In this document: in pieces, positions 1 to 64,000 of the stretch
How the letters are laid out: each line of letters starts with the position of its first letter
Position numbering within the stretch: position 1 is the stretch's first letter
Assembly: GCA_965250085.1 (NCBI GenBank)
Contig: OZ252287.1
Span: 1,216,001 to 1,280,000, forward strand
Length of the DNA stretch: 64,000 nt
Source: Candidatus Altimarinota bacterium
Lineage (GTDB): Bacteria > Patescibacteriota > Gracilibacteria > CAIRYL01
Direction of reading: 5' to 3'
Notes under the pieces: model-generated
Seen by the model: only the letters and a program-made list of their open reading frames with translations
What the model was told of the DNA's origin: nothing
The model's database searches: none
Program-made: the position numbers and the translations under genes

Positions 1-103
1 CGGGAACATTATATCCAGAATCAAAGATTTATCTATGACTCTTTTATAGAGCCTTGTAATACACTAAAAATTTGTCATACTTGAGTTCGATATATTATTT
101 GTC

Positions 104-1597
104 ATGTCACAACCGTTTTATATCATTACCTCGATTGCCTATGTGAATGCCGCGCCTCATGTGGGGTTTGCCATGGAGGCGATTGAAGCCGATGTAATCG
201 CCAGATGGATGCGACTTCAGGGTCGTGAAGCCTATTTTGTGACGGGGACTGATGAACACGGAGTCAAAATCGCGAAAACAGCTAAAGAACAAGGAATATC
301 TGCAAAAGAACTCTGTGATCTCAATGCAGAAAAATTCCAGGAACTCACAGAAAAACTGAATCTCTCAAATAATGACTTTATCCGCACATCAGATCAACAA
401 AGGCATTGGCCCGGTCCTCAAAAGATCTGGGAACTGATGAAGGAAAAAGGGGATATAGAAAAACGTAAATACACAGCGCTGTATTGCTCTGGATGTGAAG
501 CATTTTATACGGAAAAAGATTTAAATGAAGAAGGAGAATGTCCTTATCATAAAAAAAAACCAGAGACGATTTCGGAAGAAAATTACTTTTTTTGTCTTTC
601 TAAGTACTCAGATCAAATCGCAGAGTTTATAGAATCTGACACTCTCAAAATCACGCCTTCATTCCGCAAAAAAGAGATCCTGAATATGGTCAAAGAAGGG
701 CTTCATGATGTTTCTTTCTCTCGTCCAGTGTCCAAACTGCCCTGGGGAGTTCCAGTGCCCGGAGATGATTCTCAGACAATGTACGTGTGGTGTGATGCTC
801 TGACCAATTATATTTCCGTACTGGGCTTTGGGCGAGATAATGAGAGTTTATTTGAAAAATTCTGGAGTGGAGGAGAAGTGATGCACGTGATTGGGAAAGA
901 TATTGTGCGATTTCATGCAGGAATTTGGATTGGCATGCTGCTTTCTGCAGGCATCAAAATTCCAGAAAATATTTTGGTACATGGATTCCTCACCAGTGAA
1001 GGGCACAAAATGTCCAAAAGCCTGGGCAATGTGGTGGATCCCTTTCTGGAAATAGAAACGTACTCAGCAGACGCCCTGAGATATTTTCTTATTCGCGAAG
1101 TCCCTATAGGACGTGATGCTGATTTTTCTCGTGAACGATTTGAGACGAACTATCAGGCACATCTTGCCAATGGACTGGGAAATCTCTGTTCACGTGTGCA
1201 TAAGCTCTGCGCAGATAATGATGTCCTCACTCCTTCTGAAGAAGAAATATATGCTGATTTTGCAGAAATCCTGCAACAAGGAGAGAAGAATTTACAAGAA
1301 TCAATGGAAGAATTTGCTCTCCATGACGCCCTATCAGCTCTTTTTGATGTTGTGAGCGCTCTGGACAAGAAAATGAACGAACTGGCTCCTTGGGAGCTGA
1401 TCAAGAATGACCCAGAAGAAGGGAAAAAAATTCTCTCTAGCTTTCTTCTTTCTGTGCTCTGGATAGCGCAATATATCGCTCCATTTCTTCCCGAAACATC
1501 AGAAAAAATGAAACAGATGTTTGGAGAAGGAAAAGGAACATTTGGCGAGAGAGTCATGCTGTTTCCTCGACTGGAAAAACTAAAAGAAGAGAATTAA
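104..1597 (+). CDS. metG: Methionine--tRNA ligase (short form)
   Basis: HIGH-like PHVG, GTDEHG, Zn knuckle CSGC/CPYH, YVWCDAL, GKDI and KMSKS motifs. Confidence 0.97.
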   Translation: MSQPFYIITSIAYVNAAPHVGFAMEAIEADVIARWMRLQGREAYFVTGTDEHGVKIAKTAKEQGISAKELCDLNAEKFQELTEKLNLSNNDFIRTSDQQRHWPGPQKIWELMKEKGDIEKRKYTALYCSGCEAFYTEKDLNEEGECPYHKKKPETISEENYFFCLSKYSDQIAEFIESDTLKITPSFRKKEILNMVKEGLHDVSFSRPVSKLPWGVPVPGDDSQTMYVWCDALTNYISVLGFGRDNESLFEKFWSGGEVMHVIGKDIVRFHAGIWIGMLLSAGIKIPENILVHGFLTSEGHKMSKSLGNVVDPFLEIETYSADALRYFLIREVPIGRDADFSRERFETNYQAHLANGLGNLCSRVHKLCADNDVLTPSEEEIYADFAEILQQGEKNLQESMEEFALHDALSALFDVVSALDKKMNELAPWELIKNDPEEGKKILSSFLLSVLWIAQYIAPFLPETSEKMKQMFGEGKGTFGERVMLFPRLEKLKEEN

Positions 1598-1733
1598 CTC
1601 TCCAAAACACCAAATCACTTTTTAATATCTTGTCAAGAATTGTTTCCATTATAATTTTTTGCTTGAAAAAGGTTCTATTTCCCAAATGGGTTTCTCTCTT
1701 CTATACTCTGCTTCGTCTTTAGTAACAAATGGT

Positions 1734-2513
1734 ATGCACACGCCCCCTAAATCTCCGTTTTTTGGGTTTCTCGGTGTCGCTCGTATGAATTTTGAGCGCA
1801 TACTCCGCATTTGGACGCAGACAATATTCCCCCCTATTATTACCACTCTTCTTTATATTTTGGTCTTTGGCTACTCCATTGGTCATGATATTTCTCAAAT
1901 GCACGGAGTACCATACTTGAGTTTCATTCTCCCGGGTCTTATGATGATGTCGGTGATTACGAGTTCATATATGAATACGGCTTTTTCATTTTTTATTGCC
2001 CGTATTCAACAATGGATAGAAGAAATACTGGTGGCTCCGGTTTCGAATGCAGAGCTTATTCTTGGGTTTCTGGTAGGAGGAGTGTTTCGTGGATGTCTTG
2101 TGGGAATCTTGATTTTTGCAGTTGGATTTTTCATGGCAGATATTTCGGTTCAAAACTGGCCACTGGTGATTGCTCTTCTTGTCCTTACGTCTACCATGTT
2201 TGCTTTGGCAGGATTCCTCAATGCGCTTTTTGCCAAGACGTTTGATGGGGTCAATTTTGTGCCTACGTTTATTCTGACGCCTCTTACTTTTCTCGGAGGA
2301 GTGTTTTATTCCCTTGATCGATTACCCGAATTTTGGCAACAAGTTACTGTGCTCAATCCCATTTTCTGGATTATTTCCGGGTTTCGAGAAGGGTTTTACG
2401 GCATTTCTGAAATTCCAATCATTCTCCCTCTGGGGTTTTTGATAATCATGACCATCATTCTTTTTTGGGCATGTTTACATTTTGTGGGAAAGGGAAAGAA
2501 TATCAGAAGTTAG
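1734..2513 (+). CDS. ABC-2 type transporter permease (YadH-like)
   Basis: RIWTQTIFPPII, FILPGLMMM, EEILVAP, PLTFLGGVFY, NPIFWII; multiple TM helices. ATG at 1734 preferred over the track start at 1659. No ATPase gene adjacent. Confidence 0.88.
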   Translation: MHTPPKSPFFGFLGVARMNFERILRIWTQTIFPPIITTLLYILVFGYSIGHDISQMHGVPYLSFILPGLMMMSVITSSYMNTAFSFFIARIQQWIEEILVAPVSNAELILGFLVGGVFRGCLVGILIFAVGFFMADISVQNWPLVIALLVLTSTMFALAGFLNALFAKTFDGVNFVPTFILTPLTFLGGVFYSLDRLPEFWQQVTVLNPIFWIISGFREGFYGISEIPIILPLGFLIIMTIILFWACLHFVGKGKNIRS

Positions 2514-2919
2514 CTAGTTTTTTCACCGAGAGCACAATTGCACCGATGGCAGTCGCAACACTTCCAGCAACAGCGGTGGAAATTGTGGCAACTACTGTGG
2601 AAGGTGCTGCCAGTTCTTTGGGAGGGAGATCATTGTAGAGGGAACTGGGATCAATAAAATCTGGAATATTAGGATATAAATTCATCTCAAAGATATTGTG
2701 CAGAACTCTTTGAAGAGCTTCTCCTTCTAATATTTCAGGGTGACGCGATAAGACTTCAGAAACTTGCTCGGCGATAGAGTGAGCCATCTTGCTGTTGTTG
2801 AGCAGACCATCTATAAATACAATCGAGCATGCGGTTATTCCTGTTATCACCAAAGGAATTACTATTTCTTTGCTTTTGTATGCCAATGAGTTTTCAAAAC
2901 CTTCTGGAGCTTCAATCAT
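2503..2919 (-). CDS. Hypothetical membrane protein with two hydrophobic segments
   Basis: 138-aa ORF filling the gap between convergent/divergent genes; N- and C-terminal TM-like stretches. Confidence 0.65.
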   Translation of the reverse strand: MIEAPEGFENSLAYKSKEIVIPLVITGITACSIVFIDGLLNNSKMAHSIAEQVSEVLSRHPEILEGEALQRVLHNIFEMNLYPNIPDFIDPSSLYNDLPPKELAAPSTVVATISTAVAGSVATAIGAIVLSVKKLANF

Positions 2920-3043
2920 TGTGAGGAGATTAATAGGAACTGATTATTGTCTTTTTATAGAAAAAGTCAAGTCGTGATCTTTGTGCTCAGAAGAGAGATT
3001 ATGAGAAAATCTCCCGGCATTTATTTTTTAACCCCTCAAGCAC

Positions 3044-3349
3044 ATGAGTATGTTTGGACAAGCAAAGGATATGTACAAAATGCAGAAGCAGGCAAAGGAG
3101 ATTAAGAAAAAACTCAAAAATATTCATATCGAAGCCGAATCAAATGGGATAACGGTTGTGATGAGTGCGGAACAAGAAATTGTTTCTGTTGATATTCCAG
3201 AAGAACTTCTTGCAGCGGAAAAAAAGTCTCTGGTGCAGTCGTCTCTCATAGAGGCTCTGAAAAAAGCGACCAAAAAGGCACAAGAGGTATCCGCCTTGGA
3301 AATGCGGTCTATTATGGGAGATATGGGGTTTCCCGGAGTGGGGCAATAG
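3044..3349 (+). CDS. ybaB: YbaB/EbfC family nucleoid-associated protein
   Basis: 101 aa; MQKQAKEIKKKL...IEAESNGITVVMSAEQEIVSVDI pattern, Met/Gly-rich tail. Confidence 0.9.
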   Translation: MSMFGQAKDMYKMQKQAKEIKKKLKNIHIEAESNGITVVMSAEQEIVSVDIPEELLAAEKKSLVQSSLIEALKKATKKAQEVSALEMRSIMGDMGFPGVGQ

Positions 3350-3350
3350 G

Positions 3351-3405
3351 CAATTACCCGTTCGACAAGCTCAGGGCAAGCGAATTACAAATTACGAATT
3401 ACAAA
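3351..3405 (+). repeat. TTACNAA heptamer array interrupted by a CCGTTCGACAAGCTCAGGG micro-element
   Basis: caattac|ccgttcgacaagctcagggcaag|cgaa TTACAAA TTACGAA TTACAAA TG; the last A is the A of the mltG ATG. Confidence 0.8.
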
Positions 3406-4406
3406 TGAAACTACTACAAATTCATAAGATTTTTATTGTATGTCTGTGCGTGGCACTCGTGTTATTTGGAGGTATGTGGTATCAGTTTCAAAACATAGTA
3501 AAAACACCCAATAGTGGAACAGAAGAGGCAGAATTGCTGAATATAGAAAAGGGAAGTACGGTGCGTGATATTGCTCATGCACTGCACAGGCAAGATTTTA
3601 TTCCTTCTCAGTGGGCATTTCTCTGGCACGCAAAAAGAGAAGGTATTGAAGAGAAATTTCAAGCAGGTCGATTTTATCTTCCCAAAAATCTTACAATTCC
3701 AGAAGTAGCCAATAAACTCCTGAATGGCAAAGGAAGGGAAGAGTTTTTTACCATTCCTGAAGGGCTCACATTGCAAGAAATTGATGAACGCATTGCAAAA
3801 AAGGGATATGCAGAGAAGGGAAGTCTTTTGGAATGTATACAAGAGGTATGTGATTTTTCTGAATTTTTATTTCTCCCGAAAGAAAGAACAGCTTGGGAAG
3901 GATATTTTTTTCCCGAAACATATGCGGTGCAGCCAGTAAATTTTTCTGCGGAATTGCTGGCAAAAAAAATGCTGAGTGAATTTGAAAAACGTGCTCGAAA
4001 ACTTAAAATTTTTGATGCAGAAAATCTGGAAGAAATCATCATTATGGCTTCTCTCATAGAGGAAGAAAGTCGTAAGGATGAAGAGCGACCCATTATTTCC
4101 GGTATTCTCTGGAAACGATTGGAAGAGGGGATACCTCTGGGAGTAGATGCGACGGTCAGATATTTTACTGGCAAAAAGACCGAACCTCTTACGATTCAAG
4201 ATTTGGAAGCAGACAATCCCTACAATACCCGCAAAAATCTGGACCTCCCCCCCACGGCTATTGCTGGTCCTGGAGAAGCCTCCCTCGATGCTGCGGCGAA
4301 TCCTGAAGAGTCGGAAAATTACTACTATCTTCATGATGAAGATGGGCAGATTCATTATGCTCGTACCAATGCAGAGCATAATAAAAATAAGCGGAAGTAT
4401 TTATAG
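3405..4406 (+). CDS. mltG: Endolytic transglycosylase MltG (YceG family)
   Basis: N-terminal TM, TIPEG, EGYFFPETY, MASLIEEE, LGVDATVRY, NPYNTR, LPPTAI. Confidence 0.95.
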   Translation: MKLLQIHKIFIVCLCVALVLFGGMWYQFQNIVKTPNSGTEEAELLNIEKGSTVRDIAHALHRQDFIPSQWAFLWHAKREGIEEKFQAGRFYLPKNLTIPEVANKLLNGKGREEFFTIPEGLTLQEIDERIAKKGYAEKGSLLECIQEVCDFSEFLFLPKERTAWEGYFFPETYAVQPVNFSAELLAKKMLSEFEKRARKLKIFDAENLEEIIIMASLIEEESRKDEERPIISGILWKRLEEGIPLGVDATVRYFTGKKTEPLTIQDLEADNPYNTRKNLDLPPTAIAGPGEASLDAAANPEESENYYYLHDEDGQIHYARTNAEHNKNKRKYL

Positions 4407-4416
4407 ATACAGTATC

Positions 4417-6780
4417 CTAGTTACTCAACACGTGCTCAATCTTTGTAGTTGATTCGTCTGCTTCACCCAAATCAATCCATTGGATATTTACACCATCTTC
4501 TCCATCATCAGTGCCGGCATCGCGCCAAATAATGCCATCAACTCCTGGGAATGATCCATTAATATCAATACTGGTGACCACTTGGGCATCACCTCCAGTG
4601 AGAGCAATATCGGCACGGATAGAATAGGTTTCTGAAGGATTTTTGATGCCGTCATACAAATCTCCACTGCTGGTAGGAAGTTCTGCGAGAGAGCTGGTAT
4701 TGAAGAGAAGACCATTGGCACCAGCTGATCCGGCATCGTTTGCACCGTCTCCATTGCTGTCTTCTATGCCCGCAGTCAAGATGTATGTATTACCAGATGT
4801 CGGCACTTTGCTGTAGGAGATGAGCTCATTACTGCTGTTATAGAGACCCACATTATCAATGGTAACACCTCCGGAAATAGAGACATCTGCCTCCACGGCA
4901 TGTAAAAATGCATCGGAAGAATTTGCTTTGGTCAGGGTCAATCTCAAAAGATCATCTTGCGAAGCAGGAACGAGATTTGTTGAATCATCCACTTTTTCTG
5001 CTATGACGTTATTGGCAAATACATACATGGTGTTTCCTTTTGTATTTCCACTGAGAGTAGCAAGAGAGATTTCATTGCCAGAATCCACTCCGCGCACAGT
5101 ACTTTCTCCAGTGGTATCTATTTCTAGAGCAAATGCCATGCCCGATCGAGCACTGGTATTGTCTGAAACTTCTTTGAGCTGTACCGCCACCATAAAGAGC
5201 AAGTCATCGTCTTCATCCGCAATAAGGTTCAAATCTTCAAAAAAAGCACTCCCGCTCGAAATACTGACAGTTCTTGCCGCTGATCCATTTTTGGTCAACA
5301 CTGGCGCACCAGTAGATCCATCATAAAGAGCTACTTCTGCAATAGCATTGTGATCATTAGCAATATCAATTCCCAACTCACTAGTAGTGTCGGCATTTAC
5401 AATTTTAAGAGTGATGTCTTCTATATGAGCCGATTCGTTCTGAGCTTCAAACTCAAATATGGCAACCGGCACATCTTCCTCGCCAGAAACAATGGCTTCA
5501 TCAGGGGTATTGGACCCACTTACGGCTCCTCCCAAACTTCCCACTTCAGTGAGGGTAAACACCGGTCCTGTGCTTATGCCGGAGTTGGAAATAGTTACGG
5601 AATTTCCAATACTGTCTTCTATCTCAAGCTCGCTCATATCCAGTTCCATTTGAAGAGTTGCTCCATCTGCAGAAAGAGAAGAGGCAATATTCACCTGGAG
5701 AGATATGATGACTTCTGCACCACTGGGGATATGAATTCCTGAGGACCCATTGAGCAGAGTCAATGTGCCGCCTTGCAGAGTATCTGACGTATTTACCAGG
5801 AGGGTATTACTTCCGCTTTCCGCTGCTTTGAGATGAAACTGCAAAGTATCTCCGTCCAGTGCAGTGCCGATACTCTGAAATACCATTTTTCGAATGGTGA
5901 TATCACGAACACTATTGGCTCGAAATATACTCGTCCAGACAGGAGCATTTTTGGTGCCAGCAACATAGGTATTGGATACCAAAGTGCTTGAAAGAGCTTC
6001 TCCACTGGTGTCATCGGTTTCTTTTTCTGAAGGACTTTCTTCATTTGGTTCTGGTGAAGTCTCATCAGATTGGGCGCCATTCTTTTCTTTAAGGAGCCTA
6101 TAGAGAGCCACAGCTACTTCGTTTCTCGTGAGATCTTGATGAGGAAGCAAGAGATCAGATCTCTTTGGAAAGAGCGTATATTTTTCGGAAGCACCTGAAT
6201 ATGGTGCAAACCAGTCACTGGACGAGACATCTTCGTATAAGTAGCTCAAATTTTCTTCCAGTTCAAAGGTCTTCACAATCATTTTGAGAAATTGAGATGT
6301 TGTCACTGGATCGGCCGGACCAAAGGTGCCATCTCCGTACCCATTGACGATAAAAAGCTCCAATCCTTTGAGGACATATCGTTCATACCATGCTCCTGAA
6401 GGAACATCAGTAAAAAAATTACTACTTCGAAAATCAGTTATTTCTCCATATTTTGCAAGCAATATCATCTTGAGTGCTTCTGCACGATTCACCAGTCGCA
6501 ATCCTTCAAAATTTCCGTTTTCTGCTCCATTTACCACACTCCGTCTCCAAAGTTCTGCAGCAGATCCCCCCTCCAGAGACTCCAAATTTGTGTCTGGAAA
6601 AGGATTTTGGTATGAAGAAAATATCACCAGCACTTCATCATCTAGTTCTGCCGTAGGAAGAGTTTGAGACTCTTGAGCCACTACGTCTATTGAAAAGAAA
6701 GACAGAGCGCTGATGAGAAAAAAAGTACAGAGTTTTAGAGATTGTATACGCCAAGAGGCAACAATAGATTTCATAAACAT
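4417..6780 (-). CDS. S-layer homology (SLH) domain surface protein with C-terminal beta-sandwich repeats
   Basis: Signal-like N-terminus; SLH repeats (VNRAEALKM, FTDVPSGAWY, VNGYGDGTFGP, LTRNEVA). Start codon uncertain (6774/6780/6819). Confidence 0.85.
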   Translation of the reverse strand: MFMKSIVASWRIQSLKLCTFFLISALSFFSIDVVAQESQTLPTAELDDEVLVIFSSYQNPFPDTNLESLEGGSAAELWRRSVVNGAENGNFEGLRLVNRAEALKMILLAKYGEITDFRSSNFFTDVPSGAWYERYVLKGLELFIVNGYGDGTFGPADPVTTSQFLKMIVKTFELEENLSYLYEDVSSSDWFAPYSGASEKYTLFPKRSDLLLPHQDLTRNEVAVALYRLLKEKNGAQSDETSPEPNEESPSEKETDDTSGEALSSTLVSNTYVAGTKNAPVWTSIFRANSVRDITIRKMVFQSIGTALDGDTLQFHLKAAESGSNTLLVNTSDTLQGGTLTLLNGSSGIHIPSGAEVIISLQVNIASSLSADGATLQMELDMSELEIEDSIGNSVTISNSGISTGPVFTLTEVGSLGGAVSGSNTPDEAIVSGEEDVPVAIFEFEAQNESAHIEDITLKIVNADTTSELGIDIANDHNAIAEVALYDGSTGAPVLTKNGSAARTVSISSGSAFFEDLNLIADEDDDLLFMVAVQLKEVSDNTSARSGMAFALEIDTTGESTVRGVDSGNEISLATLSGNTKGNTMYVFANNVIAEKVDDSTNLVPASQDDLLRLTLTKANSSDAFLHAVEADVSISGGVTIDNVGLYNSSNELISYSKVPTSGNTYILTAGIEDSNGDGANDAGSAGANGLLFNTSSLAELPTSSGDLYDGIKNPSETYSIRADIALTGGDAQVVTSIDINGSFPGVDGIIWRDAGTDDGEDGVNIQWIDLGEADESTTKIEHVLSN

Positions 6781-6903
6781 ACAAAGTAAAATATATTGCA
6801 AGGGTCTGGAGTATATCACATGGCGTCAAGACCCCAGCAAAATATATCGACTTTTTGTGGTAGAATGCGCCAAAATGCCTGTGAAATTGATTTGGTATAC
6901 ATC

Positions 6904-7833
6904 ATGAAAAAAAAGAAGGTTCTCTTTTGGGGCACTCCGGCGATTGCAGCGCATATTCTGCAAATGCTTGCTCAGAGCAACATTTTTGAAATTTCTGCGG
7001 TTGTTACAAATCCAGATGCACCCCAGGGAAGAGGGCAACAAATGATGCCGTCTCCCGTAAAAGAAACAGCAGGAAAAATCAATGTTCCAGTGCTCACTCC
7101 TCATAAACTCGATAATGATTTTTTTCAGGCACTTGATGAGATATCTGCAGATCTGTTTTTGGTCGTGGCATACGGGAAAATCCTTCCACAAAAATTTCTT
7201 GATCTCCCTTCGCTGGGAGCATATAACCTGCACTTTTCTCTGCTTCCGAAATACAGAGGAGCGTCTCCAGTGCAAAGTACACTTCTGACGGGTGAAAAGA
7301 TGTCGGGATTTAGTATATTTCGCCTGACAAAAGAAATGGATGCAGGAGATATTTTTGTTCAAGAGGAGATGAATATTTTTCACAAAAATTCACAAGAGGT
7401 TTTTGATAATATGGTGCAGAAGGGAGGAAAAGCACTTGTACAATTTACGGAGAATATGTGTGAAGGAAAGCAAGGATTCTCATTCACTCAAGATGACAGG
7501 AATGCCACATATTGCCAAAAACTTAAGAAATCTGATGGGCAAATTTTTCCAGAAAAAGAAACCACCGAAGAAATTCTGAGAAAATATAGAGCGTTTTACC
7601 TCTGGCCTGGAACGTATTATGTTGATCCAAAGACAAATACGCGTATCAAACTTCTAAAAATAGCCCCTTTCAAAAGGGAGAACACTCTTCATACAGATTC
7701 TCGATTTAGTGAAGTGGCTGGAGAATGTGTTTTTAAAACTGTGGACGGGGTTTTAGCTATTCTCAATGTTCAAGTGGAAGGAAAAAAACCAATGAGCGGC
7801 ATGGAGTTTTGGAACTTCTGGAAACAGGACTAA
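6904..7833 (+). CDS. fmt: Methionyl-tRNA formyltransferase
   Basis: FWGTP, VVTNPDAPQGRG, VAYGKILP, NLHFSLLPKYRGASP, MDAGDI. ATG at 6904 chosen. Confidence 0.95.
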   Translation: MKKKKVLFWGTPAIAAHILQMLAQSNIFEISAVVTNPDAPQGRGQQMMPSPVKETAGKINVPVLTPHKLDNDFFQALDEISADLFLVVAYGKILPQKFLDLPSLGAYNLHFSLLPKYRGASPVQSTLLTGEKMSGFSIFRLTKEMDAGDIFVQEEMNIFHKNSQEVFDNMVQKGGKALVQFTENMCEGKQGFSFTQDDRNATYCQKLKKSDGQIFPEKETTEEILRKYRAFYLWPGTYYVDPKTNTRIKLLKIAPFKRENTLHTDSRFSEVAGECVFKTVDGVLAILNVQVEGKKPMSGMEFWNFWKQD

Positions 7834-7838
7834 AACAT

Positions 7839-7868
7839 TTGACAAAAATACATAAAAGTACGTAATAT
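7839..7868 (+). promoter_or_regulatory. Putative sigma70 promoter for the 7893 gene
   Basis: TTGACA (7839-7844), 18-nt spacer, TAATAT (7863-7868). Confidence 0.5.
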
Positions 7869-7892
7869 ACTACTATAAGTAGCATAAACAAT

Positions 7893-8729
7893 ATGGCAGA
7901 ATCACCTTCTCAAAAATCATTCGTAGTGCATAGGCCGAATCCTACGGAACAGATTTGTAAAACACTCACCTCCGCTCCTGATATAGATACTGTACAGAGA
8001 GAGCTCATTCATATTTTCAGAGGATTGGGAATTGTAGAAGAAGACATTGGAAATATGGTAGAAAATTCCATAGGAAATAAAAACTTGAAAGAAATTCAGG
8101 CAGCAATTCATGCAAAAGTAGTAGATCAAGATTTACGAAATGCTTCCATAGTCTCCAGAATAAGACTCGCTCCCCTTCGAAGGCATTATGAATCTCTCAC
8201 TGAGTTAGATCGCAAGTATAACGAAAAATTTCGGAAATGGAATGAAGTGGAAAGAGCAATTCCTCATATGTCTGATTTCTTGTCAGGAATAGATTCCTTA
8301 GAGCAAGCTCAAGTGTATTATATTGATGATAATGGTCACCTTATAGTAGGTGATGGATGGCCAGAAGTCGAAACAGAAACTTTAGGACTTGATTATTATA
8401 CATCCCGACTGCAAGCAACAAGACTGTCATATGTGAATGGTGATGGAGAAATTGAAGTCGTAAATGGCGAGGAAACAAAAACGCCTCCTGAAGCAAAAAT
8501 TATCTCAAAAAAAGGCCTCATAACTCTGAAAGAATATAAACATGTGAATAGATCCAGATTTGAGGCACAAGCGACAACAACATGGATTGAAAGTGGCGAA
8601 AATCCTGAGTTTGCCAGGATTGCTTTTTGGGATATAAATAATCGAGTTACTTCGTATGAATGTGACTCCAATACTACAAAAAAAATGCGCGGGTCGCGTC
8701 GTGTGTTGAGGGTCAAATTGGATCTTTAA
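7893..8729 (+). CDS. Hypothetical protein with a DUF4256-like (C-type lectin-like fold) C-terminal domain
   Basis: W.EVE.AI, LIT..EY, TTTWIE and C-terminal RGSRRVLRV resemble the DUF4256 ending RGFRGSLRV (recalled, not searched). Confidence 0.55.
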   Translation: MAESPSQKSFVVHRPNPTEQICKTLTSAPDIDTVQRELIHIFRGLGIVEEDIGNMVENSIGNKNLKEIQAAIHAKVVDQDLRNASIVSRIRLAPLRRHYESLTELDRKYNEKFRKWNEVERAIPHMSDFLSGIDSLEQAQVYYIDDNGHLIVGDGWPEVETETLGLDYYTSRLQATRLSYVNGDGEIEVVNGEETKTPPEAKIISKKGLITLKEYKHVNRSRFEAQATTTWIESGENPEFARIAFWDINNRVTSYECDSNTTKKMRGSRRVLRVKLDL

Positions 8730-8850
8730 TCTTAAGTTTTTCTCCTTGGAATATGTCGTATGTCAGCTTGGTGTTATATATATCAAAATGAGACAAAGAT
8801 ATAAATCTTGATCTTGACGAATAGTCAATGATGGGTGACAACAGAAAAAA

Positions 8851-10170
8851 TCACGAGTGTAAAAACCTTTCTCCCACTTCATGTACCGGTCCAGCTCCAA
8901 TAGTGAGGACAACATCTCCAGATTTTGTTTCGTTTCGTAAAATCTGCACTGCGCCTTCAAAATTTTCTGTATATCGTACCTGCTGAGAAGCAGAAATATT
9001 TTTTTGTATTTCTTCCACAAGTTTCTGAGGAGACACTTTTTGTACATCTTCATCAGAGTCTCGTACGCGATAGATATTAGGGATGAGTACTTCATCAGCA
9101 TTCGCAAAGCTTTTCCCAAATGCTTCCAAAAATTCATATGTGCGCGAATATTGATGGGGCTGAAACACGACCCATTTCTTTCGATCGGGATATGTTTGAC
9201 TCAGTGCCTCAAGTGTCACCTTGAGCTCTGTGGGATGATGACCATAGTCATCAATGACGGTGACGCTATTTTTTTCTCCTTTGTACTCAAAGCGACGCCA
9301 TGAACCCTTGAAATCTTTTAAAGCACCTTTGGCGGTTTCTATATCTAATTTTCCCTGAAAGGGTGCGAGGTTCTCAGCTCCTATAAAGAACCCCAGGACT
9401 TTAGCTGCATTTTGACGATGATACTCACCCTTGAGTTGAAGCTGCGGAACTTCAGAGACAAGATCATGAGTAAATATCTCTTTGCCCGTAAACTTGTGTG
9501 CAACACGCTGAACAATTTCATCTGTAAAGTCTGCAACCAGCATTCCTTTGGCAATACCAAGTTTTCCAATAAATTTTTCAAATCCTCGAAAATACTTTTC
9601 AGCAGAGCCATAGTAATCCAAGTGTTCCGGTTCTACATTGGTCAGAAGAATACTGTCTGGATCAAGATACAAAAACGATTCTCGATATTCACAGGCTTCT
9701 ATCACCAGTACGTCACTCTTGCCATCTCTAAAATTTTTGTTTCCCCACTCAAAAACCTTGGTGCCCACCAAAACGGTAGGATCTATTCCAGCTTTTTCTA
9801 AAGCAAGCGCAATCATAACAGTAGTACTGCTTTTTCCGTGTGTACCAGCAATAGCAATTGTATATGTATTTCGTGAAATATCTCCTAAAGCCTCAAAATA
9901 ACTTGCCTCAGGTATGCCATTTTTACGCGCAAAGAGTCTTTCTGAATGGTTCTCCGGGATGGCTTCGCTGTATATAAATCTCTCAATATATTGGGGAATA
10001 TTTTGCGCACTCTGTTTACGAAACACAGTGATTCCTTCATTCTCAAGTTCAGAAAGAAGATCAGAATCAGTGTTATCGCTCCCAAAGACAGTGTATTCAT
10101 GTGCCTTGTAATATCGTGCGAGTGCACTCATTCCAATACCGCCAATACCGCAAAGAAAAACTGTATTCAT
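8851..10170 (-). CDS. murC: UDP-N-acetylmuramate--L-alanine ligase
   Basis: GIGGIGMSALA, AGTHGKSSTT, IEACEY, EPEHLDYY, DDYGHHPTE, FQPHQYSRT. Confidence 0.96.
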   Translation of the reverse strand: MNTVFLCGIGGIGMSALARYYKAHEYTVFGSDNTDSDLLSELENEGITVFRKQSAQNIPQYIERFIYSEAIPENHSERLFARKNGIPEASYFEALGDISRNTYTIAIAGTHGKSSTTVMIALALEKAGIDPTVLVGTKVFEWGNKNFRDGKSDVLVIEACEYRESFLYLDPDSILLTNVEPEHLDYYGSAEKYFRGFEKFIGKLGIAKGMLVADFTDEIVQRVAHKFTGKEIFTHDLVSEVPQLQLKGEYHRQNAAKVLGFFIGAENLAPFQGKLDIETAKGALKDFKGSWRRFEYKGEKNSVTVIDDYGHHPTELKVTLEALSQTYPDRKKWVVFQPHQYSRTYEFLEAFGKSFANADEVLIPNIYRVRDSDEDVQKVSPQKLVEEIQKNISASQQVRYTENFEGAVQILRNETKSGDVVLTIGAGPVHEVGERFLHS

Positions 10171-10305
10171 AGACTACAGGATTTTCTCATGCAATATGCT
10201 ATCAGGTAAAGATATATCATGTTGTAAACCTGCTTTTATTGCCTTCTCCGGTTAAATTTTTTTACAATGATGTTACCAAAATCTTATTCTTTTAAAACAT
10301 AACTC

Positions 10306-11757
10306 ATGCTAACACTTTCATTTTCTCCAAAAGTAGATCCAAAGAAACAAAATATTTTGATTCCTCTTTTTTTTGATACTGCAAAAAAACTGGATCCAAA
10401 AGTGCTCAAGCGACTTTCTAATTCCCAAAAAGAGATAATTTTAGAAATTCTCAAAGCGGGTAACTTCCCTGAGAAAGGGATCTTTCCAGTGATGTGTGAG
10501 GAAAGTACTGTATACTTTTATTTTTTGGGAACAAAAAAAGACTATTCTTCACATGAAGCGCGTGAAGCTGGAGAAAATGTATTTTCCTTGGCGAATACGT
10601 ATCGACTTAAGGAGCTTGCAATATTTCCCGGAGAATTGGAAAAAGAGTGTGTGAGTGCATTTCAAGAGGGAGTGGTACTGGGGGCGTATGAATTTGAAGA
10701 ATGGAAAGGGGTCAAGTATCAGGAAAAAACAAAAAAGAAAACAAAATTATCTCATGTACAGTTTGTCCAATCGGAAAATGCGGAATATAAAAAGCGCTTG
10801 GAAATTATTTTTGAAGCAGTAAAATATGCGAAAGATATTATAAATACTCCTTCTCAGGAAGCGACGCCTGGTTATTTGGCAAAACTGGCAGAAAAATTTG
10901 CGAAGAGTTTAAAAAAGGTTTCGGTGAAGATATTTGGTGAGAAAGATTTGAAGAAACTTGGATGCGAGGGAATTCTGAGTGTTGGAAAGGGGAGTGAAGA
11001 AGAATCAAAGCTTATCATTCTTGCATATTCTGCAGGAGGGAAAGAAGCTCCTATTGCTCTTGTGGGCAAAGGAGTTACATTTGATACTGGTGGACTCAGT
11101 ATCAAGCCGGCTCGATATATGGCAACGATGAAGCAAGATCTGGGAGGAGCCGCAACAGTGTTAGGAGCGTTTTATGCTATTGCCTCTTCTGGTGTGAAGA
11201 AAAATGTACTTGCCGTCATTCCAACAGTGGAAAATGCCGTGAGTGCATGCTCTTACAAGCCAGATGATGTTCTAAAAATGTACAATGGAGTCACCGTTGA
11301 AGTGACCAATACAGACGCAGAAGGGAGGCTTATCCTCGCAGATGCACTCGCGTATACAGAAAAGAAGCTCAGTCCACGCGCAATGATTGATCTGGCAACA
11401 CTTACAGGGGCATGTGCGTATGCAGTGGGAAATGACTTTACTGCAGCACTCACCAATAATCGCAAACTTATAACAGCTCTTAAAAAAGCTGCTGATGAAA
11501 CAGACGAGCTTGTATGGGAACTTCCGCTTCATAAAAGATATATCAAACAAATGAAATCTCCAGTAGCGGATATTGTAAATTCTGCTGACAAACTCAAACC
11601 CGGCACAATTGAAGGGGCTCTTTTTTTGAGTCATTTTGTGGCAGAAAAAACGCCATGGTGCCATCTGGATATTGCTTCCGTTGCCTTTGATGATGCAAAA
11701 GGAATGGCGACTGGACAAAATGTCCGACTTTTATTGGAATTAGTAAAAAATTTATAA
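10306..11757 (+). CDS. pepA: Leucyl aminopeptidase (M17)
   Basis: VGKGVTFDTGG, MKQDLGG, NTDAEGRL, DLATLTGA, HLDIA. Confidence 0.96.
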   Translation: MLTLSFSPKVDPKKQNILIPLFFDTAKKLDPKVLKRLSNSQKEIILEILKAGNFPEKGIFPVMCEESTVYFYFLGTKKDYSSHEAREAGENVFSLANTYRLKELAIFPGELEKECVSAFQEGVVLGAYEFEEWKGVKYQEKTKKKTKLSHVQFVQSENAEYKKRLEIIFEAVKYAKDIINTPSQEATPGYLAKLAEKFAKSLKKVSVKIFGEKDLKKLGCEGILSVGKGSEEESKLIILAYSAGGKEAPIALVGKGVTFDTGGLSIKPARYMATMKQDLGGAATVLGAFYAIASSGVKKNVLAVIPTVENAVSACSYKPDDVLKMYNGVTVEVTNTDAEGRLILADALAYTEKKLSPRAMIDLATLTGACAYAVGNDFTAALTNNRKLITALKKAADETDELVWELPLHKRYIKQMKSPVADIVNSADKLKPGTIEGALFLSHFVAEKTPWCHLDIASVAFDDAKGMATGQNVRLLLELVKNL

Positions 11758-11830
11758 GCAAAAGAATTGTGAATAAGAAATTCCTTTGCTTTCTTGCGTT
11801 TTCTTTTGTTTTTGGTGAAAATAAGGACAT

Positions 11831-12193
11831 ATGGATCTAGGGAATATCCTTGCTTCCGGCGTACAAATAGACCTTTTGTCACAGGTCAGTTTGATTCCTG
11901 GGGCTGAAATCCCTGGATTTGGTGATGTGGGGAGAGCATTTGTTGATGGAAAATTTACATGGAATCATATTCTTCTCTATGGACTCTATCTGATCAAATT
12001 TATTCTTGGTGCCGCCGGAATCACTGCCATCATAGGCATTATGGAGGGAGGATATGCGTATATATTTGGTACCTTTACTGAATCCAAGGAAAAAGGAAAG
12101 GATAGGATCAAACACACACTTATAGGGTTTGTTCTTGTTATTCTTGCATGGGCTATTGTGGATATTGTGGTAGTGCTGGTAACATCTGGATAG
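11831..12193 (+). CDS. VirB2/TrbC-like (T4SS-type) pilin typical of CPR
   Basis: Two hydrophobic helices joined by GGYAYIFG...KEKGKDRIKHTLIG. Confidence 0.75.
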   Translation: MDLGNILASGVQIDLLSQVSLIPGAEIPGFGDVGRAFVDGKFTWNHILLYGLYLIKFILGAAGITAIIGIMEGGYAYIFGTFTESKEKGKDRIKHTLIGFVLVILAWAIVDIVVVLVTSG

Positions 12194-12239
12194 GTTTTTG
12201 AAGTCGGATTCTTCACCATTTATAATTTTAAATTTTCTC

Positions 12240-13496
12240 ATGCCCATAAAACATGTTTCTCAGGCCTTTTCTCGACTCCAAAAGAAAATAAGAAATCTCC
12301 AAAATCGTCTACAGGAAGATGAGAAAAATATAATTCCACAAGCAGAGCTTCCGAAAGCAGAAGATTCTCAGCGAATGGTAGTAGAAGTGTCACTGTGGGG
12401 AGTTACAAAGACACTTTTCCTTGTAGCAGCGTTTTATCTTGCCTTCTCTTTTTTGGGACGTATTACGAGTATTCTAGTCCTTCTGTTTATATCCTTGTTT
12501 TTTGCAATGACGCTCAGTCCAGGAGTGAATACGTTAGAAAAGAGATTCAAGATGCCGAGAGGCGTTGCCACCATTATATTAATGGTATTTGTTCTTTCAG
12601 CATTTCTCTTGATACTGGGTGGAGTTATTCCTATTTTTGCTGTGGAATTTGCCAAGATATGGGCAGCACTTACTGAATTTGTTACCAAGCTTAGTCAGGA
12701 AGATTTTTCATCACTTCCGATATGGATGAGAGAGATTATAGAAGAAGCAGTGCCAGTGATTCAGGATTATTTTCGCCGCATTAGCCCTGAAGAGCTCCAG
12801 TCAACCATTGCAAATTTTGCCAAAGATAATCTAGGGGAATACCTGAGCCAAGTTGGCAATATTGTAGGAGGTGGTATTTCACTTCTTTTCACACTTTTTG
12901 GAGGAGTGTTTCAGGCGATATTAGTACTCGTGCTCACTTTCTTTCTGGTACTTGAAAAAGGGCAAATGTCAAAATTTTTTGTGGGATTATTTCCTAAAAA
13001 ATACCACACATATCTCATTCATAAAGGCAATGAAGTAGAAACAAAAATCACCGAATGGGTTCATGGACAGGTCATGCTCTTTCTTATTGTTGGAGGAATT
13101 GCATATGTAGGTCTCACTATTTTAGGAATAGAGTATGCCCTTACACTTGCACTTATTGCAGGACTCGCAGAGTTTATTCCATATGTAGGACCTGCTATTG
13201 CATTCGCTTCTGCGGCGCCAGTAGCATTTAATGTCTCATTTTCTATTGGAGTTGCGACCATGATATTCTATGCATTTCTACAGGCCCTTGAAGGGAATAT
13301 AATCATTCCTCTGGTAATGAAAAAAGCAGTAGGAATTCCTCCTGTGGTGACTATCATTGCGATGCTTATTGGATGGGAATTTTTGGGGATCATCGGAATG
13401 ATCCTGGCGATACCAATTGCTTCTGTGCTTTCGCTTTTTGTGGATGATTATTCGGTATATGTAGAGGGCAATAGAAAAAAGAAAACAAAGAAGTAG
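12240..13496 (+). CDS. AI-2E family (PerM/UPF0118) transporter
   Basis: LSPGV..LE, EFIPYVGP, QALEGNIIIPLVM, GIIGMILAIP; multi-TM. Confidence 0.92.
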   Translation: MPIKHVSQAFSRLQKKIRNLQNRLQEDEKNIIPQAELPKAEDSQRMVVEVSLWGVTKTLFLVAAFYLAFSFLGRITSILVLLFISLFFAMTLSPGVNTLEKRFKMPRGVATIILMVFVLSAFLLILGGVIPIFAVEFAKIWAALTEFVTKLSQEDFSSLPIWMREIIEEAVPVIQDYFRRISPEELQSTIANFAKDNLGEYLSQVGNIVGGGISLLFTLFGGVFQAILVLVLTFFLVLEKGQMSKFFVGLFPKKYHTYLIHKGNEVETKITEWVHGQVMLFLIVGGIAYVGLTILGIEYALTLALIAGLAEFIPYVGPAIAFASAAPVAFNVSFSIGVATMIFYAFLQALEGNIIIPLVMKKAVGIPPVVTIIAMLIGWEFLGIIGMILAIPIASVLSLFVDDYSVYVEGNRKKKTKK

Positions 13497-13549
13497 TAAG
13501 TAGTAAGTAGTAAGTAGTAAGTAGTAAGTAGTAAGTAGTAAGTAGTAAG
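13491..13549 (+). repeat. Perfect heptamer tandem repeat (AAGTAGT)x8 plus AAG
   Basis: Read directly; begins on the last codon and stop of the AI-2E gene. Confidence 0.97.
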
Positions 13550-13755
13550 GCATTTTCTTTTTTGATAACGTGTTAACACGTTGATACATAATTGTTTGAT
13601 GCAAACCTTCTTTTTCTAAAGTCCGTATTGAGATTCAAACCTGAAAAAATTTCATTAAGGACTCTCATTGCAATCGTCAGGAATTTGGTTTTCAGTACTG
13701 CTTCAACTCAAAAGTTTTGAGATACTAAAACATTTCGATGAAGATTTTTTAAAAA

Positions 13756-13779
13756 GGATTCAAAATTTTGAATCCCTAC
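13756..13779 (-). repeat. GTAG-type REP-like palindrome
   Basis: GGATTCAAAATTTTGAATCC followed by CTAC; related to the perfect copy at 34527-34554. Confidence 0.75.
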
Positions 13780-13848
13780 GGGACACAGAACACACCAATC
13801 CAGGGGGAGAGGAAAAAGTAAAGCGGTCACTATTTATACTTCACACTT

Positions 13849-16800
13849 TTATCGTGTGCTCTGTGATGTACTAGTGGCTTCAATAGGAATCAAAAATCCA
13901 ATAGGGAGATCATCCAGGAGTCCGGGATCATATTCAAGGATTACTGCTGAGAGGAATTGAGTTTCTGCCAGATCATTATTTCCAGAGAAACTTCCGTTGT
14001 CGTCATATGAGGCAACACTACTCCAGTCCTGACCATCAAATCTTCGGGCTTCTTTCGAAGCGGTGTCTGCTGTCATCCAAATTTTCGGACCATTTGGATT
14101 GGGCACACAATTTACCAGTTCACAATCTTCACTCTCCATACCGTCAATAATGCCATCACCATTGATGTCATCTTCAAGTACCAGAAGGCGTTCAAACTTT
14201 CTTATTTTTTGAAGATCAAACCGAGTTGCTACCTTGAGAGCGGTTTCATCTCCGCTTGCGATATAATTGCTGATATATGTTGAATATTGATCAAATGAGG
14301 TAGTTGATGGCATAAGGAGATGTTCATAGTTCGGAAGACCTACGAGAGTCGAAGGTGCTGAAGCTAAGTTTTTGACTTGAGTAACTCCACCAGCGGTGTT
14401 TTGACTTGAGAACGCACCTAAAAAGTACAACTGATGGATCAGGGCATTATCCCATGCCACTTGGTTCTGAATACCATCATAGATACCCAACGTATCATCC
14501 ATAGTAAGAAGGGATCCTTCTACAAACGCAGCGGCTTTTATATTGGTTGGATTGGGTGAGATGAGCAGGTTCCCATATTGCTGGAATATACTTGTACCAA
14601 CTCCAGAAGATCTATTTTTGAGAATAATAATTCCCAAGTTTCCTGCACCAGTAATATTGTTTTTGAGATACACATTTCCTCCTTCTACAATAAGAGTACG
14701 AGGAGATTCTTCAGAATTGGAGCTCAAAACAGAATCACCATCGATTATGAGAGTAAATCCTTTATTCTGAGTGCCAGAAGTGATCCAAAGGACTTTGTTT
14801 TCTTCAAGAAGTCGACCAACACCCTTGGCGTTCGTTTGAGGATTACCAGAACTAGGAGTAAAGAGCTCGTCGATATTGGCAAAAATCATGTCAGAATCAA
14901 TCCCACTGATAAGATGTGTCGTAGTATCAACGGATTCATCAGCGGTTATTTTGCCGCTGATGAATGGATTTTGTGGCTCATTTGCATCAGCGTCATATGC
15001 ACGAGTAATTTCAGCAACGCTGCGGCGGATACCTTCTTGCATGGCGCTGTAGGGAAGATATCCAGAATCAAAGCTAACAGCTTCTGTGTTATCAATCGCG
15101 TCTGGTTCAACGCCTTCTCCATGAGTAGCTCCAGAGACAGAGAAGTACAAAATACCAACTCCTCCCGGATCTACGCACAATTCTGGATATCCCAAATCAC
15201 AGCATTGCTGATTGGTCAGTCCATCACATTCATGAGGAGGAAGAGGGCATCCAGGAGCATTCAATGGAGGAGCCGCGCAAAAGTCGGGATCTTTGGAGGC
15301 CATTTCATACTTAGCGGTTATCCCATTAATTTCGTAAGTAATGTACGCTAGATATTTGAGTTTATGACTCGGTTCCCAGCTTCCAATTACTTCGGGCACA
15401 AACTGCATGGTAAATGTTTCATTTGCGTCCAAGAGAGTAGAAAGAGCATCGTGTATGGAGCCGCTCCGCATACTGCCAAAGAGAGTAGTTCCTGCCACCT
15501 TTGCGAGTTCAAAGAGATTAAGAGGAGTCGCTGAAAATGGAGGGGTGAGACTCGTTGGATAAAAATTTTCAAAATTGATAAGCCGAGTTGGGTGTTGATT
15601 TCCATCTACGTCCTGAGTGTTCAGTTCCTGTAGCCAGGAGACATTCGTGACCTCTGTGGTGCTAGCTTTCTCAAGCGTGATATCAAAAAATCCGGTTTCT
15701 TCCTCTGGATAAGAAGTCGCAAACGTAGGGGTAGCCCGTATCATAGGAGCAAATTGAAGTGAATTTTCTGATCCGAAGAGATTTGCTGTTCCAGAAAAAA
15801 TCGGTTTTCCAGAGGCAGGAAGAGCTGTATCATCAAATCTCTGTGTTACATTCATAGCAGTTTTGATAGCGGCAGGGGAGAGAGCTCTGTCATAGATTTT
15901 TACATCGTCTAGCGTGCCATCAAAGTACGAGGCATTTTGATATGAAGTTCCAAGGCGAACATTCGCAAGATTGATATTAAGCGTATCGGTTTCATCCGAA
16001 TCTTTGAGTTCTCCATTAAGATATAATTTGCTTCCTCCAGTATCGCTGGTTGTCACGGCGACATGATACCAAGTATCGTTTTGGAGTTCAGAAGGAAGGA
16101 TTCTGAGAGTACTTCGGAAGCAAAGATTTCCATCGGCATTACTCGCATCTCCACCACTGGCGATATCAGTGCTGCACACACCAGTAGCTGGAGAGTGGTC
16201 CTGTATAAGCCACCAAGCGGCACCACTGGTGACTCCATCGCGACCATCTACTAAGAACTGGGTCCCTGAGTTTGTGTTTAGTTTTTTAAACCACATCATA
16301 AGGGTTGCCTCATTTGGATCCCCAAGAGAGCCAATATTTATCCAGTCATTATTGCCATCAAAGGATAGACCATTACTATGTTTGGCTTCTCCCCAGACAG
16401 CACCACCGTCTCCTCCGTCATTCACCGTTCCATCATTGGCATTGGCACTTTCATCATTTGCAACAGAACCACTCGTTTCATCAAGTGGAAGAGACATGAG
16501 AAGATCTGTATGAACAGGAGAGAGTCTTCTGGAGAAAGAAAAGTCATCGACCCATAAGCGATTGTCTTCTGTGTTGCCTCCGTCACCATAGTTGGTCGGA
16601 GCCATGGAAAAAATACGGAAACCCATCTGATTAGAGGGGACATCAAGAGTGCTTACTGTTTTGAGACTTGTTCCAGAAGCAGGGTTTACAATGAGGGATG
16701 TTGGAATATCTGTATTTGTTACGTCTTGGTATCTGGTGGCATCACCAAGTGTTCCGGCTCCAGGTTCTCCCAAGATTTGGACGAGTGAAATGCGATCATC

Positions 16801-19800
16801 AAATTGTAGAGAAATCTCGCCATCAAAAGCATTATTCTCCAAAAGAGTCACATCGTCCCAATACACATCGGTATTCAGAATATTAGAATAGGTCGCCAGT
16901 CGTATTTGGATCGTATCATCTGCTCCAGATACTGGTGTGAGCACAGGTGTCTCAAGGTACATCCATTCCCCAGTGCCGGTGACGACGTTACTGATGGCAT
17001 GAGCATTGCCCCATGGATTCGAGTGGGCAGAGAGTCGCACATCAATCCCTACAGGAGCTTTGACCCAAGCAGATGCAAAGAAGTCTCTTCCAAGAGCGCT
17101 GTTTGTCAGAGTTATGGTTTGTCTCAGTCCGTGACAATGCGGATGATTTTCACTGGCATAACAATCTCCGGGGGTTGTGCCAGTAACAGTGGATTTGACC
17201 GAATATGTTCCAGAATGTGCTTCTGCAGAGGTCCATTCTTCAGAGAGGGACGCGCTGTCTATTACAGCCCAATCAGAAGCATCAGTTCCACTTCCAGCTT
17301 CCATACCGGCATTTTGAACGTGAGAGCTAAACCACAGTGGCTCTGAGAAAGAAGTAGCATTTCCATATTGATCGTACAGTTCCACATTAAAGTCATAGCT
17401 ATCGGTCAGGTCAGCCACTGGATAGGCATTAGCGGTAACAGCAGATACCTCCCTTTGGACACTTGCATTATCCACATAGAATCGAGCTTCTACTGTCCCA
17501 TAGTGACCATATATATAAAACCGAGCAAAGCTGTCCATATCTACGTTGCTGTTGAGGGTAAAGACATGCTCAATCGTCTGCCACTGGTCAGCGATGGAAA
17601 CATATTTTTCTATTAATCCCATTCCTTCAGACTCTGTGCCCCATGAAGGCGTTCCTCCTTCTTCATGATGAATGCCAAATTTCACGGGCTTATTAACATC
17701 TGTTACTTTGACATCCAGAGAAACTTTGAGCTTTTCTCCCTGCACAAATCCACTCGCCCCCAAATCAGTAGCAATTGTTTGCCAGTCTCCCATCCATCGG
17801 TGAGTAAGGCCATAAGTGCCATTTTCATCAATGAATTCCAAGCATCCTCCACTTCCACCAGTACATTCAGTCCCCGTGGTGATATGTGAAAAATAACCAA
17901 TACTTGGAGAAGCAGCGCCAGCATTATATCCACCATTCCATCCCCCTGATCCTCTTGTCGTTCCGTTGAGAGCGGTATCCCATCCGGGAGTATATGCTTC
18001 GGACGAAGAAAAATCTCCATTTGTGAGGACACTATCTCCCCAATCGGTTACATTGGCGTCTATTTCTGCTTTCGAGTTAGTGCCATCGCACCCGCTCCAG
18101 CACGGATCTCCAGAAGTAATCTGATACACAATCGGGTCACCCGCAATTATTCCCGGGAGACGAATATTATTGATCGTGCTCTGAATATCCTTGTCATAGA
18201 GCCTTCCCGTGAGCCAATACAGACCGGGTGTTTTGGAAATACTTCCCATCATATTGAGATGGATGGTTTTTCCATCTGCACTACAGCTCAGGGTATAATC
18301 AGACCCTTTGCTGAGAGGCACACTATCCAGATATCCAGACATCCCAGAGGTTAATGTACCATTTTGCATCACGGTTCCAATTTCTGAGGTCGTCAAAGCT
18401 CGATCATAGATACGAATATCGTCTATAACACCATTAAAATAAACACTGCTTGCTCCGTCTAGATTTCGCCCTATATTCAGGGCAGTATTGTCAGATATAG
18501 GAGCCCCTCCAGCAGAGCCATTGGCCTGTTCTATTCCATTGATATATGTCTTTGCTGTAGTGCCATCATTTGTGATTACCACATGGTTCCACTGATCTCC
18601 AGTGATTGAGCCGATAGGTGTGTTAGGAGCTCCATCGTTAGTGGAGGTACTGTTATGAAATCGATGGTGGATAAATCCATCCGAGTGGAGCCATATATTA
18701 AAATTTCTTCCTGGCTTTCCCACAATCCCTGCCCATTCTGTTGGAGCGCCATTTCCGTTTGGCTTAATCCATACTGCAACTGTGTAATTCGTTATATTCA
18801 GGTCTGGATTTGCTGATACGGTTGCATAATCACCAGTTCCATCAAAATCAAGTCCATTGCCATATCGTCCGCTTGTCCAACCCGCGCCAGAAATGCTTCC
18901 TTGCAAAAGATTGGGTCCAGAATCAGAGGCAGTAATTCCTGTTCCATCATCCAGACGATAATGAGCTATTGGTTGTACCTCAGTATAGGTAGTACCAAAA
19001 TCGGTATACACGGTGCCATCAACAATGCGATGAATTTCTGCATCCAGAAGAGAACAGTTCCCCAAACTCATATTTGAAGTTCCGAGCTCTATACCGTCAA
19101 TACTATCATCTGCTGTAAAAATATCGCTGCTCGCGGTGAGGGTAATGGATATATTGGGGATCCAAAATGTTGTTGTCTGATAGGTCGCATTGGAGTCAAT
19201 GTTGGTGTCATCAAAAACCGGAGAATTGCCGATAGTTCCTAAGAGCACAATATTATCAGAAAAAGAGAGCCATCCATATGTACTGCTCCACGCATATCCA
19301 TACATAAATCCGGATCCGCGCTCGATACACACTCCATAATTACTCGCACTCGGAGGATCAAAGCTTGTTTTATAAGACTCACACGGAGGAGTCCCATTTG
19401 AAAGAGTAAGCGTGCTTCCAGTAGAAAGGAAACTCGCGTCACCGTTCAAAATACCCCAGTCTCCATCTAAGGTACCATATGTCCCGCTAAAATCGAGAAG
19501 TCCCAGAGAAGAACTATAGGCATTTCCAGAGAGGGGATAGTGGTTATTTTCATCCGCAATGGTTGCAATAGAAACGCCTTGATATACACCGGCATATGAT
19601 GTGCCATCCGGATCTCCAAACATCACCCATCCCATATCCTGTCCGTAAGCACTGTTGTGAATATTTCCAAACCATGGTGTTCCCGAAACCTGGATATCTA
19701 CCCCAGCACCGCCAGGACACATCTCGCCAAACCATTCGACCCCTTCTTCCACCATCTGCCACTGCATCGTGTAATTACCGGGAATAGCAGGAGCGGTGAC

Positions 19801-21963
19801 ATTAAAACTAAAGACTTTATTATTTGGCTTCGTGATATTATCCCCTCCACTGAGATTTACTCGATTGAGTCCCCAAGTAGTGTTGTCTGCGGGATTTTGA
19901 GATCCCAGCTTATAATTCGCTGCCGCTGTCCAGTTATTAGAACCATCATTTTGCATGGTTACGGTGACCGGATAACTCTGCCCTACCAACATCGTTGTGG
20001 GAATACTAGTACTAGTGTCCACACAAATCGCTTCGTTTGCTCCGGCGACGGTAGCGGTACAGGATGCATCTGTTGCGCTAGCACCAATACCAGCACACGT
20101 CCAGTTGACGGAATTTCCCTGGGAGGGAAATGTGGGATCCGGTGAAGGAGCTGTCCCCTTATCACAAAAAGAGCCACCACCCCATCCCGTTGCACCCGAT
20201 GGATAATCAGTTGCACGACTCCCACACGCTCCATTTTCCACAATATTGATATTGACACTTGGAGTCAGTGGCGCGGTTTTGGTAGTGCCATACCATGAGA
20301 CCCTGAGCCGTGGAGTTTTGGACCCCAGAGCACTATAGGAATGCTGATTGGTAAAGCTATTATTCGTGGTACTAATAGGACCCAAATCATATGACGCTCC
20401 ATTATTTTCCCAGTCCCATTCATATGTTTTGCTCCCGACACAGTTGGCGGCATTGGTCACATTTCCGGAAAAGGCGATATTTTCATTAATTTGCGCAGTT
20501 GAGGGATCTGCAATGGCGGTGAGCGTAAATGTACACGCCGGCTCATGATCTGCCTGACAGCTCGCATTGGTTCCACTATTGAGACCGAGACAGGTCCAGG
20601 TGACATCAGTGCCATTCGCCGGAAAAGCTGGACTTGTTGGACTCGCCGTTCCCGCAGAACAGAACACATCTCCTGGCGCCCAGTCGGTTTCTGGCGCGAT
20701 AATCGTTCTGTGAGCAGATCCACATGCTCCATCTACCGGAAAAGGAGGAATAGCTACTGATGCTGTACAATTACCGGACTGTGATCCCCCGTTGAGACCA
20801 TTACACTTCCAAGATACACTCTGACCTTGATTGGGAAATGTCGCGTTCCAAGTAGGATTTCCCGCGCTACAATAGGTAGATCCACCATCCCACGTGCTCT
20901 GATTGTACGGATGGCTTTTGGCGCGGGTAGAGCTACACTGGCCACTAATAATCTCTACACAACTACTTCCGTTCCACGTGTATGCACTGGCACATTTATA
21001 TCGGCACTGAGTAGTACTTCCAGTGACAAAATATGATGTAGTGGTGTCGTTATCTGGATTCCAGTTTGTACACTGACTCCCATTAGAAGCAGCACATGTT
21101 TGTGAAAAAGAACTCACGGTATTCCAGACAGTCGAGCTCCCTCCGGGCTTTGCCGGACATGTATTTGTTTTGTTTTCCCACTGGCACGTAGAGCTACACC
21201 CATCCCCATTTTGAGTATCTCCATCATCACATTCTTCACTGGGCTGGTTGTTTGATCCATCACCACAGGCTGCTGGAAGGACACAGGCTCCTCCACTACG
21301 CACATATCCAGATGCACATTTGTATCGGCATGAAGTAGAACTGCCATTGGTATTATAATCCGTAGTATTATCATCTGCAGGACTCCAGCTCGTACAAGTA
21401 GGACCATTAAATGCAGTACACGTTTGCGTAAAAGAAGACACCGAATTCCAGACCGTGGTATTCCCTCCCGATTTAGCAGGACACGTATTGGTCTTAGAGG
21501 TAGGGCGGTTGTCGATGGTGAAAGAACCGGTTTTTGTGTCAGAAGGACCATAATTGCCAACAGCTTTAAAAGTTACATTATACGTACCATTGTCAAGACC
21601 GCTGATATCAAAATCATGAATATCGGTCTCTAGTGATGGAACGGATCCACCAGAGTATGTAGATCCGAAATAATTTCCAACGGGACTAACAAGCGAAGAG
21701 TTTCCTTCAGAGTATTGAGGGGCCCCTATGGCATCACAAGATGCTTCTGGATAAAAACTTATTGTCATCCTAAGGGTAGTTTGTTGACTAGTTAACAACT
21801 CAGCATAGTTAACAAAAATGGAAGTATTTTGCATTGATCCTATGCTAAAACATTGTACGGCAAATGCTGTATTTCCACCCAAAAAAATATCATATCCAAA
21901 GAGCAATACGCAGCAAATCCCCAAAAGGCAGACGCGCCGAAGTGTTGGTATCAAGGAAGTCAT
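13849..21963 (-). CDS. Giant (2704 aa) secreted or surface protein: Cys-rich repeats, PKD-like, NBR1-Ig-like, two LamG (ConA-like) and CBM-like domains
   Basis: Signal peptide; CGDG..Q.SEECDDG (Myxococcus-type Cys repeat); G.CGS...W.C.G repeats; YEWDW (PKD-like); MQWQMVEEGVEWFG; two LamG domains ending F.G.IDD..IYDRAL. Confidence 0.88.
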   Translation of the reverse strand: MTSLIPTLRRVCLLGICCVLLFGYDIFLGGNTAFAVQCFSIGSMQNTSIFVNYAELLTSQQTTLRMTISFYPEASCDAIGAPQYSEGNSSLVSPVGNYFGSTYSGGSVPSLETDIHDFDISGLDNGTYNVTFKAVGNYGPSDTKTGSFTIDNRPTSKTNTCPAKSGGNTTVWNSVSSFTQTCTAFNGPTCTSWSPADDNTTDYNTNGSSTSCRYKCASGYVRSGGACVLPAACGDGSNNQPSEECDDGDTQNGDGCSSTCQWENKTNTCPAKPGGSSTVWNTVSSFSQTCAASNGSQCTNWNPDNDTTTSYFVTGSTTQCRYKCASAYTWNGSSCVEIISGQCSSTRAKSHPYNQSTWDGGSTYCSAGNPTWNATFPNQGQSVSWKCNGLNGGSQSGNCTASVAIPPFPVDGACGSAHRTIIAPETDWAPGDVFCSAGTASPTSPAFPANGTDVTWTCLGLNSGTNASCQADHEPACTFTLTAIADPSTAQINENIAFSGNVTNAANCVGSKTYEWDWENNGASYDLGPISTTNNSFTNQHSYSALGSKTPRLRVSWYGTTKTAPLTPSVNINIVENGACGSRATDYPSGATGWGGGSFCDKGTAPSPDPTFPSQGNSVNWTCAGIGASATDASCTATVAGANEAICVDTSTSIPTTMLVGQSYPVTVTMQNDGSNNWTAAANYKLGSQNPADNTTWGLNRVNLSGGDNITKPNNKVFSFNVTAPAIPGNYTMQWQMVEEGVEWFGEMCPGGAGVDIQVSGTPWFGNIHNSAYGQDMGWVMFGDPDGTSYAGVYQGVSIATIADENNHYPLSGNAYSSSLGLLDFSGTYGTLDGDWGILNGDASFLSTGSTLTLSNGTPPCESYKTSFDPPSASNYGVCIERGSGFMYGYAWSSTYGWLSFSDNIVLLGTIGNSPVFDDTNIDSNATYQTTTFWIPNISITLTASSDIFTADDSIDGIELGTSNMSLGNCSLLDAEIHRIVDGTVYTDFGTTYTEVQPIAHYRLDDGTGITASDSGPNLLQGSISGAGWTSGRYGNGLDFDGTGDYATVSANPDLNITNYTVAVWIKPNGNGAPTEWAGIVGKPGRNFNIWLHSDGFIHHRFHNSTSTNDGAPNTPIGSITGDQWNHVVITNDGTTAKTYINGIEQANGSAGGAPISDNTALNIGRNLDGASSVYFNGVIDDIRIYDRALTTSEIGTVMQNGTLTSGMSGYLDSVPLSKGSDYTLSCSADGKTIHLNMMGSISKTPGLYWLTGRLYDKDIQSTINNIRLPGIIAGDPIVYQITSGDPCWSGCDGTNSKAEIDANVTDWGDSVLTNGDFSSSEAYTPGWDTALNGTTRGSGGWNGGYNAGAASPSIGYFSHITTGTECTGGSGGCLEFIDENGTYGLTHRWMGDWQTIATDLGASGFVQGEKLKVSLDVKVTDVNKPVKFGIHHEEGGTPSWGTESEGMGLIEKYVSIADQWQTIEHVFTLNSNVDMDSFARFYIYGHYGTVEARFYVDNASVQREVSAVTANAYPVADLTDSYDFNVELYDQYGNATSFSEPLWFSSHVQNAGMEAGSGTDASDWAVIDSASLSEEWTSAEAHSGTYSVKSTVTGTTPGDCYASENHPHCHGLRQTITLTNSALGRDFFASAWVKAPVGIDVRLSAHSNPWGNAHAISNVVTGTGEWMYLETPVLTPVSGADDTIQIRLATYSNILNTDVYWDDVTLLENNAFDGEISLQFDDRISLVQILGEPGAGTLGDATRYQDVTNTDIPTSLIVNPASGTSLKTVSTLDVPSNQMGFRIFSMAPTNYGDGGNTEDNRLWVDDFSFSRRLSPVHTDLLMSLPLDETSGSVANDESANANDGTVNDGGDGGAVWGEAKHSNGLSFDGNNDWINIGSLGDPNEATLMMWFKKLNTNSGTQFLVDGRDGVTSGAAWWLIQDHSPATGVCSTDIASGGDASNADGNLCFRSTLRILPSELQNDTWYHVAVTTSDTGGSKLYLNGELKDSDETDTLNINLANVRLGTSYQNASYFDGTLDDVKIYDRALSPAAIKTAMNVTQRFDDTALPASGKPIFSGTANLFGSENSLQFAPMIRATPTFATSYPEEETGFFDITLEKASTTEVTNVSWLQELNTQDVDGNQHPTRLINFENFYPTSLTPPFSATPLNLFELAKVAGTTLFGSMRSGSIHDALSTLLDANETFTMQFVPEVIGSWEPSHKLKYLAYITYEINGITAKYEMASKDPDFCAAPPLNAPGCPLPPHECDGLTNQQCCDLGYPELCVDPGGVGILYFSVSGATHGEGVEPDAIDNTEAVSFDSGYLPYSAMQEGIRRSVAEITRAYDADANEPQNPFISGKITADESVDTTTHLISGIDSDMIFANIDELFTPSSGNPQTNAKGVGRLLEENKVLWITSGTQNKGFTLIIDGDSVLSSNSEESPRTLIVEGGNVYLKNNITGAGNLGIIILKNRSSGVGTSIFQQYGNLLISPNPTNIKAAAFVEGSLLTMDDTLGIYDGIQNQVAWDNALIHQLYFLGAFSSQNTAGGVTQVKNLASAPSTLVGLPNYEHLLMPSTTSFDQYSTYISNYIASGDETALKVATRFDLQKIRKFERLLVLEDDINGDGIIDGMESEDCELVNCVPNPNGPKIWMTADTASKEARRFDGQDWSSVASYDDNGSFSGNNDLAETQFLSAVILEYDPGLLDDLPIGFLIPIEATSTSQSTR

Positions 21964-21988
21964 GGAATCAATGACGAATTATAAATCT

Positions 21989-22092
21989 GCTGGCTCCATA
22001 GTTCCACCTTTGGTGGACTGTGGAGCCCTTCTTCGTATATAGCAGCGGCAGTTCTTAGTTGGTTCAAGTTTGCAACTTGAACCATGTGTTTC
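21989..22092 (+). repeat. REP doublet A1+B1
   Basis: 42-bp hairpin GCTGGCTCCATAGTTCCACCTTTGGTGGACTGTGGAGCCCTT (21989-22030) and GTTGGTTCAAGTT-TGC-AACTTGAACC (22058-22083). Confidence 0.88.
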
Positions 22093-22271
22093 CTTGATAT
22101 TTCATATTGCTTTCTCCAAAGATACCATTCTCTTCTCCACAGAGGGAGAATGTTTCCAAGTGAGGAGAGAAGGGCTTTGAGTGGGGAGACTGGCATAATG
22201 TCAGAGCTGTCTAATATTTTTATTATTCCAAGTATACGTGAGAGGAATTAAAAAACAACGGTATTCCGTCT

Positions 22272-22425
22272 GTCTTCCTGATCCCGAGCTCGTCGAGGGA
22301 ATGGAGCGACGAAGGATCTCTCTCGGATATTCGTGAAGATTTTTACAGATTCTTCGGCTTATGTTTCTTGGAGAGATCTAAACTTTGGAATACTCATCGT
22401 GAAGTATCTGAAGCCTCAGAATGAC
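22272..22425. repeat. MITE/REP-like composite element (GTCWTYCTGA...GAAGGATCT / AGATTCTTCG...TCAGAATGAC) with a nested hairpin
   Basis: Inverted ends gtcttcctga / tcagaatgac (8/10); inner cgaaggatct / agattcttcg (9/10); nested tcccgagctcgtcgaggga at 22282-22300. Confidence 0.65.
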
Positions 22426-22454
22426 CAGGGTAGATAACTGCTATGACTTTTTTG

Positions 22455-22700
22455 GTCCCCCCGTTGGTTTTAGTCTTTTCCTCTCGCAGGAGTCTCTTGC
22501 AAAAGGACTCCAGCGTATTTTCCTCAATAGATCGTCGGAGTCCCAGAGTGGAGACTCCGCTGGGAAGAAGGTTGCGGGGAAACCATTTCTGACTTCCTGA
22601 GAAGTCCCAGCTGGCTCCATAGTTCCACCTTTGGTGGACTGTGGAGCCCTTTGTTGGTTCAAGTTTCCTCCTTCGGCGGACAAGTGCAACTTGAACCGCA
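22455..22700. repeat. REP cluster upstream of RAYT, including A2+B2
   Basis: Several GYYGG-tagged hairpins; exact 42-bp copy of A1 at 22610-22651; B2 carries a 19-nt insert in its loop. Confidence 0.88.
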
Positions 22701-22736
22701 TGTTTCTATACTCTCCAATACATTTACAATAGAGTA

Positions 22737-23237
22737 ATGCCCTCTATACGCATCAAAAAAGATATGAATAAGGGAATATACTTCCTTACATTCACGGTAC
22801 TCAGGTGGTACTACCTGTTTGATCGGCATAACAGGTGGGATATCCTGTTAGAATCTCTGCGATATTGCCAAAAACAGAAAGGTCTGAAGGTATATGGATG
22901 GGTATTTATGCTCAATCATCTTCATCTCATTGCGCGGAGTGATGATGTAATTGGATTTGTACGAGATTTTAAGAAATTTACCTCCAAAGAACTCAAAAAG
23001 AACATACAGGCAACAGAGCCAACTGTTTTGGATCTTTTCGAAGAAGGAGAGAAGTATGAATTTTGGCAGAAAACCAATATGCCGGAGATGATAGAGAGTG
23101 AAGCTTTCTTTCTGCAAAAATTGCAATATATTGAAAATAATCCTGTGAAGAAGAAATATGTAAAAAAACCAGAGGATTGGATATATTCATCTGCCAATCC
23201 TGATTGTCTTCTTGAGTTAGAAGTGATGGAAACCTAA
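22737..23237 (+). CDS. REP-associated tyrosine transposase (RAYT; HUH/Y1, IS200-like fold)
   Basis: YFLTFT, FMLNHLHLI (HUH), RDFKKFTS, FWQ, YIENNPVK (catalytic Tyr), PEDWIYSSA; flanked by inverted REP hairpins. Confidence 0.92.
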   Translation: MPSIRIKKDMNKGIYFLTFTVLRWYYLFDRHNRWDILLESLRYCQKQKGLKVYGWVFMLNHLHLIARSDDVIGFVRDFKKFTSKELKKNIQATEPTVLDLFEEGEKYEFWQKTNMPEMIESEAFFLQKLQYIENNPVKKKYVKKPEDWIYSSANPDCLLELEVMET

Positions 23238-23238
23238 G

Positions 23239-23266
23239 GGTTCAGGTTACAAACCTGAACCAACGG
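23239..23266 (-). repeat. REP immediately downstream of RAYT, inverted orientation
   Basis: Minus strand CCGTT-GGTTCAGGTT-TGT-AACCTGAACC. Confidence 0.88.
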
Positions 23267-23350
23267 AGGGATATCCCCATTGTTCCTGCTGAAGACGCAT
23301 GAGAGGGTCACCCGAAGGCGGATGACTCCCACTTAACGCGGGGGGATGCT

Positions 23351-23890
23351 TTAGAAACCTGCCGAAATTGCTGAGGCAACAGTTTGAGCAGAGTTTAATA
23401 CAAATGTATTAGGGGAACTACCTGGCGCATCCCTATTCACAGATCCAGTTCTTACTGCTCCGCTAGAATTTGTGATAGTTATATCGTACTGATCGTTGTT
23501 TGAATCGTACGTCAGGCTATTTACTGTGTAGCCATCGTTTTCGAGAATATCTCTTATTGCGGGTAATAGATTGGTCGCATAGACATCAGATTGACTTTCG
23601 GTGCATCCGCTTTGATTCACTGTGCTCATAGCAGGGGTTCCATCACAAAGATCGTTTGCATTACTCACGCCATCACCGTCAACATCATCGGGGTTACCAC
23701 CGCCTCCGGGTGCTGTGGGACTGTCGCTGCTACATCCTTCCGTAACAGCTCCCAAAGCCATGATGGCTGTGAGGGGGAGTGCCAGTCGATGCTTACGAAG
23801 ATACTGCTGCAAGCGGGCAAGGGCTCCATTCGGAGTAGCAGGTGCCTCACTGGCAAGAGGAAGAGAATCAATTTGAGTATTATTATTCAT
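23351..23890 (-). CDS. Putative lipoprotein with a thrombospondin type-3-like Ca-binding repeat
   Basis: Hydrophobic segment ending AVTEGC (lipobox-like); DVDGDGVSNANDLCDGTP...VNQSGC. Confidence 0.75.
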   Translation of the reverse strand: MNNNTQIDSLPLASEAPATPNGALARLQQYLRKHRLALPLTAIMALGAVTEGCSSDSPTAPGGGGNPDDVDGDGVSNANDLCDGTPAMSTVNQSGCTESQSDVYATNLLPAIRDILENDGYTVNSLTYDSNNDQYDITITNSSGAVRTGSVNRDAPGSSPNTFVLNSAQTVASAISAGF

Positions 23891-23925
23891 GGTTTATGAA
23901 GAGTTATAAAATAAAAGAGTAACGC

Positions 23926-23953
23926 ACTATAATACTAAAAAAAATCTTGTCAA
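23926..23953 (-). promoter_or_regulatory. Putative sigma70 promoter for the lipoprotein gene
   Basis: Minus strand TTGACA-16 nt-TATAGT. Confidence 0.6.
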
Positions 23954-24130
23954 TACTTTTTTTATCTTTTCTTTTTTCCTCTTTTCTTTTTTCCTCTTTA
24001 ATACGGGACTGATTGCAGACAATTATTTTTTGAAATTACATATGATCGCGTAACGTTGTACTCCCTCCTTCTCTTCTTGTCAAATATTTTCCATCAATTT
24101 TTTAAGAGAACAATAATACTGACAACCCCT

Positions 24131-24332
24131 TCCGCCATGGCGGACAGGCTTTTGTCTCTGTTAGTTCGAGTCCCCCCGTTGGTTTTAGTCTCCCTGCTGG
24201 TTCAATCGTCCTTCGATTGAACCTCTGGTTTGAAAACACTGATTTTTGCAGGAACCGTACTCATTGACGACCGTCATCATGGAGCATTTCGCATCCAAAC
24301 ATTTTGGAGCAATAAGCATAATTGCTCCAGCG
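24131..24332. repeat. Distal REP cluster
   Basis: tccgccatggcgga; 22-bp copy of 22455-22476 at 24170-24191; TGCT-GGTTCAATCG-tcctt-CGATTGAACC; minus-strand CGCTGGAGCAAT...ATTGCTCCA. Confidence 0.8.
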
Positions 24333-24358
24333 AGGGAAAGCGGGACCCTCACTTAATT

Positions 24359-27121
24359 TTAATACACATCTGCGCAGCATCGAACATACACTCCAGTAGC
24401 GGCTGACGCCAGTGTACATTCTGGCGGCCAGGTTTCTAAAAATTGATAATTCGGCAAGAGTTCGCTTCCACTACGAGTCCAATAGCTGTTGGTGCCACAA
24501 GAAGTTGATGACCATATCCTTGTATTATCATACCCGCACCCGGTTCCGGCAGGATCCATATCCGCAATCTCGGCGATAGTACACAGTCTGGCACCAGCGT
24601 TTTCACAGAATGCTTTTGCGGCACTGTAGGTCATTTCTCCGGAACATCCAGTCAGTGGTGCTGCATCAGATTCTCCACACACATTGGGGTTCCCGGTCGC
24701 GGCATTTGTCCAGCCCAAAGTGGCGCACGATGATTCGCTGACGCAGGCGTTCAAACTCAGAGGCGGAGTATCCAGACTATAATCTTGAGAAAGCTGAGAA
24801 ACATCATAGCTGTGTTCTGTTAAAGAGCAGAGATCATTCTCTACCTGGTTCTTAAATTGTGATATGAGAGATCCCTCTGGATCGAGAGCATCATCGGAAA
24901 GCCCCAATTGATTTGGCAAAGAAAATGAACTATAGATCGCATCTATATCATCTGCCTGTATTGCTGTGAGCGTGCTATTGCTTGTTACCTCTCCTGTCCC
25001 CAAAAGAAAATTGGCAAAATCTACTCCACAAGTAGTAAGCCACTCGACGAGTTGCCCTCCCTGCAAAGTACTGACTCCATTATAGGTAAAACTGCAGGGC
25101 GTAGCTGCTGTTATGGACTGACTGGTAAAATTAAAATCAGTATTACCCCATGGTGCCGAATTGTTCAGAACTTGGTCAAAAGAGAGTGCGGAAATATCAT
25201 TGAGCTTCTCAAAGCTCCCAAAAGTAGTTTCTGGACGAACCGTAAATCGTATCATTCGCTGATTGCCATTTACGTACATTTCACATCCCACCAGAGTGGT
25301 GTGTTCTTTTCCGTATCCGGAGGGAGTGCCAGCAGTTCCATTATATTTATTGGCATACCCACCGCCTGCACAGGCAACATTGTCAGTACCGTTAGAACCT
25401 CCCCAAATATACGCATCTTCATCCCAGCCGAAATAACCAAATTTATTGGCATTATTGGTCCCTTGCAAATTAATTATTGTCAGTATACGATCTATACTTG
25501 TGGTTGCATCAGAAGCTTTGACGGTAAAGCTATATGTATTACTGCCATTTACTACCCAGTCTGGATTTTGAAGCGTTACCGCATCAAGCACAGGCGGGGT
25601 GCCATCGCTCGTAAAATTGAGGTCATAGTTCGTCCAGCCATTGAGCTGAAAAAATGCATCTCGTGTCCACAGAGAAATGTCATTCAATTGGAAAAAATCT
25701 CCAAATGTTGCTCCTGGTTGAACGGTCCAGGTGACCGTACGCTGTTTTCCAGAAAGAGAGGTCGTACATCCCGTCAAAGTAATATGATCATATCCATAGT
25801 TTGTATTATGTTTACTCGCGTATCCCCCACCAGTACAGGCAATCTGGTCTGTACCAGCCCCTGACCACGTATAGGTATTATTGCGCCAGCTAAAATATCC
25901 ACGCTTATTGGCATTATTGGATCCTTGATAGTTGATAAGACTTCGTATATCAGTTGCTCCCTCACTCATTCCAACTCCATTATCTGTCACCACTGCTATA
26001 ATATTATATGATGTGGTGCCATTCGTTTTCCACCCCTCTGTACCATATTGAGTAATGGTGAGACTGTTCTTTACAGGTGCACTGGTATCCATGCGCACAT
26101 ATACTCCTGACGAAGGAGAGCTTTGCAAGCCGGCGTTATCAACGGCATACCAATAGTAGTATCGATATGTTCCATCAGATGGAAGATGTGTCCCACTTAC
26201 TGTGTGAGTGGTACTCAGACCATTATTTGTGGTGACCCATGCCGTGCATCCCGAAGCATTGTTGGCGCTTCTGCAAAGCTTATAATACGCAACACCAGAT
26301 CCATTGTCTGTCGATCCAGTTGTAGCGGCTACAAAATCCGTATTCACATAGTGATCTCCTTTCCATGTGGTAGTCATGGCTCCCGGCTGAGTGGGTGTAT
26401 CTTCCATCTTCGCAATGGAGCTGGAGAGATACCACGATGACCACAATCCATCACCATTTTGAGCTCTATATTGAAATTGATATGCGGTATTTACTACACC
26501 GGTAAATGTGTAATTGGTACAATTATTCTGGACGGTTGACCATCCGCCAAAGGATCCAGTAGATCCATTGGTTATAGTGGCTTGTCTTCGCTGGAGCTGA
26601 CAGGTACTGACTCCTGATTGAGGATCAGACTCCGTAGTAGTAACGGTCAGTGAAAGATTTGTCACCCATCCATTTGTATACGAAATGGAACGAGTGGGAG
26701 CGGTATCATCACTAATAGTAACACTCACGGTGTCATAGCCATTGATACCACCATTGGCAGAATTTCTCAGACGACACCGAGCTGTAGTACTCCCTCCTGA
26801 TGGATACGTTGTCCAGGCATGATTTATTGTTCGACTGGTGACATTATTAGCATTACTCTGATAATCCCAACTCCCATCATTTGTCCAGTCCCAATAGTGT
26901 ATCCATGAACTGGTACAGTCTCCAGAAGCGTTTAATGCTTTCGACTGCATCGCAACATTTTCTCCTACATCTGCTGGATTGGGACCGTTATTAAAACACT
27001 GAGTATCAAAAGTACAAGCGGCAGAAGCACTCTGCGTGTCTAGAAACAGGAACAGCCCCATTCCCAAAAAGGCGAGAAAGATGAGTTTGATATGACGAAA
27101 GGAAAAAGGGAAAGAGGACAT
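24359..27121 (-). CDS. Secreted or surface protein (920 aa): PKD/FN3/Ig-like domains, two ~160-aa repeats and a C-terminal Cys-rich lectin-like domain
   Basis: Signal peptide ending ASA; YWDWTNDGSWD; YQFQYRAQN; D.SAP/DGTPP Ig linkers; FCENAGARLCT...RCCAD. Confidence 0.82.
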   Translation of the reverse strand: MSSFPFSFRHIKLIFLAFLGMGLFLFLDTQSASAACTFDTQCFNNGPNPADVGENVAMQSKALNASGDCTSSWIHYWDWTNDGSWDYQSNANNVTSRTINHAWTTYPSGGSTTARCRLRNSANGGINGYDTVSVTISDDTAPTRSISYTNGWVTNLSLTVTTTESDPQSGVSTCQLQRRQATITNGSTGSFGGWSTVQNNCTNYTFTGVVNTAYQFQYRAQNGDGLWSSWYLSSSIAKMEDTPTQPGAMTTTWKGDHYVNTDFVAATTGSTDNGSGVAYYKLCRSANNASGCTAWVTTNNGLSTTHTVSGTHLPSDGTYRYYYWYAVDNAGLQSSPSSGVYVRMDTSAPVKNSLTITQYGTEGWKTNGTTSYNIIAVVTDNGVGMSEGATDIRSLINYQGSNNANKRGYFSWRNNTYTWSGAGTDQIACTGGGYASKHNTNYGYDHITLTGCTTSLSGKQRTVTWTVQPGATFGDFFQLNDISLWTRDAFFQLNGWTNYDLNFTSDGTPPVLDAVTLQNPDWVVNGSNTYSFTVKASDATTSIDRILTIINLQGTNNANKFGYFGWDEDAYIWGGSNGTDNVACAGGGYANKYNGTAGTPSGYGKEHTTLVGCEMYVNGNQRMIRFTVRPETTFGSFEKLNDISALSFDQVLNNSAPWGNTDFNFTSQSITAATPCSFTYNGVSTLQGGQLVEWLTTCGVDFANFLLGTGEVTSNSTLTAIQADDIDAIYSSFSLPNQLGLSDDALDPEGSLISQFKNQVENDLCSLTEHSYDVSQLSQDYSLDTPPLSLNACVSESSCATLGWTNAATGNPNVCGESDAAPLTGCSGEMTYSAAKAFCENAGARLCTIAEIADMDPAGTGCGYDNTRIWSSTSCGTNSYWTRSGSELLPNYQFLETWPPECTLASAATGVYVRCCADVY

Positions 27122-27154
27122 AAGGAAAGGGAATATAAAAGGATAGGCTTTTGT

Positions 27155-28222
27155 CTATGAAACACTCTTGCAATATTCTTGCCCAGCTTCTGAAGAAAGA
27201 TTATCACAATATTCTTTTTTCTGCTCCTCCTGAGCTTTGGAGAGCCAGTATTCATCATTTTGAGCCGTGAGATCGTTCACACACCGGACTTGAAATGTTT
27301 CACTTTGTATTTTAGTGCAATAGGCAGTATCACGATGAATCTTAGCCGCATAATAATTCGCTTCATTTTCACACTGTACCCGAAGTTCTCCATCCAAAAA
27401 GTCAGCACAGTGCGCACTCTCCCCCTCCAGAAGACTAACAGAATCTTCTTCTCTTTTGATCAAAACCTTCATAGATTCTTCACATTCTTGCTGTGACCCT
27501 CTATCGGAAATGTTCAAACAAATGGTGGGATCTTTTTGTTCTGTGGCCTCTCTACTCCAAAAGTAATCATGACATGTCTCGATTGCACCTTGAGTCTTTA
27601 AACTACTACAAAAATCACGCGAATCAGCCAAAAGCAACCCTCTGAGCTGCAACGTATCAAAACAGGTTCTCTGATGAGAAGCGCTGGTGATCTCTTGGCA
27701 ATCCTGCTCAGTATCCGCGATCGATACCAGTGCATTCCCAGAAGATTGCAGACATTTCTCTTTCAGAGAAGCTCTAGTGATTTGAAGACATAAATCTGGC
27801 TTCTTTTGAGAGACAGCCGTTTCGTACAGGACCTGATCATTACAAAAAGCCTTGATTTGTAAATTTGCAATCTCTTTACAAAGCTCAAGATCCCTGTTTT
27901 TGAGGGCTGTATCCATGCGAATGCGATCAAAACATTCGCTTCTGAGATTCTTGTTTTCTATGTCATGACACTGAGATTCATCATTCGCCGCAATAGCTTT
28001 TTGAAATATTTGAATATCTGCTTGTTTTTCGAGTAATTCTGTACGCGACAATGACTCATCACTCTCAGATGGTTGTTGTGGCACTTCTGCAATTTCCGAT
28101 TCTGTAGAATCAAAATCATCATCTTGCATAGGAATTGCCAGTTTTTTAAGAGCAAATACCCCCCCTCCTATCAGGAGAATAATTCCGCAAACAGAGAGGA
28201 ATATTTTGAAAGAAGAAGACAT
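27155..28222 (-). CDS. Membrane-anchored protein with tandem helical Cys repeats (A....D...C..I......C)
   Basis: N-terminal TM; about nine two-Cys repeats of a type common in CPR/DPANN. ATG at 28222 chosen. Confidence 0.8.
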   Translation of the reverse strand: MSSSFKIFLSVCGIILLIGGGVFALKKLAIPMQDDDFDSTESEIAEVPQQPSESDESLSRTELLEKQADIQIFQKAIAANDESQCHDIENKNLRSECFDRIRMDTALKNRDLELCKEIANLQIKAFCNDQVLYETAVSQKKPDLCLQITRASLKEKCLQSSGNALVSIADTEQDCQEITSASHQRTCFDTLQLRGLLLADSRDFCSSLKTQGAIETCHDYFWSREATEQKDPTICLNISDRGSQQECEESMKVLIKREEDSVSLLEGESAHCADFLDGELRVQCENEANYYAAKIHRDTAYCTKIQSETFQVRCVNDLTAQNDEYWLSKAQEEQKKEYCDNLSSEAGQEYCKSVS

Positions 28223-28523
28223 TCTATGAGTGATGCGACAATCTTTTCGTGAATTGTACGACAAAAATATTACAAAAACAACGGAGCTATGAAACAGAAG
28301 CCATCTGCCAGCAAGAGAAAAGTCAATAATCACTGACGAATAAAGAATTCAAACCTAAGGATATAATTCCTCATTATTTTTTCGAAATATACATCCTCAT
28401 TAAGGATTCAAAATTCTTTGTTCCTGTTTTCTAAATCATTTCTTAAAAATTTACGCAATTTTCTTGCTTTACAAGAGAGGGTTTCATTCATAATTGATTC
28501 CCATTTTATATGTTTGGAGAATC

Positions 28524-31500
28524 ATGCGTCATATATTTTTTCTAATGGTCACCAGCTTGTTCCTCACTTTGCCTTTTTCAAATTCGATTGCAGAAACAGA
28601 AAATACACAAGTGGTGATTCAAGATTTTTCGGCGATCCTTCTCAATGAAGTAGATCTCACTGCAGAGTTTTTGGAAATCCGGAACTCCGGAGAAGAAGCA
28701 ATTGATGTAAACACTTTTCAGTTTTCAGAACTTTCTGCTGGCAACGAAAAGCGCCACAATTTTTCAGATTCTACAGATGAGCTTATTCTCGAACCTGAAG
28801 AGTTTTTGCTTCTGAATATGTCACGTCTTCTTAACAATACCGGAGAGACTATTCGTATATACTCCAGTGTGGAGAATGATAACCCGCTTCAGGAAGTCGA
28901 AGTTTTAGATCCAGAAACTGGAAAAAGTTTTTCTCGAGATACAAATGGTATTTTTCACTGGGGGGTCCCAACTCCAGGAGCAGAAAACATTTTTGACATG
29001 CCGGAATTGCCACCTGATCCAGAAGAACCGCCTAATCCTGCAAATGAAGAGTATATTCACATTCTTCTGAATGAAGTGGATTTACATGCAGAGTTCCTTG
29101 AAATTTTTAACTCTGGAGAAACAGCAATCGATCTTAGTGCCTTTGAATTCTCAGAACTTTCCGGTACTACTGAAAAAAGGCACTTGTTTCAAAACTTTGC
29201 CAGTGATCTTGTCCTGAATCCAGGAGAGTTTTTGCTTCTGGAAATGAGCTCCAAGCTCAACAACACTGGAGAAGAAGTCCAAATATATACCCACTCCAAT
29301 AGTACGATACCTCTTCAGACTGTGTTGGTGCCCAAACTTGATGAAGGCACTTCGTACGCACGTAATACTGCTGGTGAGTTTCAAAGCACTCTGGGTCCAA
29401 CACCTGGAGATAAAAATAGTATTCAAGTGCCTCCCACCAGTTCAGGAGGATCAAAAAAACCTTCCTCCAGGGGCAAGACAGCTCAGGATTTTTTTAAAAT
29501 TGTATCAGAGGCAAAATCCCTTTCCCATGAGAGAGTTGTTCTTCAGATTTCAGAGGTGGCATTCAAAGATTCCCGACATGACACTATAGAGATTTTTTGT
29601 GCTGGATGTGGAAAAAATGAAGAAACTATCGATCTCAAGGGATTTCGAATATTTGATGACAAAGTTTTTTTTGAGTTCCCTCCAGAGACGTTTGTGACGA
29701 CTGGAGATTATTTGATTCTGGAACTGAAAGCAGGAGAAGAACGTGTGCAAAAGATGCCATATGGATGGAAATTTTTTCTCACCAAAAGCGGACTCACTGG
29801 CACAGATGAAAATTTGATGATCATAGATTCCGCCGGATTTGTAGAAGATGGACTTTGCTGGACAGATCACAATGGAAAATTTTCTCCCGGCGAGAAAGAA
29901 GATATCGGATATATGCGTGCACGACGAGAATGGCTGCAAGGTCAGCAGAATCGTGAGAATGAATGTTTCCCTTCTCAGAGTATAGCGAGTGGAATTTCTG
30001 TTGCGCGAAGAAACGCTCAAGATACCAATACCTCTCATGACTTCTTTCCTACAAATACTTCAACATTTGGAGAGCCGAATTCAGATCCACTTCCGAACTC
30101 TGAGGAGACAGACATAGTGTTTTCTTCTGTTCTTTTTCTCCCAGAGCACAATATGACCTTGCTCAAAATTCAAAACAGAGGCGATCAGGAAACTTCCCTG
30201 GAGGGGTTCTACCTGTATAGAACTGGGAAGAAAAAAGAAAGTTTTTCAGATATATCCTTGAATCCACACCAGGAAACAACAGTGATGCTCAAAAATATTT
30301 CAGCATCTCTTTTGCTTGAACTTCAAGATGCTTGGGGAAATACAGAAGATTTTGTTTGTTTCCATTCACTAAAAACTCCTTTTGACATAGAAGAAATAGA
30401 TATTTTGCGGACGCAGTATATCAAAGAGCAGTGGTCATCCCTCAAAACAGAGGATTGTATTTTATCAGACTTTGCCGATGGAATTCTCAAAAGAGGTCAA
30501 CAGGATACAAACAGTGCAGCAGATTTTCTATTTTCACCTTTTACAAAACTGGAGATGAAAAACTTTTCCCCAATACAAATCACTGGAGTAGAGCCCAATC
30601 CTAAAGGAGAAGATAGCCAGAATGAATGGCTGGAAATTACAACTATTGAAGATATTTTGCAGTTGAATGATTGGATCCTTCTGATAGGAGATGATACCTT
30701 TTTTCTCCCCGATATGTCTCTTGCATCAGGTCAGACGCTTCGCTTCACTGCTGAGGACGGCTTGCCGGTATTGCGCAATACAGATGGGCAGATTCATCTC
30801 CTTTCACCAGAGGGCGTATTACATGAGATACACTGGAAATCAGCCAAGGAAGGAGCGGTGCTCAGAGCAAATGCGGGAGAGCTTTTTTGGGATGAAGTCA
30901 CCTCTCAAGACACGGTCTGGAAAGCTCCGATTTTTGAAATCACTTCTACGCCGATTACGGAACTCGAGATTGTCTCTGTCTTGCCCAATCCGAAAGGAAA
31001 GGATGTCGGCAATGAAACCATTAGTATCAAAAATATCTCAGGAGAGTCCGGAATAATAGAAAATCTTCAATTTTCGAATGGAAAGACCTCAAAAGAGATC
31101 CTTCGTATATTTTTGGAGAAAGATGAAATCAGAACTTTTGTAGGGAAAAAAATGGTTCCAACTCTCAAAAACACCGCAGGAGAAATTTTCCTCACAGATG
31201 TTTCTCAAAATGTGATGGACTCTCTTTCTTGGGTCAAAGCTCGCGACGGAGAGATATTTGGAAAAAGTGGATCTCTTCGACCACCCACCATTAAAAAGAA
31301 AAAAACATCTCTCAAAAAATCTTCCTCCAAGAGATCTTCATCACCCAAAGAAGATATTATTATTACTGGAATATTAAAATCTTTTTCAGAGACATCACTC
31401 TTTATCACACCCTCAGATGGGAGTATTCAAGAATTTTTCTTTGATGCAAAAAATCCTCAGCATATTTTTCTACTTTCTCAAGTGCTGCAAATAGGAGAAC

Positions 31501-31721
31501 CGATAGAACTTTGGCTTTCAGATACATATACCATATTGGATGTAAACACTACGTGGCAGACTCCATTCTTATTGGCCTCTTTATCACCCGCTCTATCGAG
31601 ATCGCCAAAACTTCTGAATAATTCTCTGTTTTTATTCCTCATGCTTTGCAGTGGTATAGGAGCGACTCTCAGCATGATTTTTATTTTTCTCAGGCGTCAG
31701 GAAAGCATAGAGGGGAAGTGA
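28524..31721 (+). CDS. Multi-lamin-tail-domain (LTD) surface protein with C-terminal membrane anchor
   Basis: Repeated LNEV...EFLEI.NSG...L.NTGE...PTPG and PNPKG.D..NE motifs; signal peptide; C-terminal TM. Confidence 0.85.
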   Translation: MRHIFFLMVTSLFLTLPFSNSIAETENTQVVIQDFSAILLNEVDLTAEFLEIRNSGEEAIDVNTFQFSELSAGNEKRHNFSDSTDELILEPEEFLLLNMSRLLNNTGETIRIYSSVENDNPLQEVEVLDPETGKSFSRDTNGIFHWGVPTPGAENIFDMPELPPDPEEPPNPANEEYIHILLNEVDLHAEFLEIFNSGETAIDLSAFEFSELSGTTEKRHLFQNFASDLVLNPGEFLLLEMSSKLNNTGEEVQIYTHSNSTIPLQTVLVPKLDEGTSYARNTAGEFQSTLGPTPGDKNSIQVPPTSSGGSKKPSSRGKTAQDFFKIVSEAKSLSHERVVLQISEVAFKDSRHDTIEIFCAGCGKNEETIDLKGFRIFDDKVFFEFPPETFVTTGDYLILELKAGEERVQKMPYGWKFFLTKSGLTGTDENLMIIDSAGFVEDGLCWTDHNGKFSPGEKEDIGYMRARREWLQGQQNRENECFPSQSIASGISVARRNAQDTNTSHDFFPTNTSTFGEPNSDPLPNSEETDIVFSSVLFLPEHNMTLLKIQNRGDQETSLEGFYLYRTGKKKESFSDISLNPHQETTVMLKNISASLLLELQDAWGNTEDFVCFHSLKTPFDIEEIDILRTQYIKEQWSSLKTEDCILSDFADGILKRGQQDTNSAADFLFSPFTKLEMKNFSPIQITGVEPNPKGEDSQNEWLEITTIEDILQLNDWILLIGDDTFFLPDMSLASGQTLRFTAEDGLPVLRNTDGQIHLLSPEGVLHEIHWKSAKEGAVLRANAGELFWDEVTSQDTVWKAPIFEITSTPITELEIVSVLPNPKGKDVGNETISIKNISGESGIIENLQFSNGKTSKEILRIFLEKDEIRTFVGKKMVPTLKNTAGEIFLTDVSQNVMDSLSWVKARDGEIFGKSGSLRPPTIKKKKTSLKKSSSKRSSSPKEDIIITGILKSFSETSLFITPSDGSIQEFFFDAKNPQHIFLLSQVLQIGEPIELWLSDTYTILDVNTTWQTPFLLASLSPALSRSPKLLNNSLFLFLMLCSGIGATLSMIFIFLRRQESIEGK

Positions 31722-31769
31722 CACTATTTTTATTCGGTATGTTATACTCATCCTACTTTTTTGCTGGAT

Positions 31770-32543
31770 ATGAAAGTTATTTCGTGGAATGTAAATGGAC
31801 TTAGAGCAGTAGAACGGAAGGAAGAACTGGAAAAATTTTTGCATAAATACGATCCAGATATTTTTCTCCTTCAGGAGACGAAATCAAAAGAGGAACAGGT
31901 GGAACCCATTACAAAAAAATATTCTGCATATCAGCAATTTTATCACTCTGCGGAAAAACCTGGCTACTCAGGAACAGGTATTTGGATAAAAAAAGAGAGT
32001 ATTTCCGGTGCTACATTCTCCTCTGGGATGCCCCATTTTGAAGACACAGAGGGACGGATTGTTCGTGTGGATTTTGAGAACACGACCATCTTTGGTGTAT
32101 ATTTTCCCAATGGTGGCAAGTCTCCAGAAGCATGGCAGGAGAAGCTCGTGTTCTATGATACTTTCCTCGCGTATGCAAATGCTCTTCGCGCAGAAGGGAG
32201 ACAAGTTATTTGGGCGGGGGATGTTAACTGTGCGCATGAAGAAATAGATTTAGCGAGACCCAAAGAAAATATGAATTCCATTGGGTTTCTCCCGGAAGAA
32301 CGCACATGGGTCAGTCGGGTTATTCATGAAGGATGGGAAGATGTTTTCCGTGCCAAATATCCGGAAAAGGTGATGTATTCTTGGTGGCATCTGATTTCCC
32401 GAGCTCGAGATAGAAATGTGGGATGGAGAATCGACTACTTCTTTGTAGACGAAGCACTCTATTCAAATGTTCAAAAAATTGAATATCTCAATGATCAGAT
32501 GGGATCGGATCATTGCCCTGTCACTCTTGAAATTGACCTTTAG
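31770..32543 (+). CDS. xth: Exodeoxyribonuclease III
   Basis: SWNVNGLRA, LQETK, GYSG, YFPNG, GDVNCAH, GWRIDYF, GSDHCPV. Confidence 0.96.
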   Translation: MKVISWNVNGLRAVERKEELEKFLHKYDPDIFLLQETKSKEEQVEPITKKYSAYQQFYHSAEKPGYSGTGIWIKKESISGATFSSGMPHFEDTEGRIVRVDFENTTIFGVYFPNGGKSPEAWQEKLVFYDTFLAYANALRAEGRQVIWAGDVNCAHEEIDLARPKENMNSIGFLPEERTWVSRVIHEGWEDVFRAKYPEKVMYSWWHLISRARDRNVGWRIDYFFVDEALYSNVQKIEYLNDQMGSDHCPVTLEIDL

Positions 32544-32581
32544 AATTATCCCCCCCTAAAGAAGAGGGTTTACCCTTAATT

Positions 32582-33349
32582 ATGAATAAATCAATTGATA
32601 CCATAGCGCTCCTCACTCTTCCTTTTCTGTCCGGAGCATTGTGCCTCTTTTTCGACGCCAATCTTCTTGTACTCACACTCTTCTTTTTTGGACTCCCTGC
32701 ACTTTTGTTGAGCGTACGACAACCCACACATATCAAAAAGGTACTCTTCTTTTCACTTGTTACCGCAATACCTGTTGCCATCATTATAGATTACCTCTGT
32801 GTTGCCGACCAATCATGGTATGTATTTGAGAGTGTCTTTCCCAGACTCTTTGGAAAAGTAGTGGTCGAAGACATACTATGGCTTGTACTTATGACCTATG
32901 ACATTTGTTTCTTGAGTGAATATTTTAAACAAAGCCATTCTCAAATTCATAAGCACATTACTCGTATCGCCGCAATTTTTGGGATACTTCTCTTCCTTTT
33001 CCTCGCATTCGTATTTATGAGCCCCGAAACATTGCAAATACCATATGCATATCTTTGGATAGGTCTTTTGTTTGTAGTGCTTCCAATTATTCTTTTTCTT
33101 CCTCAATTCCCTCAGTTTCTAAAAATATTTATTACTATATCTTTTCTTTTTATTCCCACATTACTTCTTGCTGAGCTCACAGGACTCAAATTAAATTTGT
33201 GGGAGTTCTCTGGGGGGCACCTTTTGGGACATGTATCACTTTTTGGACTCTCTTTCCCCTTTGAAGAACTCATATTTTTTATTATTCTCTCTATCTCAGC
33301 AACACTCTCATACTATGAATTTTTTGCAAATAATCCTCATAAAGATTGA
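32582..33349 (+). CDS. Integral membrane protein, lycopene-cyclase-domain-like (two repeats)
   Basis: Two units of D/E....W...G...(V/F)E(D/E) within TM helices. Confidence 0.6.
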   Translation: MNKSIDTIALLTLPFLSGALCLFFDANLLVLTLFFFGLPALLLSVRQPTHIKKVLFFSLVTAIPVAIIIDYLCVADQSWYVFESVFPRLFGKVVVEDILWLVLMTYDICFLSEYFKQSHSQIHKHITRIAAIFGILLFLFLAFVFMSPETLQIPYAYLWIGLLFVVLPIILFLPQFPQFLKIFITISFLFIPTLLLAELTGLKLNLWEFSGGHLLGHVSLFGLSFPFEELIFFIILSISATLSYYEFFANNPHKD

Positions 33350-34068
33350 AAAATATCACCCCTTTTACTGGCTTTCCTCCAGAACTTCTCAAGTATTATC
33401 GAGATATTGAAAAGAATAATAATCGTACTTGGTTTCATTCACATAAGGATGAATTCAAACAATTTGTTATGGATCCAGCACGAGCGTTTGTTTCTGAAAT
33501 GGGTGTCAGACTTTCAAGTATTTCCCCATATATTTACGCTGAACCAAAAGTAAATAGATCTATTTTTCGGATTGCTCGTGATGTTCGCAGAAATAAAAAT
33601 AAACCTCCATATAAAACACAACTTTCTCTGATCTTTTGGGAAGGAGGATTTGGAAGGCTTGAATGCCCTGGATTTTACGTCGCTATTGATCCCAAAGAAA
33701 TTCACATTGGGGCTGGAAGTTATTGGTTTCCCAAAGAAGGTCTGCACGAATTTAGAGATTCACTGGTACATAAAAAATATGGGAAAGAAATTACACATAT
33801 CAAAAAAAACTTAGGAAAAAAAGGATATGAACTCAAAGGAAAGCACTACAAAAGATATCCTCGAGGTTTTTCTGAAGACGACATGAATGCCGATCTCCCG
33901 CTTCACAAAAGTCTCTACATCTACCACACCCAAAAACATACAAAAATACTTCATACCCCCGATTTTGTAGATTTTATTTTTGAAAAATTTGCTGATGGAG
34001 CAGAGCTCCATCATTGGCTCGCAAAAATGATTGCGAGAGCGAGAGAACAAAAACAGAAAAGAATTTGA
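33346..34068 (+). CDS. DUF2461 (TIGR02453) family protein
   Basis: NNNRTWF..HK, IFRIARDVR..KNK.PYK, PGFY, LKR.PRGF-like motif. Confidence 0.88.
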   Translation: MKNITPFTGFPPELLKYYRDIEKNNNRTWFHSHKDEFKQFVMDPARAFVSEMGVRLSSISPYIYAEPKVNRSIFRIARDVRRNKNKPPYKTQLSLIFWEGGFGRLECPGFYVAIDPKEIHIGAGSYWFPKEGLHEFRDSLVHKKYGKEITHIKKNLGKKGYELKGKHYKRYPRGFSEDDMNADLPLHKSLYIYHTQKHTKILHTPDFVDFIFEKFADGAELHHWLAKMIARAREQKQKRI

Positions 34069-34117
34069 ACTCAGTTTTTATATATGGTAAAACCTACGAT
34101 GATTTCACCTGTACTGT

Positions 34118-34342
34118 ATGCGGTTTCAAAACTCTGAAGAACTCGTACTCGATCTTCCTGAAGGAATCTCAGTAGAGCATTTAGCTGAATTGTTACAAAA
34201 ATCACTCGAAGATGGAATTTTATCTCTGCACACAACTGAAGGAAAATCTGTAGCGCTCGAGTTTTCCGCAGAACACAAAGAAGACGTCAAAGACGCACTG
34301 AAGGAGCTTGAAAATTTAGATCAGCTTTCATTACCACTGTAA
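34118..34342 (+). CDS. Small acidic hypothetical protein
   Basis: 74-aa ORF co-oriented with upstream genes, protein-like composition. Confidence 0.6.
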   Translation: MRFQNSEELVLDLPEGISVEHLAELLQKSLEDGILSLHTTEGKSVALEFSAEHKEDVKDALKELENLDQLSLPL

Positions 34343-34691
34343 AATCAATTTTTCAATGTACAATGTACAATTTGCAATGATTCTTTCGCGCGCATATCAT
34401 TGCACATTGTTAATTATTAACTGAGTATTTGTTCTATTTACTTCCTGCTGGAGTCCCTCGCCAAGTGGGGGACAGCGACCAACAAAGAAAGATACAGCAT
34501 GTGCTCATTTTGTGCGTTATTTACTGGTAGGGGTTCAAAATTTTGAACCCCTACGTCTGCAAACTGACTCATATTTAAACTTCACAACTCTATAAAATCA
34601 ATTTTTCAATGTACAATGTACAATTTGCAATGATTCCTTCACACGCATATCATTGCACATTGTGAATTGTTAATTGAGTATTTGTTCTATT
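34340..34691. repeat. 99-bp imperfect direct repeat (34340-34438 and 34593-34691) including the queG 3' end
   Basis: Manual alignment gives 6 mismatches; each copy has CAATGTA-type heptamers in inverted arrangement. Confidence 0.92.
34527..34554. repeat. Perfect 28-bp GTAG-type REP palindrome
   Basis: GTAGGGGTTCAAAA|TTTTGAACCCCTAC. Confidence 0.9.
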
Positions 34692-35761
34692 GCCCATTCG
34701 GCATGTTCTTTGAGTATGCTGTCTTTTTCTCTTTGAAAAACTTCTTTGAGCAATGGGAGAAACTTTTTATTCCCCGAGTTTCCAGCTACCACGCAAGCAT
34801 TACGGATCATGCCGTTTCGTTTTGCACGCATAAGAGGTGAGCCAGCAAAACGTTTTACAAATTCTTCCTGAGTTTTTATTTGTAGAATCTCAGGAATCAA
34901 GACTTCTGTTCCCGCAATTTCTCTTTCCAAAAGAGGACTCTGTACTCCTTTTTGACGGGGAATATTGTATGGGCACACTTCTTGACAGATATCACATCCA
35001 AAAATTCGATTGCCTATCTTTTTTCGCAACTTTTTTGGAATCGATCCCTTATTTTCAATTGTCAGATATGAAATACATTTGCGAGCATCTATCTGCTTAG
35101 GAGCAACTATCGCTCCGGTAGGACAGGCATCTATACATCGAGTGCAACTGCCACAAGAGAGTTTGGAAAAATCCAATTCCTTTTCATTGACTACTTTTGC
35201 ATTTTTATTTTTTGGTTTGCACGGAATCAATTGCGTCGTAAACACACACCCTATGAGAACCCATGAACCTGCTTTTTTTGTAATCAAACATGTGTTTTTT
35301 CCCACGAATCCAAGTCCAGATTTTTGAGCCCACATGCGCTCAAGCACAGGGTGTGCATCAAGTGAAATACGAAAATCATTTTTTTCTGCATCTGGAAAAA
35401 ATTCGGCGTGCACAAACTCTGCAAGTTGCAATAGCATTTTCTTAATGACTCTATGATAGTCTGGACCAGCAGCATATCGAGCAATTTTTCCAACCTCTTT
35501 TTTACTTTTGTACGCACGAAAGTAAGGGACAACCCCCACTATGACAGACTTTACGCCAGGGAGAAACTTCTGAGGATCTTTACGGATCTGTTGTGTGTCT
35601 TTCATATATTTCATATCAGCGCTATAGCCCTTATCTATCCATTGATTCAAGAGCATTCCTTCTTCTGGAATATCTTGTACCGAGCATACGCCGATTTCTG
35701 AAAATCCAATTTTCTTTGCTTGATTTTCTAATGCTGGCCAAAATGCCTCCATTTCTTTCAT
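34670..35761 (-). CDS. queG: tRNA epoxyqueuosine(34) reductase
   Basis: IARYA.G.DYH, LER.WAQKSGLGFVGKN, CGSCTRCIDACPTGA, CISYLTIE, GCDICQEVCP. Confidence 0.96.
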   Translation of the reverse strand: MKEMEAFWPALENQAKKIGFSEIGVCSVQDIPEEGMLLNQWIDKGYSADMKYMKDTQQIRKDPQKFLPGVKSVIVGVVPYFRAYKSKKEVGKIARYAAGPDYHRVIKKMLLQLAEFVHAEFFPDAEKNDFRISLDAHPVLERMWAQKSGLGFVGKNTCLITKKAGSWVLIGCVFTTQLIPCKPKNKNAKVVNEKELDFSKLSCGSCTRCIDACPTGAIVAPKQIDARKCISYLTIENKGSIPKKLRKKIGNRIFGCDICQEVCPYNIPRQKGVQSPLLEREIAGTEVLIPEILQIKTQEEFVKRFAGSPLMRAKRNGMIRNACVVAGNSGNKKFLPLLKEVFQREKDSILKEHAEWAIEQILN

Positions 35762-35795
35762 TCGTAATTGGTAATTCGTAATTGGTAACTTATAA
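35761..35795 (-). repeat. TTACNAA heptamer array running into the queG start codon
   Basis: Minus strand TTATAAG TTACCAA TTACGAA TTACCAA TTACGAA TG. Confidence 0.85.
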
Positions 35796-35825
35796 TTCAA
35801 TTGTATTCTGTCCAAAAACGAAAGA

Positions 35826-36455
35826 ATGAACAAATCAAAAGACAAACTTCGTATCGCTGTTCTGGCATCAACTTCAGGAACAGATCTTCCAGCAATTTTT
35901 TCGATGGATCCACATAACTATAAATTTGTTTTTCTCCTCACCAATAAAAAACATGCCACCTGTCGCCAAAAAGCTCAGAAATTTAAAATCCCTGATATTT
36001 TCTTGAGTGCCAAAAACAAGGAGCGAGAAGAATACGACTCTGAAATCCTCAACCTTCTTCAAGAGAAAAAGATCGATCTTGTGATTCTGGTAGGATGGAT
36101 GAGATTGCTTTCCAAAAAATTTGTAGACGCATATCAAAATAAAATAATGAATGTGCACCCATCACTCCTCCCCGCATTTGCTGGAGGAATGGATACAAAT
36201 GTACACAAAGAAGTTCTGAAATCGGGAGTTACTACAACCGGCGCCACTATTCATTTTGTGACTGAAGAGCCAGATGCAGGTCCTATCATTCTTCAAAAAG
36301 AATGCAAAGTACTCCCAGATGACACTCCAGAATCACTCAAAGAGCGTGTCCAAAAGCTCGAGCAAGAAATGTTTCCTGAAGCAATTGAGATGTTTCGACT
36401 CGGAAAAATTATGAATCAGGAAAAGAAGGAGCGCGAAGAGCTCTCAACTGAGTAA
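35826..36455 (+). CDS. purN: Phosphoribosylglycinamide formyltransferase
   Basis: AVLAS..GT.L, LVGWMRLL, NVHPSLLP.F.G, TGATIHFV...DAGPII.Q. Confidence 0.93.
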   Translation: MNKSKDKLRIAVLASTSGTDLPAIFSMDPHNYKFVFLLTNKKHATCRQKAQKFKIPDIFLSAKNKEREEYDSEILNLLQEKKIDLVILVGWMRLLSKKFVDAYQNKIMNVHPSLLPAFAGGMDTNVHKEVLKSGVTTTGATIHFVTEEPDAGPIILQKECKVLPDDTPESLKERVQKLEQEMFPEAIEMFRLGKIMNQEKKEREELSTE

Positions 36456-38061
36456 TAAGTTCTGATTTCTTTTTTTCTAAGCGCTCAATCTCGTTCGTAA
36501 GTTCGGGGATTCTTTCTTCTAGACTTTGCTTTCTCTCTGAATATTCAATTATTTTTTCCGCGAGAGATTCAAATGAAGTTCCCATATTTTTGAAAATATA
36601 CTCGAAAGGATCTTTTTCTTCTGAGATATGGAGAGAGAGCCTTATTGATGTGATATCGCGGCAAACAAATCCTAATATTTGTAGTTGACCCCAAAGAAAT
36701 TCAAATTTTTTCATATTCAGTAATGCATCCCGTTTTAACTCTTCCATTCCATCCGCCGTATCATAGCTTATTGCTGTGGAGCGACTTACTATAGTTCCAT
36801 CAGCAATAGTGGTATTGTAATCAATACGTCCATGTTGAGAGAGCGTCTGAAGACATCCATACACGGAGCTTAGTGCTGCTCCCAAAAGAGACATGTTACT
36901 TGCATGTTTTAACTCAGTTTTTGGTTCGATTTTTTTAAAAAACCCATATACAGCCCTCAATTTTTTTTGTACTTGAGATAATTCTTTTTTTGCTGATTGT
37001 AAGGAGGAAGATACCTTTGCAAGATCAGATCGAATTTGAATATCTTGCTTCGCGAGTTCTTGTGCACGAATGCTTTCCTCACTCACACATGTCTCAGGTT
37101 GACGAGATGATCTCTTGTCATTTGCCCCAGGAGATATATCGGGCGGTGGTGCTTTTGCTTTTTGGTCTTGCAAAAGAACTCGTATAGGACTGATATCAAT
37201 ATCCCTGATAGTACTGCTACCATTTCCTTCATAAAAACTCAGTCCATCCGGAAGATGAGAGAAGGGATCCGTGATATCTTGTACATAAGAATCCAGTTTT
37301 GTTTCTAGTTCCAAACTATATCCGACAACTTCCTTTTTTCGCTGCTCCCAAAGATCCAGAATAATTGTTGACACGTCTTTTTTAAATTGAGAAAAACTTT
37401 CTGGATGGTCCATTTCTGAGTATTGTAAATACAGAGCTCCACCGACTTTTGAAATAAGATGAGAGAGCAATTCAGCAAAGGTGAGGACAAGCTGTTTGTT
37501 TGCTTTTAGCACATGTTCTCGTACATTTTTTCTTGCATCTTCTGGTGCAAATTTTGCAAATGGGTCAGATTCTTTTAGGATGTGATGAAGTTTTTGTAGT
37601 TTTTGGTGTACTGTTTGACTGAGGACAGAAACAAGAATGTTTTGCAGTCTTTGCGGAGACTCAAACCATCCAATATCAACATATTCGCTCCCATTTGGAT
37701 TTTTTTGCATATCTTCATCCAGGCGCTGTCTCGTTTTCTTGATAGCACCAGCAACAATCCCCAACTCAGAAAGAAGAGTATCTGCGAAAGGAAGTCTTGG
37801 GAGATGAAGAACTGATCGTAATTTGTCTAGATCGCTAAGTTCAAGCTCTAAAAGACGCAATTCATCACGACCTACAGTTTCTCCTCCGATTCCTAATTCA
37901 CTGAAGAGGTTTGTAACAAGTGCATCATATTCCTCTATCACTTGGGGTACTATATGCTGCGCACCACATGTTTCAGGTGTACAGACCTTTTTCAAAGCTT
38001 GAGTAAGGTCACTTGGGCTTGTAAGATCATAAGATTTTTGGGGTGCGAGAGGTTCACTCAT
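36409..38061 (-). CDS. Hypothetical alpha-helical/coiled-coil protein (550 aa)
   Basis: Long ORF, Leu/Glu/Lys-rich heptads, no recognisable catalytic motif. Confidence 0.75.
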   Translation of the reverse strand: MSEPLAPQKSYDLTSPSDLTQALKKVCTPETCGAQHIVPQVIEEYDALVTNLFSELGIGGETVGRDELRLLELELSDLDKLRSVLHLPRLPFADTLLSELGIVAGAIKKTRQRLDEDMQKNPNGSEYVDIGWFESPQRLQNILVSVLSQTVHQKLQKLHHILKESDPFAKFAPEDARKNVREHVLKANKQLVLTFAELLSHLISKVGGALYLQYSEMDHPESFSQFKKDVSTIILDLWEQRKKEVVGYSLELETKLDSYVQDITDPFSHLPDGLSFYEGNGSSTIRDIDISPIRVLLQDQKAKAPPPDISPGANDKRSSRQPETCVSEESIRAQELAKQDIQIRSDLAKVSSSLQSAKKELSQVQKKLRAVYGFFKKIEPKTELKHASNMSLLGAALSSVYGCLQTLSQHGRIDYNTTIADGTIVSRSTAISYDTADGMEELKRDALLNMKKFEFLWGQLQILGFVCRDITSIRLSLHISEEKDPFEYIFKNMGTSFESLAEKIIEYSERKQSLEERIPELTNEIERLEKKKSELITQLRALRAPSFPDS

Positions 38062-38103
38062 GAATTAGATACAAATAACGTAGGGTGTATTGTAATAAAA
38101 AAT

Positions 38104-38813
38104 GGCTCTTGAGTAGAATAATTACTTCAATTATTCTCTTAACATGCTTAAACACAGTAAAATATCGAATTATAAGATCAAAAAAATATTGAAGTGTTTT
38201 TGTGAAGATCTCAATGCATCAAAAACAGCAAATATTCTAGATCTCAATCGGAGAACGGTTGATCGATATTTTAATATTTTTAGAGAAAAGATTGCAAAGT
38301 TCTCTTTAGCACAGTCAAAGAGTTTTGGAGAATTTGAACTTGATGAAAGTTACTTTGGAGCAAAGAGAGTGAGAGGAAAGAGAGGAAGAGGAGCCGCAGG
38401 AAAGACTCCTGTCTTTGGAATCCTTCAAAGAGAAGGAAGGGTATTTGTTTCTATTGTAAAAGATTGCTCCAGAAAAGAGCTCCTACCTATTATTCAAGGA
38501 AAAATACTAGAAGGATCAACTATTCATACTGATGGATGGAGAGCTTATGATGGACTCATTCTCAATGGATATGATCACTATCGTATTCATCACTCAGAAA
38601 ATGAATTTGCACGAGGAAAATGTCATGTAAATGGTATTGAATCCTTTTGGTCTTTTGCGAAAAGAAGACTCTCTAAGTTTAACGGAATTGCTTCTCACAA
38701 GTTTAACTTTCACCTCAAAGAATGTGAGTGGCGATGGAACTATAAAGATCAAGATATTTTTGTTATAATGTCCAAAATTATCAGAGATTTTTAAAATCTC
38801 CTACTCTAGAGCC
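38104..38813 (+). mobile_element. IS1595 family insertion sequence (IS1016-like size, 710 bp)
   Basis: Terminal IRs GGCTCTTGAGTAG / CTACTCTAGAGCC (12/13); 8-bp TSD TAAAAAAT at 38096-38103 and 38814-38821. Confidence 0.95.
38144..38794 (+). CDS. IS1595 family DDE transposase
   Basis: N-terminal HTH; ELDESYFG, GKRGRGA.GK, IHTDGWRAY, HVNGIESFWS, LKECEWR.N. Confidence 0.96.
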   Translation: MLKHSKISNYKIKKILKCFCEDLNASKTANILDLNRRTVDRYFNIFREKIAKFSLAQSKSFGEFELDESYFGAKRVRGKRGRGAAGKTPVFGILQREGRVFVSIVKDCSRKELLPIIQGKILEGSTIHTDGWRAYDGLILNGYDHYRIHHSENEFARGKCHVNGIESFWSFAKRRLSKFNGIASHKFNFHLKECEWRWNYKDQDIFVIMSKIIRDF

Positions 38814-38895
38814 TAAAAAATTAATGTTTGTCAAATATAAATTATATGTCTTAATAGAAATATGCAATTTGTACAGTAGCGAGTTTTATTAGTTC

Positions 38896-38924
38896 TTGAA
38901 ATAGACTACTTCAAAATATACAAT
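38896..38924 (+). promoter_or_regulatory. Putative sigma70 promoter of tRNA-Ser
   Basis: TTGAAA-17 nt-TACAAT, 21 nt upstream of the tRNA. Confidence 0.65.
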
Positions 38925-38945
38925 TCCTCTGCTCTCAATATCCGT

Positions 38946-39035
38946 GGAGGGATGGCAGAGTGGTCGAATGCGACGGTCTTGAAAACCGTTAGGGCGGCAA
39001 CGTCTTCCAGGGTTCGAATCCCTGTCCCTCCGCCA
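38946..39035 (+). tRNA. tRNA-Ser (anticodon TGA)
   Basis: GGAGGGA acceptor stem, anticodon loop CT-TGA-AA, long variable arm, GGTTCGAATCC, ends GCCA. Confidence 0.96.
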
Positions 39036-39249
39036 CAGTTGAATTCGAGCTGAAAACGAGCTCGAAGAGCGAAGTTTGAAGCCGAAAATACTGTGTGCTG
39101 ATGAGTTCGCTCCCGCGAACGAACCAGTGCGTTGAATTCGAGACGAACGAAGTGAATCCGAAGATACTGCGTCCCGAGCTTTGCGAGGGACTTTGAAAAA
39201 AGATTAATTATCTTAGGATACTAGACCCGAATACCCTGCCAAAAAAATG

Positions 39250-41469
39250 CTAGTAATCCGGTGGAATGTCGTAGTAATCGAGCAAAAATTCGGTTACTTC
39301 CTTGAATATCGGTGCAGCGGTAGTTGATCCCCATGTGTTGTCTGTTGATTCCAGTCTCGGACGATCAAATTTTACGAGAACAACAAATTTAGGATGCTCC
39401 GCAGGAGCATATCCGACAAAGCTGGTGATCACACTTCCCAATTTACTGGTGTTTTCATATCCAGGGCCATCTGTGCGAGCAATTTGTGAAGTTCCGGTTT
39501 TTCCTGCTACTCGATATCCCTCTATTCTTGCAGGACGTGCCACTCCTTCTTCTACCGCAGAAATGAGCATAGCAGTGATCGTTTGAGCAGTGTCAGCTTT
39601 AAGGACATTTGTACTTTCGGGTTCGATTATTTCCAAAGTCCCATCAGCGTGATAAATCTCTTCAATAATGTGTGGTTCTGGCAAAAGGCCTCCATTGGCC
39701 ATTGCAGACCACGCGGTAACAACCTGCAAAGGAGTTGCAGAAATTCCTTGTCCAAATGCATGATTAAAGAGAGCTGCTGTCGACCACTGAGTATAGTAAC
39801 TCAGAGTGCCAGATTGTTCTTCATCGAGTTCTACGTACGTTTCTTTTCCAAAGCCATACTCTTCCAAATATTGGTGCATCAGACTTTTTCCCAATTTGCG
39901 AGCCACAAAGACCATTCCAAGATTTGATGATCTTTGAAGAGCTTCTTTCATGGTTTGCCATCCCAAATATTGGGAATCTGCATTTCGAATGGGGACGAGT
40001 CTTCCTCCCACATCTACCTCTACCGGCTTTTCTTCTAAATACTTTGTATTCGGGATTACTTCATTTTCATTAAGAGCAATCGCCATCACCAATGGTTTGA
40101 ATACCGACCCTGGTTCATAGATCTCCTGAACGGCCCTGTTGAGATATGCGCCAGGACCAGCAAAATTTTCATATACATAAAATTCTGGATCAAATCCAAG
40201 CTTCCAAGCTTCTTCATATTCTTCAAATGAAGAAGAGATGAGACCTTCGTCTGGGTCATTTGGATCCTTTTTAAAAAGGGGAGTGGTTTCAAATATTCTG
40301 TCGGTGTCCTCTGGAGTCGTTCTGCGAGTCAAATACACATTTCCAAATTCATTCGGATCAAAGGAGGGGGCATTTGCCAGAGCAAGAATTTTCCCGTTCT
40401 TTGGATTCATAACGATCACTTGTCCGGAATCAGCACGAAAGCGTTTTACTGCGGATTCCAAAACTTCTTCTACTTTTTTTTGTATAACACGATCAAGAGT
40501 GAGGACGATATTACTTCCATCAATTGCTTTCTGAAAATCTTCTACAGTGAGTTCTATAACACGCCCACGTGTATCTGTTTTTCGAGCATGCTTTCCTTTT
40601 TTTCCAAGGAGCACATTATTCATTTTCCCCTCTATGCCATATTGACCCACACCATCATGATTTAAAAATCCAATTATTTGCGACGCCAACTTTCCTTCCG
40701 GATAAAACCTCAACTGCTTTGACTCCAAAATTACGCCTTTGAAATAATCAGGGAGTGCCAAGGAAGTATCTTTTTTTTGAGCATACAGTTTTTCTCTGTC
40801 TTGTTGATGTTCTCTTGCATATTTCCTCTTCAGTTCTGTAATGTGCTCAGACATTTCAGGAGTGAGTTGTCTTTTGATGAGTACATATCTATTGTCGGTA
40901 TTAACCTTACGAAAAATCTCTTCTTCTTTTTTTTGCAGTGCTTCTGAAAAGGTGGGAAGAAGAGGATTGAGGGCAAAGTTTAATTCAGATTTTTTTTCAC
41001 TCTCCCCCTCCTTATTTCCATCGTCTTCCTGGACGGCGAGCTCGGGAAAAATAACACTGTTTTCAGGACAGTATTCAATGTTTTCTTTACATTTTTCATA
41101 TTCATCTTCGGTAAAGATAATGGGAGTAAGGAGCTCAGAAACTAGTTTTTTATCAGGGATTTCCTGAGCATCTATTCTCAGTTCATCAAGAGAAGTATTG
41201 AGTGCTAGTTTTACAATGTTTCCAGTCGCATATTCTTTCACAATGATGTCTCCTCTTCGCGGAGTAAACTCTGTTTCTGAAGATGTTTGTGTTTGAATCT
41301 TCGCTACGTATTTATTTCCCTGTAGGATTTGGAGATAAAACAGACGTGAAATAATGATGGCAAAGAGAACACCAATGAAGACTGTGAGTATCTTGATACG
41401 ATCGGGAAAGAGAACTTTCCCGGGAGCAGTGTATCGAGTCGACCATTTTTTTCTTCGTCTTTTAATCAC
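39250..41469 (-). CDS. Class B penicillin-binding protein (FtsI/PBP2-like transpeptidase)
   Basis: N-terminal TM, PRRGDI, RFYPEG, YEPGSVFK (SxxK), SSN, KTGT. Confidence 0.93.
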   Translation of the reverse strand: MIKRRRKKWSTRYTAPGKVLFPDRIKILTVFIGVLFAIIISRLFYLQILQGNKYVAKIQTQTSSETEFTPRRGDIIVKEYATGNIVKLALNTSLDELRIDAQEIPDKKLVSELLTPIIFTEDEYEKCKENIEYCPENSVIFPELAVQEDDGNKEGESEKKSELNFALNPLLPTFSEALQKKEEEIFRKVNTDNRYVLIKRQLTPEMSEHITELKRKYAREHQQDREKLYAQKKDTSLALPDYFKGVILESKQLRFYPEGKLASQIIGFLNHDGVGQYGIEGKMNNVLLGKKGKHARKTDTRGRVIELTVEDFQKAIDGSNIVLTLDRVIQKKVEEVLESAVKRFRADSGQVIVMNPKNGKILALANAPSFDPNEFGNVYLTRRTTPEDTDRIFETTPLFKKDPNDPDEGLISSSFEEYEEAWKLGFDPEFYVYENFAGPGAYLNRAVQEIYEPGSVFKPLVMAIALNENEVIPNTKYLEEKPVEVDVGGRLVPIRNADSQYLGWQTMKEALQRSSNLGMVFVARKLGKSLMHQYLEEYGFGKETYVELDEEQSGTLSYYTQWSTAALFNHAFGQGISATPLQVVTAWSAMANGGLLPEPHIIEEIYHADGTLEIIEPESTNVLKADTAQTITAMLISAVEEGVARPARIEGYRVAGKTGTSQIARTDGPGYENTSKLGSVITSFVGYAPAEHPKFVVLVKFDRPRLESTDNTWGSTTAAPIFKEVTEFLLDYYDIPPDY

Positions 41470-41552
41470 AGAAATGAGTTACAAGTTTCTAAAGTTATAA
41501 AGTTTATAAAGGGTAAGCAAAGGACATTATATATGACTTTTTACTTTCTACT

Positions 41553-42005
41553 TTATGAACTTGGAGTATCAGTACTTCCAAAACCTCCTCTCGTCTCATG
41601 TGATACATCATCGATGTCGACCTCTTGCCAGTCGGCTCTGTCTACACGTACAAACATGCCCTGTGCTATTTTTTCTCCTCTCTGAACAGTAACAGTTGCA
41701 TCGGAGAAATTTCTGACTTGAATAAGTAGTTCGTCTTTTGGTCCGCAATAATCCTGATCAATCACGCCAATGGAATGCGGCATATCAAGACCTTTTTTTC
41801 GAGGAGTAGATGATCTGGGGGCAATAATCAGCGCATGACTTTCTGTTGTTTTGATGATAAGTCCTGTGGGGATCAGTTCAATTTTTCCTGGCTCAATTAT
41901 CATTTCTTTTGCCGCAGAGAGATCAAATCCTACTGCTCCGGCAGTTTCAAATTTTGGGAGCTCGAGCCCTTTGGCATGCTCAAGCTGTGTGATTTGTACA
42001 TTCAT
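41553..42005 (-). CDS. dut: dUTP diphosphatase (trimeric)
   Basis: AVGFDL, IPTGL, PRSS, GVIDQDY.G, IAQ, RGGFGST. Confidence 0.96.
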   Translation of the reverse strand: MNVQITQLEHAKGLELPKFETAGAVGFDLSAAKEMIIEPGKIELIPTGLIIKTTESHALIIAPRSSTPRKKGLDMPHSIGVIDQDYCGPKDELLIQVRNFSDATVTVQRGEKIAQGMFVRVDRADWQEVDIDDVSHETRGGFGSTDTPSS

Positions 42006-42277
42006 TTCATTTTTAAAACAAGCACAGCGTATTGTACGTTTTTTGGAGTTTTCTGAAATAGAAATTTTATCAATGTCTTATACTCAAGAACGATCTTTGA
42101 TCTCCCAAGGTTTTTCCAGAAGAATCAAGGACCTTTTGCAATACGGCTAGATTGACGAACTTACCCAATTCCATACTTTGAAAACTCCTCGACAAAAGCA
42201 CATTTTATGGGCTCTTGGACTGTTAAAAGGAGGGTATTTCTGCTATAATTATGGGAATATTCTGAATTCTTATTTCT

Positions 42278-43132
42278 ATGGACCTCTTCAGACTTATTTC
42301 AGCGCTTTTACTCAGTTTTCTCCCTGTCTTCTTTTGGATGATTGTGCTTAATCGCAAACATCGCAACGGAATGCATTTTTTCTTTGGGATCAATTTTGTA
42401 CTGGCAGCTTTGTTTTCTGCAGTTTTTCATCATTTTTTAGAGTTTAGAATAGAAAATATTATTCAGGGGGATCTCTCTTTTGGATTTCGCGTTTTTGCCA
42501 GCTATCTCCTCATGGGGATCTGCATTGAATACGGAAAAAACTTTATTGTGCGCTTAACAGGACATAGATATTTTAGAAGTATTGACGATGTTCTGGATCT
42601 CTCTTTTGCCACTGCTCTTGGATTTACGTTTTACCAAAATTTCTTTCACTTTCACCAAGTGTTTGCCGGTGACTTTCCAGACATTGCAGGTCCTGTCAAA
42701 ATCCTCAAAGAAGTGATTCAGAGCACCTTCTATATTCTTCCTATTCATTTGTTTTGTTCCGGATTCTTTGGATATTTTTATGGACTCGCACTTTTTGCTA
42801 CCGACAAGCTCAAGGACCAAGATGCTGCTCATTCACGAGTGCGTCTCTTGGGACACAAGACCGCAAAAATCATAGAAGGGACATTTGTCTCCGTGCTGTT
42901 TTATGGTGTGTTTTTTACCATCCTCAAACTCGATCCCAGCATAGGAGATATGATGGAAATACTTGGATTTAATCGTCCGATTTTGTTTGGAACTGAAATA
43001 GATGAAAAGCTCATGCCACTATTCTCTTTTTTCTTTTTTGGACTGGGAACGATAATTCTTTTCCAACTCCTCGACAAAAAACGAGAATTTTCTCAAAAAA
43101 AACTTCTTCTCGAAAAAAATAAAACCTCTTAG
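42278..43132 (+). CDS. PrsW-like intramembrane protease family protein (degenerate motifs)
   Basis: Multi-TM; IEYGK (canonical EExxK), ALGFTFYQN (canonical GF...EN), PIHLFCSGFFGYFYG. Confidence 0.7.
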   Translation: MDLFRLISALLLSFLPVFFWMIVLNRKHRNGMHFFFGINFVLAALFSAVFHHFLEFRIENIIQGDLSFGFRVFASYLLMGICIEYGKNFIVRLTGHRYFRSIDDVLDLSFATALGFTFYQNFFHFHQVFAGDFPDIAGPVKILKEVIQSTFYILPIHLFCSGFFGYFYGLALFATDKLKDQDAAHSRVRLLGHKTAKIIEGTFVSVLFYGVFFTILKLDPSIGDMMEILGFNRPILFGTEIDEKLMPLFSFFFFGLGTIILFQLLDKKREFSQKKLLLEKNKTS

Positions 43133-43139
43133 ATGCAAT

Positions 43140-45764
43140 ATGAAATTTAAAACACTCTTCAAATTTCGGTTTTTCTTTCTCTCACTTCTGGTGGTCACCA
43201 TCAGTTTGCTCAAGTGGGCAGGAGCGAATGCAGATTATGAATCCATCTGGCAGTTTCTTTCTGAGAATCCCATAGAACTCCTGGTTGATATATTTTGGAT
43301 ATATTACGCGCTCAAAGGGGGTATCTATATGATGCGATGGTGGTACCACGAACGCAAAGTAGAAGATCTGGTGTTTCTGGAAGTGAGTGTCAATCGGTCG
43401 GACTCCAAGGTGGATTATGAAAAAAAAGTCGAAAAAGACTTTAAAGAAAAAATTGCTGTGATGTCACAGCTCTACCGTGCTCTGACGGAACTCACAGATC
43501 TCAATTTCTGGCATTCGGTCAAATCATGGCTCTGGGATTATGAGCGAATTTCTTTTGAGCTCGTGATGAAAAACAAACAACTTCACTTCTACGTAGTATG
43601 TGATGAATACTTTCAAAGTATTTTGGAAAAACAAATCACCACATTTTATCCCAGTGCCGATATTCAGGTGTCTGATGACTACGAATTCAAAAGATCAAAG
43701 TACAAATACAATGGATTTTATATGCACGCCGTCAAAGAAGAGCAATATCCTATCTTCATGTTTCGCGAAGCAGAAGAGGATCCGCTCAATGATCTCTCCA
43801 ATGTATTTTCTAAAATGGAAGATGACGAGACCGCTGTAATCCAAATGGTAATCAATCCGGTCAGAGGAGACAAATGGCGCGATGAGGCAGAGAAAGATGC
43901 TATGGCAATGTTTCAAAAGAAGAAGCGATGGAAAATACCAATCATTTCCAGCATTCCGCTGGTGGGATCAGTTCTGAATTTTATTTTCTCTCTCTTTATG
44001 CCGGGAGGAGCCGCCAGTATTACCAATGCACCTGGAGCCAGTGGTGGAGATAGTTATATCCGTATGATTCAGCCAAAAGAAGAAGCCATCAAGCGTATGG
44101 GAATCAAAGCCGGACAACCTGGTTTTGAAACCGCTATTCGAGTAATGGCATGTGCCAAGTCACACGCCAGAGTAGAAGATATTCTGAACAATCTGGTGGT
44201 TGCGTTTTCTATTTTTAAAGACTCCTATAATAACTGGTTTCAAAATAGACGAATCTTTCCGCTCAATGCGATCAATGCACCGCTTATTTTTCATGGATTT
44301 AAAAGACGACTCTGTAAATTCTATATGGGGAAAAATTTTCTCATGGTACCAGATGAACTCGCCACCATATTTCACTTTCCTGATGCCAAGTACAATACTG
44401 CGGCGATTATCAAATGGCTCAAGTACAAAGTCCTTCCTCCTCCTCCAGATATGCCAAAAGAAGGTCTACTTCTCGGGAATAATAACTATCGAGGGCAAGA
44501 ATCACCGGTGTATATTGCTGAGCAGGACAGATCCCGCCATATGTATATCATTGGAAAATCTGGATCTGGTAAATCCGCAATGCTCTCGTTCCTCGCCCGG
44601 CAAGATGCAGCAAATGGCAATGGATTCTGTCTTATCGATCCTCATGGAGATCTCGTAGAAGATCTACTGGGATTTATTCCGAAAGAGAGAGCCAAAGACG
44701 TCATTGTCTTCAATCCGGCAGATATAGAGCGCCCCATGGGACTCAACCTCCTGGAAGCCAATACTCCGGAAGAAAAAGATCGTGCCTCCCTCGATGCGAT
44801 GGAAATTTTTATCAAACTCTTTGGAAATGAAATATTTGGACCGCGTATTCAGCATTACTTTCGTAATGGATGTCTGACGCTTATGGATGATGAAGATGAA
44901 GGCGCAACACTTATTGATATTCCGAGACTTTTTGTGGATGAAGAGTTCCAAAAATACAAAGTCTCAAAATGTAAAAATACGGTGGTGAAACAATTTTGGG
45001 AAAACGAAATGGCAAAGACCGGAGCGCGAGAAAAAGAAGAAATGATTCCCTATTTTTCTTCCAAGTTTGGACCGTTTGTGACCAACACCACGATGCGCAA
45101 TATCATCGGACAATCAAAATCAGCATTTAATATTCGGGAAATCATGGACTCGGGCAAAATCCTGCTGGTCAATCTGTCCAAGGGACGCATTGGGGATATG
45201 AATGCTCAGCTCTTGGGTCTTATATTTGTGAATAAAATCGCCATGGCGGCTATGAGCCGTGCCGATATGCCGGAAAGTGAACGAAAGCCATTTTTCTTGT
45301 ATGTGGATGAGTTTCAAAATTTCGCGACCGATGCCTTTGCTGACATCCTCTCTGAGGCACGAAAGTACAAATTGCATCTGCTGATGGCACACCAATACAT
45401 TGCTCAGCTCCAAGAAGTCCATAACTATGAGAAGCAATCCAAGGTCAAAGATGCCGTGTTTGGTAATGTGGGGACTATGGTGACGTTTAAAGTGGGAGCC
45501 GAAGATGCGGAATACTTTTCCAAAGAGTACGCACCACTGCTTTCAGAGCAGGATATTCTGGGACTGGCGAATTATAAAGCCTATGTGAAACTCAATATCA
45601 ACAATGCCCCTTCGCGACCGTTCTCTATGGGAACCATATGGGATCCCAGTGGACGCAATCAAAAGATTGCTGATATCGTCAAAGAATATTCACGCATGAA
45701 ATACGGACGCAAGCGAGAGTTTGTGGACAAAGAGATTGAGGCAAGACTCGGAATGATTGAGTAA
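43140..45764 (+). CDS. VirD4/TraG-like type IV coupling ATPase (CPR type) with N-terminal TM extension
   Basis: DRSRHMYIIGKSGSGKS (Walker A), IDPHGD, LYVDEFQNF (Walker B), ILSEARKY, AVFGNVGT. Confidence 0.9.
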   Translation: MKFKTLFKFRFFFLSLLVVTISLLKWAGANADYESIWQFLSENPIELLVDIFWIYYALKGGIYMMRWWYHERKVEDLVFLEVSVNRSDSKVDYEKKVEKDFKEKIAVMSQLYRALTELTDLNFWHSVKSWLWDYERISFELVMKNKQLHFYVVCDEYFQSILEKQITTFYPSADIQVSDDYEFKRSKYKYNGFYMHAVKEEQYPIFMFREAEEDPLNDLSNVFSKMEDDETAVIQMVINPVRGDKWRDEAEKDAMAMFQKKKRWKIPIISSIPLVGSVLNFIFSLFMPGGAASITNAPGASGGDSYIRMIQPKEEAIKRMGIKAGQPGFETAIRVMACAKSHARVEDILNNLVVAFSIFKDSYNNWFQNRRIFPLNAINAPLIFHGFKRRLCKFYMGKNFLMVPDELATIFHFPDAKYNTAAIIKWLKYKVLPPPPDMPKEGLLLGNNNYRGQESPVYIAEQDRSRHMYIIGKSGSGKSAMLSFLARQDAANGNGFCLIDPHGDLVEDLLGFIPKERAKDVIVFNPADIERPMGLNLLEANTPEEKDRASLDAMEIFIKLFGNEIFGPRIQHYFRNGCLTLMDDEDEGATLIDIPRLFVDEEFQKYKVSKCKNTVVKQFWENEMAKTGAREKEEMIPYFSSKFGPFVTNTTMRNIIGQSKSAFNIREIMDSGKILLVNLSKGRIGDMNAQLLGLIFVNKIAMAAMSRADMPESERKPFFLYVDEFQNFATDAFADILSEARKYKLHLLMAHQYIAQLQEVHNYEKQSKVKDAVFGNVGTMVTFKVGAEDAEYFSKEYAPLLSEQDILGLANYKAYVKLNINNAPSRPFSMGTIWDPSGRNQKIADIVKEYSRMKYGRKREFVDKEIEARLGMIE

Positions 45765-45846
45765 ATGAACACATTAGGCGATAGAACCTTATATAAATAT
45801 TGATATTCCATACAAATAGTGTTTTAATAAAACATCACTTATATTT

Positions 45847-46746
45847 ATGATGGATGTTCCTCCTATTTCAAGACAAGAGAGAAAAGAACCATCAGCAGAA
45901 GAAGTACTTGGCTTTCTTCACGAGTTCGCAATGCAAATGGAAAAATGCATTTATAGGCGTCTGGAAACTTGGTTTGAACTTTCTCGGCGGATCCATATAC
46001 CGCCGGACGAACTTGTTAGAGACGCCTGTGCGGGCGATGTGCTCTCTTCGATCAAGCCCGGCAAGTTCCCAGCCGAAGCTACAATTCTAAATATTCGAAA
46101 ACGACTCCGAGAGCTGATTCCTTCCGTATCTGAGCTATTGAAAGAGCTATCACAGCGCGAAGATAAGAAGCTTCTGTTATTTCAGCTCCGAGCAGGGATT
46201 GCAGAAGTTGAAGCTTCCATTTCTATCGCTGTTTGGAATCTTTTCAGGGATGAAAGGGCGACCATCTCGAGAGCCACTTGGGACGCACTGTGGAGTGGAT
46301 CCGATCAACCCGAAGCTGAAGAGTCAGGAATAATCGGACCTGATTTCTACAGAGCTTGTCTTGCCCTCCAAAAAGGAGCAACTGAGAAGCAGCAAGGAGC
46401 CAAAAATCACAAGCGGAGTGAAGCGGCCCGCACTGCGTGGAAACGAATACCGGCCGAGCAGAGAAGTGCGGCGGCGTCACACGCAGCACGCGCTCGGCAG
46501 CAAAGACTGCGCCAAGGCATTGATGCCAAGGCACTCAGCAAAAGTATCGGGAGCTTCCGATTGCAGCTTGGTTTTACACAAGCGCAATTCTCCGAGGCAC
46601 TTGCTAAGTACATGTCTAATGATGGAAAACCATCTCAGCCTCTAGTTGCTCGCTGGGAATCGGGCAAAGTACTGCCTAGTCCAAAGTATCGACAGGCATT
46701 GCTTAAACTCGCCGTCAAATCTGGATATGATCTGAGATTTCAGTAA
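45847..46746 (+). CDS. Hypothetical protein with C-terminal XRE-type HTH
   Basis: FRLQLGFTQAQFSEAL...SQPLVARWESGKVLP. Confidence 0.75.
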   Translation: MMDVPPISRQERKEPSAEEVLGFLHEFAMQMEKCIYRRLETWFELSRRIHIPPDELVRDACAGDVLSSIKPGKFPAEATILNIRKRLRELIPSVSELLKELSQREDKKLLLFQLRAGIAEVEASISIAVWNLFRDERATISRATWDALWSGSDQPEAEESGIIGPDFYRACLALQKGATEKQQGAKNHKRSEAARTAWKRIPAEQRSAAASHAARARQQRLRQGIDAKALSKSIGSFRLQLGFTQAQFSEALAKYMSNDGKPSQPLVARWESGKVLPSPKYRQALLKLAVKSGYDLRFQ

Positions 46747-46754
46747 TAATGTAA

Positions 46755-47192
46755 TTATTCACTTTTGTTGCCCAAAGCTTCAAAGTACTGAGCCAACTGA
46801 TCTTTACTTAGATGTCCTACGAAGCAATAGCGAGTCAAGAGAGGGTTGTTCGTGGAGTTCGGCTCCATTGTAAGAAGTCCATAATGAACCATAACTGAGA
46901 GCGCTGCCTTCAACTCGTCTGGATGAAATCCACGAAACTGATTAGTGAGGTCGCTGATACAAGCTTTTCCACCAATGTCGTGAAGCTTCTCACGTATATT
47001 TTGATGAAATTCACGATTATAAGCGACTTCCAATGGGTCTTGAATTGTAGCTAGTAATTCTTTGCATTGCTCCGGTGTAGCTTCGGCTATCTCAGCTATT
47101 TCTCGAGAAACAGCTGCAATAGGGCACTCTCTTTCGACTATTGGCATATCGGAAGAATGTGGAGAGCTATCGGGAGCGACACTGTGTGACAT
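46755..47192 (-). CDS. Hypothetical protein, possible winged-helix C-terminus
   Basis: 145-aa ORF; ISDL...ELKAALSVMVHYGLL...TRY pattern. Confidence 0.55.
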   Translation of the reverse strand: MSHSVAPDSSPHSSDMPIVERECPIAAVSREIAEIAEATPEQCKELLATIQDPLEVAYNREFHQNIREKLHDIGGKACISDLTNQFRGFHPDELKAALSVMVHYGLLTMEPNSTNNPLLTRYCFVGHLSKDQLAQYFEALGNKSE

Positions 47193-47474
47193 CTTACAAG
47201 GATTAGATCACTCAATCTTGTTTTGTAAAACAGCAGTTGGAGACGAATTAGATTTGACAGAAATCATTAAAAATACTTACGATGCGAATCCATATAATAA
47301 AACATTAATATTTTCTTATGAAAGTAGTTCACAATGTCCCTGCATTAACGCCTCAAAATGTTCAAGTGAAGGGGGATGATAGCCAGCAAGGAAGGCGTTT
47401 TCAAAGATGGCTAAAAAGACAGAGTGACAATAAAATTCCAGAAAGCGATGCAAATCAAGAAATGGCTTCAAATA

Positions 47475-47550
47475 TGGTCGGGGAGACAGGACTTGAACCT
47501 GCGACAACGCGACCCCCAGCCGCGGACTCTACCAACTGAGCTACTCCCCG
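47475..47550 (-). tRNA. tRNA-Pro (anticodon GGG)
   Basis: Minus strand CGGGGAGTAGCTCAGTTGGTAGAG...CGCGG-CTGGGGG-TCGCG...GGTTCAAGTCC...CCCCGACCA. Confidence 0.95.
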
Positions 47551-47577
47551 AAGCAGAAGGATTGTAAAAAAAATCTC

Positions 47578-48243
47578 TTAATATCGAAAGAGAAGATATG
47601 GATTTGGGAACAAATTCTCTATTTCTGAAAGGTCACTTGCAGCAATGTACCCCTGAAACATTCTTCCCGCATCTGCTGCTTTTTTGGTAATGATCTGCAG
47701 ATGTGTATGAGTAAACCACCCTCCACTGTCAGATCGTTCTCCAACATGAGCAAAAGATTCACCAGTATCAAGAATTTGCCCTTCTTGCACTATGTGATTT
47801 GAATCTAAATGTCCATAGAGAGAGTAAAAAATATCGCCTTGAACTTCATGTTTTAGCACCACGTATCCTCCATAGCTCCCAAGTTCTTCCTCTTTCCCTA
47901 CCCTATATACTGTTGCGGACAGCGGGGCAAAAAGCACATATCCTTTGGGAACGATAATATCAAGTCCCAGGTGATAGATTCTTCCTTCACGAATCATTTG
48001 GGGGAAGTTTTTCAAAATATTTTTCCTTTCTTCCAGATATCGTCCAATTCCCCAACTTGCTCCTGAACGAGCAAGCTCATCAAATATAATGCTCTGAAAA
48101 GCATCAAAATCATTGGTATCCATTTTAAGTGTTTTTGGATTATCAGAAGAGAAATCAAACATATAGGGATTTCCCTGAAGCTTTTTTCCAAACAGAGGAA
48201 AGATGTCAGGAGACTGCTCTGAGAGGAGTGTGAGAGGATACAT
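47578..48243 (-). CDS. M23 family metallopeptidase-like protein without signal peptide
   Basis: HLGLD, YGGYVVLKH, YSLYGHL, THTHLQI. Confidence 0.85.
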   Translation of the reverse strand: MYPLTLLSEQSPDIFPLFGKKLQGNPYMFDFSSDNPKTLKMDTNDFDAFQSIIFDELARSGASWGIGRYLEERKNILKNFPQMIREGRIYHLGLDIIVPKGYVLFAPLSATVYRVGKEEELGSYGGYVVLKHEVQGDIFYSLYGHLDSNHIVQEGQILDTGESFAHVGERSDSGGWFTHTHLQIITKKAADAGRMFQGYIAASDLSEIENLFPNPYLLFRY

Positions 48244-49222
48244 GATTCGGATTTAAAAGTTCAGGAAAGGATATGGATTCTATTTCATCAGCTGCAGGCT
48301 GAGATGATCGCGTGAGATCAATGTTCCTCCTTTGATGAAATAAGTTGTGATAATAGTGTAAGAGTCCAAAAATTGTTGTAGGGATTTTTGATTTTCGATA
48401 ATTTCGTTCTCGAAGTCCCATCGGAGTATCATGAGGCGATACTTCAGTAGGTCTTGTAAACGCAATTGGAGCCCCTTTGTCCACACCTTCTGTTAAAAAA
48501 TGGAGAGTAGAGCCTGTCCAAGTGCCTCCATCTTGATATGCGCGCTCAAGAGTATCTGCTGTAGGAGTAGCACCTCTTGCTTGATACGGATCACCTTTGA
48601 CTGTTACCGCTGGGTGGATATTGAGCATTCTGCCCAAGAGGCCGCGTTGCTCTTCTATAAGAGTTTGCAAAATAACCATTAAATGATCAGAAAGAATAAC
48701 GTCTGCTCGTGCTTCTTTTGCAATGGTTGCCAAATGTTCCTCCCATTCGCGTTTTGCAGCCGCTCTTTCCGGCGTGCCTATCCGAGTAGTATGACGCCAT
48801 TCTGATGGCAGATGATATGTGTTTTGTGTGACAAGATTCCCGCTATGAGGATCACGAAGATCAAGGGGATGTATCCATGAATACTCCAATGTTGGCTCCA
48901 GAGGATTATTCAAAAGATGACCACGAGATCTATCTGTCTCGGTATCATCAGTGATGACTGTCACCAATTGAAGTTGCTCACATTCTTCTCTTGTTTTTCC
49001 AATTCCCCGTACTATCGCTTCTGGAACTCCTTGTATGTATTCTCTCCTTCCTGGGGATATTTCTACTTCTTGTCCATTCTGATCCTCACCAACAACATCT
49101 CTCTGAGAGGTGACTACTGCAATGCGAAGTGGAGACTCAGGAAGAGGAGATATTCTTTCAGCACTTCCAGAATAATGAAAGAAGTGCAAGCTTTCCTGCG
49201 GAGACAAAAGTTCATTTCTCAT
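48206..49222 (-). CDS. PvdF-like N10-formyl-THF-dependent formyltransferase
   Basis: NIHP, TGSTLHF...GVDKG catalytic motifs, plus PvdF-type segments VITDD, W.HP.DL, PS.WR, K..WE, D.LMVIL, RGA..T, T...LR..N (comparison from memory). Confidence 0.72.
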   Translation of the reverse strand: MRNELLSPQESLHFFHYSGSAERISPLPESPLRIAVVTSQRDVVGEDQNGQEVEISPGRREYIQGVPEAIVRGIGKTREECEQLQLVTVITDDTETDRSRGHLLNNPLEPTLEYSWIHPLDLRDPHSGNLVTQNTYHLPSEWRHTTRIGTPERAAAKREWEEHLATIAKEARADVILSDHLMVILQTLIEEQRGLLGRMLNIHPAVTVKGDPYQARGATPTADTLERAYQDGGTWTGSTLHFLTEGVDKGAPIAFTRPTEVSPHDTPMGLRERNYRKSKIPTTIFGLLHYYHNLFHQRRNIDLTRSSQPAADEIESISFPELLNPNHVSSHTPLRAVS

Positions 49223-49333
49223 TTTATGGGGTATAAAAAAATGCAGCTTGATATATACAAAAATACTCCAAGGTATGTATAGTTTTTATAAAAAAATTTA
49301 TATTTTTATATTTTTTTGTTATATTTATAACAA

Positions 49334-49978
49334 ATGAAAAAAATATCCGACACTCTTCGGGAAATTATTCAAAAAAATTCACTTCTTCAGTTTGGATTTT
49401 CTCACCACCTTTTTAACCTCTCTGAATTAGCGAGGTTTTTACAGCCACATATCGAAGCACGTTCTCAGAAAGAGGTTCGAGTAAGCGCTATCACCATGAA
49501 TCTTTCTCGTCTTCAGAAGAAAGTAAAAAAAATAACACCTGATATACAAAAATTTGAGATAGAAAATCTCATGGTGTATTCAGATCTTTCGATTATGACA
49601 TTCCAGAAAACATCAAAGATTCACACAGAAATTCAAAAGCTGTATACAATTGTACAAGAAAAGAAAGGATTTATGACTCTTACCGAAGGAGGACACGAAA
49701 TTACTATTATTCTTGAAAATGAGTTTTGTAAAATCGCTCAAAACATGATCTCAGAATCACCAAAACAAAAAAATCATTCCATTGCTTCTATAGGAATTAA
49801 ATTTTCAGAAAAATATTCTTCCGTTCCAGGGTTTGTATATTCAGTATTGCAACAAACAACCTTGCAGGGAATCAATATTGTTGAATTGTCTTCTACGTAT
49901 ACAGAACTCATTTTGTATATTGACACAAAGGACGTGAAACTCGCATTTGATACCATTTTTGAATGTTTTTCTCGATAA
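49334..49978 (+). CDS. ACT-domain protein (N-terminal helical domain plus two ACT-like repeats)
   Basis: NLSELAR.L...SAI.M.LSR; VPGFVY..L.....GINIVELSSTYTEL. Confidence 0.8.
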   Translation: MKKISDTLREIIQKNSLLQFGFSHHLFNLSELARFLQPHIEARSQKEVRVSAITMNLSRLQKKVKKITPDIQKFEIENLMVYSDLSIMTFQKTSKIHTEIQKLYTIVQEKKGFMTLTEGGHEITIILENEFCKIAQNMISESPKQKNHSIASIGIKFSEKYSSVPGFVYSVLQQTTLQGINIVELSSTYTELILYIDTKDVKLAFDTIFECFSR

Positions 49979-51505
49979 ATGCGACAGAAAAAAAAATTGC
50001 CTTCGGCATTTTTGGAAAAATATAAAAAAGTTCTTTCGAATACAGAATTTAAAAAATTTCAGGAAGCCTGTACCCAGCCACTCAAGAAAAGTATTCGTAT
50101 CAATACGCTTAAAATCTCAGTTGCAGATTTCAAAAAAAGAGCAAAAAGAAAAAAATGGAAGCTCACTCCTGTTCCTTGGTGCAAAGAGGGGTTTTGGATT
50201 GATCGACCAGAGGAAGAGCAAAAAAGTATTCCGCTGGGAAAAACAGGGGAGCATATACTGGGACTTTTTTATATTCAAGAAGCCAGTTCTATGATTCCGG
50301 TAGCTGCCTTGTTTCATAATCAGCCCTTCGACTTCGCTCAGGGTGAGGAGAATCACCAAGTGATTCTTGACCTCACAGCAGCGCCAGGATCAAAAACAAC
50401 ACAATTGGCGGCGATAATGAAGAACACAGGATGTTTGATCGCAAATGAATTTTCTGCCAGTCGTATTAAAAAACTTTTTTCAAATGTACAAAGATGTGGC
50501 ATACGAAACACCGTTCTCACTCATTTTGATGGAAATTATTTTGGAAGGCATACGCCAGAAACTTTTGACGCTATCCTTCTTGATGCGCCTTGTACAGGTG
50601 AAGGGACGGTACGCAAAGATAGGGATGCGCTCAAAAACTGGAGCGAAAAAAGGATTCATTCAGCGGCAAAGATCCAAAGAAGGCTTCTTGCTTCCGCTTT
50701 CACGGCTCTCAAGCCAGGAGGAGTGCTGGTCTATTCCACGTGCACTTTGGGGCGGGAGGAAAATGAAGAGGTGTGTGGATTTTTGAAAGAAAAATTTGGT
50801 GATGTAGTGCAATTTGAATCTTTGAAAAATTTGTTTCCTGGAGCAGAAAAGTGTGTGACTCCAGAGGGATTTCTCCGTATCTGGCCACAGAGTTTTGATA
50901 CGGAAGGATTTTTTGTGGCACGAATTCGGAAAGCAGTACGAACGTTGCAATGCAACGTTCGTACGATACAAAATAGGAATTTTCCATTCTTACCTATCCC
51001 AAAATCTAAATTCCAAGAAATCCAAAAATATTATGCAGATCATTTTGGATTTTCTTTTTCACAGGTAGGGATTGATTGCAATCAATCCCTGTATATACGC
51101 GGCAGAGAAATATGGCTTTTCCCAAAAGGCGTTCAAGATTTTATCGGAAAAATCCACCTAGATCGCATTGGCATTAAACTTTGCGAAATCCATGCCAAGG
51201 GCATCAAAACATCACATGAAATGGCGGTAAATTTTGGTGGGGAATTTATGAAAAATACTCTAGAACTTTCTGCAAGTGAAGCTCAGGAATTTTATGCAGG
51301 GAAAGATATTAAACCCACCCAACCTCCCTTGTTAAGGGAGGAGCTTTTTTCTTCCCCCTTTGAAAAAGGGGGATTGAGGGGGATTTCTTCTGGTGAACTT
51401 CTCCTTACTTTCAACAAATTTCCTCTCGGGATAGGAAAAACACAAGGACAGAAGATAAAAAATCAATTGCCAAGGGATGTGGTGAGAGAAGGGGTCACGT
51501 TTTAA
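49979..51505 (+). CDS. rsmF: 16S rRNA cytosine C5-methyltransferase RsmF
   Basis: FYIQEASSM, AAPGSKTTQ, ANEFSASR, LDAPCTGEG, YSTCT, EGFFVARIRK, C-terminal PUA-like region. Confidence 0.93.
   Translation: MRQKKKLPSAFLEKYKKVLSNTEFKKFQEACTQPLKKSIRINTLKISVADFKKRAKRKKWKLTPVPWCKEGFWIDRPEEEQKSIPLGKTGEHILGLFYIQEASSMIPVAALFHNQPFDFAQGEENHQVILDLTAAPGSKTTQLAAIMKNTGCLIANEFSASRIKKLFSNVQRCGIRNTVLTHFDGNYFGRHTPETFDAILLDAPCTGEGTVRKDRDALKNWSEKRIHSAAKIQRRLLASAFTALKPGGVLVYSTCTLGREENEEVCGFLKEKFGDVVQFESLKNLFPGAEKCVTPEGFLRIWPQSFDTEGFFVARIRKAVRTLQCNVRTIQNRNFPFLPIPKSKFQEIQKYYADHFGFSFSQVGIDCNQSLYIRGREIWLFPKGVQDFIGKIHLDRIGIKLCEIHAKGIKTSHEMAVNFGGEFMKNTLELSASEAQEFYAGKDIKPTQPPLLREELFSSPFEKGGLRGISSGELLLTFNKFPLGIGKTQGQKIKNQLPRDVVREGVTF
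50324..50346 (+). repeat. In-frame micro-element CCCTTCGACTTCGCTCAGGGTGA in rsmF (encodes PFDFAQG)
   Basis: Homologous to the intergenic copy at 3357-3380. Confidence 0.85.
50936..50964. repeat. In-frame palindrome in rsmF (encodes VRTLQCNVR)
   Basis: GTACGAACGTTGCA-A-TGCAACGTTCGTAC, perfect 14-bp arms. Confidence 0.92.
51065..51092. repeat. In-frame GTAG-tagged palindrome in rsmF (encodes VGIDCNQSL)
   Basis: GT-AGGGATTGATTG|CAATCAATCCCT, perfect 24-bp core. Confidence 0.92.
51311..51386. repeat. In-frame double-hairpin element in rsmF (encodes PTQPPLLREE...SPFEKGGLRGI)
   Basis: CCTCCCTT-GTT-AAGGGAGG and TCCCCCTTT-GAA-AAAGGGGGA with outer AAACCCACCCAA / TTGAGGGGGATTT. Confidence 0.88.
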
Positions 51506-52410
51506 AACTTCACAATCTCTCCAAATTCATCATAGATCTTTACTTCGGGTTCCAGCGGTACTCCAAACCCGTCTTTTACTTTCTGAGCGACTTTTTGTGC
51601 CAATGCAATCATATCTTTTTGCGTCGCACTGCCGATGTTTTGCAAAAAATTGGCATGCATTTCTGAGACCATAGCATCTCCTATGCGCTCACCTTTGACT
51701 CCTGCAGTATCCAAGAGCCAGCCGGCTGCATTTTTTGGACTTGGAAAAGCATCTGACTCCGGAGGGTTTTTAAAAAATGATCCAGAAGAAAGACCAGCGG
51801 GTTGTTTTGTTTTTCGCATTTCTATGACTTCATTACATCGCTTCTGTATTTCCTCTGGATCTCCACTAGGTGCGGTCTGTTCTGCGCTCCAGACGATCCA
51901 TTTTTTTGGTTTCGTTGTATGAAGCTTAGAATTCCGATATTCATACTCAAACCACTCGTTTGTGACGATTTCAAATTTTCCTGTTTCAACATTAAGAATT
52001 TCTGCTTCCACCAAAGTATCTCGAGCTTCCCATCCAGGAATCCCAGCGTTCCCAGTGACAGCTCCGCCCCAAGTGCCGGGAAGGGCCAGAAAGCCGGACA
52101 GGTCTTTTTTGTTTTTCTTTGCAAATTGAACCAGTTCTGAAATGAGCACTCCGCTTTCTGCCCATATGTTTTCATTTCGCATTTCCAAAGCTTTATTCTT
52201 CATTTTGAGTACCAATCCGCGCAATCCTTTATCAGAAAACAAGATGTTGGAACCTCCTCCGAAGAAAAATATTTTGAGATTGTTTTCTTTGGCAAAAAGC
52301 ACTGCTTTTTCCAAACTCTCTTTGTTGGTAATTTCAGAAAAATAATCTGCTGCTCCACCAATTCGCATGGTGGTGTGTGGCGCCAGAAAGATATTTTTCT
52401 CAATTTTCAT
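51502..52410 (-). CDS. murB: UDP-N-acetylenolpyruvoylglucosamine reductase
   Basis: TTMRIGG.A, GGGSNILF, PGT.GGAV.GNAG, YRNS, SGSFFKNP, HANF, LEPEV. Confidence 0.96.
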   Translation of the reverse strand: MKIEKNIFLAPHTTMRIGGAADYFSEITNKESLEKAVLFAKENNLKIFFFGGGSNILFSDKGLRGLVLKMKNKALEMRNENIWAESGVLISELVQFAKKNKKDLSGFLALPGTWGGAVTGNAGIPGWEARDTLVEAEILNVETGKFEIVTNEWFEYEYRNSKLHTTKPKKWIVWSAEQTAPSGDPEEIQKRCNEVIEMRKTKQPAGLSSGSFFKNPPESDAFPSPKNAAGWLLDTAGVKGERIGDAMVSEMHANFLQNIGSATQKDMIALAQKVAQKVKDGFGVPLEPEVKIYDEFGEIVKF

Positions 52411-52448
52411 TCTTCACAAGTATATCGTTTTCCCGCAGAGAAAAAAAC

Positions 52449-52477
52449 TTGCTCCTTGTGTTTTTTTCTCATACAAT
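52449..52477 (+). promoter_or_regulatory. Putative sigma70 promoter of tRNA-Asp
   Basis: TTGCTC-17 nt-TACAAT. Confidence 0.55.
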
Positions 52478-52498
52478 CTCTTGGCTTTTTAAAAGCAT

Positions 52499-52575
52499 GG
52501 AGCGGTAGTTCAGTTGGTTAGAACGCCACACTGTCACTGTGGAGGTCGCGGGTTCGAGTCCCGTCCGTTCCGCCA
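52499..52575 (+). tRNA. tRNA-Asp (anticodon GTC)
   Basis: GGAGCGG acceptor, CCACA-CTGTCAC-TGTGG anticodon arm, GGTTCGAGTCC, ends GCCA. Confidence 0.96.
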
Positions 52576-52610
52576 GCACGTGCACTAATGCCGTGCTTGT
52601 ACCCGAGATT

Positions 52611-52631
52611 CCGCATATTCATGCGGTTTTT
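52611..52631 (+). terminator. Putative intrinsic terminator after tRNA-Asp
   Basis: CCGCAT-ATTC-ATGCGG followed by TTTTT. Confidence 0.6.
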
Positions 52632-52881
52632 CTATGTTCTCAAGAAGTCCCTCAGAGACTTGCCTAAGGTTGATTTTACAAGTCTCTTAAATTGTTAGCT
52701 GATGAAGGAGGGTGAAGGTGCACTATGCGTTTTTCGAAATCATCTAATTTAAAGATGTTTTTGGAAGTTTTTGAGATGAGAAAATTTGGCTCACTTTAGG
52801 GTTCGAATCTCAAGTTATTTTTCAGAAAAAGACTTATTTGTAGATAGACAAAAAAGTCTTTAAGAATCGATTTCTAAACAA

Positions 52882-53364
52882 TTACTCAATAATCTGTGCA
52901 TTTCTCACAGAAGTAGCCAATACAGCTGACCAGGAAGCTAGTTGTCCAGAGAAATTCACGCTATCACCTTTCTGAAATCCTAATAATTTCTCTTTTGCAG
53001 AATCCGGAAAAGTAGCAATCGCATCAGATACAAATGTACTTTTGAGACATTTGACCTGTAATTGCAGTTTTCCAAATGTTTCATCAACACTGGACACTTC
53101 TCCCTCCCATTTTACCCATTTGTTTTTGTATTCTTTGAATTTCTCATCTTTTTGAAGATCAGAAAGATTACTATTCAGTCCAAATATTTCATGAAATTCA
53201 ACGCAAGATATACCTACCCACTCTTTTTCTACAGGAGAAGAGGGTGTTTCTTCTGATTGACCATTAACTCCAATAATAATGGCTATAACCAGTATGGTGG
53301 TAATAATATAGTGGCGTAAAAACCAGTTTTTCTTTTTGTTTGTAGAAGTATTTGCTTCACTCAT
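52882..53364 (-). CDS. Membrane-anchored OB-fold (tRNA_anti-like) protein
   Basis: KKNWF + TM helix; YKNKWVKWEGEVSSV...LQKGD-like FQKGDSVNFSGQL. ATG at 53364 chosen. Confidence 0.72.
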   Translation of the reverse strand: MSEANTSTNKKKNWFLRHYIITTILVIAIIIGVNGQSEETPSSPVEKEWVGISCVEFHEIFGLNSNLSDLQKDEKFKEYKNKWVKWEGEVSSVDETFGKLQLQVKCLKSTFVSDAIATFPDSAKEKLLGFQKGDSVNFSGQLASWSAVLATSVRNAQIIE

Positions 53365-53416
53365 GTGGAAAAAATGAAAGAATAAAAAAAGTTTGTACAA
53401 ATAGGGACGACCCATT

Positions 53417-53532
53417 TGGACAAACTGCCATCAGCCCTTACGAGCTTCCGAAAGTTTATGAGCCGCCCCCTCTTGCACCTTTCGGGTACGAGGAAGCGAG
53501 CTCGATAAGGAATGCCGATAGCAATTTGTCCA
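53417..53532 (-). ncRNA. Candidate structured RNA or 5' leader (~116 nt)
   Basis: Closing stem GGACAAATTGCTATCGGC / GCTGATGGCAGTTTGTCC pairs fully on the minus strand with 3 G-U wobbles; nested inner stems; starts 6 nt after a -10 box. Confidence 0.65.
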
Positions 53533-53538
53533 CCTCCA

Positions 53539-53567
53539 ATATTACGAAACACTCCTTCTGTTATCAA
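53539..53567 (-). promoter_or_regulatory. Putative sigma70 promoter for the structured RNA and OB-fold gene
   Basis: Minus strand TTGATA-17 nt-TAATAT. Confidence 0.65.
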
Positions 53568-53581
53568 GGCAAAAGAAAAAC

Positions 53582-55033
53582 TTAGAAACCATCTGGTTTG
53601 TGGGTAAAAGTTCTCAGCATCTTTTGTTTTCGAAATTTTTTACTAAGTTCGCCCAAACATAAAGAAAAAGCATCTGCGAGATCGTCATGAGATTCTTTTC
53701 CAAGGTTCACAAGTTGATTAACAAGTTCTTTAGCACCGTGTTCAGGAAAGAAGACTTTTCCACTCTGGGGGAGATGAGAAACAGCAGCTAAACGAGAATG
53801 TTTATCTCCATGTACTCTTATGGGTTTCGCAAGTAGATCGCGTTCTTTCAAATGCTCCACTACAGCAGATTGATATCCCACATCTTCGACATAAATTTGA
53901 GCTTTATGCCAACCAGAAAAACTATTCAAAAGATTACTAAGGGCATCAAGGGTTGCCAGATGAGTCATTCTTGCATTGAGAATTTGAGGCAATACATAAA
54001 ATTTATAGTTGTTTCGGTTTCCTACTACAGCAATTGGCACAGCAGCTGTGTAATCTGCTGTTTGTTTTTGAGAAATAGCTAAATCCACGCCTATGCCTAC
54101 AAACTCATAATCAAAAGTAATGCTACTATCGTAATATTGAATCCACTCAGGCCAGATGGGTCTTGCTGTAGTATTTATGATTCGCAAAAGATATTCTCTG
54201 TACCAAGATTCATCACTGCCTACGTTTCTCCTCAGACGCAGAAGCCCTTGCTCGGAAAAACGTTCTGGCCATAAACAATCTTCAGATTTATTAATTAATG
54301 GATATTCTCGTACCTCTGCATCAATTTCATTATTTTGTGCTTTGTGAATAAATCTCATCATTACTGAATCGTCATGGAGTAGATTTCCCACCATTATAAG
54401 TCGAGTTCCTTCGTTCCCGGCAGGTATGACTTCTCCAGTCAGAAATAAAAAAGTTTTGTCTCTGCTTTCTTTTGTTTTTACAGAAGAGATATCTTCAATA
54501 TCATCACAAATAATTAAATCGGGCCGATGTTCTTTGTGTCGAACTCCTCGCAAACTCTGTTCAGTAGAAGCTGCCAATATTTTTGCTTCATATTTGGCGA
54601 GAACAAGTGAGTTTTGACTCCACTCAGCATTGCGAGTAAACAAAGGTCCAAAATCTCTTCGTAAAAGTTCATTCTGTTCTAATTCTTCACGAATATTCTT
54701 GAGCAGCAACTGTGCCTGTTGTTGAGTCTGAGAAAGCAACACTATAAAATTTTTTTGTTGTTTTCCCAAAATACTCCAGAGCAAATATGAAAGAGTAATG
54801 ATAGTTGATTTTGCAGATCCTCGAAATGCCATGAGGAGAAATGTCTGCACACTCTCATCTTCAATTATTCTAAAAATCTCGTGATGGAATTCTGCCAGTG
54901 GATACTTGATATAATGAGAAAAATAAGTAGAAAAAAAGAGCAGAAAGCTTTCGTAAACTGCAGCCTTGCGAGTGCGAGGATGCTGAAGAGTTTGGAGTAA
55001 TTCGCCTTGAGATATTTGTGAGTTATTCATCAT
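53582..55033 (-). CDS. Phage terminase large subunit
   Basis: FRGSAKST (Walker A), LIICDDIED (Walker B), VGN coupling motif; nuclease GVDLA, DYTA, VEDVGYQ, GDKHSRL, HDDLADA. Confidence 0.92.
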   Translation of the reverse strand: MMNNSQISQGELLQTLQHPRTRKAAVYESFLLFFSTYFSHYIKYPLAEFHHEIFRIIEDESVQTFLLMAFRGSAKSTIITLSYLLWSILGKQQKNFIVLLSQTQQQAQLLLKNIREELEQNELLRRDFGPLFTRNAEWSQNSLVLAKYEAKILAASTEQSLRGVRHKEHRPDLIICDDIEDISSVKTKESRDKTFLFLTGEVIPAGNEGTRLIMVGNLLHDDSVMMRFIHKAQNNEIDAEVREYPLINKSEDCLWPERFSEQGLLRLRRNVGSDESWYREYLLRIINTTARPIWPEWIQYYDSSITFDYEFVGIGVDLAISQKQTADYTAAVPIAVVGNRNNYKFYVLPQILNARMTHLATLDALSNLLNSFSGWHKAQIYVEDVGYQSAVVEHLKERDLLAKPIRVHGDKHSRLAAVSHLPQSGKVFFPEHGAKELVNQLVNLGKESHDDLADAFSLCLGELSKKFRKQKMLRTFTHKPDGF

Positions 55034-55478
55034 CTGAAGGTATGTTTAAGGACTGGTTTGATTCATTCGTTTCTTGCTTCTGGGGAAGCACGAGAGAAAT
55101 GGCTGCGGCAACCTTTTGCTGCTGTTCTTCCGTGAGTGGAGCTGGTTTTTCTAAAGATGCACTTACTTCTACTCGTTGGCGATATGCATGGTGACGGTTC
55201 TTAAGCCAAAAAATTATAGAAGTAATATTTCCTTCTTGAATAGCACTCAGAAGTTTAGATTCCGTCATATCATTCATCATCGCCACTCCATCTTGAAGCG
55301 CTATATCAGAGGTATCCATGAAAGAAGCATCTTCTTCTCTCCAGCGATAATAGGTGGCACGAGAAATACCTGCTTTTTCACAAGCAACTTGTACAATCGG
55401 AATCTTTCTGAGATATCCAAGAAGAATTTCTTGTTTCTGCTCGGTTTTAGCGACGACTGATTTCGTTTTTTTTGGCAT
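55023..55478 (-). CDS. Putative terminase small subunit (HTH)
   Basis: ACEKAGISRATYYRW...F, ESKL...I, SIIFWLKNR; directly upstream of and overlapping terL. Confidence 0.82.
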   Translation of the reverse strand: MPKKTKSVVAKTEQKQEILLGYLRKIPIVQVACEKAGISRATYYRWREEDASFMDTSDIALQDGVAMMNDMTESKLLSAIQEGNITSIIFWLKNRHHAYRQRVEVSASLEKPAPLTEEQQQKVAAAISLVLPQKQETNESNQSLNIPSDDE

Positions 55479-55503
55479 ATTGTATAAAAGAAAGAACAAA
55501 AAA

Positions 55504-56292
55504 TTATTGAACGAGTACCGCTTTCTGTTGAGTGAGTTTTTCCCAACGCTGAATAATTACCTCACAATAATGGGCATCAAGTTCCATCATCAAACACTTT
55601 CTCTGCGTTTGTTCGCAAGCCAGTAAAGTAGACCCTGAACCTCCAAATGGGTCACAAACAACTCCTCCTATTTGAGAGCTATTCAAAATTAATCTGCGAA
55701 GGAGCGAGATTGGTTTCATGGTAGGATGAAGCGTGCTCTTTTGTGGGCGTGGACAAAATAATACACTTCTGTCTGAACTCTTTTGGAAAGCATGTTTTCC
55801 TTTCCATCCATAGAGTATGAGTTCATGTTGGGGGTTATAATCAAGTCTACTCATAACCGCATTATTTTTTACCCAGAGAAGCAATTGAGAAATATGCATC
55901 CCCAGTTCTGTCACAGCATCTCGTAATGAGAAAACCATGCGGTCGGTATTGAAAATATAGAAACTGTTTGTCTTCGATAAATATGGAGACAGATTATTGA
56001 GCCACTGCCGTGAGAAGTGCTTATATTCGCCTGTACTCTGCAAGTGGTCGTTGGCAATAATCTTATGTTTTTTCTGGTTCATAAAATCTTGTTTTGCTTC
56101 CACAACAGCTACTCCATAGGGCGGGTCAGTAAGCAACAAATCAATCTTGTGTTTCTCACAAAGTAGCCTCATGTGTTCGGTATTTGTCGCATCTCCGCAG
56201 AAAAGGTGATGTTCACCGAGTTGCCAGATTTGTCCCATCTGAGTTTTGGATTTAGTTGATTTTTCTTGGCGTGTTGCCAGTGAGTTCTTCAT
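55504..56292 (-). CDS. Phage-type N6/N4 DNA methyltransferase (beta class)
   Basis: IWQLGEHHLFCGD, TDPPYG, HPTMKP, DPFGGSGST. Confidence 0.92.
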   Translation of the reverse strand: MKNSLATRQEKSTKSKTQMGQIWQLGEHHLFCGDATNTEHMRLLCEKHKIDLLLTDPPYGVAVVEAKQDFMNQKKHKIIANDHLQSTGEYKHFSRQWLNNLSPYLSKTNSFYIFNTDRMVFSLRDAVTELGMHISQLLLWVKNNAVMSRLDYNPQHELILYGWKGKHAFQKSSDRSVLFCPRPQKSTLHPTMKPISLLRRLILNSSQIGGVVCDPFGGSGSTLLACEQTQRKCLMMELDAHYCEVIIQRWEKLTQQKAVLVQ

Positions 56293-57535
56293 AGCGAGAA
56301 AGGATAAGAGAACAAAAGCGGGGATCGATTTCCATCAGATATGCAGTGCGTTGTAACTGTTCACAGGCAATTAAAGTTGAACCAGATCCTCCAAAAAGAT
56401 CCAAAACAAGATTACCAACCTTACTACATCTCAAGAGAGGCTTTTGCAGAAGTTGTGGTGGCTTTTGAGTAGGATGTTGGTACTCATTAGCTGGTAAACG
56501 TTTTACCAGCCAGATATTCAGCAAATCGAGAATATCTTCAGCAGTACGATTGCCAGTTTCTATCTCTGGATTCATGACTTCGTGTAAGTTGTTGTGTTTG
56601 GTGTTCAAATAAGGCTTGCCTCTAATGCTATACACACATGGCTCATAGATTTTATTGAACGCTATTTTAGGGGTCGCATTTTGATTATTCTTGATCCAAA
56701 GACAGACACGTTTATTCGTGAGTCCTGATTTCTCAGCTAACGATTGAAGAAGTCCAATATACTGCTCATCACACCACCAAAAACTATGACAATCTTGGTG
56801 GCAATATTTCAGTCCAACTTCCAGTGCTGTGTATAAGAAATCAGAGTATTCAGCTTTTGATTTCCCATCGTTCACTTCACTCTTGCTGTATTGTCTCTTG
56901 CCACCTATGCCAGCACTATAGTCCAGTCCGATGTTATACGGCGGATCACAAAAAAGAACATCTGATTTCTTCTTCTGCATAAGCTTTGAGACATCTTCTG
57001 CGCTTGTGGAATCTCCGCACATCAGACGGTGCCTTCCAAGGGTATAAATATCGCCAAGCTTTACCGTTACTTCCCCGAGTTCTTCAAATTTTTCTTCCAT
57101 ATCGAATTTATCATCTTCAATGGATAACAGATCTGACCAAATAGTTCCAAGGTCACTCTCATCAAAACCAATATCCAGAAGAAGGTTCATGTCAAATTTC
57201 TTCAAGAGTTCAAAATCCCATTTGCCTGTATTTCTATTAAGACGAAGATTGAGTTCTTTTTCTTTCTCAATATTTGAGATATTCAGAAAAACAACAGGGA
57301 CATCTTCCATGCCCAGTCTTTTGGCGACTTCCAAACGAAAATGTCCGCCAATGACAACATTCTTTCGTTGCTTGGCTTTGTTTACAAGAATTGGATCAAC
57401 AAATCCAAACTTCTTGATACTTTCTATCAGATACTTCATATCTCCTGCTCCCCATTTACGTGGATTATAGGGAGCGGGATTGAGGTCAGAGATGCTGACT
57501 TGATGGATAGTCGGTTTATTTTTGAAATAGTTCAT
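56252..57535 (-). CDS. ParB-N domain / N6-N4 DNA methyltransferase fusion
   Basis: L.PAPYNPR, SIKKFGFVDPI, IGGHFR (ParB/Srx); CDPPYN, HPTQKP, DLFGGSGST. Confidence 0.93.
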   Translation of the reverse strand: MNYFKNKPTIHQVSISDLNPAPYNPRKWGAGDMKYLIESIKKFGFVDPILVNKAKQRKNVVIGGHFRLEVAKRLGMEDVPVVFLNISNIEKEKELNLRLNRNTGKWDFELLKKFDMNLLLDIGFDESDLGTIWSDLLSIEDDKFDMEEKFEELGEVTVKLGDIYTLGRHRLMCGDSTSAEDVSKLMQKKKSDVLFCDPPYNIGLDYSAGIGGKRQYSKSEVNDGKSKAEYSDFLYTALEVGLKYCHQDCHSFWWCDEQYIGLLQSLAEKSGLTNKRVCLWIKNNQNATPKIAFNKIYEPCVYSIRGKPYLNTKHNNLHEVMNPEIETGNRTAEDILDLLNIWLVKRLPANEYQHPTQKPPQLLQKPLLRCSKVGNLVLDLFGGSGSTLIACEQLQRTAYLMEIDPRFCSLILSRYEELTGNTPRKIN

Positions 57536-57597
57536 AAAAAATCTATGGTGAAAGACGTTTCTGCACCATAAATTAGCAGCCCCTTAGAGAACTTCCT

Positions 57598-57621
57598 AAA
57601 ATTGTTACATGTAACAATTTT
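57598..57621. promoter_or_regulatory. Perfect 24-bp palindrome (candidate operator or cis site)
   Basis: AAAATTGTTACA|TGTAACAATTTT, 62 bp upstream of the ParB-MTase start. Confidence 0.6.
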
Positions 57622-57637
57622 TGCATTTTTCTGAATA

Positions 57638-58246
57638 TTATTTCCCTATATATCTTAAGGGAAATTTTGTTTTATAGTTTTCACGATAGTTTTCTGGTTC
57701 AAAAGCAGATTTTTGAATTCCAAAAAAATATTGGAGTTTCTTATCAAGACGGTGCTTTCTTTGACGCTTAGCAATATCTTTCTTGTTAGTCTTTTTGTAA
57801 GAAATTTCTGTCTGAGAAACTTGTTCTAGTAATTTCCATTCAGTGTTTGCTTTACCATTTCTAAAATCACATAAGCCTATATCTGTATGATTAATAATTG
57901 TGAATGTATCTGCAATAATTACGCAAGTTAGATCTTCATTAATTATAGCAATACTAATATCTCTCCAATCTTGTATATTCCAACCTTCTTCTTTTCTTGA
58001 AGAAAGAGAGATATGGCGATGGTCAGTGATAAGATCTTTTGAAAACTTTTGTACTACAAAGCGAGGGAACTCACTTTGAAGAGTTGTAATTATTTCTCTG
58101 GCGATCTTTGTAAATTCTATTATTGCTGGCATCCAACCATCAATTTGTTTTTTTAAAGTAATCATGCCCTGTACAGCTATCGTTGCAAATTGTTGCATGC
58201 CATGAACAAAATCGGAAAATGTTGGTGATTGTGAAGTTTGATCCAT
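57638..58246 (-). CDS. Hypothetical protein, possible DNA-binding regulator of the phage-like cassette
   Basis: W.DISI..., G..D.R.GK...EW.LL, basic helix, L..FFGI...F......Y..KF. Confidence 0.6.
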   Translation of the reverse strand: MDQTSQSPTFSDFVHGMQQFATIAVQGMITLKKQIDGWMPAIIEFTKIAREIITTLQSEFPRFVVQKFSKDLITDHRHISLSSRKEEGWNIQDWRDISIAIINEDLTCVIIADTFTIINHTDIGLCDFRNGKANTEWKLLEQVSQTEISYKKTNKKDIAKRQRKHRLDKKLQYFFGIQKSAFEPENYRENYKTKFPLRYIGK

Positions 58247-58377
58247 AATGGAAATATATCACTTACTTTAAGAAAAATATATCTTAAAGCATGCCTCTCA
58301 AAATATTGCTTAAAATCCTTGCTTAAGGTATTATTATATGATAAATTTCATATTCTGTCCATCCATCTCAATTCAAC

Positions 58378-61300
58378 ATGCCTCTTGCTATTGAAACTGC
58401 ATCGGAATCTCCTTCTCAAAAGTTGGAACAAGTGAGTGCAACTCTGAGAAGATTGTATGGAAGAGGATTTGAAATTAAAACATTTTCTGATCCTGGAAAA
58501 GGGGTTATGAAGATAGAATCAGGAGGAGACTTCCATTTGAATGAGGCGAAACTGGCTGGACTGACTCTTGAAAGCTGTATTGCTCAGACGATTAGTGTGG
58601 CTGAGGCTTGGCAGATGCAAATAGGCATACGACAAGACCCTCAATTTGCAACAGAAGTAGCAACGTATGAAGCACATAAAGATCGGCCATCCTACAAACT
58701 CTTGTATGGAGTATTGTTTGAAAGTGTTGCTTTACGTGACAAGGCTTTGACAGATAGTTCATTACAACAAGTCGCAATGCATACTGCCCGGCAGAGATTG
58801 CAAAAATTAAAACGAAGATTTCCTCATGTACTGCCTCCCCAAGTCCAATACTTGATAGGACTGATTGATCCTGACTCTCGGGAAATTCAAGACACTGAAG
58901 TACAGAAAGCAATCGGAGATCTTCAGTCTTCAGGTATATTACGCAAACTTTTTGACCACCGCGTGAATGCTGGAACGAAGCTGAGGACGATTCATGGGCA
59001 GATCTTTCAGGACTACAGATATTTTTTACGACAGGCTCAGCATCCAGATGCAAAATGGGCAAAACAAAAAAAGGAACCAAAGAAAATCCGGCAGAGGTCA
59101 AGAGAAGAAATAGAGCAGATTATGAATCCGCCAGGACGCATTCCCCCTTCTCACCAACTCCCTCCAGCTCCACCGGAAGTTTTGGAGGAAATGTCTCAAG
59201 AATCATCCTCTGAGCCCGAAACACCAGATCCATCATCTGGACCTGAGCCAGAAGAATCAGAAGAAGTACCAGAGCTTCCGGATATGCCTTCTCTGCCAAT
59301 TCCAGAACAAAATGACGCCTCAGATAAGTCTTCGTCTACTCCTCCAGACAGTCCTCAGGGTACACCTGATTATCAAGATGAATACTCCACACCCGAAGGT
59401 GGAGAATTTGAAAAAGATCCTTCGGGGAAAGGCTATAAATTAGAAATATCGCCACCCCTTCTCGGGTACTATTCAACTGACAGAAAGAGCTATTGGAATG
59501 CACAGCGTAAGAAATGGGCCAACAAAAGCAGCCTTACTCGATATAAAAATATCGCCAGGTTTACAGGAAAAAAATACAATCTCTCTGGGGAAATTAGTGG
59601 ACAGAATTTAAAACCATTTCCCTTGCCAGTTGGATATGTTCCTGATCTTGATTCTTTGCAATACACAGGAGACAAGCCAACTGTGTATCGTGATCAAAAT
59701 GGTTGTTTTCAGATAAAACTTTCTGGGCAAGGCAAATGCCAATTGAGCATTGATTTTTATAAAGAAGATGACCAAAAATCGCCACATCCCATTTCTGAGG
59801 ATAGTGAGCAAATGTACGCAGGATCACTCTCGGGGAATGCGCAGCAGGCATTTGTGAAAGCAGAAAAAGAAGTGGATTCAAAGAAAAAAGCAGCAATAGT
59901 TCGTGATTACGTGAGGAAGAATCATTTTTATCCACCAGGTAAAAATGATATGGAAACAATGAATGCTGCAAAAAAGATACAAGCAGAGTTACAAAACATT
60001 TCTGATGCCCAAAATTATATTCATAATTTAGACAATTCTCCGCATTTGGAATGTTATTCGGCAAATAATCTGATGGTAGCAATGGTAAGAGCTCTTAGAA
60101 TTCCTGCACGGATTGTTACTGGGCATCACGTGCAACATACAAACACAAAAGGAAATGCCGAAATTAATTCAGCCAATGGCCATGGATGGTGTGAAATTTG
60201 GGATGGCAATAGCTGGGTTGGGTTTGATGCCACTCCTCCACCTGATCTAAATGACCCAAAAAATAAATCAGATCCAGCTGATCAGGATGAGAATGAAGAG
60301 CAAGAACCACAAGATCAATCGCCGGCAGAAAATGCTGATGATGGTGCAGAACGAACGGATACAAGTGAAGATGATGGAGAAGGAGAAGAAGGTGGAGAGC
60401 CACAGGATGGAGCAGATGATGGGCAGCAAAGTGATGAAGAAGGGGATGGTGAAACAAGTGAAAAACCGCCAGGAGAAAAAGGAGAAGGAGATGCTGATGC
60501 GGAAATTGCTAATGAGGAAGATGGAAAAGGTAGTGAACAAGACGGCGATGGTGGAGAACAAACTGATGAAGTAGATGATGACTTTGATCCCAAAGAAGAA
60601 TTAGAGAGGATGTATGAAGAATTAATAGAAGAAACTGCAGGTATGCCAGATGAAGAGGAAATAAAAAGGACATTACGAGAGATTGAACGTGAGGCAGCAG
60701 CACAACAGGCACTTGATCCGGAAGAAAGGTATGTACAAGATAAACATCCTGGATTAACACCAGAACTCAGAAGGCAAATAGCTGAATTTATTAGGGAATT
60801 TCGGAGAGATATGCAAATTATTGAACAAATTCCAAATCCTGATCCCGAATCTCCACATACTACGTTTATGGAAGCGTTTAAAGCAATGATTGATCGTATT
60901 GTTTCCCGTCGTTATGTAGAGCGAAGGGTACGCAAATATCCGACAACAACGGGAAGACTGGTGAGACCCGTAACTCGACATACTGATAAGTTGGCTGGAA
61001 AAAGGCAGTCATACGCTTTCAAGACACGAGAACGAAAATTATTTGAAGAAAAAAAGATTACAAAGGTACGGTGGCGTACGATTATTGATCGTAGTGGCAG
61101 CATGGATAGTCAGAAACTACGGACACAACAACAAATTGAAGTACTTAAAAATGCCGTTGTTGCCGAAAAACAAATTGAACTGAATGAACTTTCTGCTCGT
61201 CTCAAGCAAGATTTACGGCTAGAAACAGAAACGTGGCAATTTGGTGGTCCTGACCCAGAGACCGGTCAGCAATTTTCTTGTATCAAGCCACTTTCCAGTA

Positions 61301-62106
61301 CTTTTGATGAACTTGAACAAGCTGCCATATGGCATGCAGCAGCAAGTGCTCCTGGAGGAACCAATGACTTTGATCCATTGGAAGCTATTTTCCGTTCTTT
61401 GGCTGCAGAAGAAGCCGAGGCACGAAGTAATGATGAACTATCAATCTTAGAACGGATTCGTGCTGGTTTTCTTATTCGTGAAATTAATGCTGTCCAGGAA
61501 CTTGGGAGGAAAGGAGAAGATGAACTGGATGAAGATGAAGAAGTATATTTTGAAAATCTCACGAAAGAAAGCCCAGAGAGTATATTTCGACGTCTGCAGG
61601 ATTTACTCCCCCGGACTTCAGGAGATCCAGCAGAGATACAACAAGAACAAGCCTTTTTACGACAACGTATCGATGGCACTAATGCAGTTCAAATGTTTCA
61701 AGAGTGGACACGACAGTTTATTGGCAATAAGTATCTTTCTGATGAAGAAAAAGATTTTTTCCGAGAACTTGATATTTCTGATGCAAATTTAGCTGCGATT
61801 TATAAAGACTGGCTTCAGGTTCTGAAGAGAAAGCAAGGAAAAAACATTGAACCAATCTTGGAAATTATTGAAGTGAGCTCTGACGGAGGATCAAATGATC
61901 CAGCACGGTTACAAAATATTGTTCGCTCTCTGCGTGACCTAGGGATTATCGTACTGTGCTATGGACTCGGAAATGACGCTGATGCCGCCGTTCGCAACTA
62001 TTACAATGACTATAATCCTTCAGAAGGAGGAATGCTCTGTCACAATTTGTTGGATTACCCTGAAAAAAAGGCTCGAGCCTGGCAGAATATGCTTGACAGA
62101 GTGTAG
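58378..62106 (+). CDS. Transglutaminase-like domain / vWA domain fusion protein (1242 aa)
   Basis: ECYSAN...IPARIVTG...GHGWCEIW...FDATP (Cys-His-Asp); acidic linker; IIDRSGSM, GGTND, SSDG (MIDAS). Confidence 0.85.
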   Translation: MPLAIETASESPSQKLEQVSATLRRLYGRGFEIKTFSDPGKGVMKIESGGDFHLNEAKLAGLTLESCIAQTISVAEAWQMQIGIRQDPQFATEVATYEAHKDRPSYKLLYGVLFESVALRDKALTDSSLQQVAMHTARQRLQKLKRRFPHVLPPQVQYLIGLIDPDSREIQDTEVQKAIGDLQSSGILRKLFDHRVNAGTKLRTIHGQIFQDYRYFLRQAQHPDAKWAKQKKEPKKIRQRSREEIEQIMNPPGRIPPSHQLPPAPPEVLEEMSQESSSEPETPDPSSGPEPEESEEVPELPDMPSLPIPEQNDASDKSSSTPPDSPQGTPDYQDEYSTPEGGEFEKDPSGKGYKLEISPPLLGYYSTDRKSYWNAQRKKWANKSSLTRYKNIARFTGKKYNLSGEISGQNLKPFPLPVGYVPDLDSLQYTGDKPTVYRDQNGCFQIKLSGQGKCQLSIDFYKEDDQKSPHPISEDSEQMYAGSLSGNAQQAFVKAEKEVDSKKKAAIVRDYVRKNHFYPPGKNDMETMNAAKKIQAELQNISDAQNYIHNLDNSPHLECYSANNLMVAMVRALRIPARIVTGHHVQHTNTKGNAEINSANGHGWCEIWDGNSWVGFDATPPPDLNDPKNKSDPADQDENEEQEPQDQSPAENADDGAERTDTSEDDGEGEEGGEPQDGADDGQQSDEEGDGETSEKPPGEKGEGDADAEIANEEDGKGSEQDGDGGEQTDEVDDDFDPKEELERMYEELIEETAGMPDEEEIKRTLREIEREAAAQQALDPEERYVQDKHPGLTPELRRQIAEFIREFRRDMQIIEQIPNPDPESPHTTFMEAFKAMIDRIVSRRYVERRVRKYPTTTGRLVRPVTRHTDKLAGKRQSYAFKTRERKLFEEKKITKVRWRTIIDRSGSMDSQKLRTQQQIEVLKNAVVAEKQIELNELSARLKQDLRLETETWQFGGPDPETGQQFSCIKPLSSTFDELEQAAIWHAAASAPGGTNDFDPLEAIFRSLAAEEAEARSNDELSILERIRAGFLIREINAVQELGRKGEDELDEDEEVYFENLTKESPESIFRRLQDLLPRTSGDPAEIQQEQAFLRQRIDGTNAVQMFQEWTRQFIGNKYLSDEEKDFFRELDISDANLAAIYKDWLQVLKRKQGKNIEPILEIIEVSSDGGSNDPARLQNIVRSLRDLGIIVLCYGLGNDADAAVRNYYNDYNPSEGGMLCHNLLDYPEKKARAWQNMLDRV

Positions 62107-62134
62107 TTTTTCCATTATAATATACAGATAACTT

Positions 62135-64000
62135 ATGACTCCCTTTCGAAATTTACCGGCTCACAAATTTCAATTTTTTTCTCTCGAGAGAACACAAGAT
62201 TATTTCATGGGAGAAAATAGAATTCTTTTTCGAAACTCGCTTGCAGAAAAGATACTTCAGAATGCTGAAGAATCGGATGAAAGTGAAAAATCCAAACTTT
62301 CTACGGAAGAAGTACAAGCTCAAGTTATGGAGGTACGAGCTCTGGTAGGAAGACTATCCGCTTTAAAAAAATTAAATACCTATGAAGGAAACGTGCCCGA
62401 AGCTACAGAAATAGAAATGGAACTCCCTCAGCTCCAATCTACAGAGGGCACTGAAACAGCAGATTGGAGTGATTTATTTGATCCTGATTTGTCAGAGATT
62501 ATGGTGCTCGAAGAAAATCCCGATTTAGTCAATAGAGATGAAGTACAACAGATTCGCCAACGTCTTGAAACACTGCTGAAGAATCCTCAAGTGGCTCAAC
62601 AATATGAAGAAATGTTTGGCACCGTGGTACGCGATTTTACTGTCGCAAAGAGGCTTCTCCGAGCTTATAAGCAAGGATATAGGGTAATGAAGAAAGGTGA
62701 TGGATATGAAAAATATTCTTTGACCAGTAGTGACAAAATACGTGCTGCCAGACAGCTATTACGAATCTTAGATAACTTCGAAAAACAATGTCGCGAAGAA
62801 GAACAGAACATTCATACTCAAGTGAAAAGATCAGGTCGTGATTATTCTGAAAGCGATCGGAAAAATTTAGAAAGAGTACAAAAACGAAGGCTAGAATGTC
62901 GGACTGAAATTAATACCCTCTTACTAGATGCTGAAGTATGGATTGCAAAACATATCGATGATTTGGCTCATGATCGAGCTGTTTTACAACGTCGTCCAAA
63001 AGGGGAACATTTTCCGCCACGAAATCAATTAGTTTCTATAGGACGTCACAGCGCTTATATTGAAGTAGAATCACGCACCGAACAAATGTATGGGAATGAA
63101 AGTGCTGGACACTCCATCCTGCCTGCTTTGCGAGCCGGACACAATGTTGAACTCCTTGGTCCAACCGGGACGGGAAAAACAAAGTTGGGTATCGCTTCTG
63201 CGCAAGTGTTTTCAAATAAAAATCCAGTCGTCGTTTCCGGTGGACCGGAGCTTTCTCGTGACACTTTTTTTGGTTTTGCATCGGATGTCGGAGTACGTGA
63301 ACAGGGTGCCTGTATTCAGTGTATGAGAGAAGGAATGGTAATGATTCTCGATGAAGATAACCGTACCCCTCCAGAGATCTTGGGACAGATTAAATTTATT
63401 TTAGGGCTTAAAGCTGGGGATGTCTTCATGCATCCGGATACCGGTGAGGAAATTGTTGTTCAGCCGGGATTTGGTGTCATGGTGACCAGAAATGAAAAGG
63501 ATGAACACCACGAAGATCGGTTTGATCTTCCTCCGGATTATCGTCGTGAATTTACACACGGAAGTTTTGAAATTGATTATTATACCCCGGCAGAGATGTA
63601 CCATCGTTTCTTTTCACCAAAACTCAGCCATGGAGATAATTCGATTCCGCTTTCAGATGAAGAAATTGGAGGGACTATAGTACATGATACTGCTGATTTA
63701 GATAGTGTTGATCTCTCCAGAAGTGATATTTCTCCACTGTTGGCACTCTGCTTATCAGCGAAGCAAGTTCAAACACTTTATAAAACAAAAGGAAGTAAAG
63801 GGCTTGAGAATGCTGTCTTTGAATCTGGATTTTTGATTGATCTTTTTGATGAATGGGCAGAAATGAGCATGAGACAAAAGAGTGATGGGAGTGAAGTTGC
63901 TTTTTTAGAATTTTTAGAAACAAAACTGATTGAATTTCTCAAACGTCCAATTGGTAGTCCGGATCGAAAAAAAATTATCCCTATCCTTGTCAATCATGGA
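62135..64000 (+). CDS. MoxR/CobS/midasin-like AAA+ ATPase, 3'-truncated by the window end (absent from ORF track)
   Basis: Translated by hand: open from ATG 62135 (alternative 62207) to the end; LLGPTGTGKT at 63152-63181, MILDEDNR from 63341, VQPGFGVMVTRN, DLPPDYRREF. Confidence 0.9.
   Translation, partial: MTPFRNLPAHKFQFFSLERTQDYFMGENRILFRNSLAEKILQNAEESDESEKSKLSTEEVQAQVMEVRALVGRLSALKKLNTYEGNVPEATEIEMELPQLQSTEGTETADWSDLFDPDLSEIMVLEENPDLVNRDEVQQIRQRLETLLKNPQVAQQYEEMFGTVVRDFTVAKRLLRAYKQGYRVMKKGDGYEKYSLTSSDKIRAARQLLRILDNFEKQCREEEQNIHTQVKRSGRDYSESDRKNLERVQKRRLECRTEINTLLLDAEVWIAKHIDDLAHDRAVLQRRPKGEHFPPRNQLVSIGRHSAYIEVESRTEQMYGNESAGHSILPALRAGHNVELLGPTGTGKTKLGIASAQVFSNKNPVVVSGGPELSRDTFFGFASDVGVREQGACIQCMREGMVMILDEDNRTPPEILGQIKFILGLKAGDVFMHPDTGEEIVVQPGFGVMVTRNEKDEHHEDRFDLPPDYRREFTHGSFEIDYYTPAEMYHRFFSPKLSHGDNSIPLSDEEIGGTIVHDTADLDSVDLSRSDISPLLALCLSAKQVQTLYKTKGSKGLENAVFESGFLIDLFDEWAEMSMRQKSDGSEVAFLEFLETKLIEFLKRPIGSPDRKKIIPILVNHG

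Follow-up and report, generated by a model that had tools for sequence, protein, structure and literature searches.

A family of structured leader elements was identified, one member of which lies between terL and the next gene on the minus strand of the window, the whole 64,000-nt stretch of DNA that was analyzed. The parts of the element follow one another in a common order: a -10 box, a long irregular hairpin that starts 5–7 nt later, a short box (Y), a U-run and the start codon of a gene. Box Y can pair either with a second box (X) inside the hairpin or with the 3′ arm of the hairpin's closing stem; both pairings are conserved in the family, and both are incompatible with parts of the intact hairpin. 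We give about an even chance to the model that these elements are cis-acting terminator/antiterminator leaders, placed before genes that form the cargo or the end of mobile elements integrated into the small genomes of Patescibacteria-like bacteria. How ultra-small, mostly uncultured bacteria of this kind and their mobile elements regulate their genes is almost entirely unexplored. A leader with its own predicted promoter, common to integrase, candidate defense and cell-surface genes and showing covariation in two competing helices, would provide a testable handle on how mobile elements time these genes.

The arrangement of the element in the window agrees with the original prediction, which had been made from the DNA letters alone. 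On the minus strand, the -35-like hexamer TTGATA (53562–53567) and the -10-like hexamer TAATAT (53539–53544) are separated by a 17-nt spacer, and 6 nt downstream of the latter begins the base of a 116-nt irregular hairpin (53417–53532, hereafter state A), which is supported by folding and covariation. The prediction had described this unit as promoter-driven. The consensus match by itself is at chance level (three sites in 2 kb versus 4.2 ± 2.2 in shuffled sequences) and the -35-like hexamer is only weakly conserved, but the promoter-like site gains weight because a -10-like hexamer is conserved in the related copies described below. The closing stem P1 pairs 53514–53532 with 53417–53435; its three non-Watson–Crick pairs are all G-U, as predicted, but its length is 19 pairs and not 18. 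Inward of P1 follow a loop of 3 nt, a helix of 11 pairs in which one base is bulged, and the inner helix CGCUUCCUC/GAGGGGGCG. This helix and the hairpin cap GUACC-CGAAA-GGUGC, both foreseen together with their G-U pairs, are present in the minimum-energy fold, and a 17-nt bulge lies on the 3′ side of the hairpin. A census of the hairpin counted 44 pairs, 6 of them G-U, with no other non-standard pair.

The minus-strand hairpin has a predicted energy of -63.6 kcal/mol (z -7.89), which none of 200 shuffled sequences equalled, whereas its plus-strand complement is 18 kcal/mol less stable (-45.5 kcal/mol, z -4.97). The G+C fraction is about 0.5 inside the hairpin and about 0.35 around it. Box X, GGGGCGGCUC (53460–53469, minus strand), occupies the 3′ strand of the inner helix and the start of the 17-nt bulge. 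Box Y, GGGUCGUCCC (53404–53413, minus strand), is complementary to box X and lies 3 nt after the hairpin. A terminator-like alternative hairpin (53391–53425), which overlaps box Y and the 3′ arm of P1, is followed by a run of seven U (53384–53390), so that the whole feature spans 53384–53425 on the minus strand. Between the end of the stem at 53417 and the ATG at 53364 there are 52 nt, the distance given originally.

Upstream of the element, on the same strand, lie terL, encoding the terminase large subunit (53582–55033; phrog_38 at 9e-80, Terminase_6C), terS (55023–55499) and two N6/N4 methylases, one of them fused to ParB. Relatives of TerL with 42–44% identity occur in assemblies that carry the labels Uhrbacteria and Saccharibacteria and in a single one with the label Gammaproteobacteria; the lineage is accordingly taken to be Patescibacteria-like. 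The gene downstream (52882–53364, minus strand) encodes a 160-aa protein with an N-terminal membrane anchor and possibly an OB fold; it has no match in Pfam, PHROG or PADLOC, and its resemblance to the tRNA_anti-like OB fold (Atlas 0.91) is a lead only. A tRNA-Asp gene on the plus strand (52499–52575) may mark the integration site of the island, although a search of the window for a repeat of its 3′ end found none. Genes for portal, capsid or tail proteins are not in view around the element, and the surroundings are an island or a remnant rather than a whole prophage. The host genome is a single contig of 1.37 Mb with 40% G+C, and its relatives measure 0.6–2 Mb. It does not use Shine–Dalgarno sites: GGAG, GAGG or AGGA occurs at -20 to -4 in only 7% of 550 long ORFs, and the region before start codons is U-rich and G-poor genome-wide. 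In a genome of this kind, the U-rich leader of the ATG at 53364 is therefore a normal start region.

A single-sequence covariance model of the window element (R1; the element itself is referred to as copy 1) detected a second copy in the same genome, 486 kb away (G000:C1:782795–782921; 59 bits, E 3e-10). In a blastn comparison, positions 53397–53560 aligned with G000:C1:782781–782944 at 73% identity over 169 columns (E 5e-14), and the similarity covers 164 nt, beginning slightly upstream of the -10 box and ending at the U-run. Within ±7 kb, the only other blastn similarity is a 25-nt match (E 0.001); tblastx of the same flanks revealed none, and the proteins encoded downstream of the two copies are unrelated (E 8.9). 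Copy 2 has TTGCTC as a -35-like site with an 18-nt spacer (by eye) and precedes a lipoprotein-like gene in an island with a large serine recombinase adjoining tRNA-Gln, a resolvase, a DDE transposase and an HTH-SocA gene. Its strand preference is that of its gene (-61.6 versus -45.8 kcal/mol). Boxes X and Y are identical in the two copies, 98.8% of the compared cells are paired (0 of 500 shuffles), and both sides have changed in 14 of 44 pairs, five of them in the gapless closing stem. A coding reading of the element was rejected, as several short indels between the two copies shift every frame.

The original prediction had proposed a search for homologs and for compensatory changes, and both proved productive, although BLAST alone, applied to the host genome, 60 relatives and a phage collection, found nothing beyond the element itself. 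The model R1 and the model R2, built from copies 1 and 2, were too narrow: neither had a match in four TerL-related loci, 150 genomes of the class or 150 genomes of the phylum, and some of these class genomes were later found to carry copies. R1 likewise detected no relative in 19 other genomes of the order. In viral_contigs, motifs specific to copies 1 and 2 gave 110, 1 and 110 stretches, with no hits among the 80 and 81 loci scored. In metagenome_contigs, a strict pattern gave none, and a looser one gave at least 120 stretches, of which 80 loci were scored by R2 with no hits; both of these scans used motifs specific to copies 1 and 2 and preceded the family-wide pattern described below. No hits were obtained with nhmmer over all loci collected, and two later viral scans gave two chance hits and none.

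Copy 3 is a long hairpin on the gene strand (-64.5 kcal/mol, z -7.1, versus -55.1 on the other strand) before a gene of genome G036 whose product is a weak N-terminal homolog of the window's downstream protein (47% over 46 residues). Copy 4, in genome G496, was found by a pattern that combined CUGAUG of the 3′ arm with box Y, and it directly precedes a large serine recombinase gene. The remaining loci of family f9 were rejected as chance, the best 5′-arm match elsewhere being 11 of 13; L382/L379 of this family lie inside an ORF. The family-wide pattern then consisted of box X and box Y (GGGGCRRYY, 34–58 nt, GGTYGTCCC). It occurred at 20 places in 18 of 401 genomes of the class, with four hits for a reversed control pattern, and in 7 of 185 other genomes sampled from the phylum, with five control hits. 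After folding and scoring with a third model (R3), built from four typical copies with a structure hand-written from their alignment, 21 copies in 19 genomes of the same phylum were accepted: 19 copies in 17 genomes of the class, this genome included, and two in other classes (G263 and G159). L363, L364, L367 and L369–L372 from the first class scan were chance matches, and L412, L426, L427, L429, L430 and L432 from later scans were rejected as such after folding and R3 scoring; L412 and L427, with CA in X and UCG in Y, would put A-C at a covarying pair.

Copies 5–21 come from searches in which the pattern prescribes most of X and Y, and they are thus biased towards these structures; members of the family with other boxes would have escaped such a pattern, and the prevalence given here is a minimum. 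Copies 1 and 2 depart from the common type, since X lies in a helix strand and not at a GNRA tip, and R3 misses both at E ≤ 0.01. They are tied to the rest by boxes X and Y, by a CUGAUG that copies 3 and 4 also carry in the 3′ arm, by a start-region motif in common with copy 3, and by the homolog of the downstream gene in G036. A family-like inner fold with X at the tip was considered for copies 1 and 2 and rejected, because their minimum-energy folds are more stable by 10.6 and 11.8 kcal/mol. A model derived from close copies thus missed the family, and a pattern derived from the two competing boxes found it.

The 21 copies share one plan. A TANNNT hexamer was located by script 3–10 nt upstream of the outermost helix in 15 copies; in the other six, the scripted helix ran over the promoter and the hexamer is visible by eye. 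The hairpin measures 85–149 nt, contains box X (GGGGCRRYY) and in most copies ends in a GGG-GNRA-CC(C) tip (by eye). Box Y (GGUYGUCCC; GG(G)UYGUCCC in copies 1–4) follows 3′ of the hairpin after a linker of 0–10 nt, and at least four U occur in the 8 nt after it in 19 of the 21 copies. An ATG is found 7–86 nt after Y in the 18 copies read by script, and within 7–49 nt in 17 of these; the start codons in G263 and G159 were read from the printed sequence, and the G100 contig ends 5 nt after Y, before any gene. Wherever the next gene could be read (20 of 20 copies), the element has the same orientation. The hairpin is more stable in the sense than in the antisense direction in all 21 copies, by 8.7 kcal/mol on average, with G-U making up 87 of 907 pairs, which bears out the predicted strand-specific structured RNA.

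The genes that follow are diverse. Two copies precede large serine recombinases (G496, G147). Two scanned genes encode PD-(D/E)XK-like proteins with matches to the PADLOC candidate families PDC-S11 and S18 (G362, G500), to which the N-termini encoded downstream of both G338 copies are near-identical by eye. Three copies precede SLH or secreted proteins (G516, G404 and G398, the last also with an SNase domain), two precede zinc-ribbon membrane proteins (G113, G459), and further copies precede other small membrane proteins. To these are added the OB-fold-like anchor protein of copy 1, a truncated one in G036 and the lipoprotein of copy 2; the annotation leaves out G263 and G159. Because the downstream genes share no pathway, they suggest no ligand. 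Three of 17 other loci have a tRNA gene at a distance of up to 1.5 kb, and one is also found close to each of the two copies of this genome. The suggested likeness to a moron regulator is accordingly borne out in part: the varied downstream genes are of mobile-element type, but a tRNA gene is within reach at just 5 of the 19 loci checked, so that few copies are shown to stand at the end of an element.

Covariation was examined for both structures. R3 aligned 13 copies, 12 of them outside its seed; the alignment was fitted to the model and leans towards its structure, a bias that is bounded by controls with slid partners. Across these copies, 89.8% of 453 hairpin cells are paired, compared with 60.2% in shuffles and 33–41% with slid partners. 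Both sides have changed in 34 of the 38 hairpin pairs, including all 11 pairs of P1 (97% paired) and all 12 of the distal helix (92% paired).

The X:Y helix comprises 10, 10, 9 and 10 consecutive pairs in copies 1–4, runs that were equalled in 20, 11, 76 and 2 of 2000 dinucleotide shuffles of the upstream sequence. It was the only helix predicted by RNAalifold on a MAFFT alignment of 19 copies, in which 98.4% of 189 cells are paired, versus 43–65% in slid controls and with 0 of 500 shuffles reaching this level. Five X:Y pairs are fixed by the search pattern and hence uninformative. The pair that the pattern leaves free (R × Y) is A-U in 13 copies and G-C in 6, never A-C or G-U, and the pair outside the pattern is U-A in 7, C-G in 6, G-C in 1, U-G in 1, other in 3 and a gap in 1. 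One X:Y G-U pair is kept in all 19 copies.

The conserved pairings exclude one another. The X:Y helix is incompatible with X held in the tip hairpin (in the inner helix for copies 1 and 2), and the 3′ arm of P1 pairs either with the 5′ arm of P1 or with box Y, which is unpaired in state A. A local hairpin between the 3′ arm and Y, which needs the foot of P1 to be open, is present in 16 of the 21 copies (at least 6 of 9 Y bases paired, at most -6 kcal/mol). It typically has 8–9 GC-rich pairs and a 5–7-nt loop and is followed by CUUUUG; together with the U-run, it has the shape of an intrinsic terminator. Five copies fall outside this definition, copy 1 among them. Copy 1 has a longer, 35-nt hairpin (53425–53391) in which the terminal 9 nt of the 3′ arm combine with box Y and a downstream ACAAAC; with the U7 run, it reaches -15 kcal/mol (z -5.9), and a generic terminator scan did not call it. 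A compact fold that contains both the hairpin and X:Y was set aside, as by rough geometric reasoning, not computation, the linkers would be too short.

The calculated energies differ between copies. In copy 1, state A (-67.6 kcal/mol) lies 4.8 kcal/mol below the 3′-arm:Y terminator state (-62.8), and for a longer transcript the values are -74.8 for state A and -60.2 for the X:Y state. The corresponding values for copy 2 are -66.3 and -55.3, and -67.3 and -50.9 for the longer transcript; copy 3 has -62.7 for state A and -48.8 for X:Y. State A is thus favored by 5–16 kcal/mol in copies 1–3, and switching there would need a factor. For copy 4, the lowest energy belongs to the X:Y state (-53.8, compared with about -44 for state A on a shorter segment), so that the balance of states differs between copies. 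The earlier proposal of a switchable leader is therefore supported through X:Y and 3′-arm:Y, but not through the segments that it had named: the pairing of CCUUAUCGAGCU with GCUCAUAA is present in copy 1 by eye, but has only about four pairs in copy 2.

For the start of transcription, its termination and the direction of control, we infer the following course. Transcription would start at the foot of the long hairpin. An intact hairpin would withhold the 3′ arm of P1 and allow read-through, whereas pairing of Y with this arm would form the terminator-like hairpin and turn the gene off. X:Y, the third conserved pairing, would keep Y out of the terminator, or may itself be the sensing step. In this manner the leader would set in cis the amount of transcript reaching the downstream gene, here that of the membrane-anchored protein (52882–53364).

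This arrangement resembles known terminator/antiterminator leaders, such as attenuators and transcriptional 'ON' riboswitches, in several respects. A GC-rich hairpin with a U-run is present, together with an exclusive upstream pairing that shares the terminator strand. Like those leaders, the element is located between a promoter and an ORF, and one leader class precedes unrelated genes; as in 'ON' riboswitches, the terminator draws on the 3′ strand of the closing helix and is followed by a U-run. Unlike in those systems, the sensor would be a single hairpin of 85–149 nt and not a multi-helix junction, the closing stem is long (11–19 pairs), a third conserved pairing joins the hairpin tip to the terminator strand, and the genes belong to mobile elements and not to one pathway. 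The rep leaders of pT181, pIP501 and pAMbeta1 are subject to antisense-RNA-driven attenuation. They too are mobile-element leaders whose default fold prevents a downstream terminator, which disruption of the 5′ part would free; the genes here, however, are not replication genes, and a promoter scan found no countertranscript (antisense) promoter on the opposite strand. The put RNAs of HK022, which belong to the processive antitermination RNAs of phages, are two short stem-loops that act on RNA polymerase. The present element is similar to them as a promoter-proximal structured RNA in a phage-derived element with a terminator-like site after it, but differs in that one strand is shared between two competing helices; similarity to them was examined by the Rfam scan. 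No partner gene for the leader was found.

The leader family is undescribed, as the original prediction had supposed. Rfam 15 (4227 models, including pRNA, C4, SRP, 6S, Y RNA, riboswitches and self-cleaving ribozymes) matched only three tRNAs at gathering score in the whole window and nothing over the hairpin at E ≤ 10 in 52300–53800. It had no match in copies 3 and 4 at E ≤ 0.01, and in 16 further loci, namely L412 and 15 accepted copies, its only matches at E ≤ 0.1 were 3 tRNAs. No such RNA appears in the portions of the literature on structured RNAs of Patescibacteria and the Candidate Phyla Radiation that were available. The family is thus a candidate orphan class of regulatory RNA missed by current RNA libraries. 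Several known classes were considered and rejected: a bacterial SRP RNA (no RF00169 or RF01854 match over the element, and no relative of it in the 60 related genomes by BLAST or the 19 of its order by R1), a phi29-type pRNA (no Rfam match), a retron (no reverse transcriptase among the proteins annotated next to copies 1 and 2) and a riboswitch associated with one pathway (recombinases, candidate defense nucleases and SLH, secreted or small membrane proteins are found downstream instead).

Other explanations of the same observations have to be weighed against the cis-acting leader. A new class of sensor RNA of Patescibacteria mobile elements, whether a riboswitch or a protein- or RNA-responsive riboregulator, can be entertained tentatively. 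Its GNRA-capped box on the long hairpin would compete with the closing stem for the terminator strand, and expression of integrase, defense nuclease and surface proteins would be coupled to a signal such as the state of the host or the presence of a related element; this signal could include pairing in trans between copies. Such pairing also underlies the more doubtful view of a stand-alone, trans-acting small RNA of about 140 nt, ending at the U-run, whose exposed boxes act on other RNAs, e.g., the leaders of other copies, with the downstream gene being a mere neighbor or reached by read-through. The conserved stretch that the two copies of this genome share extends exactly from the -10 box to the U-run, Y is free in state A, and X and Y, identical in these copies and similar across genomes, could pair in trans. 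An ATG so soon after Y, within 7–49 nt in nearly all copies read, nevertheless leaves little or no room for another promoter, which would make the RNA the 5′ end of the gene transcript unless termination is complete, and the orientation invariably matches that of the gene. We regard as unlikely a passive 5′-terminal stabilizer or RNase III processing hairpin without a regulated switch. Substrates of RNase III are of the size of the helices here (11–19 pairs), the hairpin, starting 5–7 nt beyond the -10 box, lies at the very 5′ end of the predicted RNA, and in copies 1–3 state A far exceeds the other folds in stability; this explanation, however, does not account for the covarying X:Y helix, the 3′-arm:Y hairpin with its U-run or the conserved G-U pairs.

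A function at the level of DNA, as a recombination site, single-strand origin, attC-like site or small palindromic mobile element, is improbable, even though the copies occur in mobile elements and adjoin serine recombinase genes in 2 of 21 cases. Strand-specific G-T pairing is possible in single-stranded DNA as well, and the arms of an inverted repeat can covary when one protein binds both; the covariation here, however, runs through every nested helix and not just the ends, and the -10 box at a fixed distance, the U-run and the start codon also speak against a DNA-level site. The core of attC sites has the consensus GTTRRRY, which box Y does not fit; there are only two copies in the genome, 486 kb apart and without arrays, and the recombinases nearby are serine and not tyrosine enzymes. 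Small palindromic mobile elements (MITE, Correia-like), which would be present in many near-identical copies per genome, were rejected because BLAST finds one copy and the covariance model two, at 73% identity. The phage immunity RNAs P4 CI and P1 C4, of which the position of the element had seemed reminiscent, are also small structured RNAs of phage-derived regions, and the place next to terL in a phage-derived island is the only point in favor of this kinship. Apart from the missing Rfam match, size and position differ, none of their sequence, structure or other features is found, the island has terS, terL and two methylases with no other phage genes in view, and the other copies precede integrases, nucleases and surface proteins. 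As the element fronts varied cargo genes and not an immunity region, the likeness is not supported and is the least credible explanation.

A short ORF beginning at the conserved AUG of CUGAUG was seen by eye in copies 1–4. Its length is 24 codons in copies 1 and 3 and 18 codons in copy 4, and in copy 2 it shares the frame of the gene; because the composition is U-rich, open frames at this place are likely anyway.

The annotated methylase–terS–terL cassette of the window occupies positions 53582–57535 on the minus strand, and no portal, capsid or tail genes were found near it; the cassette may represent a satellite-like or domesticated packaging module. TerL proteins with 44% identity to that of the window were detected in two genomes (loci L009 and L011), where the gene order matches that of the window cassette: an unannotated ORF of 264–290 aa comes first, an ORF of 137 aa takes the place of terS, and terL follows. 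At both loci, genes on the opposite strand begin immediately after terL. At a further locus, L010 (positions 4850–5138), located on a Saccharibacteria-labelled contig and read by eye, a serine recombinase gene lies about 70 nt after terL on the same strand, which supports the view that terS–terL islands of this kind end with a recombinase.

With regard to the ends of the island in the window itself, the tRNA-Asp gene (52499–52575, plus strand) is a possible integration site. A search of the window for a repeat of the 3′ end of this tRNA gene found none. About 225 nt after this gene, a tRNA T-arm-like segment, GGGTTCGAATCTC, is present at 52795–52812 on the plus strand, and it may be what is left of an attachment-site duplication.

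A gene order resembling that of the window, lacking the leader RNA, was observed in another genome, G120 (locus L361). Downstream of terL, this locus carries a GC-rich, GAAA-capped hairpin (L361 2236–2290, minus strand), followed by an opposite-strand HTH gene and an OB-fold-like membrane protein. At locus L426 (G272:C2:670–724), box X and its complementary box Y pair into a simple hairpin of 20 pairs, and the long hairpin is absent upstream. This locus was rejected as a member of the leader-RNA family; it may be either a minimal relative of the family or an ordinary terminator.

A search of the genome containing the window (G000; single contig, 97% complete) for SRP RNA gave no match to Rfam families RF00169 or RF01854, and RF00169 was matched in none of 21 genomes, comprising G000 and 20 relatives. 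The controls for this search were positive in 12 of 14 genomes. Either the SRP RNA of the lineage has diverged strongly, or the first-look filter missed it. Translation start regions of G000 generally lack Shine–Dalgarno motifs, which were present in 7% of 550 long ORFs; between −16 and −4, these regions are rich in U and poor in G.

Outside the window, G000 also contains two series of tandem repeats, both probably coding: CTTTCGGA occurs eight times with a 111-base period (G000:C1:522140–522924), and GCTGATGG recurs with a 672-base period at 284324–289697 of the same contig.

Follow-up and report, generated by a model that had tools for sequence, protein, structure and literature searches.

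At the 3' end of tRNA-Asp lies an integrative island whose core for packaging and modification is the four-gene cassette ParB-methylase, methylase, TerS and TerL (positions 53582-57535, minus strand). The island carries a packaging motor without a phage head, and probably borrows the capsids of other phages. Positions are those of the window, the whole 64,000-nt stretch of DNA analyzed (genome 1216001-1280000), except where genome positions are indicated; the window genome was assembled as one contig.

The cassette and its island at tRNA-Asp

The four ORFs of the cassette were all intact (Table 1). The two methylase genes overlapped by 41 nt, a gap of 4 nt separated the second methylase from TerS, and TerS and TerL overlapped by 11 nt. 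TerL showed the organization of a tailed-phage large terminase, with an N-terminal packaging ATPase and a C-terminal RNaseH-like nuclease bearing acidic residues; the matches to phrog_38, termin_lrg_T7 and Terminase_6C spanned residues 23-472, 29-273 and 314-458, respectively. In an alignment of five TerL sequences GSAKST, LIICDDIED, D317, E383 and D450/D451/D454 were invariant, and the window TerL contained all the invariant residues. DPPY and FGGSGST were present in each of the two methylases. We take these TerL and methylase motifs to be the Walker A, Walker B, nuclease and methylase motifs. An earlier note on this DNA had described four intact and tightly coupled genes with complete ATPase, nuclease and DPPY/FxGxG motifs, in agreement with the family matches, the spacing and the alignment. 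TerL was present as a single copy in the window genome, and TerS clustered with 98 proteins encoded at the same position in related loci.

The first gene of the operon encodes an orphan protein of 202 aa, for which no match was obtained in Pfam, PHROG, PADLOC or NCBIfam, nor with the HMMs of the slot families. A near-length search of 5.8 billion proteins returned only the protein itself, and Atlas yielded only unnamed clusters.

Table 1. Features of the tRNA-Asp end of the island, the cassette and the recombinase
Feature	Position	Strand	Details
tRNA-Asp (GTC), integration site	52499..52575	+	ARAGORN and Rfam; 3' end faces island
tRNA 3' end plus ~147 nt of island-end flank	52546..52722	+	terminator-like hairpin at 52611-52626
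Membrane-anchored OB-like protein	52882..53415	-	177 aa; N-terminal membrane helix; recurrent accessory gene after TerL
Long hairpin separating TerL from the 177-aa gene	53417..53532	-	~116 nt; MFE -70.6 kcal/mol; z -5.1
TerL	53582..55033	-	483 aa; phrog_38 9e-80; Pfam Terminase_6C 3.5e-9; NCBIfam termin_lrg_T7 6e-19
TerS, N-terminal HTH	55023..55499	-	158 aa; phrog_309 6e-10, phrog_4044 7e-9, phrog_4102, phrog_24579; Pfam HTH_Tnp_1_2
Second DNA methyltransferase, beta-class amino-methyltransferase with DPPY	55504..56292	-	262 aa; N6_N4_Mtase 2e-32; phrog_498 6e-78; PADLOC MTase_II
ParB_N-methyltransferase fusion	56252..57535	-	427 aa; ParB_N 1e-10 and N6_N4_Mtase 8e-27; phrog_498 7e-103
Orphan protein, first gene of the operon	57638..58246	-	202 aa; slot filled by unrelated small proteins elsewhere
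Promoter-like site 5' of the operon	58333..58361	-	TGGACA-17-TATAAT; 11/12 consensus positions; best of the region; consensus match only
Island cargo divergent from the operon	58378..64000	+	1242-aa Transglut_core protein and AAA_5 ATPase running past the window end
Large serine recombinase	genome 1294051-1295334 (L176:14051-15334; would-be window 78051-79334)	-	427 aa, intact

On the 3' side of TerL we found the hairpin, the small OB-like membrane protein and then tRNA-Asp, and no head genes. The earlier note had also placed a promoter in this region. The hairpin, the OB-like gene and the tRNA stood, whereas the promoter was reduced to a consensus match (53567-53539) in a region with no more such matches than shuffled sequence. 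The 177-aa protein was 20-28% identical to eight post-TerL proteins of related loci that match Pfam tRNA_anti-like (best 7e-29), a family of the OB-fold clan; its own match to this family was weak (E 0.07), and the local HMM scored 24 bits. A second copy of the hairpin, 73% identical, was located in a tRNA-Gln island (genome 782789-782944), and comparison of the two copies revealed compensatory double changes in 7 of 31 pairs, including 5 pairs of the 17-bp outer stem. The hairpin matched no Rfam family; within 52400-58500, Rfam hits at E values up to 1 were limited to the tRNA and two rows at chance level. When a covariance model built from the hairpin was applied to 99 sources (1.74 Mb), just its two source copies were found, and the hairpin was therefore rejected as a family-wide feature.

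The extent of the island was defined by synteny. In two genomes of the same family murB, tRNA-Asp and an HD-domain gene are adjacent, and in the window genome ~30.6 kb lies between them. In both relatives, the orthologue of the gene at genome 1299169-1300734 was found within 1-3 kb of the 3' side of tRNA-Asp. The island thus runs from genome 1268576 to 1299165 by synteny, or to ~1295492 if an att-like scar is taken as its end (27-31 kb). This scar, 160 nt upstream of the recombinase, consists of a tRNA-3'-end-like piece and a flank of 80 nt; this flank shares 86% identity with that of tRNA-Ser(TGA). At the opposite end, the 177 nt of the segment 52546..52722 were 76% identical to a stretch at genome 1187084-1187260 that comprises the tRNA-Ser(GGA) 3' end and its flank; a recombinase fragment lies ~0.8 kb from this flank. 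Beyond the tRNA-Ser(GGA) flank, no direct repeats of the tRNA-Asp 3' end were found as att sites; serine recombinases need no long att repeats, so this absence does not bear on integration. A DsbD-thioredoxin gene beyond the recombinase had no clear orthologue in either relative, and may be host DNA, cargo or the remnant of an older island. The M23 peptidase gene at 47578-48243 lies outside the insertion.

The recombinase gene is situated ~20 kb beyond the cassette on its upstream side, at the far end of the island and outside the window. Its product combines Resolvase (PF00239, 7e-23), Recombinase (PF07508, 1.5e-15) and Zn_ribbon_recom (PF13408, 6e-11) domains in one protein within the 400-600 aa of large serine recombinases, and matches phrog_95 (1e-65). 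The earlier note saw no integrase, replication or structural gene. For the last two this held (see below); for the integrase it held only inside the window, since one is present in the same insertion outside it. The best matches of the recombinase were recombinases of four terminase-bearing loci (L109, L053, L078 and L026; 56-61% identity), and the two best matches of the ParB-methylase came from L053 and L026. Recombinase and TerL bit scores to the same loci were not correlated (Spearman -0.03, 77 loci), so that the link between both proteins is one of shared best-matching lineages only.

The transglutaminase-core and AAA_5 proteins both fall inside the synteny-defined insertion, and a Peribacteria locus encodes an 810-aa relative of the former at the same place. 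Further island content comprised an IS256-like insertion, a TPR protein, two radical-SAM and an ATP-grasp protein, PnuC and a NadR-like protein, together with several proteins without family (575, 331, 261, 261 and 202 aa). No LexA-like or HTH repressor, nor a PICI-type regulation module, was recognized in the island of the window genome. Its recombinase is placed at the far end, and not just downstream of TerL as in the usual plan of the family; this copy may be rearranged, composite or immobilized.

Island DNA was present in four sequencing runs of one sample from one study, all as contigs and none of them an RNA run. In three of the four runs contigs broke at the final 30 nt of the tRNA-Asp sequence. 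Five contigs diverged after position 52575 with low agreement, most simply because they carry the tRNA-Asp genes of other organisms, and no excision joint was seen in the contigs of these four runs.

Absence of virion genes and recurrence of the island

Structural genes were found neither in the flanks of the cassette within the window, nor in the whole 27-31 kb insertion, nor elsewhere in the genome, whose assembly as one contig excludes that they were split off. PF04860, PF05065, PF06074, PF23899, phrog_12 and phrog_10 were all without a match in the window genome, although PF06074 and PF23899 gave none in any control genome either. The remaining four models had no match in the five genomes with an island-type TerL (G000, G031, G056, G035 and G014) among the 61 compared. 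In two others (G040 and G060), portals were detected beside weaker TerL matches, in TGA-rich stretches; the search is therefore able to detect portals in this class. Since no resident portal or capsid was found in the five island-bearing genomes searched, any helper would have to come from outside. Similarly, BLASTP with head proteins, portal and capsid among them, from related phage loci gave no match in any of 109 island loci or in the proteome of the window genome, and no PHROG tail or lysis family was represented among the island proteins. Pfam and PHROG revealed no primase-replicase or other replication module, either in the island or among the clusters that recur in the family, which leaves the concatemers for headful packaging unexplained. 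Two long IMG/VR records were inspected whole; their islands measured ~19 kb, too little to accommodate virion genes. The proteins without family were not conserved among islands, the non-core content being variable cargo.

The cassette architecture was repeated in the 109 related loci, mostly from Patescibacteria MAGs, none of which contained head genes, in accordance with the earlier suggestion that the cassette is the core of an uncharacterized CPR element. In the usual plan, a variable small protein, preceded in some members by a LexA-like repressor, is followed by the ParB-methylase, an optional second methylase, TerS, TerL, cargo and the serine recombinase, with a tRNA after it on the opposite strand. 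TerL ORFs of at least 450 aa were found in 99 of 104 loci. A methylase of ParB-methylase size preceded TerL in 90 of 91, with a second methylase in 31 of 91 and a LexA/S24 repressor upstream in 29 of 74. The recombinase followed downstream in 65 of the 83 loci whose sequence extended for 3 kb or more, and in 50 of the 61 that extended for 9 kb or more; where a tRNA lay beyond it, this was always on the opposite strand (21/21). Cargo included restriction-modification systems, CBASS parts, a ThsB TIR protein, diversity-generating retroelements and metal-resistance genes, the kind of content usual in mobile islands and satellites. Matching stretches numbered at least 348 in one-genome-per-species contigs and at least 510 in IMG/VR. 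In viral contigs a single-protein TerL query found nothing, and an alignment query succeeded. Among the genomes compared, TerL was patchy (10 of 61, and none of 11 of the same family), and in G014 it was broken by a stop. The literature searched yielded no description of such islands; the family is widespread in Patescibacteria and apparently undescribed.

The island TerLs formed one clade (112 rows, SH-like support 98; FastTree, midpoint root, some long branches), with head genes in none of the corresponding loci, and their closest homologues did not lie in complete prophages. They are under strong purifying selection, with dN/dS of 0.02-0.14 in the 59 of 203 TerL pairs with computable dS (family pairs, the window TerL having no relative above 50% identity). 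In the sister group, two IMG/VR contigs (L126 and L130) have TerL followed by a portal, a MuF-like head protein, a protease or scaffold and a capsid. In one record (G062) a complete prophage, the only one seen in such a place, lies beside an island; its TerL belongs to another family, and no tRNA remnant was found at the prophage-island junction. A lysogeny module shared between this prophage and the G063 island was rejected, the recombinases being 31% and the repressors 23% identical.

Possible roles of the packaging module

On balance we favor a helper-dependent, satellite-like island that would package itself, by means of its own terminase, into the procapsids of another phage. The family would have originated from the methylase-TerS-TerL arm of a tailed phage. 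After induction the recombinase would excise the island, the two methylases would modify its DNA, as protection in the next host or as a mark of the packaging site, and TerS would recognize that DNA. The island TerL would dock on the portal of procapsids produced by an incoming phage, which probably belongs to the sister lineage whose portals are of SPP1 type, and would fill these procapsids with island DNA. The cargo would thereby be spread in capsids taken from the helper. More tentatively, these islands could be the first CPR phage satellites and a new class of them, integrating at tRNAs by a serine recombinase, endowed with a complete terminase and methylases and without capsid, portal or replication genes, which would parasitize virulent CPR phages and ferry defense and metal-resistance cargo across Patescibacteria.

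Alternatively, TerS, TerL and the methylases might compete for or sabotage phage packaging, so that the module would protect the host population and its own transfer would be secondary or absent. The many defense genes of the islands (restriction-modification, CBASS parts, ThsB, retroelements) point in this direction, as do the lack of a replication module and of a resident helper, and known satellites are reported to interfere with the packaging of their helpers. Against it, PADLOC recognized only the methylases, gave no match for TerL and includes no system with a TerL-like component. The complete ATPase and nuclease residues, the cognate TerS and the tight linkage to recombinase and att site fit self-packaging better. 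We therefore consider interference as the main role unlikely, while noting that interference and transfer are compatible with each other.

Headful packaging could also start in the integrated island and move neighboring host DNA, as in lateral transduction or in a domesticated gene transfer agent (GTA). TerS and TerL are read towards the tRNA and the host flank, and replication genes were not found. Besides, few other transfer systems are known in CPR genomes. The genomes, however, contained no GTA capsid genes, and the patchy occurrence among relatives is that expected of a selfish mobile element rather than of a function serving the host, which makes packaging in place rather improbable.

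We give slightly less credit to a capsid-free route, in which island DNA, once replicated or excised, would be cut or resolved by TerL and then spread by vesicles or natural uptake. Neither helper nor capsid was found, and the ParB-domain fusion and the two methylases point to DNA handling beyond packaging. However, we know of no TerS-TerL pair that works without a portal, and the island TerLs are still close to phage TerLs located beside portals.

The decay of an ordinary prophage, with its head genes deleted and its terminase genes not yet decayed, was already disfavored in the earlier note and seems a poor explanation. In its favor, the window copy has no repressor, a displaced recombinase and an IS, and the G014 TerL is interrupted. 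Nevertheless, the same head-less architecture recurs at 109 loci in many CPR lineages, with a single TerL clade under strong purifying selection and 99 of 104 ORFs of full length, and independent decay would not stop each time at the same gene set. Finally, a complete small phage with virion genes too divergent to be recognized is highly improbable: several island proteins lack a family, but they are not conserved among islands, whole islands of ~19 kb are too small for head, tail and lysis genes, and true CPR phages in the same data were readily recognized.

Significance and comparison with known systems

CPR bacteria are ultra-small and make up a large share of bacterial diversity, and their phages and mobile elements are little known. 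The island family offers a concrete, testable candidate for CPR phage satellites; if the satellite reading is true, it would give bacteria that seemingly lack most other routes a major means of exchanging genes. TerL being a viral hallmark gene, islands that are not phages themselves risk being counted as viruses; two IMG/VR records containing islands are rated 94-100% complete viruses.

The methylase-TerS-TerL order and phrog_38 are shared with the terminase arm of tailed phages (contigs L126 and L130 and, among cultured phages, Paenibacillus phage Tripp and Mu-like phages). The L126 TerL was 39% identical to that of the window, and those of deposited phage genomes only 24-27%. Unlike the island, these phages have portal, MuF-like, protease or scaffold and capsid genes after TerL. 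The island does not qualify as a complete tailed prophage, with no portal or capsid found near TerL and no tail or lysis genes, nor as a GTA, as no portal or capsid of a chromosomal head-tail cluster was found in the genome and TerL is patchy among relatives.

A large serine recombinase inserting variable cargo beside a small RNA gene is common to our island, the SCCmec type and the Dehalococcoides ssrA islands, the latter described as cargo moved by serine recombinases next to such a gene. Matches of the recombinase to the NCBIfam models XisF and CcrA/B/C stayed under the cut-offs. Unlike our island, the ssrA and SCCmec-type islands carry, to our knowledge, no terminase or methylase packaging module.

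The PLEs of Vibrio cholerae are described as parasites of a lytic phage without a resident helper. PLEs also use a large serine recombinase, and the CPR islands resemble them in this enzyme and in that no resident helper was found. According to PMC11417361, PLEs depend on the packaging factors of the helper; unlike them, the CPR islands bring their own terminase, and their hosts and gene content are unrelated.

PICIs are presented in PMC10085698 as integrated islands that encode an integrase and a regulator, carry cargo and redirect packaging through TerS; they have no virion or lysis genes and spread in helper capsids, and they have a primase-replicase module, TerS only and a median size of 9.5 kb. 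Like PICIs and SaPIs, our island contains an integrase, although of the serine type, accessory cargo and TerS, and no virion or lysis genes. It differs from PICIs in its full TerS and TerL pair, one or two methylases, large serine recombinase and Patescibacteria hosts, and no replication module was found in it. The cfPICIs, according to PMC10085698, encode not only their own TerL and TerS but also the capsid, head-tail adaptor and connector, and tails are all that they steal. The CPR islands share with them the complete terminase; in contrast, capsid and connector genes were found in none of the 109 loci, nor in the window genome. The family thus suggests a hijacking strategy between that of PICIs, which contribute only TerS, and that of cfPICIs, which contribute a whole capsid, in which only the motor would be brought along.

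The terminase cassette and the island at tRNA-Asp

The genome consists of one contig of 1,368,807 bp, of which the window represents bases 1216001-1280000. The features considered here are collected in the table. The last four genes of the minus-strand operon overlap or are separated by a gap of 4 nt, and TerL is present in a single copy in the genome. An alignment with four relatives showed GSAKST, LIICDDIED, D317, E383, D450, D451 and D454 of TerL to be invariant, and DPPY and FGGSGST were read in both methylases; we take these motifs to be the catalytic ones. For the window TerL, which has no close relative for an estimate of selection, function is predicted from its intact motifs. The earlier note's description of the cassette and of what lies downstream proved accurate in gene calls, family matches, motifs, hairpin and tRNA.

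Positions of the cassette, its neighbors and the recombinase sites (w, window; g, genome)
Feature	Position	Strand	Remark
Orphan protein, 202 aa	w 57638-58246	minus	First of five minus-strand genes (58246 to 53582)
ParB_N-N6_N4 methyltransferase fusion, 427 aa	w 56252-57535	minus	phrog_498, 7e-103
Second methyltransferase, 262 aa	w 55504-56292	minus	
TerS candidate, HTH protein, 158 aa	w 55023-55499	minus	Matches four TerS PHROGs
Large terminase TerL, 483 aa	w 53582-55033	minus	phrog_38, 9e-80; Terminase_6C
Promoter-like match, 3' of TerL			Consensus match, no more frequent than in shuffled sequence
Long hairpin, 3' of TerL	w 53417-53532		MFE -70.6 kcal/mol, z -5.1
Second copy of hairpin	g 782789-782944		
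177-aa gene, 3' of TerL	w 52882-53415		
tRNA-Asp	w 52499-52575	plus	
IS256-like element of island	g 1284368-1285793		Beyond window; second copy g 783023-784448
Large serine recombinase, 427 aa	g 1294051-1295334	minus	All three hallmark domains
Recombinase site, tRNA-Gly	g 262-264 kb		
Recombinase site, tRNA-Met	g 340-342 kb		
Recombinase site, tRNA-Ile	g 361-363 kb		
Recombinase site, tRNA-Thr/Tyr	g 558-559 kb		
Recombinase site, tRNA-Ala	g 604 kb		
Recombinase site, tRNA-Gln	g 780-782 kb		
Recombinase site, tRNA-Ser-GGA	g 1188 kb		

The second copy of the hairpin, 73% identical, lies in a separate island adjoining tRNA-Gln. Comparison of the two copies points to a genuine structure that this genome has conserved: 7 of the 31 predicted pairs differ on both sides yet stay paired, and 5 of these belong to the outer stem of 17 bp. 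A search of 99 sources with a covariance model yielded no additional copy, and Rfam gave no match. The 177-aa protein is 20 to 28% identical to eight proteins likewise encoded 3' of TerL in related loci. The OB-fold assigned to it in the earlier note is plausible but weakly supported, because those eight match Pfam tRNA_anti-like well (best, 7e-29), whereas its own match is weak (E value of 0.07; 24 bits with local HMMs).

In two genomes of the same family (G001 and G004), murB and tRNA-Asp are followed within 1 to 3 kb by the orthologue of an HD-domain protein gene (1299169-1300734 in our genome), whereas here about 30.6 kb lie between tRNA-Asp and that gene. This synteny places the cassette inside an insertion of 27 to 31 kb. 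At the same spot G004, the closest relative, carries a P-type-ATPase-like gene of 847 aa (L182, contig C69, 4925-7468), similar to the P-type ATPase region of our genome and located between the HD gene and tRNA-Asp; tRNA-Asp may thus be an insertion hotspot, repeatedly used for cargo.

The island cargo comprises a 1242-aa transglutaminase-core protein with an AAA_5 ATPase, a TPR protein, two radical-SAM proteins with an ATP-grasp protein, and PnuC with a NadR-like enzyme; DsbD-thioredoxin, thioredoxin and FMN-reductase genes also lie within the insertion. The IS256-like element is present as two exact copies of 1,426 bp in inverted orientation and encodes a 358-aa protein with weak matches to IS256/IS1249 transposases and no Pfam or PHROG match; it is probably an insertion sequence of divergent type that was active recently. 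The 427-aa serine recombinase bears on the earlier remark that no integrase was visible, which holds for the window and fails for the element.

A tRNA-3'-end-like piece lies ~160 nt upstream of the recombinase and is followed by 80 nt with 86% identity to the flank of tRNA-Ser(TGA) (window 39132-39211); we interpret the two as an att-like scar, perhaps marking the far end of the island at ~1295492. The flank of that tRNA gene (window 38946-39035; flank, 39036-39245) contains the motif TTGAATTCGAG twice and a tRNA-3'-end-like piece, both of which have homologous counterparts immediately upstream of the island recombinase and may be scars of former integrations. The initial 147 nt beyond tRNA-Asp are similar to the flank of tRNA-Ser(GGA), which has a recombinase fragment nearby.

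The best matches of the recombinase (loci L109, L053, L078 and L026; 56 to 61% identity) all come from terminase-bearing loci, the ParB-methylase likewise matches L053 and L026 best, and the window TerL is sister to that of L026 in the tree. These relationships fit a single lineage for recombinase and cassette; over all loci, recombinase and TerL scores showed no correlation. In relatives the recombinase mostly lies directly 3' of TerL; in our island the two share a strand, but the recombinase lies ~20 kb upstream of TerL. A circularized form of the island would match the relatives in gene order and have its attachment site across the recombinase gene from theirs; an island that is a tandem or a rearranged composite is equally possible.

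Outside the window, the genome contains at least seven more serine-recombinase genes or fragments, each adjoining a tRNA and pointing at its 3' end, and such islands seem to be its main mobile elements. Only the one at tRNA-Asp has a terminase; in several of the others the cargo is of kinds also present in terminase islands of other loci, namely type III restriction-modification, DUF2779 and a retroelement (567-569 kb). A single sample contains this DNA, and in three of its four runs the contigs break off precisely at the final 30 nt of tRNA-Asp (window 52546-52575); the tRNA is shared by a variant of higher abundance (T to G at 52538). The simplest cause of the breaks is tRNA-Asp genes of other organisms; the contigs cannot separate alternative junctions.

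A family of related islands and the origin of TerL

The TerL alignment used as query matched at least 348 stretches in genome_contigs and at least 510 in viral_contigs, and the best 80 and best 79, respectively, were analyzed. By record title, 49 of these 80 genome loci carry CPR phylum names, 21 have no phylum in the title (some being "Patescibacteria group" or Dojkabacteria), and 10 are MAGs labeled, as deposited, Pseudomonadota, Bdellovibrionota or Bacillota. The 2,611 ORFs of 160 loci were clustered and the recurrent clusters annotated. Loci with a TerL identity of about 35% or more, minus L122, L125, L126 and L129, which fall outside the island clade, formed a set of 109.

Among the matches listed, a TerL ORF was called in 104 of the 109 loci, with 450 aa or more in 99 and two tandem genes in 10. 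A methylase of the size of the ParB-methylase lies upstream in 90 of the 91 loci having enough sequence; 31 of the 91 have two methylases, and at least 66 have TerS, an undercount since the ORF filter loses short genes. A serine recombinase follows downstream in 65 of 83 loci with at least 3 kb of sequence and in 50 of 61 with at least 9 kb, the median gap from TerL being 895 nt. The first tRNA past it is on the opposite strand in all 21 cases, with its 3' end towards the element (Ser, Gln, Glu, Asp, Trp and Lys among them). LexA/S24-type repressors occur within 6.5 kb upstream in 29 of 74 loci. Cargo between these genes and outside them includes defense genes (type I, type III and Eco57I-like restriction-modification; SMODS and Cap15, parts of CBASS; a ThsB TIR protein), diversity-generating retroelements, P-type ATPases, a multicopper oxidase and CsoR.

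The IMG/VR record G063, read whole, contains two related islands, the complete one being ~19 kb long. Their plan starts with a recombinase, a repressor and small genes, continues with ParB-methylase, methylase, TerS and TerL, and ends with a DUF4352-like gene, a retroelement, an AAA ATPase, a recombinase and tRNA-Ser. In the tandem loci (L017, L019, L020, L023, L028, L097, L099, L110, L113 and L115) both TerL genes are full-length, belong to different subclades and are under purifying selection; in G056 (locus L014), the sole tandem pair aligned, both keep the catalytic residues.

A FastTree analysis of 160 TerLs placed the island proteins together in a clade of 112 rows, with an SH-like support of 98. 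Closest to it among the remaining rows are L125/L126/L129, L130 and L122; in L126 (39% identity) and L130, TerL is followed by a portal, a MuF-like protein, a protease or scaffold and a capsid, and L126 also has a methylase and TerS 5' of TerL. Farther relatives (25 to 33% identity) belong to Mu-like phages and phages with SU10-type portals, and deposited phage genomes reach 24 to 27% at most. A single origin of the island clade is likely, but not proven given the fast method, the midpoint root and the long branches. Among island TerLs that are 70 to 96% identical, NG86 dN/dS was 0.02 to 0.14 in the 59 of 203 pairs with computable dS (0.76 or more; the other 144 were saturated), these pairs being nonindependent and including both members of tandem pairs. 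The dN/dS check proposed earlier thus revealed strong constraint within the family, with the window copy, which has no close relative, outside the comparison. The core of the islands is phage-derived and under constraint.

Absence of head genes

No head genes were found in the loci of the 112-row clade. Searches of our genome with PF04860, PF05065, PF06074, PF23899, phrog_12 and phrog_10 gave no match, although PF06074 and PF23899 say little, being silent in every control genome as well. Head proteins of related phage contigs (portal, capsid and others), used as BLASTP queries, found nothing among 1,351 genome-wide ORFs and matched none of the 109 loci among the matches listed; island proteins matched no PHROG head, tail or lysis family beyond the terminase subunits. 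The lack of head genes that the earlier note had read from the window thus extends to the whole genome, and the neighborhood survey that it suggested found no portal or capsid in the 109 island loci. That the missing genes were split off by assembly is impossible, since the genome is a single contig.

TerL was matched in 10 of 61 genomes of the class and in none of 11 genomes of the same family. Five of the ten are the window genome itself (G000) or island types at 40 to 47% identity (G031, G056, G035 and G014); in these four relatives a serine recombinase, and no portal, comes after TerL, and none of the five matched PF04860, PF05065, phrog_12 or phrog_10. As an internal positive control, portals were detected near weaker TerL matches in TGA-rich stretches of G040 and G060. 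These stretches (G040:C1:567980-571125 and G060:C13:7285-15504), whose TerL and portal matches have 10 to 17 in-frame TGA codons each, look like phages or prophages using TGA as a sense codon. Five long IMG/VR records with an island-type TerL contained no phrog_12 portal. In G014, one in-frame TGA splits TerL (L016, contig C52, 9030-10481) into ORFs of 157 and 273 aa while methylases, TerS and recombinase look intact, the picture of a decaying family copy.

Proposed role and relation to known satellites

The loci show a mobile, tRNA-targeting family of serine-recombinase islands whose core is one or two methylases and a complete terminase, with no virion genes. Most probably the element is a satellite-like island of a new, terminase-only kind, and we consider it moderately probable that the islands are helper dependent and fill the procapsids of another phage by means of their own terminase. 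Upon induction, in some members via the LexA-like repressor, the island would excise; the methylases would modify its DNA, TerS would pick it, and TerL would pump it into procapsids of the infecting phage, probably of a sister lineage with SPP1-type portals. The tails of the helper, on which the island would depend, would finish the particle, and the helper would lose capsids to the island. Against this reading count the lack of a recognized replication module in the islands, the lack of a recognizable repressor and the displaced recombinase in the window island, the contigs of the one sample, which showed no excision joint, and the fact that no helper phage is known. In a 55.9-kb IMG/VR record read whole (G062, L190-L192), an island-type element directly adjoins an apparently complete temperate phage of ~39 kb at tRNA-Ser(CGA), which has a serine integrase of its own, an S24 repressor, a replication initiator, ParB, a capsid, a tail fiber, two endolysins, and TerS and TerL of another family; the two could be a helper-satellite pair or merely share an integration hotspot.

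A role in interference only is unlikely, and packaging in place or a gene-transfer function is rather more so. A DNA-processing role apart from capsids is improbable, as is, to a slightly greater degree, plain decay; the earlier note had argued against random prophage decay, and the 109 loci, the TerL clade and the constraint make the cassette the core of an uncharacterized CPR element instead. A cryptic complete phage is scarcely credible. The earlier interpretation therefore stands as to such a core, is corrected as to the integrase, and as to a satellite-like mechanism is a proposal.

No account of CPR islands that combine a terminase with a serine recombinase was found in the full texts searched (main articles outside subscription journals). 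The available text of the CPR phage papers describes only complete phages and prophages (PMC7739484; PMC13059738), and that of a 2025 preprint gives satellites of viruses with CPR or DPANN hosts as unknown. As defined in PMC10085698, PICIs encode TerS together with an integrase, a regulator and a primase-replicase, and often also a gene for capsid morphogenesis; cfPICIs add TerL, capsid, head-tail adaptor and connector genes. Set against these accounts, the CPR islands differ from PICIs in having TerL besides TerS, no recognized replicase and a serine recombinase, and they share TerS and TerL with cfPICIs but are without capsid genes. They would resemble satellites in function while falling, by membership, outside every described family.
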